A DNA stretch of 64,000 nt, taken from NCBI GenBank assembly GCA_963765765.1, contig CAVXYC010000020.1, positions 829,363 to 893,362 on the forward strand. Reading direction: 5' to 3'. A program made the translations under genes and the position numbers. Numbering within the stretch: position 1 is the first letter of the stretch; the number at the start of each line of letters is the position of its first letter. Below, piece after piece: positions 1-64,000 of the stretch. The stretch comes from an uncultured Chloroflexia bacterium (GTDB lineage Bacteria > Chloroflexota > UBA6077 > JACCZL01). The notes under the pieces are model-generated. The model saw only the letters and a list, made by a program, of their open reading frames with translations. It ran no database searches and was not told the DNA's origin.

Positions 1-159
1 GCCCCATGGATTGGCGTCATGTTCCTCTGGACCATGGCCGATTCCGCATGGACCCCTGAGAACGAGCAGTACTGGTGGAGTGTCACGGAGCCGGATGGAA
101 CTCCGCGTCTGGCGCTGACAGCATTCCAGACTGCCCGCCAGAATGGAACGCTTCCCTAA
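1..159 (+). CDS. C-terminal end of a probable glycoside hydrolase (GH5/cellulase-like TIM barrel), truncated by the window edge
   Basis: Manual frame-1 translation APWIGVMFLWTMADSAWTPENEQYWWSVTEPDGTPRLALTAFQTARQNGTLP*. The W-x-G-x-MFLW...W-x-x-x-x-DG-x-PR pattern is typical of clan GH-A C-termini. Confidence 0.55.
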   Translation, partial: APWIGVMFLWTMADSAWTPENEQYWWSVTEPDGTPRLALTAFQTARQNGTLP

Positions 160-177
160 GGGACGCGTTCGCACACC

Positions 178-217
178 AACAAGAAGGGCCCGCGCAATTG
201 CGCGGGCCCTTCTTGTT
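178..217. terminator. Bidirectional intrinsic terminator (perfect 40-bp palindrome)
   Basis: AACAAGAAGGGCCCGCGCAATTGCGCGGGCCCTTCTTGTT directly after the stop at 159, between convergent genes. Confidence 0.75.
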
Positions 218-346
218 ATCTATGGCTCGTGTACCAGGGCCGGTGATCAGCGCGGTTGGGCAGGCCAGGAGAAGCATTGCCTACCCAACCGCGGGGAGAG
301 ACTCCGCCAGCCAACGGCTGGCAACTCTCGAAATCATTATTGCGCA

Positions 347-386
347 CAAAAGAGGGCGTTCGCTAGAGCAGCGGACGCCTCTTTTG
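347..386. terminator. Stem-loop, probable terminator for the cox operon
   Basis: CAAAAGAGGGCGTTCGCT-agagc-AGCGGACGCCTCTTTTG with A/T tails on both sides. Confidence 0.55.
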
Positions 387-475
387 CAATTCGTGGTGAA
401 TCCGAAGTGGGTGCCCTCTATCGGTCCTGATTAACTCTGCTGGGCGGAGCGCATCAAGCTCAATCGCAAACTGCT

Positions 476-1342
476 CTAGGCGCGTGCTCTTGCGATCGCC
501 TGGTTCAATGCCCGCTTTGCAAACACCCGAGCCAGGTGAGATCGGTACTCTGTTGAGGCGTGAATATCGCCCAGCGCATCGATTCCATCGGCGGCATGCT
601 GGGCCGCCTGCTCCACGCTGCTCTCATTGGCCGCCTGACCACGCAGAGCATCTTCAACCCCAGTTGCTCGGTACGCCTTGGGGCCAACGCCTGTCACAGC
701 CACGCGTACGTCCTGAACATTTCCGCCACTGAGCTGGACAATCGCGGCAACACCGCACAGCGCATAGTGCGAGGCAGGGTGGTCCATTTTGAGATACGCA
801 GTCCCAGCGCCACTCGGGAGTGCTGGAATCCGAATCTCGGTCAAGATCTCAGACTCTCCGAGGGCGCTCGTGAGCATATCCACGAAAAAGTCATTCGCCG
901 CGATAGTACGCTCGCCATTGGGACCCACGGCCTTGACCTGCGCCTCGAGCGCAAGGATGACCGCCGGTAGATCACCCGCTGGGTCGGCGTGAGCCAGACT
1001 ACCGCCAATGGTGCCACGGTTTCGTACCTGCTGATCGCCAATCACGTTGGCGGCTTCTGCCAGGAGCGGCGCTGCTTCTTTCACTGCGTCTGAGGTAGCA
1101 ATCGTAGCGTGTGTCGTCAAACTACCAATAACCAGCTCGCCGCCCTGATTCTGGATACCGGTCATGCCCGGCAGCCGCCCGATATCGATCAGCGCCGCCG
1201 GCTCCGCGAGACGGAGCTTCAGGAGAGGCAATAGGCTGTGCCCACCTGCTAGCACCTTGGCGTCGCCGCCAGACTGCTCAAGGAGCGCCACCGCCTCCTG
1301 CACGCTGGTCGGTCGATGGTATTCGAATGCCGCTGGAAACAT
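476..1342 (-). CDS. coxM: Molybdenum hydroxylase FAD-binding medium subunit (CoxM/CutM-like)
   Basis: MFPAAFEYHRP start; AGGHSLLP and RNRGTIGGSLAHADPAGD FAD motifs; operon with the L and S subunits. Confidence 0.88.
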   Translation of the reverse strand: MFPAAFEYHRPTSVQEAVALLEQSGGDAKVLAGGHSLLPLLKLRLAEPAALIDIGRLPGMTGIQNQGGELVIGSLTTHATIATSDAVKEAAPLLAEAANVIGDQQVRNRGTIGGSLAHADPAGDLPAVILALEAQVKAVGPNGERTIAANDFFVDMLTSALGESEILTEIRIPALPSGAGTAYLKMDHPASHYALCGVAAIVQLSGGNVQDVRVAVTGVGPKAYRATGVEDALRGQAANESSVEQAAQHAADGIDALGDIHASTEYRSHLARVFAKRALNQAIARARA

Positions 1343-1353
1343 TGACTGAACTC

Positions 1354-3702
1354 CTATGAGCTTTGGATAGCGCGCCAGACGCGCTCTGACCGCAATGGCA
1401 TGTCCAAATGTCGGACCCCGAGGTGCGAGAGGGCATCCACGACGGAGTTCACAACCGCGGCGCTCGCTGCGATTGTCCCCGCTTCGCCGATCCCTTTGAC
1501 ACCCAGCGGATTCACTGGCGACGGTGTCACCGTGTGGCTTGTCTCAAATGCTGGAAGCTGCGTAGCAGTGGGGACTGCGTAATCCATCATGGAGCCGGAT
1601 ATTAGCTGACCGGTCTCGTCATATACGCCCTCTTCGAATAGCGCCTGGGCAATCCCCTGGGCCACACCCCCGTGAACCTGCCCATCGACGATCATCGGAT
1701 TAATGACCCGACCACAGTCATCGACACAGACGTATCGAACGATCTCGACATTGCCGGTGTCAGGATCTACCTCCGTGACACAGACATGCGTTCCGAATGG
1801 CCACGTGAAGTTGGATGGATCGAAGAAGCTGGTGGCCTCGAGGCCGGGTTCGAGCCCCTCTGGATAGTTATGCGCCAGGAACGCGGCCAGTGCGATTTCG
1901 GCGAACGTCTTGGCGCGTTCGGGCGCACCCTTCACCCGAAACGCGCCGTCTTCGTACTCGAGATCGGCCTCATCTGCCTCGAGCTGATGCGCGGCGATCT
2001 TGCGGGCCTTGTCCTTGACCTTTGTGAGCGACATGTGGATGGCGGTTCCACCGACCGCTGTACTTCGGCTACCAAATGTGCCAATGCCGGATTGGACTTT
2101 GTCCGTATCCCCGTGGATGATCTCCACGTCTTCCATGACTATTCCCAGCTCGTCAGCGGTGATCTGGGCAAACGTGGTCTCATGGCCCTGCCCGTGTGAC
2201 GATGCACCAGTCATCACGCTGACCTTGCCGGTTGGGTGCACGCGCACCGTGGCACTCTCCCAACCGCCGGCCTGGCCGCCCACAGCACCCAGTACCTGTG
2301 ATGGTGCCATCCCGCATATCTCGACGTAGCTCGAGATGCCGATTCCCATCAACTTCCCGCCGGAATCTCGACGTTTCGACTGTTCCTGGCGCAGTGCCGT
2401 GTAATCGACATTCTGCAAAGCCTGTTCGTAGGCCTTCGCGTAGTTACCGCTGTCATACGTGACGCCCGTCGCCGTGGTGTAGGGAAACGCTTCAGCCTCG
2501 ATGAAGTTCTTTTTGCGAATCTCAGCAGCGTCCATGCCGATGGCCTGCGCGGCCAGATCAACGGCTCGCTCCACCAGGTGTATGGCCTCGGGCCGTCCAG
2601 CACCACGATACGCGTCCACAGGAGTGGTATTGGTGAAGACCCCGAGGACCTCACAATCCACTGCGGCAATGCGATAGGCGCCCGAGAGCATCACGCCAAA
2701 GAGGACCGTCGGGATTCCGGGTGCAAAGGTGGAAAGATACGCCCCGAGATTGGCCGTATTGCGCACGCGCAGCGCCGTGAGTGTTCCGTCCTTCATAACA
2801 CCGATCTCGAGATCGTGCGTCTGAGCTCGACCGTGTGTGGTGGCCCGGTATCCCTCACTGCGCTCTTCTGTCCACTTCACCGGGCGGCCGCTGAGCTTGG
2901 CCAGCACGCAGGCCACCATCTCTTCGCCGTACAAATAAAGCTTGCTGCCAAAGGCTCCACCGACATCGGGAGCGATGACTCGCAATCGAGTCTCTGGTAT
3001 GCCTAGCGTGAGAGAGAGCAGCAGACGAACGAGATGCGGAATCTGGGTTGAGGTGTAAAGAACGTACTCGTCGGTGCCGCGAGCATACTGCGCGACGACC
3101 GCACGTGGCTCTATCGCATTAGGGATGAGCCGCTGATTGACGATGCGCTCTTTGACGCGCACATCGGACTCGGACAGGGCGGCGTCAACGTCGCCGCTGC
3201 CAATCTTCCAGGTGAAACACAAGTTGGATTCGATATCTTCGTGAACGTGTGGAGCGCCCTCGGCCAGCGCCTCTAGCTCATTGGTTACGGCGGGCAGCGT
3301 CTCGTAGTCCACTTGAATCAATTCCGTGGCGTCGCGCGCGGCTTCGCGAGACTCCGCCAGCACAGCCGCCACGGGGTCACCCACCATGCGAACTTTGTCA
3401 ATCGCCAGAGGTGGATGCGCCGGCATCTTCATGTCAGGAAGCACCCAGCCACAGGGAACTGACGCCGCGGGAGGGAGGGCGTCCGTACCCGTGTAGACGC
3501 CAACCACCCCGGCAGACTGGCTCGCGGCCTCGGTGTTTATGGATCGGATGCGCGCGTGCGCGTGCGGACTACGCAGCAGCGCCATATATACGAGACCAGT
3601 CGCCTGAACGTCATCGACGTAGGTCCCGCGACCTGTGATGAGGCGTGGGTCTTCGCGTCGCTTTACTGAAGTGCCAAATGGACGATTCGCGGTGGCAGTC
3701 AT
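1354..3702 (-). CDS. coxL: Molybdopterin-binding large subunit, form II CO dehydrogenase-like / xanthine dehydrogenase family
   Basis: RREDPRLITGRG, VGGAFGSK, active-site AYRGAGR (form II, not AYxCSFR), HGQGHET, QVHGGVAQG, KGIGEAG. Confidence 0.88.
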   Translation of the reverse strand: MTATANRPFGTSVKRREDPRLITGRGTYVDDVQATGLVYMALLRSPHAHARIRSINTEAASQSAGVVGVYTGTDALPPAASVPCGWVLPDMKMPAHPPLAIDKVRMVGDPVAAVLAESREAARDATELIQVDYETLPAVTNELEALAEGAPHVHEDIESNLCFTWKIGSGDVDAALSESDVRVKERIVNQRLIPNAIEPRAVVAQYARGTDEYVLYTSTQIPHLVRLLLSLTLGIPETRLRVIAPDVGGAFGSKLYLYGEEMVACVLAKLSGRPVKWTEERSEGYRATTHGRAQTHDLEIGVMKDGTLTALRVRNTANLGAYLSTFAPGIPTVLFGVMLSGAYRIAAVDCEVLGVFTNTTPVDAYRGAGRPEAIHLVERAVDLAAQAIGMDAAEIRKKNFIEAEAFPYTTATGVTYDSGNYAKAYEQALQNVDYTALRQEQSKRRDSGGKLMGIGISSYVEICGMAPSQVLGAVGGQAGGWESATVRVHPTGKVSVMTGASSHGQGHETTFAQITADELGIVMEDVEIIHGDTDKVQSGIGTFGSRSTAVGGTAIHMSLTKVKDKARKIAAHQLEADEADLEYEDGAFRVKGAPERAKTFAEIALAAFLAHNYPEGLEPGLEATSFFDPSNFTWPFGTHVCVTEVDPDTGNVEIVRYVCVDDCGRVINPMIVDGQVHGGVAQGIAQALFEEGVYDETGQLISGSMMDYAVPTATQLPAFETSHTVTPSPVNPLGVKGIGEAGTIAASAAVVNSVVDALSHLGVRHLDMPLRSERVWRAIQSS

Positions 3703-3741
3703 GGGGACGCCTCCTTCGATCAGTGCTCGCCCTGGCGCGTG

Positions 3742-4209
3742 CTAGCGCATGTGCTCCGCGGCGTATTGAATTGACTTCACGATATTGTGGTAGCCAGTGC
3801 AGCGGCAGAGATTGCCCTCGATACCCTTGCGAATCTCTTCCTCACTGGGAGATGGATTGCGTTTCAAGAGGTCCACTGCCGTCATGATCATGCCGGGGGT
3901 GCAGTAACCGCATTGCAGCCCGTGCATCTCCCAGAATCCTTCCTGTAGTGGATGAAGCTCCTCACCGTTCGCCAGACCTTCGATTGTGGTGATCTCGGCA
4001 TCGTCTGCTTGCACCGCGAGCACGGTGCACGACTTGACCGCGTCACCGTTCAGAAGAATCGTGCAAGCGCCGCACTGGCTAGTGTCGCACCCGACGTGCG
4101 TGCCCGTGAGGCCGAGAACATCTCGAAGGTAATGGACGAGCAGCAGACGCGGCTCTACTTCATTGGAATATTGCTTGCCATTGACTGTCACACTGACCGT
4201 ATGGGTCAT
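3742..4209 (-). CDS. coxS: (2Fe-2S) small subunit (CoxS/CutS-like)
   Basis: [27 protein letters not shown]; start moved to MTHTVSV (4209), which has a GGAGGTG RBS. Confidence 0.9.
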
Positions 4210-4365
4210 AAAACGCACCTCCCGCGGGTCGCCCGGTGTACCACTGACGCGTGGCGATCTTATTCTAAAGCCAGATCGCGGGTAGGCTGTTGGGCATACC
4301 GCCGTCTCACACCCGTTCACCCGGATGCTACGAATTGGATTGATTGCTGTCAACGTTACGAAGGG

Positions 4366-4460
4366 GCGAGTAGCGAGTAGCGACTACTCAGTAACGAGTA
4401 TCCCGAGCCGACCAGAGTCCTGACAATGTCTTGGCTACTCGCGACTCGTTACTTGGCACT
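4366..4460. repeat. Heptamer (GTAGCGA/GTAACGA) tandem repeats followed by their reverse complements
   Basis: GCGAGTAGCGAGTAGCGACTACTCAGTAACGAGTA ... GGCTACTCGCGACTCGTTAC. Confidence 0.7.
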
Positions 4461-4534
4461 GCCCGGTACGCAGTCTGCCATTTCGTGCCTGGCCGGTATA
4501 GTTACGGTTGAAAGATGGCCGAGAAGGGATTCCC

Positions 4535-5824
4535 ATGCTGAGTCGCGAAGAGAATGAGCTGATCACCCGCGTCGGCCCAGGGACTCCCATGGGTAACGTA
4601 CTGCGGCGTTACTGGATGCCTGCGCTCATGACCAGTGAGCTCAGAGAGCCTGACGGTGAGCCCGTTCGGGTCAAGCTTCTGGGCGAGAACCTCCTGGCCT
4701 TTCGAGACTCAAGTGGCCGCGTTGGAATGGTAGATGAGTCGTGCCCCCACCGACTCGCGTCCCTCTGGTTTGGACGAAATGAGGAGAACGGTATTCGGTG
4801 TGTCTATCACGGATGGAAATTTGACGTCGACGGTGCGTGCCTGGAACAGATGAATGAGCCACGGCCGTTTCTCGACAAGGTAAGGCTCACCGCGTATCCA
4901 GTGGTGGAGATCGGCGACGTCATCTGGACCTACATGGGCCCGCCGGAGCTCCAGCCACCTCCTCCGTGCTTTGACTGGGCAACCGTCCCCTCGAGTCACC
5001 GCGAGGTCAACAAGACCTGGGAGGAGTGCAACTGGGTCCAAGCACTCGAAGGCGGCATCGATACCTCGCACGCGCCCATCCTGCACCGCAAGTTCGATCC
5101 GCGGTCGGATATTGCTGGCTTCGCACCTGGTGAGGCATTCGTGCGAGGTAAGCCCCCGGTCATTGAAGTCGATTTCTCGGACTATGGGTATCGCTACGCA
5201 GGTGTTCGAAGTCTGGATGGCGGCGGCGTATATGTCCGCACGTATCACTACGTCATGCCTTTCTCGCAGCTCCGACCCTATCAGATTGAGCGCGGGGACG
5301 AATCAAACCCACGTCAGCAGATCGCCGGTCACATGTGGGTACCGATGGACGATCACAACTGCATGGTCTGGAACATGTTGTACAGCTACGGTCCAGTCCC
5401 GCTGACCGAGGAGGAGCGTCTGGAGCGTGGAATGGGCCACGAGCCGTGGGAAAGTCATGCGGGAACATTTCGCAAGGTGCGTAACCGCGACAATGCCTAT
5501 CTCATCGATCGTGAGATTCAGCGCACGGGCAACTTCACCGGCATCCTGGGAGTGAATACGCAAGACCACGCCATACAAGAAAGCATGGGTGCGATCGTGG
5601 ATCGCTCACGCGAGCACCTGGGCCCTGCCGACCGAGCAGTGATCGGCATGCGGCGGTTGCTTCTGGAAAGCGTGAAGGCTGTCCAGTTAGGCGGAACCCC
5701 GCTCGCGACCGGCACAAGCTACTACAACGTGCGGGCTATCGAGAGGGTGCTTCCGGGTGGAGTGGACTGGCGCGAGGCGTTGCAGGAAGAGGTCTATCCT
5801 ACCCTGGCGGCAAGCCGCCAATAG
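4535..5824 (+). CDS. Rieske non-heme iron oxygenase alpha subunit (phthalate 4,5-dioxygenase/LigX-like group)
   Basis: MLSREENELITRVGPGTPMG N-terminus; Rieske CPHR...CVYHGW; mononuclear Fe site EGGIDTSHAPILH and QD. Confidence 0.88.
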   Translation: MLSREENELITRVGPGTPMGNVLRRYWMPALMTSELREPDGEPVRVKLLGENLLAFRDSSGRVGMVDESCPHRLASLWFGRNEENGIRCVYHGWKFDVDGACLEQMNEPRPFLDKVRLTAYPVVEIGDVIWTYMGPPELQPPPPCFDWATVPSSHREVNKTWEECNWVQALEGGIDTSHAPILHRKFDPRSDIAGFAPGEAFVRGKPPVIEVDFSDYGYRYAGVRSLDGGGVYVRTYHYVMPFSQLRPYQIERGDESNPRQQIAGHMWVPMDDHNCMVWNMLYSYGPVPLTEEERLERGMGHEPWESHAGTFRKVRNRDNAYLIDREIQRTGNFTGILGVNTQDHAIQESMGAIVDRSREHLGPADRAVIGMRRLLLESVKAVQLGGTPLATGTSYYNVRAIERVLPGGVDWREALQEEVYPTLAASRQ

Positions 5825-5826
5825 CC

Positions 5827-5929
5827 GCGAAGCGCTTTGGAGTGCGTGCGCGCAGCGCCGCTTTCCAGGTCTCCCGTAGCGCGGGATATCGAGAAAGCGG
5901 CGCTGCAGTGCACTCCCAAAGCGCTTCGC
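5827..5929. repeat. Long imperfect palindrome / REP-like element between convergent genes
   Basis: GCGAAGCGCTTTGGAGTGC..GCAGCGCCGCTTTC pairs with GAAAGCGGCGCTGC..GCACTCCCAAAGCGCTTCGC. Confidence 0.75.
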
Positions 5930-5939
5930 TATTCCTGAG

Positions 5940-6965
5940 CTACGAGCTCAGTCTCTTCGCTCTCGCATCGAGATGTGGGACAACCCGGGGAAATACTTTT
6001 CGAACGTTTCCCTCGTAGAGCTTCTCGCGATCTTCATCGGTCAGCCAATCGATGGCATCCACGTACCGCTTGGTGTCGTCGAACCACTGGCCCGTGTTCG
6101 GATCGATCTTCTGAACGGCGCCGATCATCTCGGACGCAAAGAGCACGTTGTCCACGCCCATGCGCTTGATGAGGTGCTCAACGCCCTCGGCATCGTAGAC
6201 GACGGTATCGAAGTAGAGCCGCTTAACCCACTCCTCGAAAGGCGGCTTGTCGAACATCATCGCGATTCCGCGGTAGCGTCCCCACTGATAGGGAATGGCG
6301 CCTCCGCCGTGCGGGATGATGAAGCGAAGCGTGGGGAAGTCATCGAGCACGTTGGACATCAAGAGCTGCACGATCGATGTGCTATCGGCATTGATGTAGT
6401 GCGAGCTGGTGCTGTGAAACGCGGGGTTGCAGGCTGCGCTCACGTGGATCATGCCCGGGACGTCAAGCTCTACCATCTTCTCGTAGAGCGGATACCAGTA
6501 GCGATCGCCCAACGGGGCATCAGTCCAGTATCCGCCCGATGGATCGGGACTGATGTTGCAACCGATGAAGCCGAACTCGGTTACGCATCGCTCGAGCTCG
6601 CGGACTGAATTGTCAATCGAACCCCCGGGCGTCTGTGGCAACATGCAGGCGCCGACGAAGTTGTCAGGATAGAGATTCACAATCCGGTGGATGAGCTCAT
6701 TACAGGTCTGCGACCAGTACAGGCTGATCAGTTCGCCTCCAAAATGGTGTCCCATGGTGCTGGCGCGGGGCGAGATGATCGCATAGTCGGTACCGCGCTC
6801 CGCCTGCAGCCGTAGCTGGCCCTTTTCGATGCTGTCGCGAATCTCATCGTCGCTGACCTTCAGCGGCGGCTTTGTGGGCGTTGCCATGGCGGCAATTTGC
6901 CGACCTCGCCACGCTTCAACCTCGACCGGCGTCGTGGTGTAGTGTCCGTGAGCGTCAATGATCAT
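5940..6965 (-). CDS. ligJ: 4-oxalomesaconate hydratase (amidohydrolase family)
   Basis: MIIDAHGHYTT, SPRASTMGHH, PDPSGGYW, PHGGGAIPYQWGRYRG, LFASEMIGAV are LigJ signatures; adjacent to ligU/ligI. Confidence 0.9.
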   Translation of the reverse strand: MIIDAHGHYTTTPVEVEAWRGRQIAAMATPTKPPLKVSDDEIRDSIEKGQLRLQAERGTDYAIISPRASTMGHHFGGELISLYWSQTCNELIHRIVNLYPDNFVGACMLPQTPGGSIDNSVRELERCVTEFGFIGCNISPDPSGGYWTDAPLGDRYWYPLYEKMVELDVPGMIHVSAACNPAFHSTSSHYINADSTSIVQLLMSNVLDDFPTLRFIIPHGGGAIPYQWGRYRGIAMMFDKPPFEEWVKRLYFDTVVYDAEGVEHLIKRMGVDNVLFASEMIGAVQKIDPNTGQWFDDTKRYVDAIDWLTDEDREKLYEGNVRKVFPRVVPHLDARAKRLSS

Positions 6966-7344
6966 GGATCAAGTCACCTCGGAAAGTTCAGATTGATTCT
7001 GGGTCACATACTACAGCGGAGCGCTCTCAATACGCTCCGGATGGATGCCCAGGCAATCGAGGGCGTGGGTACTGGCCATGGCGCGAATGCCTTCCTCACG
7101 GAGCCCCGCGTCCAGGAGTTTGTTATGAGTATCGCCAGGCTCTCTTCTAGGTCTGGACTAGCGATCTGACCGAGATCCGTGGCGAGAATGGTTGGGATGC
7201 GCTCAGCCGTTTCACACCGAGCGGCGCGGGAATGAACGAAGACATCCGTGGCCAAATCTGCGACGGTGTGCGGCGTCTCGTGGATGCTGGTATCGTTCAA
7301 GCAATAGCCTTCCTATTCCCATTGCAGATGCAAAGGAGCAGCTC

Positions 7345-8463
7345 ATGCAGACGAAGATTCCGTGTGTCCTCATGCGCGGCGGCACTTCTAAGGGCCCCTA
7401 TTTCCTAGCATCGGACCTTCCATCTGATCCAGAGCTTCGCGACAAGGTCCTTCTGGCCGTCATGGGATCGCCGGATATCCGTCAGATCGATGGCGTTGGT
7501 GGGGCAGATCCGCTCACCAGTAAAGTCGCGATCGTGTCAGCTCCATCCACGCGCGAGGACTGCGATGTTGACTACCTCTTCGCTCAGGTAGTGGTCAATG
7601 ATGCCGTGGTAGACATCTCACCCAACTGCGGCAATATGCTGGCCGGCGTTGGTCCGTTCGCCATTGAGCAGGGCATCTTTCCCGCGGCCGACGGTGAGAC
7701 CATCGTTCGCATCCACATGGTGAACTCCGGGGACAAGGCCGTCGCACGGGTGAAGACTCCAAACGGCGAAGTTGAGTACGACGGCGACGCCCGCATCGAT
7801 GGAGTTCCGGGAGGCTCCGCGCCGATCTTGATCGACGTTGAAGAGACGGCCGGATCGTTTTGCGGAGCGCTATTCCCGACAGGCAACCGAATCGACGTCA
7901 TTGACGGCATCGAGTGCTCGCTCATGGACAACGGCATGCCAGTGGTCGCCATGCGAGCTGCCGATTTGAACCGCACAGGCTACGAGACTCGGGATGAGCT
8001 CAACGCGGATGAGGAGCTCAAGGCTCGGCTTGAATCGATTCGGCTGAAAGCGGGGCACATGATGAATCTTGGTGACGTGACCGACAAGGTCGTGCCCAAG
8101 ATGTTCCTGCTTGCGCCCCCCAAGGATGGCGGCACGATCAGCACCCGCTCGTTCATCCCGAAGGTTGCCCACGCGAATATCGGCGTTCTGGCTGCAGTGA
8201 CTGTGGCAACCGCGTGCGTCTTCCCGGGCACCACTGCCTATGACATGGCGAACTTGCCCGAGGGAAATCGCAAGATGCTCGAGCTCGAGCATCCCACCGG
8301 CTACTTCTCGACAGAGATCGAGGTGTCTGGCTCAAAGGACGATCCAAAAATCGAGCGGGCAGCGCTGTTACGAACCGCGCGACGGCTCTTTGAGGGCAAA
8401 GTGCTGGTCCCATCGTCCGTCTGGGATGGCAAGGCGGGCGTCCTGGAAGCGGCCAAGGCCTGA
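7345..8463 (+). CDS. ligU: 4-oxalomesaconate tautomerase/isomerase (PrpF/FldA family, LigU/GalD)
   Basis: MRGGTSKG, GSPDIRQIDGVGGADPLTSKVAIV, NCGNMLAGVG, LRTARRLFEG; AAGGAG RBS before ATG 7345. Confidence 0.85.
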   Translation: MQTKIPCVLMRGGTSKGPYFLASDLPSDPELRDKVLLAVMGSPDIRQIDGVGGADPLTSKVAIVSAPSTREDCDVDYLFAQVVVNDAVVDISPNCGNMLAGVGPFAIEQGIFPAADGETIVRIHMVNSGDKAVARVKTPNGEVEYDGDARIDGVPGGSAPILIDVEETAGSFCGALFPTGNRIDVIDGIECSLMDNGMPVVAMRAADLNRTGYETRDELNADEELKARLESIRLKAGHMMNLGDVTDKVVPKMFLLAPPKDGGTISTRSFIPKVAHANIGVLAAVTVATACVFPGTTAYDMANLPEGNRKMLELEHPTGYFSTEIEVSGSKDDPKIERAALLRTARRLFEGKVLVPSSVWDGKAGVLEAAKA

Positions 8464-8520
8464 CGCCCTCAAGCCACTAGCTTATCTTAGCCACACCTTT
8501 AGTCTGGAGAACGCTCATAC

Positions 8521-9390
8521 ATGGCCGCAAAACTCATCGCCGGGCCCGATCCGAACCCGATCAAGCCCAGCGTCCAGCTTCCTCCTGGCGCGTGCGACGC
8601 GCACTGTCACGTATTCGGACCCGGCGATAAGTTCCCCTATCACCCAGATCGCGCTTACACCCCGCCGGATGCCGGCAGAGAGACCCTTCGAGCCCTGCAC
8701 GACTTTCTGGGACTCGAGCGCGCTGTCATCGTGCATGCAAGCTGCCATGGGGTCTGGATGGACGCCACGCTGGATGCGATTGCGTGGTCAGGAGGGAAGT
8801 ACCGCGGCACTTCCGTGGTGTCGCCCGATATTACGGATGCGGAGCTCCAGCGCTATCACGACGGCGGCATCCGTGCCGTGCGCTTCAACTTCGTCCGGCA
8901 TCTGGAAAGCGTGCCTGAGCCAGAGACAGTCCGACGTATGGCCGATCGGATCAAGGCGATGGGCTGGCACCTGGTGGTCCACCTCGACGCACAGGATACC
9001 GTGGAGCTCTCGCCGCTGCTCCTGAGCTTGCCTGTTCCCTTCGTGATCGATCACATGGCGCGTGTCAACGCGGCTCTTGGGCTGGATCAGCCGGCCTTTA
9101 AGCAACTCCTGGACTTGATGAAGAGCGATCTCGCGTGGGTAAAAATCTGCGGTCCCGAGCGAGTGTCATCGGAAGGTCCGCCCTTTACCGATGCCGTTCC
9201 ATTCGCACAGGCTCTCATCGCCGCCGCGCCGGACCGCGTGCTCTGGGGCACCGATTTCCCGCACCCTAACGTCAAGAACATGCCCAACGACGGCCACCTG
9301 GTAAACCTGCTTGGCCAAATGGCCCCGGACCCTGCCGTCCTGAAGCAGATCGTCGTGGACAACCCGACGAAGCTCTACTGGGCGAACTAA
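8521..9390 (+). CDS. ligI: 2-pyrone-4,6-dicarboxylate lactonase (amidohydrolase)
   Basis: PPGACDAHCHVFGP, YTPPDA, ASCHG, RFNFV, IDHMAR, VLWGTDFPHPN; context with ligJ/ligU. Confidence 0.85.
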   Translation: MAAKLIAGPDPNPIKPSVQLPPGACDAHCHVFGPGDKFPYHPDRAYTPPDAGRETLRALHDFLGLERAVIVHASCHGVWMDATLDAIAWSGGKYRGTSVVSPDITDAELQRYHDGGIRAVRFNFVRHLESVPEPETVRRMADRIKAMGWHLVVHLDAQDTVELSPLLLSLPVPFVIDHMARVNAALGLDQPAFKQLLDLMKSDLAWVKICGPERVSSEGPPFTDAVPFAQALIAAAPDRVLWGTDFPHPNVKNMPNDGHLVNLLGQMAPDPAVLKQIVVDNPTKLYWAN

Positions 9391-9400
9391 CTGACTTTTT

Positions 9401-9648
9401 CAAAGTAGTGGCGTCCCTTTACGGGCGGTAACTAGCCGGATTATTCACGGGTATTGAGACCGCCTCGCAATGGGCTTCTCGGGCGCCGTCAGGTGCCGCT
9501 GTTGCGGACTGGGGCGGGGTGTCGCACGGCGCGGTTCGGGCGAGTTCGCCTATTGCGAACCCGGTGAATAATCCGGGCCAGATATCCATGTCCCCGGGCG
9601 GGCTTGATGATATCTAGGTGGCGCCCGTAAAGGGACGCCACTACTTTG
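9401..9648. repeat. Inverted GTAG-type REP pair (27-bp perfect IR) enclosing a ~150-bp MITE-like element
   Basis: CAAAGTAGTGGCGTCCCTTTACGGGCG (9401-9427) is the exact reverse complement of 9622-9648; inner imperfect IR CTAGCCGGATTATTCACGGGT (9432-9452) / ACCCGGTGAATAATCCGGGCCAG (9559-9581). Confidence 0.8.
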
Positions 9649-9695
9649 CTGGGCAAACTAAGCTCCGCACTTTCTCCGATCGACCTCAGTCGGAC

Positions 9696-11045
9696 CTACC
9701 GACTTGCGCCTGAGGTCTGCAGCTCCTCGATGCGGCGGTGGAGCGCCTGGACCAGTGGCATCGCAGGCCCGTATCGATCCCCGTCGTCTTGATTAAATCC
9801 CTTATGGTACATCGCACGGAAGTTGGAGACGCCAGCAAGCTGTGATGACAGGGCTGGCATCAACTCTGGCGGCACGCCCGCTCCGTGGAGCATCGTACCC
9901 ATGGCCTCCGGATCGCGGAACACGTTCATCGGCTCTCCGCCTTGCTCAACGATGCGAATCTGCTCGTCGAGCTGACGGCGCAGAAAGATGACCGGGATGT
10001 CTGTGCGGCCCAATTTTTCTTTGGACCGATCCACGATATCGCCTTGAGACCACCAGGCAATCATGTCCTGGGCGAGCACGTAATCAAGAATCGGTTTGCC
10101 GTTTTCATCGTAAATTGGGCATTCGTAGTACGGCACAACCTCTTGTTCCGGAACTGGAATCTCCGGCGGTCCGGCGTACGCTTGATACGCGATGTGATAG
10201 GTGTGCGTATCATCAATCGGCACACGAATCTGGATCTCACTCCTCGGAGACCCGGCGGTACCTGTTTGCGTGATAAACGGAAACACGACGGTGCCGTGGC
10301 GGGAGATTTTATCGTCGTCCGCGCCCAGCTCCTTTGAGTACTCGATACCCTTTTCCATCCCGTACTGCGTCGCGCGCGCGTAGAGGCCCTTAATTCCAAT
10401 GCCCGTCTTAATGCGGGAGTAAAGTGTATGGCGAGGATCGTCGGCACGCTCCCCAAGAGTACCCATCTTTTCCAGGACGTACTTGAACAGCTGACCGTGA
10501 AGCCACACGCTGTGTGTCGGATCGCCGGTATTTTCCTGACACTGAAGCCAATTGCAGTTCAGCACCGAGATTCCGATTTGGCGGATGGTGTTCGGAGCAA
10601 CGAACAGATCCCACGGCGGTAGTAGAGGAGCGGGCTTGGGGCCGAGATAGGCGAACACTAAGCCGCCAAGCTCCTGCACCGGATAGCCGCCGATACTCAC
10701 GCGATCCTTGAACGTGCTCTTGGGATCCTCCAACGGTGTATCGAGACACTGTCCCTCATGTCCATAGAGCCATCCGTGGTACGGGCAGCGGAGGCCGATC
10801 TCGTCAGGTATGCCCCAACGCAGCTCAACGGCACGATGTGCACAGCGTTCGCCAACCAACCCAAGGCCACCCTGGCGATCGCGGTAAAGCACCAGGTCCT
10901 CGCCAAGGACACGTACCTTCCGCACTGGATCCTCGAGAAGCTGAGCAAGCGGAGCAATTGGGATCCAGTAGCGGCGCATCAGCTCGCCGCATGGCGTCCC
11001 CGGCCCAACGCGGGTCAATCGGTCGTTGGCTTCCTGACTGAGCAT
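9696..11045 (-). CDS. Second Rieske non-heme iron oxygenase alpha subunit (phthalate 4,5-dioxygenase/LigX-like group)
   Basis: MLSQEANDRLTRVGPGTPCG; CAHR...CPYHGW; ENTGDPTHSVWLH; AQD. Confidence 0.88.
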   Translation of the reverse strand: MLSQEANDRLTRVGPGTPCGELMRRYWIPIAPLAQLLEDPVRKVRVLGEDLVLYRDRQGGLGLVGERCAHRAVELRWGIPDEIGLRCPYHGWLYGHEGQCLDTPLEDPKSTFKDRVSIGGYPVQELGGLVFAYLGPKPAPLLPPWDLFVAPNTIRQIGISVLNCNWLQCQENTGDPTHSVWLHGQLFKYVLEKMGTLGERADDPRHTLYSRIKTGIGIKGLYARATQYGMEKGIEYSKELGADDDKISRHGTVVFPFITQTGTAGSPRSEIQIRVPIDDTHTYHIAYQAYAGPPEIPVPEQEVVPYYECPIYDENGKPILDYVLAQDMIAWWSQGDIVDRSKEKLGRTDIPVIFLRRQLDEQIRIVEQGGEPMNVFRDPEAMGTMLHGAGVPPELMPALSSQLAGVSNFRAMYHKGFNQDDGDRYGPAMPLVQALHRRIEELQTSGASR

Positions 11046-11060
11046 CTCAATCCCTTCAAA

Positions 11061-11120
11061 GTAACGAGTAGCGAGTAGTCGAACACACTTACTCGATACT
11101 GGCTACTCGTTATTGGTTAC
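11061..11120. repeat. Second heptamer repeat/hairpin (same family as 4366-4460)
   Basis: GTAACGAGTAGCGAGTAGTC...TACTCGATACTGGCTACTCGTTATTGGTTAC. Confidence 0.7.
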
Positions 11121-11124
11121 AAGA

Positions 11125-11337
11125 CTATTGGCCGGCGTCTTCTGCCAGCCCAACGATCTCGTAGTCCGTGAGCGAAGCTTCCGTGTTGAGCAGAGCGGCG
11201 TCGAAAGGCGCCTCCACGTATCGGGCCCGCACCGACGCGCCATCAGATGACGGCTCCAGCACTTCCGCGATTGAACCATCCTCGAGCATGACTCGCTGAC
11301 CGGACTCGAGGCTGCCAATATCCATAATGCTCTCCAC
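11125..11337 (-). CDS. Small acidic hypothetical protein (possible SH3-like beta barrel)
   Basis: 70-aa ORF with protein-like beta-strand pattern, co-oriented upstream of the Rieske gene; start may be MDIGSL at 11325. Confidence 0.55.
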   Translation of the reverse strand: MESIMDIGSLESGQRVMLEDGSIAEVLEPSSDGASVRARYVEAPFDAALLNTEASLTDYEIVGLAEDAGQ

Positions 11338-11469
11338 ACGGTTCTATGTCAGCCAATGGTACATCCGTGCCGGCGAATGCGGGAGATTCTTCCATCTGAA
11401 GTATGGCCGGTGTCGGTCCGGCTGACCGTCGGTATACAAGATACCCGCTCTACCGGAGCACGACTGTCG

Positions 11470-13401
11470 CTAGGTGCTCCCGTTTTGCCCTGGCGCTCCG
11501 TCCCGGTAGTTCCAGTATGCCGGGATGGTTTTCATGGGTGGACGCTCCATGTCTTCGAGCGCGCGTACCTCGACGTGGAATCCATCCGTGTCGTGCTGAA
11601 TCAGCTTCATGCTGGTGTTGACATCGGTGAGCAGGTGCACCCGTCGGCGCTCTTCCAGCCGACGCATCACGACCTGCAGGATCGTGAACGCCATGCCGCT
11701 CAGCGTGCTCAGCCCCTGATTCCGATGCACACGCCGCTTCAGATCAACTTGTCCGATCGCATCCAGGCCGGCGCGCTCCAGAATATCAATAAGGAGGCCC
11801 GTTTCCACGCCATAGCCAGTGAAAAACGGGAGCTGCTCCATCAATGGGCGACGGCCGGCGAACTCGCCAGCCAGCGGCTGGATGAGACCTGAGAGCTCCG
11901 GGAAAAAGAAGTTGAATAGCGGCCTGGCGGTGAGCTCGGTGACGCGTCCACCGCCTGTGGACTGCAGCGATCCGCCAACTCGGATGGGTCGCTTGTAAAA
12001 GCCCTTTACGTATTGAATACGCGGATAACGGAGCAACGGCCCGACGACACCGTACACAAACCGCGGATGGATATTCCTGATGTCGGTGTCAATCCAGGCT
12101 ACGATGTCGCCGCGCAGCACGTGCAGGCTTTTCCAGAGCGCTTCACCCTTCCCGCGACGCTCACCAACTTCTTTGGTGAGTATCTTCTGATGAATGTGAA
12201 CTGGAATGCCGAGATCAGCGGCGATCTCGCGCGTTCGGTCTTCGGATTGGCTATCGATCACCACCATCTCATCGAGCAGCGGGTAGCGGTCCACGAGGTC
12301 ACGCTTTACCGCCGCGAGAATGGCGCCAATCGTCTCCGCTTCGTTCAGCGCGGGAAGCCCCAGGCTAATGGTGATACCCTGCCGCTCCTTTAATCGCACG
12401 AGATCGGCGATGTTCTCAAACTCATCTGAATCAAACGTGTTCTCAGCGAACCACTTGTCCACTTTCGCCGTCAGATTCAGGCTCGGCGCCGCGCTCGGTC
12501 CGGTCGCCGGTGCAAGCCGCTCCCACTGCTCATGCGGGAGGTCCGCTGGCAAGCGTGTCTTGACTATCATGACGGTGCCGGGGAACGCTCCTGCGACCGA
12601 CTCAGTGATTGGACCGAAGACCGTGGCAGAGTCCGGACCGCCGGCCGCGGCGCCCATGATGATGACCTGATGGTCGCGGGCCTGCGAGAGAATGGCCTGT
12701 TCCACCGGGTCCGCGGCAACGTCAATGCGGCGAACGAGCGACTGGTCGGGCAGCGTGTTCAGCACGGCGTCGAACTCCGGGATCGACCGATACCGATTTC
12801 TGTCGCCTGGACCTACTGCCGCGACGTGCAGCGCTGTAATACGTGCCTGCTGGCGCTCGGCCATAATACCGGCCAGATGGGCAGCTAGTACGGCATTCGG
12901 CCCCCCGCGGACCGGTACGAGGATGCGGCGAATCTTGCCCCGGCCCGCGCCGCGAACTACCACGATGTCACACGGAGCGTTCGCCAGCACTTCGTCCACT
13001 GTCGTCCCGAACACTGAGTGACGTGAGTCGCTCCAGCCCTTCCAGCCCAGCATGATGAGATTGGCGCCTTCTTCGCGAGCCGCGTCAACGATCCCTTCCC
13101 AAACCTGGCGTGACACGCGTACGAGGCTTCTGAGCTCGATATTCGAGGTTGGTTGAAAGCGACGAAGGCGGCTGAGAAGGTCACGTTGCAGGCGAGCCCG
13201 AGCCGCGCCCTCGGTGAACATTGCGCTGTCCGGCACCTCAACCACGCCGAGCACGATGACCTTGGCGCGGCCCCGAGCATCAGCGCCTCCGCACAGTGCG
13301 GAGGCAATGCGCAGCAGAGGCCCAACCTGGCTGGGGTCGGCTACCGGAATCAGAATGCTCAGGTCCTGGCTTGTTACAGACCAGGAAGGAGCGTCAGACA
13401 T
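11470..13401 (-). CDS. gpgS: Glucosyl-3-phosphoglycerate synthase with N-terminal tandem universal stress protein domains
   Basis: C-terminal GT81 motifs LPALNEAETIG, GKGEALWKSL, WIDTDI, GGGRVTEL, QPLAGEFAG, GYGVE; N-terminal USP-like ILIPVAD / LIMLGW..FGTTVDEVLANAPCDIVVV / ILVPVRGGPNA; ATG 13401 overlaps the upstream stop. Confidence 0.85.
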   Translation of the reverse strand: MSDAPSWSVTSQDLSILIPVADPSQVGPLLRIASALCGGADARGRAKVIVLGVVEVPDSAMFTEGAARARLQRDLLSRLRRFQPTSNIELRSLVRVSRQVWEGIVDAAREEGANLIMLGWKGWSDSRHSVFGTTVDEVLANAPCDIVVVRGAGRGKIRRILVPVRGGPNAVLAAHLAGIMAERQQARITALHVAAVGPGDRNRYRSIPEFDAVLNTLPDQSLVRRIDVAADPVEQAILSQARDHQVIIMGAAAGGPDSATVFGPITESVAGAFPGTVMIVKTRLPADLPHEQWERLAPATGPSAAPSLNLTAKVDKWFAENTFDSDEFENIADLVRLKERQGITISLGLPALNEAETIGAILAAVKRDLVDRYPLLDEMVVIDSQSEDRTREIAADLGIPVHIHQKILTKEVGERRGKGEALWKSLHVLRGDIVAWIDTDIRNIHPRFVYGVVGPLLRYPRIQYVKGFYKRPIRVGGSLQSTGGGRVTELTARPLFNFFFPELSGLIQPLAGEFAGRRPLMEQLPFFTGYGVETGLLIDILERAGLDAIGQVDLKRRVHRNQGLSTLSGMAFTILQVVMRRLEERRRVHLLTDVNTSMKLIQHDTDGFHVEVRALEDMERPPMKTIPAYWNYRDGAPGQNGST

Positions 13402-14683
13402 GGATTCCCATCCCCGCACCGCCAGCCTCTCGAGCTGAGGCCATGGCGTCCACCATTGGTCGAAGCTGTCGCTCAAAAATCATCGACCAGTCGTACTGGC
13501 TCAGCGCGATGCGGTGCAGGCGTGCCTCTGCGTTGGTATCCAGGGTGTCCAACACGCGCTCCGCCGTATCGCTTGGTGCCTCGGTTAGATCGAAATAGTG
13601 CAAATGTTCTCCGGCAATGTCTCGGAAGGGCTGTATATCAGCGCAAAACGCGGGCAAGCGGGCAAGCCCGGCCTCTAGAATCGGCAATCCAAAACCTTCC
13701 TGGGCGGAAGGAAAGAAGAGCGCATCGGCCACGCGATAGAGCTCTCGCATCATGACATCGGAAGCGGCCCAGCTTCTACCCGATGGTCGACGGAGACGAT
13801 GAAGCATCACCAGGCTTTCAGTGACGCCTAGCGACCGGGCCATTGCGTCTAGCTCGTCCACATAGTCAATGGAGCGTGCATTATGGGGCCCTGGAGGCCC
13901 TGTTACAAGCAGAAGCGGTTGACATCCGGAATTTTTCAGTGAAGGGAGAATCCGTATTGCCTGCTCGATATTTTTACGTCGAGTAATACGTGCCGGAAGC
14001 AGCAGGAATGGATATGCGCTCCAGGCATCGATCTGACGGAGAAGATCTTGCGTCGCGCGGCTGAGACCGAGAAAGCGAGCGGCGTCGATTCCGTTGTTGA
14101 TCGCTACCACTGGCGAATCTCCGAAGAGCGCCGCAAGCTCTTTTGCTCGAAACTCTGAAACGGTCACGTAGCGAGTATGAGGAGTCGGGCGCTTGAGCAG
14201 GGTCCACGGCTCCTCTTCCCGCATCAGCGGTAGATAGAGAGGATTCGTCCACGAAAGATCGTGGCACCAGGCAATGAGATCGGTTCGACCGCGATGGGCT
14301 ATACGCTCCAGGGCGCAGGTGAGCGGAAGATTGAAATGCAGCGTGAGGGCGTTGTGCACGATGCAGATGTCGATGTCCTGGAGCGCCTCGCTCAGTGATT
14401 CGTCGATTCGGTGAACCAGCTCGTAGAAGGCCGCGCTCACAATGCCCTCCCGCAGCTCCGAGTTGATCCGCTCCAGAGCATCAAATCGGGAGTCAATAAG
14501 AGGGACTTGCCTTAGCGCGAGTCGCCGATCGAATCGGCCTCCACGCCCCACAATCGCAGTAACCGAGTATCCGGCGTCCAGGAACATTCTGGCGTGTGTG
14601 GCCAGAACAGTCTCTACGCCGCCAATGATAGGGGGGCAGCTGTAGTGCAGCATCCCCAGTCGCGGCAGCTTCGTCTGACTCAC
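13394..14683 (-). CDS. GT4 glycosyltransferase, mannosylglucosyl-3-phosphoglycerate synthase (MggA)-like
   Basis: LHYSCPPIIGGVE, HNALTLHFN, WCHD, PARITRRKNIE, FPSAQEGFGLPILEAG; translationally coupled to gpgS. Confidence 0.75.
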   Translation of the reverse strand: MSQTKLPRLGMLHYSCPPIIGGVETVLATHARMFLDAGYSVTAIVGRGGRFDRRLALRQVPLIDSRFDALERINSELREGIVSAAFYELVHRIDESLSEALQDIDICIVHNALTLHFNLPLTCALERIAHRGRTDLIAWCHDLSWTNPLYLPLMREEEPWTLLKRPTPHTRYVTVSEFRAKELAALFGDSPVVAINNGIDAARFLGLSRATQDLLRQIDAWSAYPFLLLPARITRRKNIEQAIRILPSLKNSGCQPLLLVTGPPGPHNARSIDYVDELDAMARSLGVTESLVMLHRLRRPSGRSWAASDVMMRELYRVADALFFPSAQEGFGLPILEAGLARLPAFCADIQPFRDIAGEHLHYFDLTEAPSDTAERVLDTLDTNAEARLHRIALSQYDWSMIFERQLRPMVDAMASAREAGGAGMGIHV

Positions 14684-14695
14684 CGCGCGGACCGG

Positions 14696-15371
14696 TTAGG
14701 AACCCTGACGCTCGGCCAGCACTGGCTGGCGCTCAGCGCGGCGTTCGGCCTGCTCCAGACGATGCTCCAGCTCCGCGACGCGCGCCTCAAGATGCTCGAT
14801 GACATCGAGCATCGGGTCAGGAAGTCGGGCGACCGGACGATCTTCGGGATAACGTTAGGCGCACTGTTCGTCCGGGCACTCCAACGACCGTAGAGCTGGG
14901 CGGCACGGAGGTCACAACTACCGAGCCGGCACCCACGGTGGAATCCTCGCCGACCTCGATCGCTCCGATGAGCTGGGCGTGGGAGCCAACGACCACTCCG
15001 TTGCGTAGCGTGGGGTGGCGCTTCTCTCGCAATCTACTTGTACCACCGATCGTGACGCCTTGGTGAAGCGTCACATTGTCGCCGATCTCAGACGTTTCCC
15101 CGATCACCACGCCCATACCATGATCGATGAACAATCCTTCTCCGATTCGCGCCGCGGGATGAATCTCGATGCCGGTGATGCCCCGATTCAAGTTGGAGAT
15201 CAGGCGCGGGAGAACCGGAACGTTTGCCCGGTGGAGTGCATGGGCGAGTCGATGAAACTGCCGGGCGTGAAAGCCCGGATAACACAACACGACTTCGAAG
15301 GCGGAGCTCGCCGCGGGATCGCGATCGAGCACGGCCTGGATATCTCGACGAATGCTCGCTAGCAATCCCAT
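14696..15371 (-). CDS. cysE: Serine O-acetyltransferase (apparent frameshift near 14850)
   Basis: RDPAA..EVVLCYPG, TGIEIHPAA, FIDHGMGVVIGET, KRHPTL hexapeptide repeats; shifted frame continues RLPDPMLDVIEHLEARVAELE...QGS* (stop 14696), the usual CysE tail. Confidence 0.88.
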
Positions 15372-15492
15372 TCCAAGCGCCTCTCCGGCCCCAGAATGGT
15401 AGCAGAGGGGAAAGCGATACGGGGTGAACTCACGGGGTCGCGGCTGGACTTCGGCGCTCAGAAATGGACCTGAGGGTCTCCAACGCGATGCG

Positions 15493-15960
15493 TTAGACGC
15501 GAATACGGGGGCGAATGGCAATAAAACCGTAGAGTGTCGGCTCGAACCTATTTGCGACCCGCAGATACTCCGCTTCATTGCCCTCAATCATGAGCTTGTG
15601 CATGAGTATGGTGTCCCCATCCGGAATCGGATCTACTGACTGCACGCACAGCGCCATGATGGGCACGCCGCCTTCGTACACTTTTACCTGCCCCTGGTGG
15701 CGAGGGATTCTATAGGTGCGCTTTTCTCGCGATGGGCTCCTGACCTCCAGGTAGCCACGATGATCCAGAGAGCGATACTCATCTTCGGACAGCACGTGCC
15801 GCAGGAGAGCCTCAGCTCGCTCCTGAGCCTCCCGCCACTCGGACCGACGTCCAACACCGGTGATCCCCCGCCCTGAGAGCATCCCGAAGGGTGCCCGACA
15901 CAACAGGAAGACGACGATCAGGATGAAGAGGAGCTCGATTCCAATCACGGTGACGATCAC
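15493..15960 (-). CDS. Hypothetical membrane-anchored protein, partner of the Gly-Gly-terminated protein
   Basis: N-terminal TM helix, then RAEALLR..LS..EY..L, RTYRI, LCVQ, PDGDTILMHKLMIE..EAEYLRVAN; GGAGG RBS lies inside the upstream gene end. Confidence 0.75.
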   Translation of the reverse strand: MIVTVIGIELLFILIVVFLLCRAPFGMLSGRGITGVGRRSEWREAQERAEALLRHVLSEDEYRSLDHRGYLEVRSPSREKRTYRIPRHQGQVKVYEGGVPIMALCVQSVDPIPDGDTILMHKLMIEGNEAEYLRVANRFEPTLYGFIAIRPRIRV

Positions 15961-15965
15961 CGTGC

Positions 15966-16220
15966 TTAACCTCCGGCACCTCCGGCGACTCGCGGGACCA
16001 TGATAATCTCACTGGCCGAAGGATTGAAGCTGTCGACCCGTTCGGCCGGCTTGCCTGGCGTTACGACAAACGCCGTTGCACCATGCTCGCGCTGCTCCTC
16101 AAAAATTCGCTCGGCCTCTCTCACGGCCGCGGACGCCTCAGGATCGCCCGTATCCGCGAGCTTTGAATCCCATTCCACAACCGAGTCACCCCGCGCTGAG
16201 AGAATTCGTAGTTTCGCCAT
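15966..16220 (-). CDS. Small protein ending in ...IIMVPRVAGGAGG (ThiS/MoaD/ubiquitin-like C-terminus)
   Basis: 84 aa; AAGGAG RBS; hydrophobic strand-P-x-V-A-G-G C-terminus. Confidence 0.75.
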   Translation of the reverse strand: MAKLRILSARGDSVVEWDSKLADTGDPEASAAVREAERIFEEQREHGATAFVVTPGKPAERVDSFNPSASEIIMVPRVAGGAGG

Positions 16221-16363
16221 CCCGTGCTCCTTCCCCGGAAGTCATTCGAACAGCAGTTGAGCCCGCCGCGCCCCGCGGCCTGCCCGTCAAATCAACCAGC
16301 GCCCCAGTCGCCCTGCCTACCTCAAGGTAGCTCCCAAGCAGACGAAAAGGCGCTCATACTGGC

Positions 16364-16391
16364 AGTATATCGCCGACGATTTACTTGTCAA
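16364..16391 (-). promoter_or_regulatory. Sigma70-type promoter for the Gly-Gly protein operon
   Basis: Minus strand TTGACA (16391-16386), 16-nt spacer, TATACT (16369-16364). Confidence 0.6.
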
Positions 16392-16528
16392 TGACTACAT
16401 CAACGCCCTTGGGGGCAGTCCGTTCATAGCCTCCATACGCCCACATCACTACTCGCTGAATCGGCCTTCAAGCGCCAATCGCCTTGCACGACGCGTGCCA
16501 ATCGGGCATTCCGAAACCAGAGATCTAA

Positions 16529-16564
16529 AAGATAAAGGGCGACCCTAGGATCGCCCTTTATCTT
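16529..16564. terminator. Intrinsic terminator after the efflux adaptor gene
   Basis: AAGATAAAGGGCGA-ccctagga-TCGCCCTTTATCTT; T-run follows on the minus strand. Confidence 0.75.
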
Positions 16565-16605
16565 CAATTGCACTGGATTTAGCGGCAAGCTCTGCCGCGA
16601 CCGAT

Positions 16606-18764
16606 TTAACCCTCGGGACTCTCTCCCGCAAGCGAATTGCTATTCCTTACCTGGACCGGACTGCCATCATTTAGCACGTCCAATCCCGAGGTTGCCACAA
16701 CGGCATCTCCACTAAGGCCCTGAACGATCTCAGTTCGCTGGCCATCGGAAACTCCGGTAGTCACCTCACGCAGACGCACCTGGTTGTCCTGCAGCAGGAA
16801 TACCACGGTTCGACCTGAGCGTGTTGCCAGCGCCTGATTGGGTACCAGTAGCGTCGCTCGCGGTGGGGCCGTCACGCTTACCTGAGCGAACATTCCATCT
16901 CTCAGTTTTCCCTCTGGATCGTTGGGCAAAATGCGGACGGCAAACGTACGGGAACGTGGATCCGCTGTCGGTGCGACACTCGCTACTTGCGCCGGAACTG
17001 GCTGCCCCGGGTATGCCGCGACGCTGACCTGAGCGGGCTGGCCCGCACGGAGCTGACCAATGCGCGCTTCCTCGACCTGAAGTACGATCTCCACGTCCCG
17101 GGAGACAAGCTGAACAACTGGGGTATTTGGTGCCACAATGGCCCCAGGGCTCACGAACTTCTGCGCCACCACGCCCTTGAAGGGTGCACGGACGAGAGAT
17201 TCACCCTGCTGTACCTTTGATGCTTCGAGTGCAGCCGAGGCCTGGTCAACCTGCGAGGCCGCGATGAGTATGTCCTCCGCGGTGAACGGTCGCTTGCGAG
17301 CATCGAGCTGAGCCTGCGTCTGATCGACCTGAGCCTGAGACGCACGAACGTCGTACGAGCTCACGTTGATTAGCCTGCTCAACGTTGCCTGCTCGCGGGA
17401 AAGCGCTTCCTCGGCTCCACGAACGTCGAAGTCACTTGGGAAGCGGGCCGAATCGACACGCGCTTGGGTGGCGTCGACGTTTGTTTGTGCACTTTCGACC
17501 TGGGCGCCTAACCGGTCCACTTCAGCCTTCGCCTGGCCAACTCGAAGCTCGAGCGTGGCCAGATCGTCGTCCCACCGAACCTCAGCTTGGCAAGGTTGGC
17601 TTCGCGCTCGCGGATCACGGACTCCTGCTGCTGAAGCTCCTGAACCGTGGGTCCATTTCTCGTCTTCTCGAGCTGAGTCACGGCCGCCTGAACGGCGACC
17701 TCAGCGCCAGAAACAAGATTGGAAAGTCGCTCACGCTCAGAGCTAGGACAATCCTGACGGCTGCGAGATTCGTTGTTGCTCTTCGACGTGGAGCTCGATG
17801 AGCCAATAGCGTTCTTCGTTGACGTCCTGTTCGTGGACTCACTCCGCGTAGTGGTCGTCGTCTTGCCGCAGGCGTCAAGGGCATCCTTCGCAGCCTCGAG
17901 GAGAACGCGCTGGCGTTCAACCTCAAGCTGGGACGATCGTAAGTCCTCGGGACGCGGCGTGTTCTTGAGCTGGTCCAAACGTTGCTTGGCGTTATCGACC
18001 TGTGCCTGAGCAGCGGCGATGTCTTCGACACGAGTGCCTGGACCGCCAAGTCCTTGCTGGGCTTGATTGAAGCGGTAGTTTGCTTCTTCGTAGACGGCTC
18101 TGGCCGCCGCGTGCTGAGCTCGAACGGCCTCTACGGCGGACCGAGCCTGATCTACCGCGGCCTGCAAGGGCGCGAGATCATCGTCCTTAGCGCCACTTCG
18201 AACCTGCTCCAGGCGATTCGAAGCGGCATTTACCACAGCTCGCTGGCCCTGGACTTCCTCCGGCCTAGCTCCGGAGCGAACCTGCTCCAATCGAGCTTGA
18301 GCACTCCGTACGCCAGCCTCAGCGGCGGAAATGTCCTCTATCTTGGCGCCCGCTTGTGTCGAGGTCAGGCGAGCCTGAGCCACGCTCACCGCGGCCTCCG
18401 CCTGGGTCACCTGCGCATCGAGCGTCGCATGGTCGAGCTCGCCGATGACCTCGCCCACGTCCAGCTCGTCGCCAATGTCAGCGTAGAGCTGTTCCAGGCG
18501 TCCCTGCACCTTAGGTACAACGTTGACTGAAGCGCGGCTTTGAACGTTCCCTGAATAGGCTAGCAAGGCACCAATGTCACCAAGCTGCACTGGAGCCGTC
18601 GTTACCTGCACGGCTGGGGGGCCACTTCGCTCCGGTTTTGCTGCAGGCTGTTGCGGCGCAAATGGACCAATGCACCCGGCGACCAGCCCTGTAGCCAGCG
18701 TTGCACCGAGCACCAGACTCAGCCGCCGGCCTGCTCCGCTCTGTGGGATTCTCGCTGTGGTCAT
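16606..18764 (-). CDS. Efflux RND/ABC periplasmic adaptor (membrane fusion protein) lipoprotein with very long coiled coil; frameshift near 17560-17575
   Basis: Lipobox LVAG-C; VVPKVQGRLEQLYADIGD; heptad repeats; VRAPFKGVV, DPRSRTF, LRDGMFA, LLVPNQAL, VTTGVSDG in the second ORF. Confidence 0.85.
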
Positions 18765-18766
18765 AG

Positions 18767-19279
18767 CTATACCCGTACTCCAACCGGGCGCCGTACCGAC
18801 GCCTCCTGTGTCGCAACGACGTCTGTCGCCGTCCGATGCAAGATTTCCATCGCCGATACCACGTGCTTTAACTCCTCGTCAGTCAGGTGCGCAATGACGC
18901 TCTGCAGACGACCTTCGCCTGCCGAGCGTATGCGTTGAACGAGCTCATGGCAGAATTGAGTTCCGTGAACGCGAACAACACGCCGATCCTGAGGATCGTC
19001 TTCACGTCGCACATATCCTTGATCGGTCAACCGATCTACAAGGGCTGAGATGGCGGGTTGTCCCACACCCAGCACATGCGCCAGGTCGCCCATAGAAGGT
19101 GAGCTTAATCGCTCTACTAAGAGCAAGACTTTGAGTTGCGGCATCGAGAGATCCAGCGTGAGCATGGGATCGTCCGGCCTCGCGCTGAGCATCATGAACA
19201 CGCGTGAATCAAGACTCAACGCGCGCTCCTCGAGCTCCACTCGTTCAAGTTCTGATGAATGGTCCTGCAACACCCCCAC
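18767..19279 (-). CDS. MarR-family transcriptional regulator
   Basis: LSMPQLKVLLL, MGDLAHVLGVGQPAISALVDRL..GYVRREDDPQDRRVV. Confidence 0.88.
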   Translation of the reverse strand: MGVLQDHSSELERVELEERALSLDSRVFMMLSARPDDPMLTLDLSMPQLKVLLLVERLSSPSMGDLAHVLGVGQPAISALVDRLTDQGYVRREDDPQDRRVVRVHGTQFCHELVQRIRSAGEGRLQSVIAHLTDEELKHVVSAMEILHRTATDVVATQEASVRRPVGVRV

Positions 19280-19310
19280 CCGCCTCGTTTTATTTCACTT
19301 GGTGCGAAGC

Positions 19311-19339
19311 ATTGTAATCGGGCGGTGATGCATGGTCAA
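19311..19339 (-). promoter_or_regulatory. Sigma70-type promoter for the marR-adaptor operon
   Basis: Minus strand TTGACC-N17-TACAAT. Confidence 0.55.
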
Positions 19340-19508
19340 CCAAAACGGTCTATGAGCCGCGGCGTAGCGGCGCAATGGCCTTTAGAGTGCTTTCGAGAAT
19401 CGCCGCTTTTCTAGAGCCGTTCGTCGTCGGCCGGCACATCAGGTGAGCGGTCACTCTCGCACGCATTCGAAAGCGCTTTCGCCTATTGGCTTGGGGTCGC
19501 CCACAAGC

Positions 19509-20306
19509 TTACGGTGTGTACGCGGTCAGCTCCGTCGTTGACTCACCCAGCTCGCCACCGCCAACCGTCTTCACCATGCCGACACCGCGAGCGAACCAGC
19601 TCGTGGCCTCAAACGAGATACTGATCGGCGCGGAGAAGTCTCGCACGGTGACACTGAGGTCCAGCGTCGTGTGTTGCGATATTTTCATTGCTGTATACGA
19701 ACTGGCTGGAACGCTCACCGACTCCTCGCCAGCGACGGTGCTGGTCACAGTGATCCTTCCTCTGGCCGGATTTCCGCCGATGGCTGAGGGATCGCCCTCC
19801 ACCTCATACGCTGTGGTCCAGCTCGATCCTGGGGTCCAACGATCCGCCGGTGGAAATGTCACGCCTGTCACGCTCGTTGAGACGAAGCGGAGCTGAGTCT
19901 GAGCCGTGCTCACACGCGACGCCTGGAGTGCCGTGAGCCCGTCTGGGCCGCAGCGCCACTCGTTGTCCACTGAAACGTCTGGGAAGGCCATGCGGACCGT
20001 AAAGCCGGTTGGCGACGTTGGCATGTGGGTTTCTATGAAATCGGATGCGACCGCTCCCTGAACACGATATGACCACCGCGAGTTTGATCCCACGGGAAAG
20101 TAAGGGTGGTCGCAAGCACCTGACGGAGCAGGCGCCGTGGTGGATTCAGGTATCGCGGTGGCGGGTGGCACAGTCGGCACAATTGTCGGTTGAATGGTTG
20201 GTGCCGTTGTCGGAGGCGCGGCGGTTGTAGCCGTAAGGGAGGGAGCTGATGGTGTGCATGCCATCACACTTATGAAGGCTCCCACGAATAAGACAAGACG
20301 CCTCAT
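19509..20306 (-). CDS. Lipoprotein with Pro/Thr-rich linker and DUF3108/TapB-like beta domain
   Basis: Lipobox VMA-C, PT-rich linker, YFPV..WSY and C-terminal WFARGVGMVKT. Confidence 0.65.
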   Translation of the reverse strand: MRRLVLFVGAFISVMACTPSAPSLTATTAAPPTTAPTIQPTIVPTVPPATAIPESTTAPAPSGACDHPYFPVGSNSRWSYRVQGAVASDFIETHMPTSPTGFTVRMAFPDVSVDNEWRCGPDGLTALQASRVSTAQTQLRFVSTSVTGVTFPPADRWTPGSSWTTAYEVEGDPSAIGGNPARGRITVTSTVAGEESVSVPASSYTAMKISQHTTLDLSVTVRDFSAPISISFEATSWFARGVGMVKTVGGGELGESTTELTAYTP

Positions 20307-20341
20307 TAAATATCCTTCGCTGGACGACCGAGACTGGACCT

Positions 20342-20914
20342 GTGTATACAGCAGTCACGATCGCGAGAAGTGAGAGCCATTACGTGACATCCGTCGATAT
20401 CACCATTCGTTGTCCAGCATGCGGACAGATGTTTGCGCCCAAGCGATTCGGGGCTGGCTTGAGCTGCGCGCGCTGTCTGAAACAGACCGCGCCCACGGTG
20501 CAGCTCGCCCAGCTTCTCGACCACTGGTGGGAGCCACGCCGCTGGCGGGCGGACCTTCACCGACCGAACGTTAACTTCCTTCTCGAGAAGCTCTGGACTG
20601 CCAACGGACAGGGTGAAGCCCTCTACAAGGGGATCAGCCCAAAGTTCGCCAACTACTCTATTTTTCGAAATTTGGTTACGCGCGCGATCGCCCGAGGCCT
20701 CGACGAAGGTTGGATGGAGCTGGAGTTTCCTGATGATCCGCTCGCGGATGATCCCGTCTACAAGCTGAATTTCAAGGACTCCGATCGATTTGCGCGCGAG
20801 ATGGAAGGGCTTTTTCCAGAAGTTGACTGGGACGAAACGATCGAGGTTCCCAGCGGAGCCATCGTTCCCAGCCAAATGGCCAAATCATCGAAGCCCCGCG
20901 GAAAGCGCCGCTGA
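20342..20914 (+). CDS. Hypothetical protein with N-terminal zinc ribbon
   Basis: CPACG...CARC; start may be the GTG at ~20384. Confidence 0.65.
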   Translation: MYTAVTIARSESHYVTSVDITIRCPACGQMFAPKRFGAGLSCARCLKQTAPTVQLAQLLDHWWEPRRWRADLHRPNVNFLLEKLWTANGQGEALYKGISPKFANYSIFRNLVTRAIARGLDEGWMELEFPDDPLADDPVYKLNFKDSDRFAREMEGLFPEVDWDETIEVPSGAIVPSQMAKSSKPRGKRR

Positions 20915-20957
20915 CTCCACTCCGCAAGCCGGCTCGCCGGTAGTAGCTGCCAAGCGT

Positions 20958-22034
20958 TCAGCCAGCCGACTTGATCAGGCGAACGAGCTCGTCCCCGACC
21001 TCGTTGGTCTTCGCGGTGCCCCCAACGTCGGTGGTGAGAACCTTTCCCTCGCCAGTCAGCCGCTCGATACCGCGCATGAGCAGTTGGCCCGCGTCGCGCT
21101 CGCCAATGAAATCCAACATCATGGATGCTGCCCAAACACTGGCAATGGGGTTAGCGATGCCCTTGCCTGCGATATCAGGAGCGGAGCCGTGTACTGGCTC
21201 GAATAGGGAAGGCGCTGTTCGCTCGGGGTTGATATTCGCGGAGGCCGCGAGTCCCATACTTCCCTGAATCGCAGCTGCCAGGTCGGTCAGGATGTCTCCA
21301 AAGAGATTCTCGGCCACCACAACGTCAAGCTGTTCAGGAAAGCGCACCATGCGCGCGGTCATGGCGTCTACATGGATCTTGTCTGACTGGATGTCGGCGT
21401 ACTCGGCAGCAACTATCTCGAATACTTCATCCCAGAACACCATCGAGTGGCCCATCGCATTAGACTTGGTAACGGAAGTCACGCGCTTCCGCCCCTCGTG
21501 GCGAGCCAGCTCGAATGCGTAGCGGATGATGCGCTCAACGCCGCGTCGGGTGAAGATCATGCTCTCCACCGCAACTTCATGATCGGTAGTGCGGTGCACG
21601 CGTCCACCAACGCCGGAGTAGCCACCTTCAGTGTTCTCCCGCAAGCAGACGAAGTTGATGTCATTCGTCGTCTTATCGCGTAGCGGTCCTGTGAGGCCCG
21701 GTAAGAGGCGAGCGGGTCGCTGATTGACGTAGAGATCGAACTCTTTACGGATCGGCAGGAGCAATCCCCAGAGGGAGATGTGGTCAGGAACGAGGCTTGG
21801 AAACCCGCAGGCGCCCAGATAGATCGCATCAAACTGCCGCAGCGTCTCTGTAGCGTTGTCCGGCATCATCTGGCCATGCTCGAGGTAATATCCACAGCTC
21901 CACGGAAACGTTTCGAACTCGATCTTGAAGTCTCCGCAGACCTCTTGAGCCTGGCGCATGGTGGCGAGTCCGACGTCGAGAACGTCCTTCCCGATGCCGT
22001 CACCTGGAATGACCGCTATGGAGTAGTTACGCAT
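20958..22034 (-). CDS. ttuC: Tartrate dehydrogenase/decarboxylase (D-malate dehydrogenase family)
   Basis: IPGDGIG, VPDHISLWGLLLPIR, RENTEG, TKSN, NLFGDILTDL, FEPVHGSAPDIAGKGIANP. Confidence 0.85.
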   Translation of the reverse strand: MRNYSIAVIPGDGIGKDVLDVGLATMRQAQEVCGDFKIEFETFPWSCGYYLEHGQMMPDNATETLRQFDAIYLGACGFPSLVPDHISLWGLLLPIRKEFDLYVNQRPARLLPGLTGPLRDKTTNDINFVCLRENTEGGYSGVGGRVHRTTDHEVAVESMIFTRRGVERIIRYAFELARHEGRKRVTSVTKSNAMGHSMVFWDEVFEIVAAEYADIQSDKIHVDAMTARMVRFPEQLDVVVAENLFGDILTDLAAAIQGSMGLAASANINPERTAPSLFEPVHGSAPDIAGKGIANPIASVWAASMMLDFIGERDAGQLLMRGIERLTGEGKVLTTDVGGTAKTNEVGDELVRLIKSAG

Positions 22035-22085
22035 CGATTCACAACCTCAGACGTCAAGCTCAAACTGCTCGAAAATCGATAACGC

Positions 22086-22310
22086 TCAGGATACCATCCG
22101 TCGCCGGCGGTAGTGCGAGCGCCAACCACGGACACACAGTACCAGCGCGAGAACGGCTCCGATCGCCAGGATAATCAATACTGGTGTCGCCACAATGGGC
22201 GCCCGAGCCGAGTTGATTAGGTGAGCTAGCGCATACGCCGCCAGCGCATTGATCAGACCAACGGCCACAACCGTCCACATGAGCGGACCTGACGGCAATC
22301 CCTTACTCAT
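22086..22310 (-). CDS. Small two-TM membrane protein
   Basis: Two hydrophobic helices and a basic C-terminus. Confidence 0.55.
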   Translation of the reverse strand: MSKGLPSGPLMWTVVAVGLINALAAYALAHLINSARAPIVATPVLIILAIGAVLALVLCVRGWRSHYRRRRMVS

Positions 22311-22483
22311 GCGTGAAGCGCCTTGGAGTGCGGCGTGCAGGGTGGCATCGTGGCTGGTCCCAGCAGCTCATCGCGATCATGAAAAATCCTCGGGCACTCG
22401 AGAGGTGCGTGATAGAATGCGCTTCGTGCTCCGAATCGCTGCCGAGCACGGCTTAGCGTTAGCCACTTTACGGAGACTTCCCT

Positions 22484-24028
22484 GTGCTTCAAAGCCTGTG
22501 GGCATCCTATCTTATTGTCTTCCTGAGCAGCGCCTGCACGCTCGTTCTGGAGATCGTGGCGGGCCGCATCCTGGCGCCGTTCATTGGAGTCTCGCTCTAC
22601 ACTTGGACCAGCATTATCGGCATCGTCCTGGCAGGCATCTCACTCGGGAACTATCTCGGGGGGCGGCTTGCTGATAAGGCGGCGTCGCGCCAGACACTGG
22701 GAATCCTTTTGTTCGGCGCCGGACTCACCAGCCTGGCAATCCTACCTCTAGTGTCCATTCCCAATCTGGCAGGCATCGTTCCAAAGGACGCGCCGGTCAT
22801 TGGGAGCTTCATGGGTCGTATCGTCATTCTGACTACGATGCTGTTCTTTATTCCGTCGCTGATCATGGGAATGATCTCACCGGTCGTTGTCAAGCTTGCG
22901 CTGACGGACCTCTCTCATTCGGGCAATGTCGTTGGGAAGACCTACGCGTTCTCTACGCTGGGCAGCATCTTCGGCACGTTCATCACCGGTTTTGTACTCA
23001 TCTCATCGTTCGGCACGCGTGCAATCGTGCTGGGTGTTGGAATTGTGCTGATCGTCATGGCTTTCATCGCCGGCAGGCTTTGGCGAACGCCGAAAATCGT
23101 AATTGCCCTGGCGATACCGCTTGCACTGTTGAGCTGGACAATCAACACCGGCACGGCGTTAAGCAGCGGATGTACCAAAGAAACCGATTACTACTGCATC
23201 AAGGTGTACGACGAGCCGCAATCTGGTGAGCAGGTTCTGCGGGTGCTGGTTCTTGATCACCTCATCCACAGCTATAACTCGATCGAGGACCCGACGTACA
23301 TCAAGTACGGCTACATCAAGGTCTACACGGAGTTCATTGAGTACCTGGCCCAGACGAAACCGAACTTCAGCATCCTCTACGTTGGAGGTGGCGCCTACAC
23401 GCTGCCTCGATACATCGAAGCAAAGTACCCACAGGCGCATCAGGAAGTCATCGAGATCGATCCCGGCGTAACAGAGATCAACTACACGTACATGGGCGTC
23501 AGTCGGGATACAAAGATCGTTACCCACAACTTCGACGGACGCCAGATGGTGGACACCCTGGTGGGTGAGGGGCGGAAATTTGACATCGTCATTGGTGACG
23601 CGTTCAACGATCTTTCCATTCCCTACCACCTGACCACGAAAGAGTTCAATGAGAAGATCCGCACGCTTCTCAACGACGATGGCTTCTATTTGACGCTGGT
23701 CATCGACAAGCTACGGGGCGGACTCTTCATTCCGTCATACACGCGCACACTTCAGCTCGTATTTCCCAACGTCTACATGACGGCGGATGGACCGCTGTTC
23801 GAGAGCAGCGCACCCAATACGTACGTGGTGGCTGGGTCCCCCACGCCATTGGATCTGGAGCGCTTCAACGCAGTGAAAGGGTTGGGCCCCGGCGGCCGTG
23901 TAACAACCGCGATCATGCCTGGCACTGATCTGGCGGAATATTTACGGACTGCCGGCGGTGTGTACCTGACCGATGACTACGTTCCCGCGGACAACCTCAT
24001 CGCCCCGATCTTCGCCGAGCGTTACTAG
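22484..24028 (+). CDS. Fused membrane domain / spermidine synthase-like SAM-binding protein
   Basis: LEIVAGRILAPFIGVSLYTWTSIIG TM block; VGGGAYTLP, EIDP, DAF, LTTKEF, LTDDYVP. Confidence 0.85.
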   Translation: MLQSLWASYLIVFLSSACTLVLEIVAGRILAPFIGVSLYTWTSIIGIVLAGISLGNYLGGRLADKAASRQTLGILLFGAGLTSLAILPLVSIPNLAGIVPKDAPVIGSFMGRIVILTTMLFFIPSLIMGMISPVVVKLALTDLSHSGNVVGKTYAFSTLGSIFGTFITGFVLISSFGTRAIVLGVGIVLIVMAFIAGRLWRTPKIVIALAIPLALLSWTINTGTALSSGCTKETDYYCIKVYDEPQSGEQVLRVLVLDHLIHSYNSIEDPTYIKYGYIKVYTEFIEYLAQTKPNFSILYVGGGAYTLPRYIEAKYPQAHQEVIEIDPGVTEINYTYMGVSRDTKIVTHNFDGRQMVDTLVGEGRKFDIVIGDAFNDLSIPYHLTTKEFNEKIRTLLNDDGFYLTLVIDKLRGGLFIPSYTRTLQLVFPNVYMTADGPLFESSAPNTYVVAGSPTPLDLERFNAVKGLGPGGRVTTAIMPGTDLAEYLRTAGGVYLTDDYVPADNLIAPIFAERY

Positions 24029-24072
24029 TTCCCTGGGAGCGGGGGCGTCCAGCGCTCCAGGGAACTAGTAAC
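24021..24072. terminator. Inverted repeat spanning both convergent stop codons
   Basis: GTTACTAGTTCCCTGG...CCAGGGAACTAGTAAC. Confidence 0.65.
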
Positions 24073-25015
24073 CCTTACACTTGTCGATCTGATTGATAAG
24101 CGGCTCGCCGGTGCGGTACCTCGCGAGGTTTTCAGCGAAGCCGTCCACAACTCGGCGTTGCCACCGGTCGACGTCAAAGGCCATGTGCGGTGTGATGACC
24201 GCGTTGCGCTGAGCCCAGAGTGGATGATCCTCGGCCAGCGGCTCTCGTTGAAAGACGTCCGAGGCGGCTCCGCGAATCGTCCCCGCCTCAAGGGCAGCGG
24301 CCAGAGCCATCTCGTCCACTGCTGAGCCTCGGCCAATGTTGATCAATACAGCGTCACGCCGCATGCGGCGAAGCTGTTCCGCACCGATGACGAGCTCCGT
24401 TTCCTGCGTTTGCGGAAGAACAAGAACGACGTAGTCGGAATTTTCTAGAACGCTATCGAGCTCATCGATGGTATGCATCTCGTCAGCATCGGGATGCGCC
24501 TCGCCGCTCAGTCGCACTCCGACGACTCGCATTCCAAGGGCTCGGCACTTGCGGCCTATCAAATGGCCTATGGCCCCGAATCCGATGACCGCGACGGTGC
24601 GCTCTGAGAGAAGCTGTGTTTCCTCATGCTTCCAGCGACGCTCGAGTTGATTGATCATCGTCTCGTTGAGGCGTTTAGCAAACATGAGTATGAGAGCGAG
24701 CCCGAATTCAGCAACAGGCTCATCGAAAGCTCCACGGGCATTCGTCAGGATCACGTTACTTTCGAGAAGCTCGGGAAAGACCATTGCGTCCACGCCGGCA
24801 GCGCCAACATGTACCCAGCGCAAGTCAGGCAATGAGGTCCAGTATTGCCGCAGCAGCTTGCTGCGGAAGTCCCACATGAATGCCACTTCAACGCCACGAA
24901 GATCCGGCTCCAGCCCGTCGGTCTTGGGGAGCACGACCCATTCGATATCGGCCCATCGATCCTGAAGAATGGGAAGGACGGGCGACGGATCTCGCGCGAC
25001 GAGCAGGACCTTCAT
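24065..25015 (-). CDS. D-2-hydroxyacid dehydrogenase family protein
   Basis: GFGAIG, LINIGRG, DVFQREPL, TPHMA; start at MKVLLV. Confidence 0.88.
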   Translation of the reverse strand: MKVLLVARDPSPVLPILQDRWADIEWVVLPKTDGLEPDLRGVEVAFMWDFRSKLLRQYWTSLPDLRWVHVGAAGVDAMVFPELLESNVILTNARGAFDEPVAEFGLALILMFAKRLNETMINQLERRWKHEETQLLSERTVAVIGFGAIGHLIGRKCRALGMRVVGVRLSGEAHPDADEMHTIDELDSVLENSDYVVLVLPQTQETELVIGAEQLRRMRRDAVLINIGRGSAVDEMALAAALEAGTIRGAASDVFQREPLAEDHPLWAQRNAVITPHMAFDVDRWQRRVVDGFAENLARYRTGEPLINQIDKCKGY

Positions 25016-25016
25016 G

Positions 25017-25472
25017 CTATCCACGACTCCGCGCACCAATGGTGCGGGCAGCATGCTCGGACGCTTCGTTGATCTCCTCCTGTAACTCGTTCATGCGCCG
25101 AGTGATATCCGACGCGCTCGCCGCCAGGTCTGGAACCTCAGGCTGGTCAGCCTGAGCGCGCAGCGCCAGAAGCTCAGCGCGGAGGGACTCAATACGTTTA
25201 GTGAGCTGAAGTGACTCCAGCTCTGCCTCCAGCCGCGTGTGCACGAGTTGAAGCTGCTGAAGCATCCGTTCCGAGTACTCCAGTCGCTCCTGAACGTCAG
25301 ACATCATCGCTAACGTGGTATCGATCGTCCCTTCACCGTAGAGCGTGGACGTCAAAATCTTCTCGGTCTGAGCGTGACATTGACGAACCACCTGGTTCAC
25401 CTGAGCCTCCCGCGCGGCAACATCGGCGAGGAGCAAACGCATGCGAGCAATCATGACGTCAAGCTTCTGCAT
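25017..25472 (-). CDS. Hypothetical coiled-coil protein
   Basis: Helical L/E/Q/R-rich ORF co-oriented with and abutting the dehydrogenase; start uncertain. Confidence 0.6.
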   Translation of the reverse strand: MQKLDVMIARMRLLLADVAAREAQVNQVVRQCHAQTEKILTSTLYGEGTIDTTLAMMSDVQERLEYSERMLQQLQLVHTRLEAELESLQLTKRIESLRAELLALRAQADQPEVPDLAASASDITRRMNELQEEINEASEHAARTIGARSRG

Positions 25473-25682
25473 TCGGACCATCCGACATCGACGCGCCGTC
25501 CCGGCATGATTCTGTGGCTTCCCGGAACGGGCCAATTTTGATGCTCATTATATCGAGGACATCATGTTTCTTTGATCATCACTCAGCCGCGGAAACAGGC
25601 GGGCAATTTGAGGGAACTTGAAGTCCAGCTTGGCCTATAATTGCCCATCGCATTGGCTAGTCACAGCGTCGGAGGCCCCGCC

Positions 25683-26636
25683 TTGACCGATAGCCCCACC
25701 GAGCAAGAAAGAACGGCGTTCGTCTTCCCAGGACAGGGCACGCAATACGTTGGCATGGGCAAAGCGCTCTACGACGCATCGGTCGCGGCGCAACACATCT
25801 TCCACCAGGCTGACGAGGTACTCGGTTTCCAGCTTTCCAAACTGTGCTTTGAAGGCCCAGAAGACGAGCTACAAGATACGCTCAATGCGCAACCCGCGGT
25901 TCTCACGGTCAGCGTCGCTTGCCTTGCCGCTCTTCGTGAGAAGTGGATCGAGCTGGGACGCGATCTTAAGCCATTGTTTGTCGCCGGCCACAGTCTTGGC
26001 GAATACACGGCGCTCGTCGCCGCCGATGTGCTGGACTTTGCCGATGCGCTACTTCTCGTCCGCGAGCGCGGCCGCTTGATGAAGGAGTCGGGCGACTACC
26101 AGCCCGGGGGCATGGCGGCGGTCATCGGACTTGGTCAAGATGAGCTCCAGGAAATCTGCGATGAGGCCGGCCAGGCTGGGATTATCGTCATTGCAAATAG
26201 CAACTCACCGGAACAGACGGTCATCTCTGGCGAACGTGAAGCTCTTGATCGGGCCATCGAGCTCGCCCGCGCGCGGGGGGCTCATAGCGTAGTTCCTTTG
26301 CGCATCAGCATCGCGTCCCACTCGCCGCTCATGCAGAAGGCGGCACTCCAGCTTGCCGAGCTCGTGGCTCACATTCGATTTCGAGATCCCTCAATGCCGG
26401 TTGTGGCAAACATCCAGGGTCAGATTTTGACAACGGCAGAGGAGATTCGTCGCGAGCTTGCCGATCAGATCTGCCGTCCCGTGGAATGGACACGCTCCAT
26501 CCGCGAGATGGTTGAGAATGGCACTGACACGTTTCTGGAGATCGGGCCCGGGCAAGTGCTCTCACGACTAATCAATCGCATCAATCACGACGTGCAGACG
26601 CACAGTCTGAACGAAAAACAAATCGCCAAGCTTTAA
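25683..26636 (+). CDS. fabD: Malonyl-CoA:ACP transacylase
   Basis: FPGQGTQ, AQPA, GHSLGEY, SHSPLM, EIGPGQVL; TTG start after GGAGG. Confidence 0.92.
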   Translation: MTDSPTEQERTAFVFPGQGTQYVGMGKALYDASVAAQHIFHQADEVLGFQLSKLCFEGPEDELQDTLNAQPAVLTVSVACLAALREKWIELGRDLKPLFVAGHSLGEYTALVAADVLDFADALLLVRERGRLMKESGDYQPGGMAAVIGLGQDELQEICDEAGQAGIIVIANSNSPEQTVISGEREALDRAIELARARGAHSVVPLRISIASHSPLMQKAALQLAELVAHIRFRDPSMPVVANIQGQILTTAEEIRRELADQICRPVEWTRSIREMVENGTDTFLEIGPGQVLSRLINRINHDVQTHSLNEKQIAKL

Positions 26637-26727
26637 CTCTGATACCCGTGAGGCACAGACGCCGTCGGCGAACGCGGTAACGCGTTACGCTACGCGGTCT
26701 GGAGCGGTCTTTAGATGAGGTGAACGC

Positions 26728-27965
26728 GTGCGACGCGTCGTTGTGACAGGAATAGGCGCGGTCACGCCCGTGGGAACCAGCTGCCAGAGAAACGTGGGAT
26801 GCGTTCGTCAATGGGCGCTCGGGCATTGCGCCGATCTCACTTTTCGATTCGACCAATTTTGACGTTCGCATTGCTGGCGAGGTCAAGGATTTCACAACCG
26901 ATGGAGTAATCACTCCCAAAAGAAGCCCGCCACATGGATCGCTCGGTCCAGATGGCACTGGTGGCGACACGCGAAGCCGTGACCGACGCCGGACTGGAGA
27001 TCAGTGAGGAAGAGGCCCCTAACGTGGGCGTCATTTATGGCACCGGCGCCGGCGGTTTCGGTCAGCTTCTAGCCCAACAGCACGTCATCGACGAACGCGG
27101 TCCCAGTCGCGTGAGCCCCTTTTTCATTCCGCACTTCTTGCCGGACACATCATCCGGCATGATCGCCATCCAGTACGGCGCCCAGGGTCCCAATATGGCC
27201 GTGGCATCAGCATGTGCCACGGGTGGCACTGCCGTGGGCGAAGCTATGGAGACGATTCGTCGTGGTGACTGCGACGTGATCATTACTGGCGGTGCTGAGG
27301 CGCCCATCAAGCCGGTCATCATGGCCGGCTTCATCAATATGAAGGTGCTCTCCAGCTTCTCGGACGACCCGGGGAAGGCTGCCCGCCCCTTCGATCTCAA
27401 CCGAGACGGCTTCGTGCTCGCGGAAGGCGCTGGTACGCTCATACTGGAAGAACTGGAGTACGCCAAACGTCGCGGCGCCCGAATCTACGCAGAAGTTGTG
27501 GGCTACGGATCCACCAACGACGCGTATCACATGGCGGCCCCACGCCCGGACAGCGCTGGGCCCATCCGAGCAATGAAGATGGCGCTGCGCAAGGCAGAGC
27601 TACCATTGGATTCTGTGAACTACATCAACGCTCACGGGACGGGAACGGTATTGAACGACAGGCTGGAGACCGGCGCCGTAAAGTCAGTTTTTGGGAACCA
27701 CGCGTACGATCTCGCCATAACATCGACTAAGTCAATGGTTGGACATATGATGGGCGCTGCCGGTGCCGTCGAATCAATTGCATGTATCCGTGCTATCTAC
27801 GATGGCGTCATACCGCCAACCATTAACCTGAACGTGCCCGATCCTGACTGTGATCTCGACTACGTACCCAGGACCGCTCGAGAGACCAGGGTCCAGGTAG
27901 CCATGACAAACAGCATCGGTCTCGGCGGCCATAATTCTTGCGTCATCTTCCGGAGCTATTCATGA
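26728..27965 (+). CDS. fabF: 3-oxoacyl-ACP synthase II, copy 1 (frameshifts near 26780 and 26920)
   Basis: GTG start MRRVVVTGIGAVTPVG read manually; SACATG, NAHGTGT, KSMVGHMMGAAG, NSIGLGGHN. Confidence 0.88.
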
Positions 27966-29219
27966 ACCTGCGCAACGAGCACGGTCATCGCGTCGTGGTG
28001 ACCGGCGTTGGCACAGTCAACCCGATTGGTCTCAACGTGGAGGAGTTCTGGCCGAACCTTCTGGCCGGTACGTCAGGGGTTGGACCTATCACTCAATTCG
28101 ATGCCAGCGACTTGGCCGTGCAGATGGCAGCCGAGGTGAAGAACTTCGATCCGCGCCAGCACATGGATCCCAAAGCAGCGCGCCGGATGAGTCGATTTGC
28201 CCAGTTCTCAGTTGCAGCGAGCGGCATGGCGCTGGCGGACGCGAACTTCAAAGTCACCGCTGAAAATGCCTACGACGTGGGTGTGATGGTTGCCACCGGC
28301 GGCGGCGGGGTGGGTGAAGTGATGGACGAGACGAAGGTCCTTATCACCCAGGGCCCGGATCGGGTGAATCCTCTATTCGTCCCTGCCATGATCGCCAACA
28401 TGGCTTCATGCCAGGTCTCAATTACGTACGGCATCAAAGGGCCTGTTACGACCAATATCGCGGCTTGTGCAGCCGGCATTGCGGCGTACTTTGAGGCGAT
28501 CCATTTCCTGCGACGGGGTGATATCGAGGTCGCCGTTGCCGGAGGAACGGAGAGCGCAATTCTGCCCTCTCTCGTTCATCTCGCTCAGTCGAATTGGCGC
28601 ACTCTCGAAACGGAATGATGATCCGGCCCATGCCTCGCGGCCGTTCGATCGCGATCGCGACGGGTTTGTTTTCGGAGAAGGCGCAGGCGTTATGGTCCTT
28701 GAGACGGCAGAGCACGCCGTCGGTCGTGGTGCACGTATTTACGCGGAGCTTGCCGGCGCATCTACCAACAGCGACGCTTTCCATCTCACGGCGCCGGAGC
28801 CATCGGGAGAAAGCGCATCCCGCGCGATGAGCGGTGCCCTGCGCGACGCCGGTGTTACGCCCGATGAGGTCGATTACATCTGCGCCCACGGAACGGGCAC
28901 ACCGCTAAATGACGCGTCCGAGACGAGGGCCATCAAGCGCGTGTTCGGAGAGGCGGCCTACAAGGTCTCGATCTCTTCACCGAAATCCATGGTGGGCCAT
29001 CTCCTTGGCGCAGCCGGTGGAATCTCAGCCATCACCGCCGCCAAAGCAATTCACCATGATCTCGTACCGCCCACCAGTAACCTCGATAATCCAGATCCCG
29101 AGTGCGATCTCGACTACACCCCGCTGGTCCCTCGTGAGCGCAAGGTCAACATAGCCATGGCCAATGGCTTCGGCTTCGGCGGTCAGAACGCGGTGATCGT
29201 GTTGAGGAAGTTCGAGTAG
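27962..29219 (+). CDS. fabF: 3-oxoacyl-ACP synthase II, copy 2 (frameshift near 28570)
   Basis: [52 protein letters not shown]. Confidence 0.88.
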
Positions 29220-29268
29220 GAGGCCCGCTCTACGGCTGCTGCGGAGTCTCTAAGGGCGCGCGAGTCCG

Positions 29269-30171
29269 TCAGTCCGCGTTCAGCGCCTTCACCGCCTCGA
29301 CCACGGCGGAGAAATCCTTGCGGTCCACGCCTTTGGCGCATGCTGACGCGTAGTACTGGGCAGCGATTGACGCGAGGAGTGATGGGGCACCGACTGAACG
29401 GGCGAGACCGATGCCCAGATCCATGTCCTTGAGCATGAGCATCGTCATGAAGCCGGGAGCGTAATCGTCGTCAGCGGGTACCCCGGCGGGGTTCACGCCT
29501 GACACGGGCAATCGATTCCGAAACGCCCAGGAATCGCCGCTTGACTTAGATATCACGTCGAACATAGCTCGCGGATCGAGTCCCGCGCGCTGGGCGATGT
29601 TCACCGCTTCCGCCGTGGCGGCTACCCCAATGCCCGCAAGCATATTGTTAACCAGCTTGACCGTTTCGCCGGTTCCCAGCGGGCCCACATGGATGACGTT
29701 GCTGCCCATAGCCTGAAGCACCGGACGACATCGCTCAAAGACATCGGCATCGCCACCAGCCATCATCGTGAGGGTGCCATCGATCGCACCGACTGATGAC
29801 CCGCTGACCGGCGCATCGATCATCTTGATTCCACGCGCGGTCGCCTGGTCGCCGATCTTCTTGGTCACAACGGGGTCGATGGTGCTCATCTCGATGAAGA
29901 TCTTCCCCGCCTGAAGCCCGGCGAATACGCCCTCGGCGCCGAGCACCGCGGCCTCTTCGTGAGGCGAGTTCGGTAGCATCGTGATCGCGATGTCGGCCGA
30001 TTTTGCGGCCTCGGCCGCCGTTGTGGCTCGCTCTGCACCGTACTCAACAGCCTGGTCCAACGCCGATTCATTGAGATCGAACGCAGTAACCGGAAAACCC
30101 TTATTCACCAGATTGCGTGCCATAGGACCGCCCATTGTCCCGACGCCAATGAATGCGATTCGATCGGCCAT
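29269..30171 (-). CDS. Beta-hydroxyacid dehydrogenase (3-hydroxyisobutyrate dehydrogenase-like)
   Basis: FIGVGTMGGPMA, DAPVSG, VKLVNN, LMLKD. Confidence 0.85.
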   Translation of the reverse strand: MADRIAFIGVGTMGGPMARNLVNKGFPVTAFDLNESALDQAVEYGAERATTAAEAAKSADIAITMLPNSPHEEAAVLGAEGVFAGLQAGKIFIEMSTIDPVVTKKIGDQATARGIKMIDAPVSGSSVGAIDGTLTMMAGGDADVFERCRPVLQAMGSNVIHVGPLGTGETVKLVNNMLAGIGVAATAEAVNIAQRAGLDPRAMFDVISKSSGDSWAFRNRLPVSGVNPAGVPADDDYAPGFMTMLMLKDMDLGIGLARSVGAPSLLASIAAQYYASACAKGVDRKDFSAVVEAVKALNAD

Positions 30172-30207
30172 CTTTGCCTCTCAGTTACTTCGCTGTTGTT
30201 TGCATCG

Positions 30208-31989
30208 CTAGTCTTTACGGACGATCAGACTGTCCAGTACTAACAAATCAAGCCCGCTGTTGGTAAATGTGTTCAACGCGTTCTCAGGGGTTGTGACAAT
30301 CGGCTCGCCCCGCAGATTGAACGACGTATTGAGAACGACCGGCACGCCCGTCGCCTCGCCAAAGCGGCTAATGAGGCCGTGGTAACGTGGATTCGTGTCC
30401 TCGTAGACCATCTGCAGCCTACCGGTGCCCATGTGAGACACGGCCGGAATCAATTCCTGCTGCGATGGATCCACCGGCAGCACCGCCAGCATGAATCGGC
30501 CCGGGTGGAAGGATTGTCCCCCTGGCACCTTGAAATAGCGCTCCGTTGCCTCAGCCTGGATACTCGGGGCGAACGGACGGAAGGGCTCGCGGAACTTGAT
30601 CTTGGTGTTCACGACATCTTTCATCTCGTTCCGACGTGGGTCAGCGATGATGCTCCGATTGCCCAATGCCCGTGGGCCCCACTCGAATCGTCCCTGAGAC
30701 CAGCCGATCACCTTGCCCTGGGCGAGCTGATCCGCCACGAGGTCTAGCAGCTTGTCGTCGTTTTCGAAGATCTCGTAACTGAGGCCCAGCGCTTCAACGG
30801 CACGTTTGGCCTGCCCCTGGTCAAACTCTTTTCCCCAGTACGCATGGTTCATGACGAATGAGCGTGGCTTCTGAAGAATGGCGTGGTAGGCGTACAGCGC
30901 GGCGCCAACGGCTCCGCCCGAGTCACCCGCGGCCGGCTGAATATAGATCTCCTCAAACGGAGTCTCGTTCAGAATGCGGCCATTGGCAACGCTGTTGTAG
31001 GCCACGCCGCCAGCGAAGGCGAGCTTCTTAGAGCCTGTTCGTTCATGGAGCGCCTTGGCCATCGTCACAATGGTCTGCTCCGTAAACGTCTGAACGCTGG
31101 CTGCAACGTCCGCGTAGTACTCATTCTGCTTAACGAGCTCATCGGAGACGCCCGGAAGAATTCCCGTTGAGCGCGTGCAGAAATCGTCATTGGGCTTACG
31201 CGGCTCCCCCCAGAGATCGGCAAACTTACCGCTAAATGTCTCTGACATGGAGTGGTGAAAGCTGAAGTAGTCCATGTTCATCCAGAAGCTGCCGTCGTCA
31301 CCGACCTCGATCAGCTTCCGAATTCTGTCAATGTACTTCGGCTCACCATAGGGAGCCATGCCCATGACCTTGTATTCGCCGTCGTTGACCTCGAATCCCA
31401 GGAACGCGGTGAAGGCAGAGTAGAACAAGCCAAGCGAGTGCGGAAAGCGACTTTCGCTGAAGAGCTGGATCTCGTTACGTCGAGCCCCATCGCCCCAGTC
31501 AGCCTTGCCCATGCCCAGGGTCGCGGTGGTCCACTCGCCAACACCGTCCACCGTCATGACCGCGGACTCTTCAAACGGCGAGCAAAAGAACGCGCTGGCG
31601 GCGTGGGAGAGATGATGCTCCACGAAGAGGATGCGATCGCGCGGGATCTTCGTCTTTCCGCGAATGATGTCCTTGATCCAGAGCTTTTCACTGAACCACG
31701 TGATCATCGCCTCGCGAAACGCGGTGAGCGATTTTGGAAATGTAGACACGAGCGTCGTCATGATGCGCTCGAATTTGGGAAGCGTCTTCTCATAGAAGAC
31801 GACGTAGTCCACGTCGTCGGGACCAATCCCCGCCTGCTCGAGGCAGAATTGAACCGAGAGCTCGGGGAAGCCACTGTCATGCTTACGCCGTGAGAAACGC
31901 TCTTCCTCGGCGGCGGCCAGCAGCACGCCGTCCTTGATGATTGCGGCGGCTGAATCGTGATAGAAGCAAGATATTCCGAGGATGAACAT
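30208..31989 (-). CDS. Carbamoyltransferase (NodU/CmcH family)
   Basis: FYHDSAA, EEERFSRRKH, EHHLSHAAS, DGVGEW, EYKVMGMAPYG, GPRALGNRS, KFREPFRPFAP, LNTSFN. Confidence 0.92.
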   Translation of the reverse strand: MFILGISCFYHDSAAAIIKDGVLLAAAEEERFSRRKHDSGFPELSVQFCLEQAGIGPDDVDYVVFYEKTLPKFERIMTTLVSTFPKSLTAFREAMITWFSEKLWIKDIIRGKTKIPRDRILFVEHHLSHAASAFFCSPFEESAVMTVDGVGEWTTATLGMGKADWGDGARRNEIQLFSESRFPHSLGLFYSAFTAFLGFEVNDGEYKVMGMAPYGEPKYIDRIRKLIEVGDDGSFWMNMDYFSFHHSMSETFSGKFADLWGEPRKPNDDFCTRSTGILPGVSDELVKQNEYYADVAASVQTFTEQTIVTMAKALHERTGSKKLAFAGGVAYNSVANGRILNETPFEEIYIQPAAGDSGGAVGAALYAYHAILQKPRSFVMNHAYWGKEFDQGQAKRAVEALGLSYEIFENDDKLLDLVADQLAQGKVIGWSQGRFEWGPRALGNRSIIADPRRNEMKDVVNTKIKFREPFRPFAPSIQAEATERYFKVPGGQSFHPGRFMLAVLPVDPSQQELIPAVSHMGTGRLQMVYEDTNPRYHGLISRFGEATGVPVVLNTSFNLRGEPIVTTPENALNTFTNSGLDLLVLDSLIVRKD

Positions 31990-32348
31990 TAGGATTGCCT
32001 CCTGGCGCCTTCAAGCGTAAGGTCTCGCGTCTCACGCTTTAGCCAATAAGAGGCTTGCTGGTGGGGGCGCAGTTTCAGAGGGTCTGTCCGCCATCGAAGT
32101 GTGAGTCCAATCGGCCCAACGAAAAGGACATAGAGGACGGTAAGGAGGACACGCGCCTGAAAGTTGCCCAACGCGTGAATGAAGGCTAGCCAGTTTGCCC
32201 AGGCAATCTTGAGAATCTGAATGGTGGTGCTCCGGCCGCGGCGCGCTCGAAAAAATGGGTGCCAGCGTACGCGAGCGGTAGTATACCTAGCCGAGACCAA
32301 TTCCGTCCTGCGATTGGTGTCGCATGGGGACGGCCGCGTTCCAGACAT
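31989..32348 (-). CDS. Small membrane protein (SxtJ-like C-terminal part, usual carbamoyltransferase companion); start uncertain
   Basis: W..FIHALGNFQARVLLTVLYVLFVGPIGL..DPL..SYW; stop overlaps the carbamoyltransferase start. Confidence 0.6.
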   Translation of the reverse strand: MSGTRPSPCDTNRRTELVSARYTTARVRWHPFFRARRGRSTTIQILKIAWANWLAFIHALGNFQARVLLTVLYVLFVGPIGLTLRWRTDPLKLRPHQQASYWLKRETRDLTLEGARRQS

Positions 32349-32365
32349 CGGACGCGATGCTCGAT

Positions 32366-33640
32366 CTAAGGGCGAACGATCACCCGTACGGCTTCAGACG
32401 GGTCGAGATATTCACGGGCCGAATCCTGAATCTCGTCAAGCGTCACGGTCTGAATCCGCTGCACATAGGTATCCAGACTCTGCGGCACGCCGAGAAGCTC
32501 ATGGCCGGAAAGTCGCCGGGCCTGGGAGAGATTGCGCTCTTCGCTGAGATACGTGCGCCCCTCGATAAACCCAGTGGCCAGCTTGAGCTCCGCATGGGAC
32601 ACACCATGCATGCGCAGCCGCTCTATCTCTGTTTCGATCACGTCCACCGCTTCCTCGCAGCGAGCCGAATCCACTCCCGTGCCAATGGAGAGCACGCCTA
32701 TGTCCGACAACGCGCCGAACTGAGCCGACACCGTGTAAGTCAGGGCGCGCTCCTCTCTAAGGACTCTGCGAAGCCGCCTCCCAGCGCGTCCTAAGATCGC
32801 CGCGGTAACGGTGAGTGGATAACGCTCGTTGGAATTGAGGCCGGGTGCTGTGAAGCCCATGACGATCTGGGTCGTGGTCCGCCCGGCAGTGAGCTCGCGT
32901 CGCGCTCCACTCGACCTCGGGGGACTGACCGAATCACGCATCGATCCGCCGGAAGGAATACCTCCAAGCGCTTCCTGAGCCCGAGCCACAACCTCCTGGT
33001 GGTCCAGCCGGCCCACGACGGCGAGCACCATATTCCCCGAGCGAAACTGATCGCGGCGATACTGCCATAACGCATCCAACGTTATGGACCGCACATTCTC
33101 CGGCGTACCGCCGGGTGAGTGGCGGGCCGGATGATCCCCCAGAACGAGATCGTTGAACGTATCCCTGGCAAGCTGTCCGGCATCGTTGGCACGGCGACGC
33201 AACTCCTCGATGACCACGCCGCGGACTTTTTCAAGCCGCGTCTCGTCAAATCTGGCATTCACGAGCACGTCGCCAACCTGCTCGATTGCCACGGGAAGCG
33301 CCGTCGCCGGCGCGTCGACGAAGAAGCCGATCATCTCGCGCTCGGTCGCGGCGTTGAACGATCCGCCACGGGCTACGATGGGCTCAACCAGATCGTCTGT
33401 CGTTCGACAACGGTCAGTGCCCTGGAAGAACAAGTGCTCCATCACGTGGGCGGCGCCCGCCGTGCCGGCATCTTCGTCCCGAGAGCCCGCCAGCACGGCG
33501 AGATTGAGCGCCACGGCCTTTGTCTCCCGCCGAGATCGAGTAATGACCCGGAGACCGTTTTCGAGCCTGGAGATGAGCGTTCCGGGCTCCGCGCCGTACG
33601 GGCGCGGGCTGCGCTCATTCTCCGCTCGCGTGGCGGTCAC
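32366..33640 (-). CDS. M16 family zinc peptidase (active-type, no obvious signal peptide)
   Basis: AGSRDE, HVMEH inverzincin motif, FNAAT, VVIEEL. Confidence 0.88.
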   Translation of the reverse strand: MTATRAENERSPRPYGAEPGTLISRLENGLRVITRSRRETKAVALNLAVLAGSRDEDAGTAGAAHVMEHLFFQGTDRCRTTDDLVEPIVARGGSFNAATEREMIGFFVDAPATALPVAIEQVGDVLVNARFDETRLEKVRGVVIEELRRRANDAGQLARDTFNDLVLGDHPARHSPGGTPENVRSITLDALWQYRRDQFRSGNMVLAVVGRLDHQEVVARAQEALGGIPSGGSMRDSVSPPRSSGARRELTAGRTTTQIVMGFTAPGLNSNERYPLTVTAAILGRAGRRLRRVLREERALTYTVSAQFGALSDIGVLSIGTGVDSARCEEAVDVIETEIERLRMHGVSHAELKLATGFIEGRTYLSEERNLSQARRLSGHELLGVPQSLDTYVQRIQTVTLDEIQDSAREYLDPSEAVRVIVRP

Positions 33641-34980
33641 GGCGTCCCGGGCAGCGTCACGATGAGGGCGTTCGAGGGATTGAGATATTGCGCGGCAACT
33701 CGTTGGACGTCAGCCGCGGTCACTGACTGAATGTGAGCAACGTACTCATCAATGGGCATGTAATTACCAAGCGCCAGACCATCGGACAGCTCCTGAGCGA
33801 GCCCAGAGACCGATTCTTGTCGAAGCTCGAGCGAGCCGGCAATCGATAACTTGGCGTCCTGCAGCTCATCATCTGACAACGGCTCTGTGGCAAGCCGGCC
33901 CAGATGAGTAGCGATACGATCCAACACAGCCTCCACTGAGACCGGCGCTGTGGATGCATCGATCTCAAAGATGCCCATGTCTGTGTACTCTGGGTACGAG
34001 CTGGAGATACTGGTCGCGAGCCCCTCATTGTCAACGATATCAGTGAACAGTCGCTGCCCTACTCCGCTGAGCACGGTATCCGCAACCTCGATCGCATAGC
34101 GATCCGGACTATCCGCTCCGGGAACCGCGAACCCGTAGCTGACCTGCACCTGTCGTGCTGAGTAAGGTACGCCGATGCGACGTGGATTTGCGGGTGGCGG
34201 CGGAATAGCTGGAATCTCCGGTCGCGGTCCCTGGCGCATACCAGCAAACGCAGCCGCGATTCTGGCAAAGGCACTGTCATGATCGATGTTGCCGGCCACG
34301 GCGACCACCATGTTGCTGGTGACGAAGTACGTATCCCTGTAAGCGAGAATTACCTCTCGCGTCACGTTGTTGATGGTTGCACGACTGCCGATCGGCTGCT
34401 TCTCGAGAGGGTGGCCCTGCGCAATTTCCTGTGCGAAGATCTCGCCCGCATACTGATAGGGGTTATCTCGCGATCGATTGAGCTCCTCGAGAACGACTTT
34501 GCGCTCCTTCTCGAATCTATCTTCGGGGAAATCGGAATTCACCATCATGTCCGCCATGATGTCGAGCCCGATATCGAAGGCGTGATCCGGGATCACGATC
34601 TGGAAATTAATGGACTCCGCACCCGTCCAGGCATTGCTATAACCCCCGAGGTTCTCCAGGTCGCGGTCCAGATCTCCGAGCACCGGTCGGCGTGGCGTGC
34701 CCTGAAAAAACATGTGCTCCATAAAGTGGGCGGACCCCAGCGTGACCTCATTCTCTACTCGCGAGCCACCGCGTATTCCCACGGTGATGGCCGCCAGGCG
34801 CGACGAGGGCCGCTCTCGAACCACCACCTGCAGGCCGTTGGGGAGCGTCGTTGAGTAGACGTCAGGCTCTGTGCCGAGCTCTGCGTGGACTCCAGAGGTC
34901 GACGTCATGAGGTACGCTCCGGCAAGGAGCGCGGCCACCAGTCCGCGTCGATAGACATGAATGAGATCCTTCCTGATCAT
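33637..34980 (-). CDS. M16 family zinc peptidase (active-type, signal peptide)
   Basis: Signal peptide ending VHA; HFMEH; SNAWT; ERKVVLEEL. Confidence 0.88.
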   Translation of the reverse strand: MIRKDLIHVYRRGLVAALLAGAYLMTSTSGVHAELGTEPDVYSTTLPNGLQVVVRERPSSRLAAITVGIRGGSRVENEVTLGSAHFMEHMFFQGTPRRPVLGDLDRDLENLGGYSNAWTGAESINFQIVIPDHAFDIGLDIMADMMVNSDFPEDRFEKERKVVLEELNRSRDNPYQYAGEIFAQEIAQGHPLEKQPIGSRATINNVTREVILAYRDTYFVTSNMVVAVAGNIDHDSAFARIAAAFAGMRQGPRPEIPAIPPPPANPRRIGVPYSARQVQVSYGFAVPGADSPDRYAIEVADTVLSGVGQRLFTDIVDNEGLATSISSSYPEYTDMGIFEIDASTAPVSVEAVLDRIATHLGRLATEPLSDDELQDAKLSIAGSLELRQESVSGLAQELSDGLALGNYMPIDEYVAHIQSVTAADVQRVAAQYLNPSNALIVTLPGTP

Positions 34981-36318
34981 GGTTGGGTCACGAGTCTGAG
35001 CAGCCTGTTGCTTCGTAAATACGCATCGGCCACGCGCTGAACGTCAGCGGCCGTCACGCTTTGAAGGCGGGCTTCCCACTCTTCGACCGGTTGCTCTGCT
35101 CCCACGACCCAGAGTGAAGCCAGATCCGACGCCCGCGAGAGGGCGGACTCGCTATCGATAAGCCGGGTACCGATAGCTTGACCGATCGCACGCTTAAGCT
35201 CAGCATCGCTAAGCGGCTCGTCCGCCAGCTTCTGAAGCTGCTCTTCCAGCAGTCCGGCAACCTTCTCTGCATTTGCGGGCTCCGTTCCAGCCTGAGCCAC
35301 GAGAGTGCCCGAATCAGAAGCCGCCCGGGACGATGCCGATGTCGTGTAGGCGAGTCCCTGCAGGTCGCGAATCTCATGCATCAACCGACCAGTAAATCCG
35401 TTGAGCGCGGAGGCAAGCACGGTCAGAGCCGGCCTGTCGGGATGACTTGCGCCCGGAATTCCCGTTCCCACTAAAACGACCGACTGATCGGCACCTGCGA
35501 CGATCGCATTCTGGCCCGTTGCGCTTCGCATGAAATCAGTCGGCTCAGGCGCCCTGTCGGAAACCTGTTGGAATTCGCCCCAAAAGGCTCCAATTCGGCG
35601 TTGCACTTCCGCGTGCGGAAACGGACTTACAACGGCTATTGCGGAGCGATTGGAGCCAACGAACGTTGCGCGGTATTCGTTGAGCGCTTCGATGGTTAGC
35701 GCATTGAGGCCGTCAATGGTTCCGGCGGGAACATGCCCCATACTTTGGCCAGCATAAATGGTGCGCTGAAACGTGTATCCAGCGAGCGACGGTGGCTGAT
35801 CCTCGAGCTCCACCAGCTCCTGGACCGCGAGATCGCGCTCTTTTTCAAACTTAAGCTCATCGAACTGAGAGTGCAAAAGGGCATCGCTCATAATGTCGAG
35901 CACCACATCGAGATCAGCAACTCGCACCGACGACTGGAAGAGCACCGACTCATATCCCGCGGACACGCCGAGGCTTCCGCCAAGCCGGGTGACGGGCTTC
36001 AATAGCTCGTCTCGAGACGGTCGACTATCGGTTCCCTGGAGATACATACGCTCCAACATCCTGGCAGCGCTATCGGTGGTGTCGTCTTCGTAGCGGCTTC
36101 CTGCCCGCACCACCATAGCCACACCGACCACTCGGCTCTCCGGCCGCTGTTCGGTGATGAGAGTAAGCCCGTTAGGGAGTACAGACGATTCGACGGCTGA
36201 CTCAGCCATAACCACTGGCGTCTTCAGGGCGGGAAGTGCCAGTGCATAGACCAAACGCCGCGACCAGGCAAACAGCCTGGATACCGCGAGCGTGGAACGA
36301 CAGCATGGGGTTGAACAT
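34977..36318 (-). CDS. M16 family peptidase-like subunit, catalytically inactive; signal peptide probably split by a frameshift near 36255
   Basis: AGSRYE, but HxxEH replaced by RMLER; upstream frame MFNPMLSFHARGIQAVCLVAA joins VYALALPAL as a signal peptide. Confidence 0.8.
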
Positions 36319-36466
36319 ACACGGGGTCACCAATTGTTGAATTCAAGACTCGCGACACTTTAGCCCCGGCACCGGTGATCGGCAAGAACACACACGGCGT
36401 GCGAACGCGGATTCTCATGCCGAGGCGGCCGGGGCAGAGAGACGCCCCGGCTGCGAGGAAGGTCGC

Positions 36467-37820
36467 ATGGACGCGGAGAACCTTCCCGAGACGATTGTCG
36501 CACCGCTCGCCGCCTGTGCCCACCGCTTGGCGGCTTGGGCGCGCGCCCACCGCGATGCCTCTCTGACGGATCTCGAGAGCCAGGTCCAGACCGAGCTGCG
36601 CACCGTGGCCCCGACGCTGGTCGCCGGGATGATCGCGGCTACCCAGCGCAGTCTGGATCCCGGGCTCCAGCGCGACCGGTGCCGCTGTCCGGAGTGCGGC
36701 ACGACCGCGCCCACGCACAGCTGGCGTTCCCGCCAGGTGGTCACGGTCTGCGGCCCGGTCGCTGGTCGCGCCCGTGGGCGCACTGCCCGACCTGCCGCCA
36801 CGGCTGGAGCCCGACTGACCGCACGCTGGGCCTCGCGCCGCACCAGCGCCTGAGCGGCCCGCTGCGCGCCTGGCTGGTCCGGGAGGGGGGCGCCACGGCG
36901 TTTGCCGAGGCCGCTGACCTGCTCGAGGACCTGACCGGCCTGGCTGTGAGTCCCGAGACGGTGCGCACCCAGACCGAGGCCGCCGGGGCCGCGCTCGATC
37001 AGGCTCAGCAGGCCGACCGCGCCACCGTCGAACGGACGCGGGCTCCTGCCGGGACTGTGGACGCCGCCCCGCACCAGCTGGTCGCTGAAACCGACGGCGT
37101 GCTGGTGCGCTTCAACGATGGCTGGCACGAAGTCAAACTCGGCGTGGTCGGCGGCTGGGATCCGGCTGCGCCCCCGGAACGGCAGCGCCTGGAGGCCCCG
37201 AGTTACGTGGCGGCCCGCGAGCCGGTGGGGCTGTTCGCCGGGCGCTGGGGCGCCGAAGTGGCGCGGCGGGGCGGCCTGGACATCCTCGGCGTCGATGGCC
37301 CGGCCACCGGGCTCGGGTTGGCGAGGTTGCGGGCGGTTGTCGTGCTCGGCGACGGCGCGCGCTGGATCTGGACGGCGGCTGCGGAGCAGTTCGGCGAGCG
37401 TCTGGAGATCGTCGATTGGTACCACGCCAGCGAGCATGTCTGGACCGTGGCCCGGGCGGTCTTCGGCGCGGGCACCGCCGCGGCCGAGGACTGGGTCGCG
37501 GTGAGCCTCGCCGGGCTGTGGAGCGCCGGGGCTGCAACGGTGCTGGCGCGCCTGCGGGAGCTCGTGCCGCCGACGGACGAGGCGCGCTGGGTGGTGGCCA
37601 CGGAGCGCGGGTACTTCCAGAGCAATCGCCAGCGGATGCGGTATCCGGAGTTTCGAGCTCAGGGGCTGCCCATCGGGTCGGGCGCGGTGGAATCGGCCGC
37701 CAAACACCTCGTCCAGCAGCGGATGCAACGGCCGGCTGTCGCTGGTCCAGCGCCGGAGGCCAATCGCTGGCCGTACTCCGGGCCCACCACGCCACGCTCC
37801 ATGCCCGGGCCCCTAACTAG
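36467..37820 (+). mobile_element. ISKra4-family (UPF0236-like) DDE transposase; frameshifts near 36757 and 37730
   Basis: CPECG and CPTC Zn motifs, ETDG, LGDGARWIW, DWYHASEH, IGSGAVESAAK, GCRWS; visibly higher GC than flanks; element ends not resolved. Confidence 0.88.
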
Positions 37821-37968
37821 TCTTTGCACAACGACGGTCCTAGCCGCTCTCGAGCGAGGCTGGAAGCCGACATCAGTGGTAAGAACGATTCGAAGACCGC
37901 CGCATTCAAGAATAATTAACTTGCTAAGCTAGCCGTATCCGCCTAGCATTCAGCCACGGAGGCGTACT

Positions 37969-38541
37969 ATGCCGATCACGCTGAATCACACGATCGTTCC
38001 GTCGAATGACAAGGTCGCTGCAGCCGAGTTCATTTCCCGCATTCTCGGCCTCCCCTATGAGGGTCTCCACGGCCACTTTGCACCGGTGCGAATCAATGAC
38101 ACACTCACCCTGGACTTCGATGAACGCGGGGACTTCGAGCGCCATCATTACGCGTTTCACGTGGACGATGCGTTCTTTGACCAAGTGCTGGGCAGGATCA
38201 AGAGCGAGGGCATCGCGTTTGGCAGTCTTCCAAACGCAAAAGATGATGGTCAGCTGAACAACCGTCGAGGTGGACGGGGCTTTTATTTTTGCTGTGCCGA
38301 TGGGCATAGCTGGGAGCTTATGACGCGGGTTTATACGGATTCTGACGCAATAAACTCCTCGATAACATGCAACGCTGCTGACCGCCATGCTCGAACAATC
38401 AGCGGCTATCGTGCGCAAAGCGCCTTGAGTGCGGTGTGCGGAGAACCGCTTTGGATTAGATCGAGATCGTCGGCAGAGATGTCGCGAAAACAAAGTGGAT
38501 GCTCCAGCAGTCCGCTCCAAGGCGCTTTTGGCAGCCTCTGA
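37969..38541 (+). CDS. VOC/glyoxalase family protein (C-terminal extension may be artefactual)
   Basis: LNHTIV, HYAFHV, GGRGFYF..DGHSWELMT; GGAGG RBS. Confidence 0.8.
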   Translation: MPITLNHTIVPSNDKVAAAEFISRILGLPYEGLHGHFAPVRINDTLTLDFDERGDFERHHYAFHVDDAFFDQVLGRIKSEGIAFGSLPNAKDDGQLNNRRGGRGFYFCCADGHSWELMTRVYTDSDAINSSITCNAADRHARTISGYRAQSALSAVCGEPLWIRSRSSAEMSRKQSGCSSSPLQGAFGSL

Positions 38542-38543
38542 CA

Positions 38544-40131
38544 TTACGCTCGGCCGGTGACCTTCTCCAGTACGGACTTCGCCTCGCCATCAAGCTGATC
38601 TCCAGTCCAGACGACGTATTGATCGGGACGCACCAGAATGAGCTTCGCCTGGTATTTCGCCCGCCCGTCTTCCTGAGTATCGCGCACGACTTTGAGCGGT
38701 ACGTTCAGGGACCTGGCCGTGTCCTCGGCCCGCGCCACGTCGGCATCGTCAGCACCGAAGGCGAGCAGCGTGTAATCCTGACCCAGCTCTTCAAAGACAT
38801 TGCGGCCGGACGACAGCTCCTGTGGAGTTAGATAATGGCCGGCAACGGCGAGGAACGAGTGTTTGCCGTGGATGCTGCACACGCCGCCCGCGGGCCCCAT
38901 CACTACTGAAGAGCCTTCGTAGTGCGGCTCATATGCCTGCTGACGAGTGCCCGAGGTGATCTCGAGCTCCTTCCATGCTTTCTCAAACTCGGCGCGATTA
39001 TGCTCGGGGTTGTAGCGATCCAGAAACTCACGATCGGACTCGATGCCACCCGCGATCATTGCCTCCCCAGTCTCCACAAAGATCGGCCGGCGCTCCTCGC
39101 CATAAGAATCAAGCAGTGCATCGGAGCCCCAACCCTGGAGCGCCCCGGCCAGCTTCCATCCGAGGTTTGATACGTCTTCCAGTCCCGAGTTCAGCCCGAA
39201 CCCGCCATACGGAGGGTGACTGTGGGCCGCGTCGCCGGCGATGAAAATACGGCCATAGCGGTATTGATCGGCAACGGCGATCCGAAGATCCCAGAATCCC
39301 ACATGGTCGAATTCGGCGGGAAATTCGAATCCGGCGGCCTGCTTGAATCAGCCCGTGGAAATCGTAATTCTCCGTGGTGGTCCCTGGTGGAACGGGCGCG
39401 TGGAAGAACCAGCCTTCGCCCACGTCCACGCGACCGAAGAACTGCCAGTAGCCTTTGAGCTCGGGGCGAAGCACCCTGTAAGTGGTGCGCTCAGGAAAGC
39501 GCTTCAGCCCCTCGTGCAATGCCTTTGAGCGGAATACGGCCAGGACCATCTTCGTATCGTAGTCGGCCCCGCCGCGGTCAATGCCGAGTGATTCTCGAAC
39601 CGTGGAGCGCGCTCCATCGCATCCGACCACGTACTGGGCCTCCAGCACCTCACGCCCGCTGCCGTTGACCTCTGCAATTGTGACTTGTACCCCGCTGTCT
39701 GACTGCTCGATCGTCTCCGCGGACCAGCCGAACAAGCTCGTCACGCTGGGGAAATCTGCCATGCGCCTGCGCAGCACACCTTCCATCTGATACTGCGGGA
39801 GTCGATCGTTATCCTGAAAATAGAACGATCGAACCACCTCACGTCCGGGAGGCGCAAACCAGTATTCGCTCATTAGGTTGCCGTAAGCGGTGATGCCGCC
39901 GATTGGATACCCCGGTGGCATCACGCGTGATGCGCGCAGCTCGTCCACGATGCCCCAGAAATAGAAGTGCTCGAGCGTTCGCTGTGTGAGATTCTGGCCT
40001 TTGGGAATACGTTGTGGAGTCATGTGACGCTCTACCAGCACGCATGAGATTCCGCGCTGACCGAGCTCAACGGCGAGCCCAACACCCACCGGACCGCCAC
40101 CCACGATGATGACTTGATACTGTTGTGTCAT
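38544..40131 (-). CDS. FAD-dependent monooxygenase (phenol hydroxylase-like), frameshift near 39340
   Basis: IVGGGPVG, VGCDGARS, AGDAAH..PPYGGFGLNSG..NLGWKL, LVRPDQYV across two ORFs. Confidence 0.85.
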
Positions 40132-40710
40132 AGCGATCCTCTACCCCCGCGGGCCCGGAGTCCGTCCAGCTTGAGGATGGGGTGCCTCCGTGGCGCGTGC
40201 AAAGCTAGCCTGCGTGATTGCGCGATTGTATACCAGGATTTTCATGAAGCCCGACTGCCTTAGCGATTCTCTCTTAACGGGGATATCACGCCGACGACAA
40301 GCGGAACACCAAAATCCAAAGCACGTGCGTCAGCAACGAGAGACGTTTTTTCGGACCTTCTCACATGGGTGCTCGGCGTTATGCGTGAAGACTGGAGTTA
40401 GACCATCTCGGCCCCGGGTCAAATCCTGAGACCGATGCTGCACAGGCAGGCACGTTGATCAATCAATAAAGGAAGGCAAGGAGTCACTGCCGAGATATCG
40501 GCGCTACGGGAATGGCTTCACGCCTCGCCGCGAACGTCGTATTGGGTCGATGAAGTCAGTTATCGGCCCCTAGACTGATGCGGCCCGCTCGCGATTCGCC
40601 ATGAGTGCTAACAAAGGCTGAGCGGTTCAGTACCGGCGCTAGCTCCCATGAAAATCAAAACGCCGAGCGAAATGACTTGTGGACGTGCACCCTCGTACTT
40701 CGCTGACGTC

Positions 40711-40740
40711 AAAAGCCCGCGGTCTGGTGTGACCGCGGGC
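40711..40740 (-). terminator. Intrinsic terminator after the ferredoxin gene
   Basis: Minus strand GCCCGCGGTC-acacca-GACCGCGGGC-TTTT. Confidence 0.7.
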
Positions 40741-40772
40741 CGAGGGATCAGGTAAAGCGTTTTCTGATCTGG

Positions 40773-41168
40773 TTAGGAGGCGCCGGCCTCACCCTCGAGC
40801 TGCGCCTTGGGAAAGCGTTGGGGATCCGGTTGCACGGTAGGCTCCGGTGTGGCGCCGGTGTCCGGCCAGCCCTCAGTCTCCTTGGTCATGAGTGGACGAA
40901 CGCGCATGTCATGATCCGCGACGAGCTGACATGACAGTCTCGCCTGCCCATAGATACCTCGAGTGCGAAGGATGTCGAACTCAGCTTTGGTCATCGTGTC
41001 CGGCTCGCCATCGAGGATTTCCACTCGGCACGTCGTGCAGCGGGCATTTCCGCCGCACCGATGGCCGATGTTCACCCCCTGGGCTTCGATCGCCAGCACA
41101 AGACGCTGATCATCCGGCACATTTGCCGTTCGTTCGTTCTGGCCTTCCACGATAGTGATGGTCGCCAT
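40773..41168 (-). CDS. 2Fe-2S ferredoxin-domain protein
   Basis: HRCGGNARCTTCRV and RLSCQ; AGGAGG RBS before MATITIV. Confidence 0.85.
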   Translation of the reverse strand: MATITIVEGQNERTANVPDDQRLVLAIEAQGVNIGHRCGGNARCTTCRVEILDGEPDTMTKAEFDILRTRGIYGQARLSCQLVADHDMRVRPLMTKETEGWPDTGATPEPTVQPDPQRFPKAQLEGEAGAS

Positions 41169-41412
41169 GACGACCTCCTGGAGCGGAGCCAGTCTCCAGC
41201 CGGACTCGTCGACTTGAGCTGGATACCCGCCATCCGTCGAGCGATCGCCTGGAGCAAGAACCGGGCCCGCTGCCTTCGACCAGTGAAGAGCTGCGATCTG
41301 ACCGACCCTGGAACGATCGAGCAGTATCCTACCGCCCTCGCCCGACGACACGTTGGTCGGGAGGCAGAACCACCACATGCTCGAGTGGGTCTCTCATTTT
41401 TCTGTGGAAGCA

Positions 41413-42763
41413 TCAGGAGCTAGATCCGTGCACCGGATTGTTCCGGGGAAAGCTGACTTGCCAGAGACCGATCGCAAACACTGTGAAGGCAGCCGTACTC
41501 AATGTCGCACCCGCCGCCAAGAGCATCGCCCAGCCACCTTCATATCCACCTAGCAGCTCGCCACCAGAGCGCATTGCGGCGCCAACAAACAGGGTCCACA
41601 GTAAGCCAGCCAGCAAAGCTGGCTGGCGCATCATGACTGCCGAATACCCGGGCAGGATGCGGGCAGCCATCAACACGATGATCGGCAACAGGAACCCTTG
41701 CGCCAGCGCATGGCGGGCTGCTGAAAGCATCAGTGTCGTAGAGACACCACCGCTCACGTTCAACAATGAGAGCGCCACGTTGACTGCCGCGGCAACGATC
41801 AAAAAGCCGAATGCCACACGTGCCCAGGTGCGTGTCGGATCCGTCACGTGCGGGGCCGTGCTGGTCCGCTCGGGTCGCTCGTAGAGCCGGAGCGCGTACA
41901 GGTAACCGACGGCTCCCGCAAGCTGCGCGGTCGCCGTTATCACGCGCAACACCGGCTGCTGATCGGTTAACAGCCAGGCCAACGGCGTGCCCAAGCTGCC
42001 TACCGCCCAGAAGACCAGCGCGGGAACCAGAGCCCGCTCACGCGCCGGCCTTAATAGCAAGAATCTCGGATAGATGTTGCCGGCAACGGCAAATACCATC
42101 GTAGTCGCGAATCCCCATAGCTCCAGGTGCAGAAGCGCTTCGTCCAGAGTACAGGGGAACGATGAAGCCGCCATTGATCGCGAGACGAATGGATACAACT
42201 GCATTCAGGACCAACGCCAGGAGGAGGCTGCTGCCCATGGTCGCTGGAAGAATCGCCCGACGTCCGCGAGGCCCGGGCTGCACGCTATGACGAATGACCC
42301 TACTGAAGGCATAGACGACCAGGAGCGCCCCGATCAGTGTTAGCAGAGCTCCCAGGATGAGTCCGGTGTTGCGCGGCAACGATGGCGAGAACGGCTGGCT
42401 CAATGCACGCAAAACAACGCCCGCGCCGAGCATCAAACCCCCGAGCGAGACCAGACGAGGACGATCCAGTGATGACGAGTGAAAACGCGGGATGATCTGG
42501 ACGCCCACCGCCATGATGAACATCATGACAAAGCCCAGCGCCTGTACCTGACCATGCACCTGGATGAGCGCCGGCGTGCTCGCCGGGAGGGGAAGCTTGA
42601 AGGCAATGCTGAGGAGTAAGTAAAGCCCCAGCCCAAACCCTCCTGAGAGAGCCAGCGCCAGGCTCAAGCTCATGAGCAGGCTATAAGGCGTATCGAGCAC
42701 TGCTGATAACGGTCCACCGGGTTTCTTGCCGATGGCGTCGTTGTGGTCTTGAGGATCACGCAT
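41413..42763 (-). CDS. NnrS-like heme-copper membrane protein (frameshift near 42160)
   Basis: Multi-TM with repeated His-x4-GF motifs: HGQVQALGF, HLELWGF, HALAQGF..RILP. Confidence 0.65.
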
Positions 42764-43499
42764 CACAGAATTCGTTGACCTTTCGCCAGTCAGCCTAGCA
42801 TGGGTGCAGCATGCCACACCATTCCGCCGAAATCCGGGTGAGTGGATCGAGACAATTCACTTCAGCAGTGCTCTCCCAAAGCGGCTCCTGCGATGGACCA
42901 CGACTATCGTCGAGAGATAGTGGCGAGTCGAGCCAGTGCAATAGCAGAAAGCATAGGAGCCAGCCGAAGCGCGTAACGCAGGCTCCAAATATCCCCGCGA
43001 AGTAAGCATATCCCGGTGAAATTCATCCGAACGCTTCACCACGCTCCATTGTTGCGCACACATGCGCTGACTCCGAACATAACGCTGGCGAGAGTCCATC
43101 GCCATGGGCCATCCATACAGCTTCAATCTCCCAAGCCAATGTCGAAGCCGCGGAGTAGTAGGACGAACATTTCGGAAATTGGCGCAGCGGATACTTTGCC
43201 GTTTATCCGCGTGGAGAGGTTCTCATGAACGATGCCAGAGCGGGGCTCGGTGGAACAGGCGTCTCTGCCCAATACGGTTTAGATAATGATGCCAAATATC
43301 GTCTTCTCTGGTGGGACAAAAGTTGATCGCTTAATCCTGAGCTAAGCTGTATTGGGCGCCCCGGCGAGTGACCGCGATCCAGTACCTCTTCAACACCACA
43401 GTTTGCGCGTAGAGTGTATCCGCTTCTTAATTGACTGGCGAATATCCATGGACCTTGGGTGAACGGACAGCTAATGAGTGAGCATCGACACCGATGCGG

Positions 43500-43655
43500 C
43501 CGCCGCTGGAACGATCGAAGGGAAGTCTCGTCCGGAACCGGGTCCGGCTCATGGCCGTGCGGAGGATTGTCGACCTGCACGACGGAACGGTCAGCGTCCA
43601 GAGCACCGAAGATCGGGGAACAAAGGTCATGCTGGCCACATCCCTCTGGGGACGT
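43500..43655 (+). pseudogene. Remnant of a sensor histidine kinase ATPase C-terminus
   Basis: GTG-x-G followed by AVRRIVDLHDGTVSVQSTEDRGTKV (HATPase_c G2 region), no N-terminal part. Confidence 0.55.
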
Positions 43656-43743
43656 GGCCAGCATGACTTCCGGGTGAACTCCATGATGGCTTCGAAGAGA
43701 TGCGTCAGACGGGCGGTCCGCACTCGGAGAGGTGGAGGCCTCC

Positions 43744-44145
43744 ATGCAGGTAAGTGTCAAACGCGCATACGATCCAATTGAGCCGATGGATGGCCAACGA
43801 GTGCTCGTGGATCGCCTATGGCCGCGTAGACTGAAGAAAGACGCCCTGAAGCTCCATGAGTGGCTCAAGGATGCCGGCCCGAGCGACGAGCTTCGACGCT
43901 GGTTCGATCATGACTCCGTGCGCTGGCCGGAGTTCCGCCAGCGTTACTTCAGCGAGCTGGATGCGAAGCCAGACGTGACCCAGCGGCTTACGGAGATGGC
44001 CAATGATGGTCCCGTGTCGCTGTTGTACAGCGCCCGAGATCGAGAACATAACCAGGCGGTGGCCTTGAAAGACTATCTCGAGAAGCGCCTTCGCAATGGA
44101 AGTGTGTCACCAGCAAGCGGGAGGTTGGACAACCACGATGATTAA
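43744..44145 (+). CDS. DUF488 (YeaO-like) protein
   Basis: VKRAYD, RVLVDRLWPR, WLKDAGPSDELRRWF, LLYSARDREHNQAVAL. Confidence 0.85.
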   Translation: MQVSVKRAYDPIEPMDGQRVLVDRLWPRRLKKDALKLHEWLKDAGPSDELRRWFDHDSVRWPEFRQRYFSELDAKPDVTQRLTEMANDGPVSLLYSARDREHNQAVALKDYLEKRLRNGSVSPASGRLDNHDD

Positions 44146-44350
44146 CGATCCCACGACCACTCAGCTTGAGAGCGAGCCCCATCCGGCCCCGCCTTCGCTG
44201 ACCCACGGCCAGGAGAACCGAGCGCCGAGCGCGAGCGATACTCATACTGACTCCGCAACGGATGCCGCGCCACCGGATGAAGTTTGAGATGCGGTCCTTC
44301 AGGCGTCCTGGGAGCCATTCCCAGCCAGTAATGAGCTAGGCTGGAAATGA
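44138..44350 (+). pseudogene. Small protein with degenerate 'ASxESFPASD' motif, interrupted by an in-frame TGA at 44285
   Basis: ...PPDEV*DAVLQASWEPFPASNELGWK*. Confidence 0.4.
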
Positions 44351-44438
44351 TGGCGAGTGCTAATCGCCTGGACTGTCACTGGAGCAACGCTTAGTCCAAA
44401 CGGCGTCTACTGCACACGAGGGAGGATGGATCTGGGTC

Positions 44439-44843
44439 ATGGTTGATCTGACCGTTATCAATAATGAGGACAAGCAGCAATATGAGGCGTTGATCGATGG
44501 CTCACTTGCTGTGGCGCAGTACAAGCGACGCGGTAACGCGCTCGTGTTCCACCACACCGAGGTGCCACGATCGCTCCAGGGTCGCGGCGTGGCCAGTGCG
44601 CTGGTCCGCTCCGCGCTCGAGGACGCTCGCACACGCGGTCTAACCGTCGTGCCTACCTGCTCCTTTGTCAGCGCTTATATCAGTAAGCATCCTGAGTACT
44701 TGCCCCTTGTTGAAGCAGATATCAGGCGCAGACCGGGTAGGAAGGAAGCTATAGTCCAGACCGCGTTCGGGTCGAATGAAGCGTGGCTGCTGGGAATCGT
44801 CAACCAGCTTGTCTCGAAGCCGCCGTACAGAGACGCGGGGTAA
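44439..44843 (+). CDS. GNAT acetyltransferase (YjdJ-like)
   Basis: HTEVPRSLQGRGVASAL, VVPTCSFVSAYI..HPEY. Confidence 0.85.
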   Translation: MVDLTVINNEDKQQYEALIDGSLAVAQYKRRGNALVFHHTEVPRSLQGRGVASALVRSALEDARTRGLTVVPTCSFVSAYISKHPEYLPLVEADIRRRPGRKEAIVQTAFGSNEAWLLGIVNQLVSKPPYRDAG

Positions 44844-45022
44844 TCCACATCGTCCACATACTCCCGGCCCAAATCAGCCGGATGCGGTCCAGTACTTGAA
44901 ACCCATCCAGCTAGAGCAGGGGCGGCGGGCTGGCATGGAGCGTGCTCCGCACACTCGGCACTATTACTTCATACCAAGCTGCGAGCCGACGGACGTAGCC
45001 GGCACACCGCGTGGGAGAAATC

Positions 45023-45445
45023 ATGACGAATCAAGGCTCTGCGCGTGGTCAATCCGATGGGGCAACGACAGGGAGTGAGAAGCGCGAGGCACGCACGCTC
45101 ACAGGGCCCGCACGCGATTTCAATCTTGCCGATGAAATCGCCTCTTTGAGGAGTGAGCCGAGCTGGCAGCAAAGCGACCGCAATAGCCGCACACTTGTCC
45201 ACGAATCGCAATTGCGAATCATCGTCACCGTCATGAAGGCGGGTGCGCGCTTACATGAGCACAGGACCGACGGTGCCGTCAGCATCCAGACAATTCAGGG
45301 ACATCTGCGTCTTGGTATCGGTCAAGACGCTGTGGACCTACCCCAGGGACAACTGGTGGCGATTGAGCCCGGCGTGACACATGAGCTGGACGCAATTGAT
45401 GAGAGCGCCTTCATCCTGACTGTCGCGTGGCCAACCGGAGCGTAA
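45023..45445 (+). CDS. Cupin domain protein
   Basis: SRTLV, LHEHRTDGAVSIQ..G, HELDAIDESAFILTV. Confidence 0.8.
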   Translation: MTNQGSARGQSDGATTGSEKREARTLTGPARDFNLADEIASLRSEPSWQQSDRNSRTLVHESQLRIIVTVMKAGARLHEHRTDGAVSIQTIQGHLRLGIGQDAVDLPQGQLVAIEPGVTHELDAIDESAFILTVAWPTGA

Positions 45446-45561
45446 AGGCACGGTTGCTCCCGCGGGTTCGGCGCGAACGATGGAGCCCTGCGGCACGTTC
45501 GTATGAACCGATCTCATCGACTGTATATACGCAATGGCGCTGTGACGGCGCGTTGATTGGG

Positions 45562-46381
45562 CTAGTAATAGACCGATCGGCCGGCGCCGCCGGAGGCGAC
45601 CACAAGCTCGCCGCTGACGGCCCACGCCTTGTCTGATGCCAGGAAGGTGGCGAGGTAGGCGACCTCGGAGGCATCCACAATCCGGCCGATGGCATTACCG
45701 CGCGGGGAGTCCGGGGCGTAGTCGCGGGCCTCAACCTCCTCGGGGCTAATACCCAGCTCTTCCGCCCGGGCGGCGAGCTGGCGAGCGGTCCGCTCCGTAC
45801 GCGTTGCTCCGGGATGGATACAGTTGACCGTGATCCCGAATTGCCCGAGCTGGACAGCCAGAGTCTTACTGAGGTGCACAAGCGAAGTATTGCGCGCGCC
45901 GCCGCTCAGATTGCCGGCGTTGCGCGCGTTGGATCCGCTTATGTTGATGATGCGGCCCCAGCGCTGCTCCTTCATGAAGGGGATTGCGGCGCGAGCGCAG
46001 CGGAGCGCGCCAACGTATTTGATATTGAAATCCTGGAGCAGGTCCTCGTCCACCACCGTCTCGATAGGTCCGGTGGCGCCTGGCCGAGCCGCCCGGCGCG
46101 GAGCCACTATTTACCAGAATGTGGAGTCCGCCAAGCTGGGCGGCCGCCTGCGCCACCATCTCGTCCACCTGCGCCTTGCTGGTCACATCGGCTACCAGCG
46201 GAATGATGCGTCGGCCAGTCTCCGATGCCAGCTCGTTCGCCGTCGCCTCGAGTGTTTCCTTCGTGCGAGCGACGATGGCCACGTCAGCGCCTTCGCGAGC
46301 CAGCTCCCGAGAGATGGCCTTGCCGATGCCGCGGCTGCCCCCCGTCACGATGGCGCGCTTGTCCCGAAGCCCCAGATCCAT
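45562..46381 (-). CDS. SDR-family oxidoreductase (frameshift near 46085)
   Basis: MDLGL..AIVTGGSRGIG, ILVNS, GRIINI, VNCIHPG, EVAYLATFLAS. Confidence 0.85.
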
Positions 46382-46588
46382 GATGTGATCTCCCGTCCAT
46401 GTTTGAATACGCGGCACCGTCAGCGGCGGGCGCTACTCTACTCAAACCCTTAATGGCGAAGCGCCTCAATCGTCAGCCAGTAGAAGCCGCCACGCGTCGC
46501 TACGATCATCCAGCGGTCCCACGTAAGGCCGCAATGATAGCCGCAATTTCGGCAACGGGCCATCGAACGACCAGGTGCTAAACCAGTA

Positions 46589-47290
46589 TCAGGCACGCCC
46601 GGCGGAGAGTTGACCGCGGTGGCCCAGGGCAACGTTTACGAGAACCGACAGCAGGAGCAGGATCACGCCAAGCGCAATGGCGCGGGAGAATTCACCGCGG
46701 CTCGTTTCCAGGGTGATAGCCGTCGTCAGAATGCGCGTCTGACCGAGAATGGCGCCGCCCACCATCAGCGAGGCGCCTACTTCTCCGATCGCTCGTCCGA
46801 AAGCCGCGATGACCGCGATCATGATTTGAGGACGCGCTGCCTGAACCAGCTCGAAACCCACATGATGGTGCTGCGCGCCGCAGACTCGTAGTGATTCGGC
46901 GAGCTCACCGTTCAGCGAAGCGATCGCAGATCGCGTTAGTCCAACAACGATCGGACCTGCGACGATCAGCTGAGCCAGGATCATCGCCTGGGGCGTGTAA
47001 AGGAGCTGAAGGAAGCCGAGAGGCCCACTACGCCAGAGCAGTATCGAAATAAACAAGCCCACCAGGACAGGCGGCAGGCCCATCCCCGTATTCACGAGGA
47101 CATTCAGCACCCACCGACCTGGGAACCGAAAAAGAGCCAGGATCACCCCGAAGGGGATACCGAATAGCGCCGCTAACAGCGTGGCGCTGAGTGATACGCC
47201 CAGTGCCAGCACACTCACCCGCACCACTTCTGGATCCGCCGTGAGCAAAAGACCAACCGCTTCCGCGATCCCATGCCAGATCAGGTCCAC
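46589..47290 (-). CDS. tupB: Tungstate/molybdate ABC transporter permease
   Basis: NTGMGLPPVLVGL, RSGPLG, FGRAIGEVGASLMVGG, TRILTTAITLET. Confidence 0.85.
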   Translation of the reverse strand: MDLIWHGIAEAVGLLLTADPEVVRVSVLALGVSLSATLLAALFGIPFGVILALFRFPGRWVLNVLVNTGMGLPPVLVGLFISILLWRSGPLGFLQLLYTPQAMILAQLIVAGPIVVGLTRSAIASLNGELAESLRVCGAQHHHVGFELVQAARPQIMIAVIAAFGRAIGEVGASLMVGGAILGQTRILTTAITLETSRGEFSRAIALGVILLLLSVLVNVALGHRGQLSAGRA

Positions 47291-47405
47291 GGTTGAAGTC
47301 GCAGCTGCGCATCAACAGTCGCACGGCATTGCATGCTGCCAGTCTGGCGGATCGCCGCTCGCTGTACGATCAAATTGCTTCTTTCGATTTCATGTGGAGG
47401 GCCAC

Positions 47406-48263
47406 GTGCCGTTGTACCGATTCGCGGTCATCGTTGTCAGTCTCATAGTCCTGGGCGTGGTCGGGATTCAACCCGGCCGTGCACAGCCGAGCAATTCGAC
47501 GCTGATCCTGAGTACCACCACGAGCACGCAGGATTCGGGATTGCTCGATGAGCTGGTGCCATTGTTCGAGCGGCAGAGCGGCTATAGCGTGAAGACCGTG
47601 GCCGTGGGCACTGGACAAGCGCTGGCTCTCGGCGCGCGCGGCGAGGCGGACGTGCTGCTGGTGCACGCGCCGGAGACAGAGAAACAATGGATGGCCGAAG
47701 GGAACGGCGCAGATCGGCGACTGGTGATGTACAACGACTTCGTCGTGATCGGGCCTTCGGCCGATCCGGCGCAGATAGTGGCCGCCGCCTCAGCGTCCGA
47801 GGTCATGCAGCGGATCGCGGCCGCTGGAGCAACGTTCATCGGCCGCGGTGACAACTCGGGCACGCACATCCTGGAGCTACAGCTCTGGCGAGCGGCCGGT
47901 CTCGATCCACGCGACCAACCGTGGTACCTGGAATCCGGGCAAGGGATGGGTCAGACTCTCACGCTGGCGAATGACAAGCTGGCTTACACCTTGACGGATC
48001 GGGGGACGTTTCTTGCTCGGCAAGCCACGCTCGATCTAGCGGTCCTCGCCGAGGGATATCCGACCTTCCTCAACGTCTACCACGTCATTGCCGTTGCCTC
48101 GGGCAAGTCTCCAATGATCAACACTGAAGGAGCGCGCGCGTTTGCCGACTTTGTGGTGGCGCCCGAGACTCAGCAGCTCGTCGGACAATTCGGCGTTGCG
48201 CGTTTCGGCCAACCGCTCTTCTTCCCCGCGGCACACCTTACCGATGAGCAGCTGGGCGTCTGA
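47406..48263 (+). CDS. tupA: Tungstate ABC transporter substrate-binding protein
   Basis: TTTSTQDSGLL, VGTGQAL, LVHAP, MYNDF, RGDNSGTH, YTLTDRGT; GGAGG RBS then GTG at 47406. Confidence 0.88.
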   Translation: MPLYRFAVIVVSLIVLGVVGIQPGRAQPSNSTLILSTTTSTQDSGLLDELVPLFERQSGYSVKTVAVGTGQALALGARGEADVLLVHAPETEKQWMAEGNGADRRLVMYNDFVVIGPSADPAQIVAAASASEVMQRIAAAGATFIGRGDNSGTHILELQLWRAAGLDPRDQPWYLESGQGMGQTLTLANDKLAYTLTDRGTFLARQATLDLAVLAEGYPTFLNVYHVIAVASGKSPMINTEGARAFADFVVAPETQQLVGQFGVARFGQPLFFPAAHLTDEQLGV

Positions 48264-48467
48264 GGACGGCGCGGTCAGACTGGTCGCAAGCGTTGACAAT
48301 GAATATGAAATCGCACACAGCCGGTCTATCGATGGGCGAATCCGAGCCCTCTATGCGGGCCGGACAAAGGAAGATCTGAATCATGGTCGCCATCCGCAGA
48401 AGCCGAAGTGCAGGAGCCGACGGGGGTGCCTGGACGCGCGCCCGCACTTCGACAGCGACGACATGAG

Positions 48468-49036
48468 CTATTTGGATCTGTAGAAGTAGTAATCCGATGT
48501 GTAGGGCACTTCGACGCTCGCGCCAAGCTTGGACGCATTGCAGCCCGTTGCAGGGGCCAGCCCACCAGTCGTGTTCACCCGTTGAATGTACGTCGTGGCC
48601 GCCAGCCGGTCTCCGCCGTCCGGCCCCAATGTTTTGGATTTAGCGTTCAGCAGCAGCCATGGAATCGCGCTCGGCGAGACCGTGACGCCATCAACCCGTG
48701 CGCCCACGACCGTGCTGCCATCGCTGTACCGCCAGGTGGGGCCGGCGTAATGCGTCATGATCGTCTTGCCGTTGTCGTCGATGAGCGTCGCCGCTGGCGC
48801 GACTAAGGTCCAGGCAAAGCCCGTCGACGCGGCCTGACAAGTGTAGTTCTGTGTTCCCGTGGCGTGGCCGAGGAGAAACGGTACGTGCCCCTCAGGCGCT
48901 TGGATAGCGGTCGGCACAGTGGGCGGGGGTGGATTATCGGCGTGAGCGAGACCCGGGTATCAGCGCCAGAACGGCGGAGACTGCGACAATGGTCAAGAGT
49001 TCGGGCCAGGCCCACAGTAGGCAACATGGGGATCAT
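48468..49036 (-). CDS. Secreted DUF3455-like protein (signal-peptide region frameshifted)
   Basis: GTQNYTC, HYAGPTW..DGS, AIPWLLL, YIQRVNTTGG.AP, VPYTSDYYFY. Confidence 0.75.
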
Positions 49037-49289
49037 GAGAATCTCCTATCTCCAGCTTCCATTACTGAGTTGTGCGAGAGTGCAAGAGTGAGCTTTCGCG
49101 AGCGTATTCCCTGGACTCGCCTCCTTCACCAGGTCGGCAGGATGGTTTCATCCCGCCGTCACGCGTCACATTACTGGTCCTCCGTCCCTTGCTCGTCCTC
49201 TGGCGCGTCCCCCCGCGCGTCTCTTGGCGGTCTTTCGGAAAACCAAGCCAAATCGCGGCAAGATGGTGCGTTAAGGCGTATTGCCCCAC

Positions 49290-49410
49290 CGAGACATGGC
49301 TGCCCCCGATCAATCCGTCAAATTCGGGGTACTACATGCTGTTCGTGGTGAACGGCGCGGACGTCCTGCACGCGCGCATCGCGCAACTGGTCGCTGTGCA
49401 GCCCTTGTAG
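49290..49410 (+). pseudogene. Remnant resembling a galactose-oxidase-type C-terminal early-set domain
   Basis: PP..SGYYMLFVVNG matches the PPGYYMLFVV signature; no intact upstream gene. Confidence 0.4.
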
Positions 49411-50025
49411 GCCTTATGCGCGCTCGCGGCCGAGACCGCGTCATGGTGTCGGCTCGATGCTCACGCCAGTCAAAACGGTCAGCTTCTGCTGACTTTCAGT
49501 CCGGAGTTACGAGCCGACCACCAAACTACGCCCTACAGGGATATGTCACCCGAATTGCGCAGAGCCATAGTGTGCTGGCAGGGGAGAACGCCTGGTCGTC
49601 CGGAAAATGATGTGCTCAGCGTAAGTCTGCAACGATTGTGCAGGGCCAGTTTCGATGCGCCAGATTGCGCTGTACGCCTCGCGGTCGGGCGTTCAGGGCA
49701 CTCTGGCGCCATCCGGGGTCGCTCAGTGACCTCGTCGCGGTTGGGACGAAGGAGAGCGCATTGAGTCGGATTCGTCTGTTATTCGATGAAGACGCAGTAG
49801 TCTTCCGGGGTGGTATCGTAGTCCAGACCCCGGCCCTCGGGGGTGCCGAAGGTCAGGAACGTACCGAGTGTGGAAACGAGAAAGCGGACACTCTATTCCT
49901 GAGCGTCCAACCCGTGGCGCCACCATAATCGTGGTCGCGGACTGCAGCTTTAATTTACCTACGAGCTTGATCGTCTTGCCGGCGATGTCGCTCATGCTTA
50001 AGTGTGTCGGTTGACGGAGAGAGTC

Positions 50026-52258
50026 ATGATTGACCCGAGTGAACGGGTTGTGCGTCTGAAGGCGATGCTCGCGCAGACGGCGCCGAGCGGCACGATCGAA
50101 TCGGTGATGGAACAGCGATCGCTTACAGCCGGCCCGTCATTCGAGGGCGCGAGGAGGGGAGCCGCGGCAGAGACCGAGACTCAGATCCGGAGCGGCTTGG
50201 AGAAGCTAGCGCAAGGTCGCGAAGATCTCGTCACGCCGCATGAGCTCAACCGTCTCGAGGCGATCGTTATGCCGGAGAACCGGCCGGTCGTCTTCATCCG
50301 CGAGGCCGGGTACGACCCGCTTGTCGGCATCTGGGAACATCTCAATCACGCGGCGGTGCGGGATCGTGTCACGCCGCTCCTGCGTTCAATCGGGCGCATC
50401 GAGCTCCAACATCCATGCGCATCCCCTTCGGGGGCACGGGCTTCCTCGTCGGCGACAATCTCTTAATGACCAACCGCCACGTGGCACGCCTGTTCACCGA
50501 CGGCGTGGGCATGACGCAGCGCCTCGCCTATCGGGTCGGCGATGCGGCGGTCGACTTTCGCCGGTGGGTGGATAGCTCCCAGGATGATCGCACGGCCTAC
50601 TTCGCGGTGGTGAAGGTCGAGATGATCCATCCCTTCTGGGATATGGCGCTCCTTCGGGTAGACGGACTCTCAGAGGAGTTCAGACCGTTGGCGCTCTCGG
50701 TTCGCGCGCCCGAGGACCTTCTGGACCACGACATCATCGCGGTCGGGTACCCGGCGCGGGACGATCGCAGTGACCTCGATCTCCAGGATCAAATCTTCAG
50801 CGGGCAGTACAACGTGAAGCGGCTCCAGCCAGGCAAGCTGCGCACCCGCGCGCGCATTGAAAGCTTCGAGAACCGGGTCGATGCCGTGACCCACGACAGC
50901 TCGACGCTTGGTGGGAACTCGGGCTCGGCGATCATGGACGTGCAGACCGGCGAAGTTGTCGGGCTGCATTTCGCCGGCGAGTACCTGAGGGCCAACTACG
51001 CGGTGCCCGCCTACGAGCTGGCTCGGGATGGCCGCATCGCGGACCTCGGCCTGAACTTCAACGGCTCGGTTCCGGCGACCAACCACTGGGCTTCGGCCTG
51101 GGCGCGAGTCGGGGCCGCCGAAGCGTCAGAGCCCGTCGGGTCAGCGTCAACGGGGGACGCGTGGACGCAGCAGCCCGCGCCGGCCACTGTCCCCGCCACA
51201 AACCCCACGGCGACCTTCACGGTACCGTTGACGGTCATGGTGTCGATGGGGCAACCGACGCTGACGGGCAGTGCCGGCTCCGTCGTCCCCGGGGACGGTG
51301 CCATGAGCGATCCTACGGCTGGGGTCGAAGCACTCAGGCTGCGGGTGCCCGTTATCTTCGGCGGGCTCGAGCATCGAACGGGCTATGACGGTGACTTCCT
51401 GGACCTGGCAAACAACGACGCGATTCCCTTGCCGGAGCTGACTCCTCTGGGCATGAGCGTGGTAGCAAAGCTGCTCGACGGGACACATGAGCTGAAGTAC
51501 CACAAATTCTCCGTGGTCATGCACCGAGGCCGCCGTCTGGCGCTCTTCACCGCCGCGAACGTCGACTGGCGGGAGAGTCGGCGCACGGATCAACGGCAAG
51601 AAGCCAAGTCGCACCGAGCTGACCGGCCTGGTTGAGGGCGAGATCGAGCAATGGGTGATGGACTGGCGGATCCCCAAGGATCACCAGTTGCCCGACGTGT
51701 TCTTCAACGAAGATCGCGGGGCCTTTGACAAGGGGCATCTCGTTCGTCGTGACGACGTCTGCTGGGGGTCGACCTTCAAGGACATTCAGAAAGGCAACGG
51801 CGACACGTATCACACCACGAACTGCTCGCCGCAGACCGCGGCGTTCAACCAGGCCGCGAAAGGCGAAGACAACTGGGGCGATCTTGAAGACCTGGTCGGG
51901 AAGGAAACGAGGGCCGAAAAGGTCGATCATCTTCTCGGGGCCTGTCCTGGCGGACGACGACCGACACTTTCGAGGCCGTGACGGCCCGAGCACGACCCTG
52001 GTGCAGATACCCAGGCAGTTCTGGAAAATCATCGTCGTCAAGGGAGCGGCCGGTCCCCAGGCGTACGGCTTCGTGCTCGAACAAGACCTGGCGAACGTGC
52101 GCTTGGAGTTTGCGGTGCCGGCTTCCTGGCGCCGACACAGGCGAAAGATCGAAGAGATTGAGGGTTTGCTGAATGGACTGGCGCGGTTACCCTGGTTGAA
52201 GAATTTCGACCGCTTCGACAGCCCCGAGAGCGTCCGCATCACGACTCAACTTCAGTAA
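50026..52258 (+). CDS. Trypsin-like serine protease fused to a DNA/RNA non-specific (NucA/EndoG) endonuclease; frameshifts near 50410, 51590 and 51920
   Basis: GTGFLVG, TNRHVA, WDMALL, HDSSTLGGNSGS (protease); LKYHKFSVVM..RRL, DKGHLVRR, TNCSPQ..FNQ, WGDLE, IPRQFWKI (nuclease). Confidence 0.85.

Positions 52259-64000: not shown

Follow-up and report, generated by a model that had tools for sequence, protein, structure and literature searches.

In the SAMP/UbaA systems of archaea and the TtuB/TtuC system of Thermus, a β-grasp protein ending in Gly-Gly relies on a housekeeping E1 that it shares with other pathways and that is encoded elsewhere in the genome, and no dedicated E3 is known to take part. 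To our knowledge, the SAMP, TtuB and Urm1 systems do not include an E2-like partner, and their modifiers match ThiS/MoaD-type models. In contrast, the two-gene locus described here, located in a 64,000-nucleotide stretch of DNA from an uncultured soil Chloroflexia bacterium (the whole of which is referred to as the window), encodes a small ubiquitin-like protein (Ubl) without a ThiS/MoaD match and a putative E2-like partner. The pair resembles SAMP/UbaA, TtuB/TtuC and Urm1/Uba4 (for Urm1, in the portion of PMC9574740 considered here) in having a β-grasp protein with a free Gly-Gly and, in the reading proposed below, a non-adjacent shared E1. With ThiS and MoaD, the window protein has in common a (modelled) β-grasp fold and a C-terminal Gly-Gly, but it differs from the ThiS/MoaD/CysO family (PF02597) in giving no match at E ≤ 1, in lacking an adjacent synthase or E1, and in having a predicted E2/RWD-like membrane protein as its partner.

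Among bacterial systems, Bub operons encode an E1 fused to a peptidase together with a serine protease, and proceed through oxyester intermediates (according to the portion of PMC11601596 considered here), whereas the window pair has neither a linked E1 nor a linked protease, carries a conserved Cys, has a predicted membrane anchor on its E2-like protein and exhibits no sequence similarity to the Bub proteins. Bil (BilABCD) and type II CBASS (Cap2/Cap3) are described in part of PMC10557695 as defence operons that are mobile and encode an E1 together with a JAB peptidase; compared with the systems as presented there, the pair lacks E1 and JAB, has no PADLOC match and is, within Chloroflexota, present in all or none of the members of a taxonomic family. 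We tentatively read the pair as a minimal two-component Ubl/E2-like tagging module that would make use of a housekeeping ThiF/MoeB-type E1, a reading to which we give slightly less than an even chance.

The Ubl gene (15966..16220, minus strand) is an ORF of 84 aa in the window, compared with a family length of 81 aa, and its C-terminal residues read ...IIMVPRVAGGAGG. The partner gene (15493..15960, minus strand; 155 aa) starts with a GTG codon positioned 5 nt past the Ubl stop codon and is predicted to encode an N-terminal membrane anchor followed by an E2/RWD-like domain, the latter probably facing the cytoplasm. The presence of both ORFs agrees with an earlier note on this DNA, which had described a two-gene unit consisting of a small Gly-Gly-terminated protein and a coupled, membrane-anchored partner. 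At E ≤ 1e-3, 382 homologues of the small protein and 166 of the partner were retrieved, and conservation of the amino acids despite synonymous codon change, together with these many homologues, indicates that both genes are real. In a comparison over 14800-16500, four metatranscriptome runs from soil, each from a different study, also yielded contigs that span both genes and their junction. A second copy of the pair is present in the window's own genome.

The C-terminus of the Ubl family was shown to read ...VPR[VI][AV]GG (81 aa), with an Arg at position -4. Gly-Gly forms the C-terminus in 117 of 120 close homologues, and neither residue (G80, G81) varies in alignments A1 or A3. The stop codon directly follows Gly-Gly in 66 of 70 full copies, the remaining four having short C-terminal extensions; the extension examples named for the Ubl are AGG, TA and VS (short) or GreA (fusion). 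The possibility that the tail merely reflects an overlapping GGAGG Shine-Dalgarno sequence was ruled out, since 16 different codon pairs encode Gly-Gly among the 70 copies and GGAGGN occurs in only 16 of them, and the terminal Gly-Gly singled out in the earlier note is therefore a conserved protein feature. The three additional residues of the window protein are due to a perfect 9-nt tandem duplication (GCCGGAGGT twice; 15969..15986, minus strand), which adds AGG after the terminal AGG of the family, so that the protein still ends in Gly-Gly (...VPRVAGG + AGG). The nine letters at 15969 are missing in the relatives' contigs of runs X11, X14 and X18, and are retained in the near-identical X6 contig.

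The AlphaFold2 model of the small protein (pLDDT 89.4; below 50 for tail residues 81-84) comprises strands at residues 2-6, 13-17, 49-53, 60-62 and 71-75 and a helix at residues 27-45, a β-grasp-like fold with its elements in β-grasp order, as the earlier note had anticipated. Its structural matches are all weak and all β-grasp proteins (among them MoaD, TtuB, ISG15, a Caldiarchaeum Ubl and 9eav chain C), while Foldseek searches against the PDB gave nothing significant for the model of either protein. Consistent with the earlier description of a ThiS/MoaD-type tail on a protein that is otherwise not obviously MoaD, the small protein retains the tail, and searches of Pfam and NCBIfam at E ≤ 1 retrieved nothing for it, ThiS/MoaD (PF02597) included; the PF02597 model gives six matches elsewhere in the window's own genome. 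Both results argue against a role as an Urm1/TtuB/SAMP-like sulfur carrier or persulfide relay, in which a rhodanese-bearing E1 would thiocarboxylate the Gly-Gly end and sulfur would pass to the conserved Cys105 of the partner, or conjugation would occur free of E2. Such a role, which we consider improbable, has a precedent in Urm1, the thiocarboxylate of which needs neither E2 nor E3 to form conjugates and modifies target cysteines by persulfidation (in the portion of PMC9574740 considered here).

A membrane helix was predicted at the N-terminus of the partner (15889..15957, minus strand; residues 2 to 24 approximately, with the modelled helix spanning residues 2-29), and Kyte-Doolittle analysis finds a hydrophobic segment in 114 of 120 close homologues as well as in 114 of the best 150 cluster representatives, in support of the transmembrane helix proposed earlier. 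No positive charges precede the helix and several follow it, and the domain should therefore face the cytoplasm. This domain (15544..15855, minus strand; residues 36-139) was modelled as two helices, a four-stranded meander and two more helices (pLDDT 83.4 for the whole protein), and its closest, albeit weak, fold matches are RWD domains. The partner looks like an E2/RWD-like protein in its model, which is weakly matched and lies nearest to the ligase option among the three functions (ligase, protease or target) that the earlier note had suggested. As expected of an E2, a conserved Cys is positioned between strand 4 and the next helix: Cys105 (codon 15646..15648, minus strand) is the last residue of strand 99-105 and opens the loop that leads from strand 4 to helix 114-127. 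Yet no match to the Pfam families UQ_con or Prok-E2 was obtained, the only match at E ≤ 1 being DUF6313, below the cut-off; a PDB sequence-profile search with the partner did not retrieve an E2; and alignments A2 and A4 contain no HPN motif upstream of Cys105, a conserved Asn (N137) being located downstream instead. The lack of a family match and of HPN speaks against the tagging reading. A profile of the domain recovered 9576 cluster representatives at E ≤ 1e-3, which makes it a large family without a name or a Pfam, NCBIfam, PHROG or PADLOC model.

Cys105 is invariant in the main subfamily (A2; 26/26) and in an alignment that includes divergent and phage-type members (A4; 26/26). Across the 26 sequences of A4, Y83, C105, P113, L123 and E129 are invariant, and D116, A136 and N137 nearly so. 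His121 is invariant in the main subfamily, where Cys105, His121 and Asn137 occur in Cys-His-Asn order, but is replaced in divergent and phage-type partners. The Cys-His-Asn order, the short extensions and the GreA sequences found after Gly-Gly in 14 clusters (see below) would suit a Gly-Gly-specific cysteine peptidase or transpeptidase that trims Ubl extensions or fusions. We consider this function very improbable, as 66 of 70 copies have nothing to trim, His121 is substituted in divergent and phage-type members, and the modelled fold is not one of the known cysteine peptidase folds; moreover, a transpeptidase would presumably have no energy source if its substrate already ends in Gly-Gly. The loss of His121 in divergent members also counts against tagging.

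RWD and UEV domains, which are relatives of E2, act as non-catalytic binders. The partner may be involved in non-covalent docking, in which an RWD/UEV-like domain would bind the β-grasp protein and its tail, so tethering this protein and anything fused or bound to it, either at the membrane or on FtsZ, receiver or sigma-54 modules, with Cys105 being structural or redox-sensing rather than catalytic. The RWD domains among the best fold matches favour this unlikely but not negligible alternative, as does the precedent of FANCL, an E2-like fold that binds ubiquitin non-covalently (in the portion of PMC4543658 considered here). Bacterial RWD-like domains are, in the part of PMC1779556 considered here, described as lacking a conserved cysteine; compared with the RWD, UEV and FANCL E2-fold binders, the window partner is set apart by its invariant Cys105. 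Docking leaves unexplained why a single Cys is retained throughout, phage-type members included, in a domain that is otherwise mostly variable, why 66 of 70 copies end exactly in Gly-Gly with an Arg at -4, and why the duplication in the window restored a Gly-Gly end.

Co-folding of the small protein and the partner resulted in ipSAE values of 0.86, 0.86 and 0.87, compared with 0.01 for the best of three controls; in calibration, 116 of 157 solved complexes attained the score mark, as did 2 of 215 mismatched pairs. The runs share at least 97% of contacts, and the small protein exhibits a pLDDT of at least 91 in the complex. The predicted interface involves partner residues 105-113, 116, 119-128 and 131-137 and small-protein residues 5, 7-12, 49-61, 73 and 75-83, with tail residues 75-83 resting on the Cys-loop residues 105-113. 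The earlier note had asked whether the tail would reach the Cys; in the predicted, non-covalent complex, which passes its controls, the tail lies on the Cys loop. PDB sequence-profile searches with both proteins gave only irrelevant matches (E ≥ 0.04), so that the model could not have remembered the complex from a sequence relative. The position of the tail on the Cys loop would also suit a peptidase, and tight binding devoid of chemistry is what docking predicts.

In a survey of 301 Chloroflexota genomes, the two genes were identified in an identical set of 67, where they are neighbours with equal tallies per family, a perfect co-occurrence of the kind that the earlier note had asked about. 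Within the phylum, the pair is present or absent by entire taxonomic family, usually with two copies per genome, and it is encoded by cultured Ktedonobacter racemifer and Thermogemmatispora species. All 28 divergent Ubl matches were accompanied by a divergent partner match on the same contig. Analysis of ORFs located up to 6 kb from the small gene at 73 loci (the window, its paralogue and 71 related loci) showed that 62 loci hold the partner domain, in most cases directly downstream of the small gene, and ORF clustering identified the partner as the sole conserved neighbour. A Pfam scan of 35 flanking proteins from 14 loci detected neither ThiF nor JAB, in agreement with the earlier observation that no E1 or JAB is encoded nearby, and no match to Prok-JAB was found in the window's own genome. 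The finding that an E1, JAB or other protease is linked at no locus weighs against tagging and fits docking.

The cysE gene (14817..15371; TIGR01172, E 1.3e-67), located downstream of the pair in the window, had been taken as a hint of a sulfur-relay role. It adjoins the pair in only 6 of 71 related loci and was dropped as a conserved feature; with no ThiS/MoaD or other Pfam or NCBIfam match above the cut-off, the relay suggested from cysE is not supported. Furthermore, the same 35 flanking proteins do not include a sulfur-acceptor synthase of the MoaE, ThiG, CysM or TtuA type. What favours a sulfur role is that many ThiF matches of the phylum lie in open frames of ~400 aa, a length that would fit a putative second domain such as a rhodanese. 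A ThiF match at E ≤ 1e-22 was found in 66 of the 67 pair-bearing genomes, which favours tagging in that an E1 is available in trans; however, ThiF exceeds the cut-off in 272 of all 301 Chloroflexota genomes, so that its presence with the pair says little and no dedicated E1 is singled out. The window's own assembly (92% complete) contains no ThiF above the cut-off, which is probably an assembly gap, since a genome of the same genus has three matches.

Fusions of the Ubl to a full GreA, which follows straight after Gly-Gly, were found in 14 protein clusters, but not in the 301 sampled genomes or in a metagenome scan. As the Ubl carboxylate is blocked in these proteins, they count against tagging and in favour of docking. 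The partner domain also occurs fused to FtsZ, REC(-ANTAR), Sigma54_DBD and pentapeptide repeats, fusions that fit a plain binding pair equally well.

Phages also encode relatives of both genes, as the earlier note had thought worth checking. In the 595-kb uncultured phage LR756511.1, hhalign identified homologues of the Ubl (probability 97.9%, E 4.9e-13) and of the partner (probability 98.4%, E 7.2e-15) in the same gene order, the former ending in QVAGG and the latter containing RLCVV; a cofactor-sulfur role is less likely in a phage of this size. A pattern scan of IMG/VR with the Ubl alignment returned one locus, whereas a scan with partner alignment A2 did not detect the Chloroflexota-type partner. 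Weaker homology to the pair was observed on an 82-kb IMG/VR contig, and the IMG/VR phage partner had no tblastn match among named phages. A structural match was found in BFVD (A0A1P8DIP4, E 6.3e-7). The phage pairs agree with the window pair in their two domains, in the order of these and in having no E1. In contrast, the window branch is chromosomal and tracks taxonomic family within Chloroflexota, and the membrane helix of its partner is replaced in the phage proteins by different N-terminal regions, 150-260 aa in length.

In the tagging reading, the small β-grasp protein would be made with a free ...PR-V-A-G-G carboxyl end, adenylated by a ThiF/MoeB-type E1 encoded elsewhere and handed on to the partner, where it would form a thioester with Cys105; the single N-terminal helix of the partner would keep the E2/RWD-like domain on the cytoplasmic side of the membrane; the Ubl would then be moved to protein lysines, or to another amine, near the membrane. 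This reading is suggested by computation, namely by the free Gly-Gly, the modelled folds, the invariant Cys, the co-occurrence and the predicted complex. The attachment of Atg8 to a membrane lipid amine provides a parallel for a non-protein acceptor. In its fullest form, which we regard as somewhat unlikely, the pair would represent two-protein ubiquitination, in which a Ubl and a membrane-tethered mini-E2 borrow the E1 of a sulfur pathway for tagging at the cytoplasmic membrane face of aerobic Chloroflexota, and huge phages use relatives of the pair to tag host or phage proteins. An E3 and a dedicated protease would not be needed, the target would be a protein or a membrane lipid amine, and the fusions to GreA, FtsZ, receiver and sigma-54 modules would suggest that the clients act in transcription, division and signalling. 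Should conjugation be its function, the pair would make up the simplest Ubl cascade known in free-living bacteria (a Ubl and a mini-E2 with a borrowed E1), and would bear on the question of how sulfur-carrier chemistry gave rise to E2-dependent tagging. Even with binding as its only activity, the pair would be a widespread means of docking proteins to the membrane, FtsZ or signalling modules. The presence of the pair in cultured strains makes it open to direct testing.

No match to the pair was found in PHROGs, only unnamed Chloroflexota clusters were retrieved from the ESM Atlas, and a literature search found no paper on the pair. Between 14700 and 16700, no terminator-like site was detected, and Rfam gave only a chance-level MicX match over 15300-16700. 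The near-consensus promoter reported earlier (TTGACA-N16-TATACT; 16391..16364, minus strand) is present, with 11 of 12 positions matching, ~140 nt upstream of the ATG of the small gene; as the sole such site in the 2-kb scan (14700-16700), compared with 0.8 expected in shuffled sequences, the match by itself is not beyond chance. A relative's metatranscriptome contig extends to 16367, which is a weak hint. The neighbours of the pair in the window are HlyD-type, GT4 and Usp-GT2 proteins.

The gene for the small ubiquitin-like protein (Ubl; 84-aa ORF, 15966..16220, minus strand) is followed on the same strand by that of its membrane-anchored partner (155-aa ORF, 15493..15960), with a GTG start 5 nt past the Ubl stop; no Pfam or NCBIfam family was matched over cut-off by either protein. 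Positions 15445-16367, including the Ubl-partner junction, are covered by contigs from relatives in four soil metatranscriptome runs of four separate studies. Such RNA libraries may contain DNA, and the coverage fits transcription of both genes as one unit but does not prove it. Of the near-consensus promoter claimed in the earlier note, the site itself was confirmed upstream of the Ubl gene (TTGACA-N16-TATACT, 16391..16364, minus strand, 11/12 positions matching) and is plausible as a promoter on sequence grounds, but its count (one site seen versus 0.8 expected by chance) is not significant alone.

A search for Ubl homologues retrieved 382 sequences at E <= 1e-3, and all those bearing a source name are derived from Chloroflexota. 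The family has a length of 81 aa and a C-terminal end of VPR[VI][AV]GG, with residues G11, G47, G80 and G81 invariant among 42 sequences down to 26% identity. The stop codon directly follows the Gly-Gly in 66/70 full-length copies from the loci collected here, and the same end was observed in 117/120 close database homologues. As this Gly-Gly is encoded by 16 different codon pairs, with GGAGGN in just 16/70 copies, the tail is selected at the protein level, in agreement with the Gly-Gly-ended carrier first described; the alternative that it simply reflects the ribosome-binding site of the partner gene was thereby excluded. The window Ubl owes its extra AGG to a perfect 9-nt tandem duplication (GCCGGAGGT twice, 15969-15986, minus strand), which recreates an AGG end and thus keeps the GG terminus; the duplication is absent from relatives' contigs in three metatranscriptome runs and kept in one near-identical contig. 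AlphaFold2 produced a confident Ubl model (pLDDT 89.4) with the order strand-strand-helix-strand-strand-strand and a tail end (residues 81-84) of pLDDT < 50.

Linkage was assessed across 73 loci (that of the window, that of its paralogue and 71 from reference genomes), 62 of which encode a partner domain, in almost all cases immediately after the Ubl gene and on the same strand. The other 11 comprise three at a contig edge, one fragment and seven true solo Ubl copies, two of these from MAGs with a full pair elsewhere. Divergent solo copies ending APRLMGG were observed at L068, L069, L071 and L072 (loci from Thermomicrobiales-labelled MAGs and one Chloroflexia-labelled MAG), with no partner within the locus; downstream of the Ubl gene, the nearest ORF on the same strand starts after ~240-420 nt at L069 and L072 and has a coding length of 916-1011 aa, and Helicase_C_3 and WYL domains are present in the L072 product.

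Across 301 evenly sampled Chloroflexota genomes, the Ubl and partner-domain profiles each matched 67 (including the unpublished G038 and G181), with identical tallies per family and per genus and with adjoining matches on the same contigs; the pairing, which the earlier note had asked to be checked, is thus conserved. Most carriers encode two pairs, and all 28 low-scoring Ubl matches adjoin a low-scoring partner match, indicating that the pairs diverged together. The second pair of the window's own genome (G000) is located on another contig (L004, G000:C14:310851-314096) and consists of an 81-aa Ubl ending VPRVAGG (1501-1746 of the locus) and a 159-aa partner (1750-2229), followed by a broken partner duplicate in two frames (2566-2984).

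Apart from the partner, no conserved neighbour was found. The window encodes cysE (TIGR01172, E 1.3e-67), a GT4 glycosyltransferase and a Usp-GT2 fusion protein downstream of the pair (11470-15371, minus strand), a trio that recurs in close relatives only (5-7/71 related loci). Upstream, an HlyD-type membrane-fusion gene (16606-17520, minus strand) and a further ORF (17508-18764) were observed. The co-orientation of cysE had been taken as a hint of sulfur relay; cysE is a neighbour in only 6/71 related loci, and this hint is not supported. The GT4 gene was observed in 7/71. A Urm1/TtuB-like sulfur or persulfide relay is considered improbable.

The partner, for which 166 homologues were retrieved, carries a hydrophobic N-terminal segment in 114/120 close homologues; charges follow rather than precede this helix, indicating that the partner domain would face the cytoplasm. 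Among 26 sequences the invariant residues include C105, P113, D114, D116, H121-E126, E129, Y132, L133, A136 and N137. With divergent and phage-type members added, Y83, C105, P113, L123 and E129 remain invariant, D116, A136 and N137 nearly so, and H121 does not; the cysteine singled out in the earlier note is therefore retained throughout. The partner model (pLDDT 83.4) has helices at 2-29, 36-56, 59-68, 114-127 and 129-135, with four strands (between 70 and 105) separating the third helix from the fourth. Foldseek found nothing for this model in the PDB; among 50 listed fold matches, at least 12 are RWD or E2-type by title, including UBE2E1, Atg10, UBE2O, UbcH10, CdnG-E2 and UbcH5b. Cys105 is positioned at the end of strand 4, where a loop begins, and E2 enzymes carry their catalytic cysteine on the equivalent loop.

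Complex prediction using partner residues 34-145 and Ubl, each as an alignment, yielded ipSAE values of 0.86, 0.86 and 0.87, compared with 0.01 for the best of three controls, with at least 97% of contacts shared between runs and a Ubl pLDDT of at least 91. The ipSAE mark is reached by 116/157 solved complexes and 2/215 mismatched pairs, counts that are approximate here because our own alignments were used. Neither protein has a sequence relative in the PDB, making it unlikely that the score reflects model memory. The predicted interface involves partner residues 105-113, 116, 119-128 and 131-137 and Ubl residues 5, 7-12, 49-61, 73 and 75-83, thereby including 14/30 invariant residues of Ubl and 11/25 of the partner. 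Partner residue 106 contacts Ubl residue 78, placing the Ubl tail on the Cys loop, a point that the earlier note had asked to be checked by co-folding. The prediction, though not a demonstration, supports binding between the two proteins. On the Ubl helix, an invariant face (EAERIF) is left free by this interface and may bind something else, e.g. an E1.

As first remarked for the window, no E1 or JAB peptidase lies nearby: none was present among 35 flanking proteins from 14 diverse loci, which include histidine kinases, Ser/Thr kinases, CheA/CheB, Dxs and Rho. ThiF matches over cut-off were obtained in 272/301 Chloroflexota genomes and, at E <= 1e-22, in 66/67 pair carriers (tallies that take in the unpublished G038, G181, G162 and G258), indicating that an E1 is available in trans; ThiF presence does not discriminate between readings of the pair. 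The 92% complete G000 assembly has no ThiF (PF00899) match over cut-off, probably owing to an assembly gap, given its six ThiS/MoaD (PF02597) matches and the three ThiF matches of a same-genus genome; Prok-JAB was not found in G000. The best reading, held tentatively and at somewhat less than an even chance, is a minimal module of Ubl and a membrane-anchored E2-like partner, which a housekeeping E1 would serve. Iyer, Burroughs and Aravind 2006 (PMC1779556) describe E2-like and RWD-like domains of prokaryotes as encoded in operons together with E1-like and JAB proteins. Our full-text search found no paper on such a Ubl/partner pair; subscription journals and supplements may hold more.

A non-covalent docking pair is possible but appreciably less probable than this E2-like module; it is favoured by the RWD fold matches and by fusions of either protein. 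The partner-domain profile matched 9576 cluster representatives at E <= 1e-3 (3794 at E <= 1e-10), and 114 of the best 150 have a hydrophobic anchor. Anchorless fusions to FtsZ, REC or REC-ANTAR, Sigma54_DBD and pentapeptide repeats were also observed (fusion proteins P0328, P0325, P0378, P0381, P0344, P0352, P0301, P0324 and P0333), some of which could be gene-calling merges. A search for longer Ubl relatives identified 14 clusters of Ubl-GreA fusions (P0388-P0403, 237-238 aa), in which Ubl through VPRVAGG joins a full GreA (PF03449, PF01272) directly after the Gly-Gly, resembling ubiquitin-fusion precursors. A reading of the partner as a GG-specific peptidase is judged very improbable.

A homologous pair also occurs in a phage. 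At E 7e-6, the window partner matches uncultured phage LR756511.1 (595 kb), where a 258-aa protein containing the partner domain is preceded by a Ubl-like ORF whose product ends QVAGG; hhalign comparison with the window pair gave probabilities of 97.9% for Ubl (E 4.9e-13) and 98.4% for the partner (E 7.2e-15). A weaker pair was present on one 82-kb IMG/VR contig, and BFVD contained structural relatives, one from Agrobacterium phage Atu_ph07; the Chloroflexota-type partner was not found in IMG/VR. Within Chloroflexota the pair is all-or-none by family (for example, 4/4 in f1, 5/5 in f19, 0/20 in f20 and 0/18 in f24), has no PADLOC match and is surrounded by ordinary genes, rendering a mobile defence role unlikely for this branch. 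An outlying pair was observed outside Chloroflexota on a Noviherbaspirillum-labelled contig (L075:2949-5251), where the Ubl ends VPRIAGG, the partner (207 aa) lacks the typical anchor and a calcineurin-like phosphoesterase gene comes next. Typical pairs or Ubl genes in MAGs labelled Sphingomonadaceae, Rubrobacter, Armatimonadota, Proteobacteria and Nealsonbacteria (L014, L022, L040, L048, L051 and L060) may represent mis-binned contigs or transfers.
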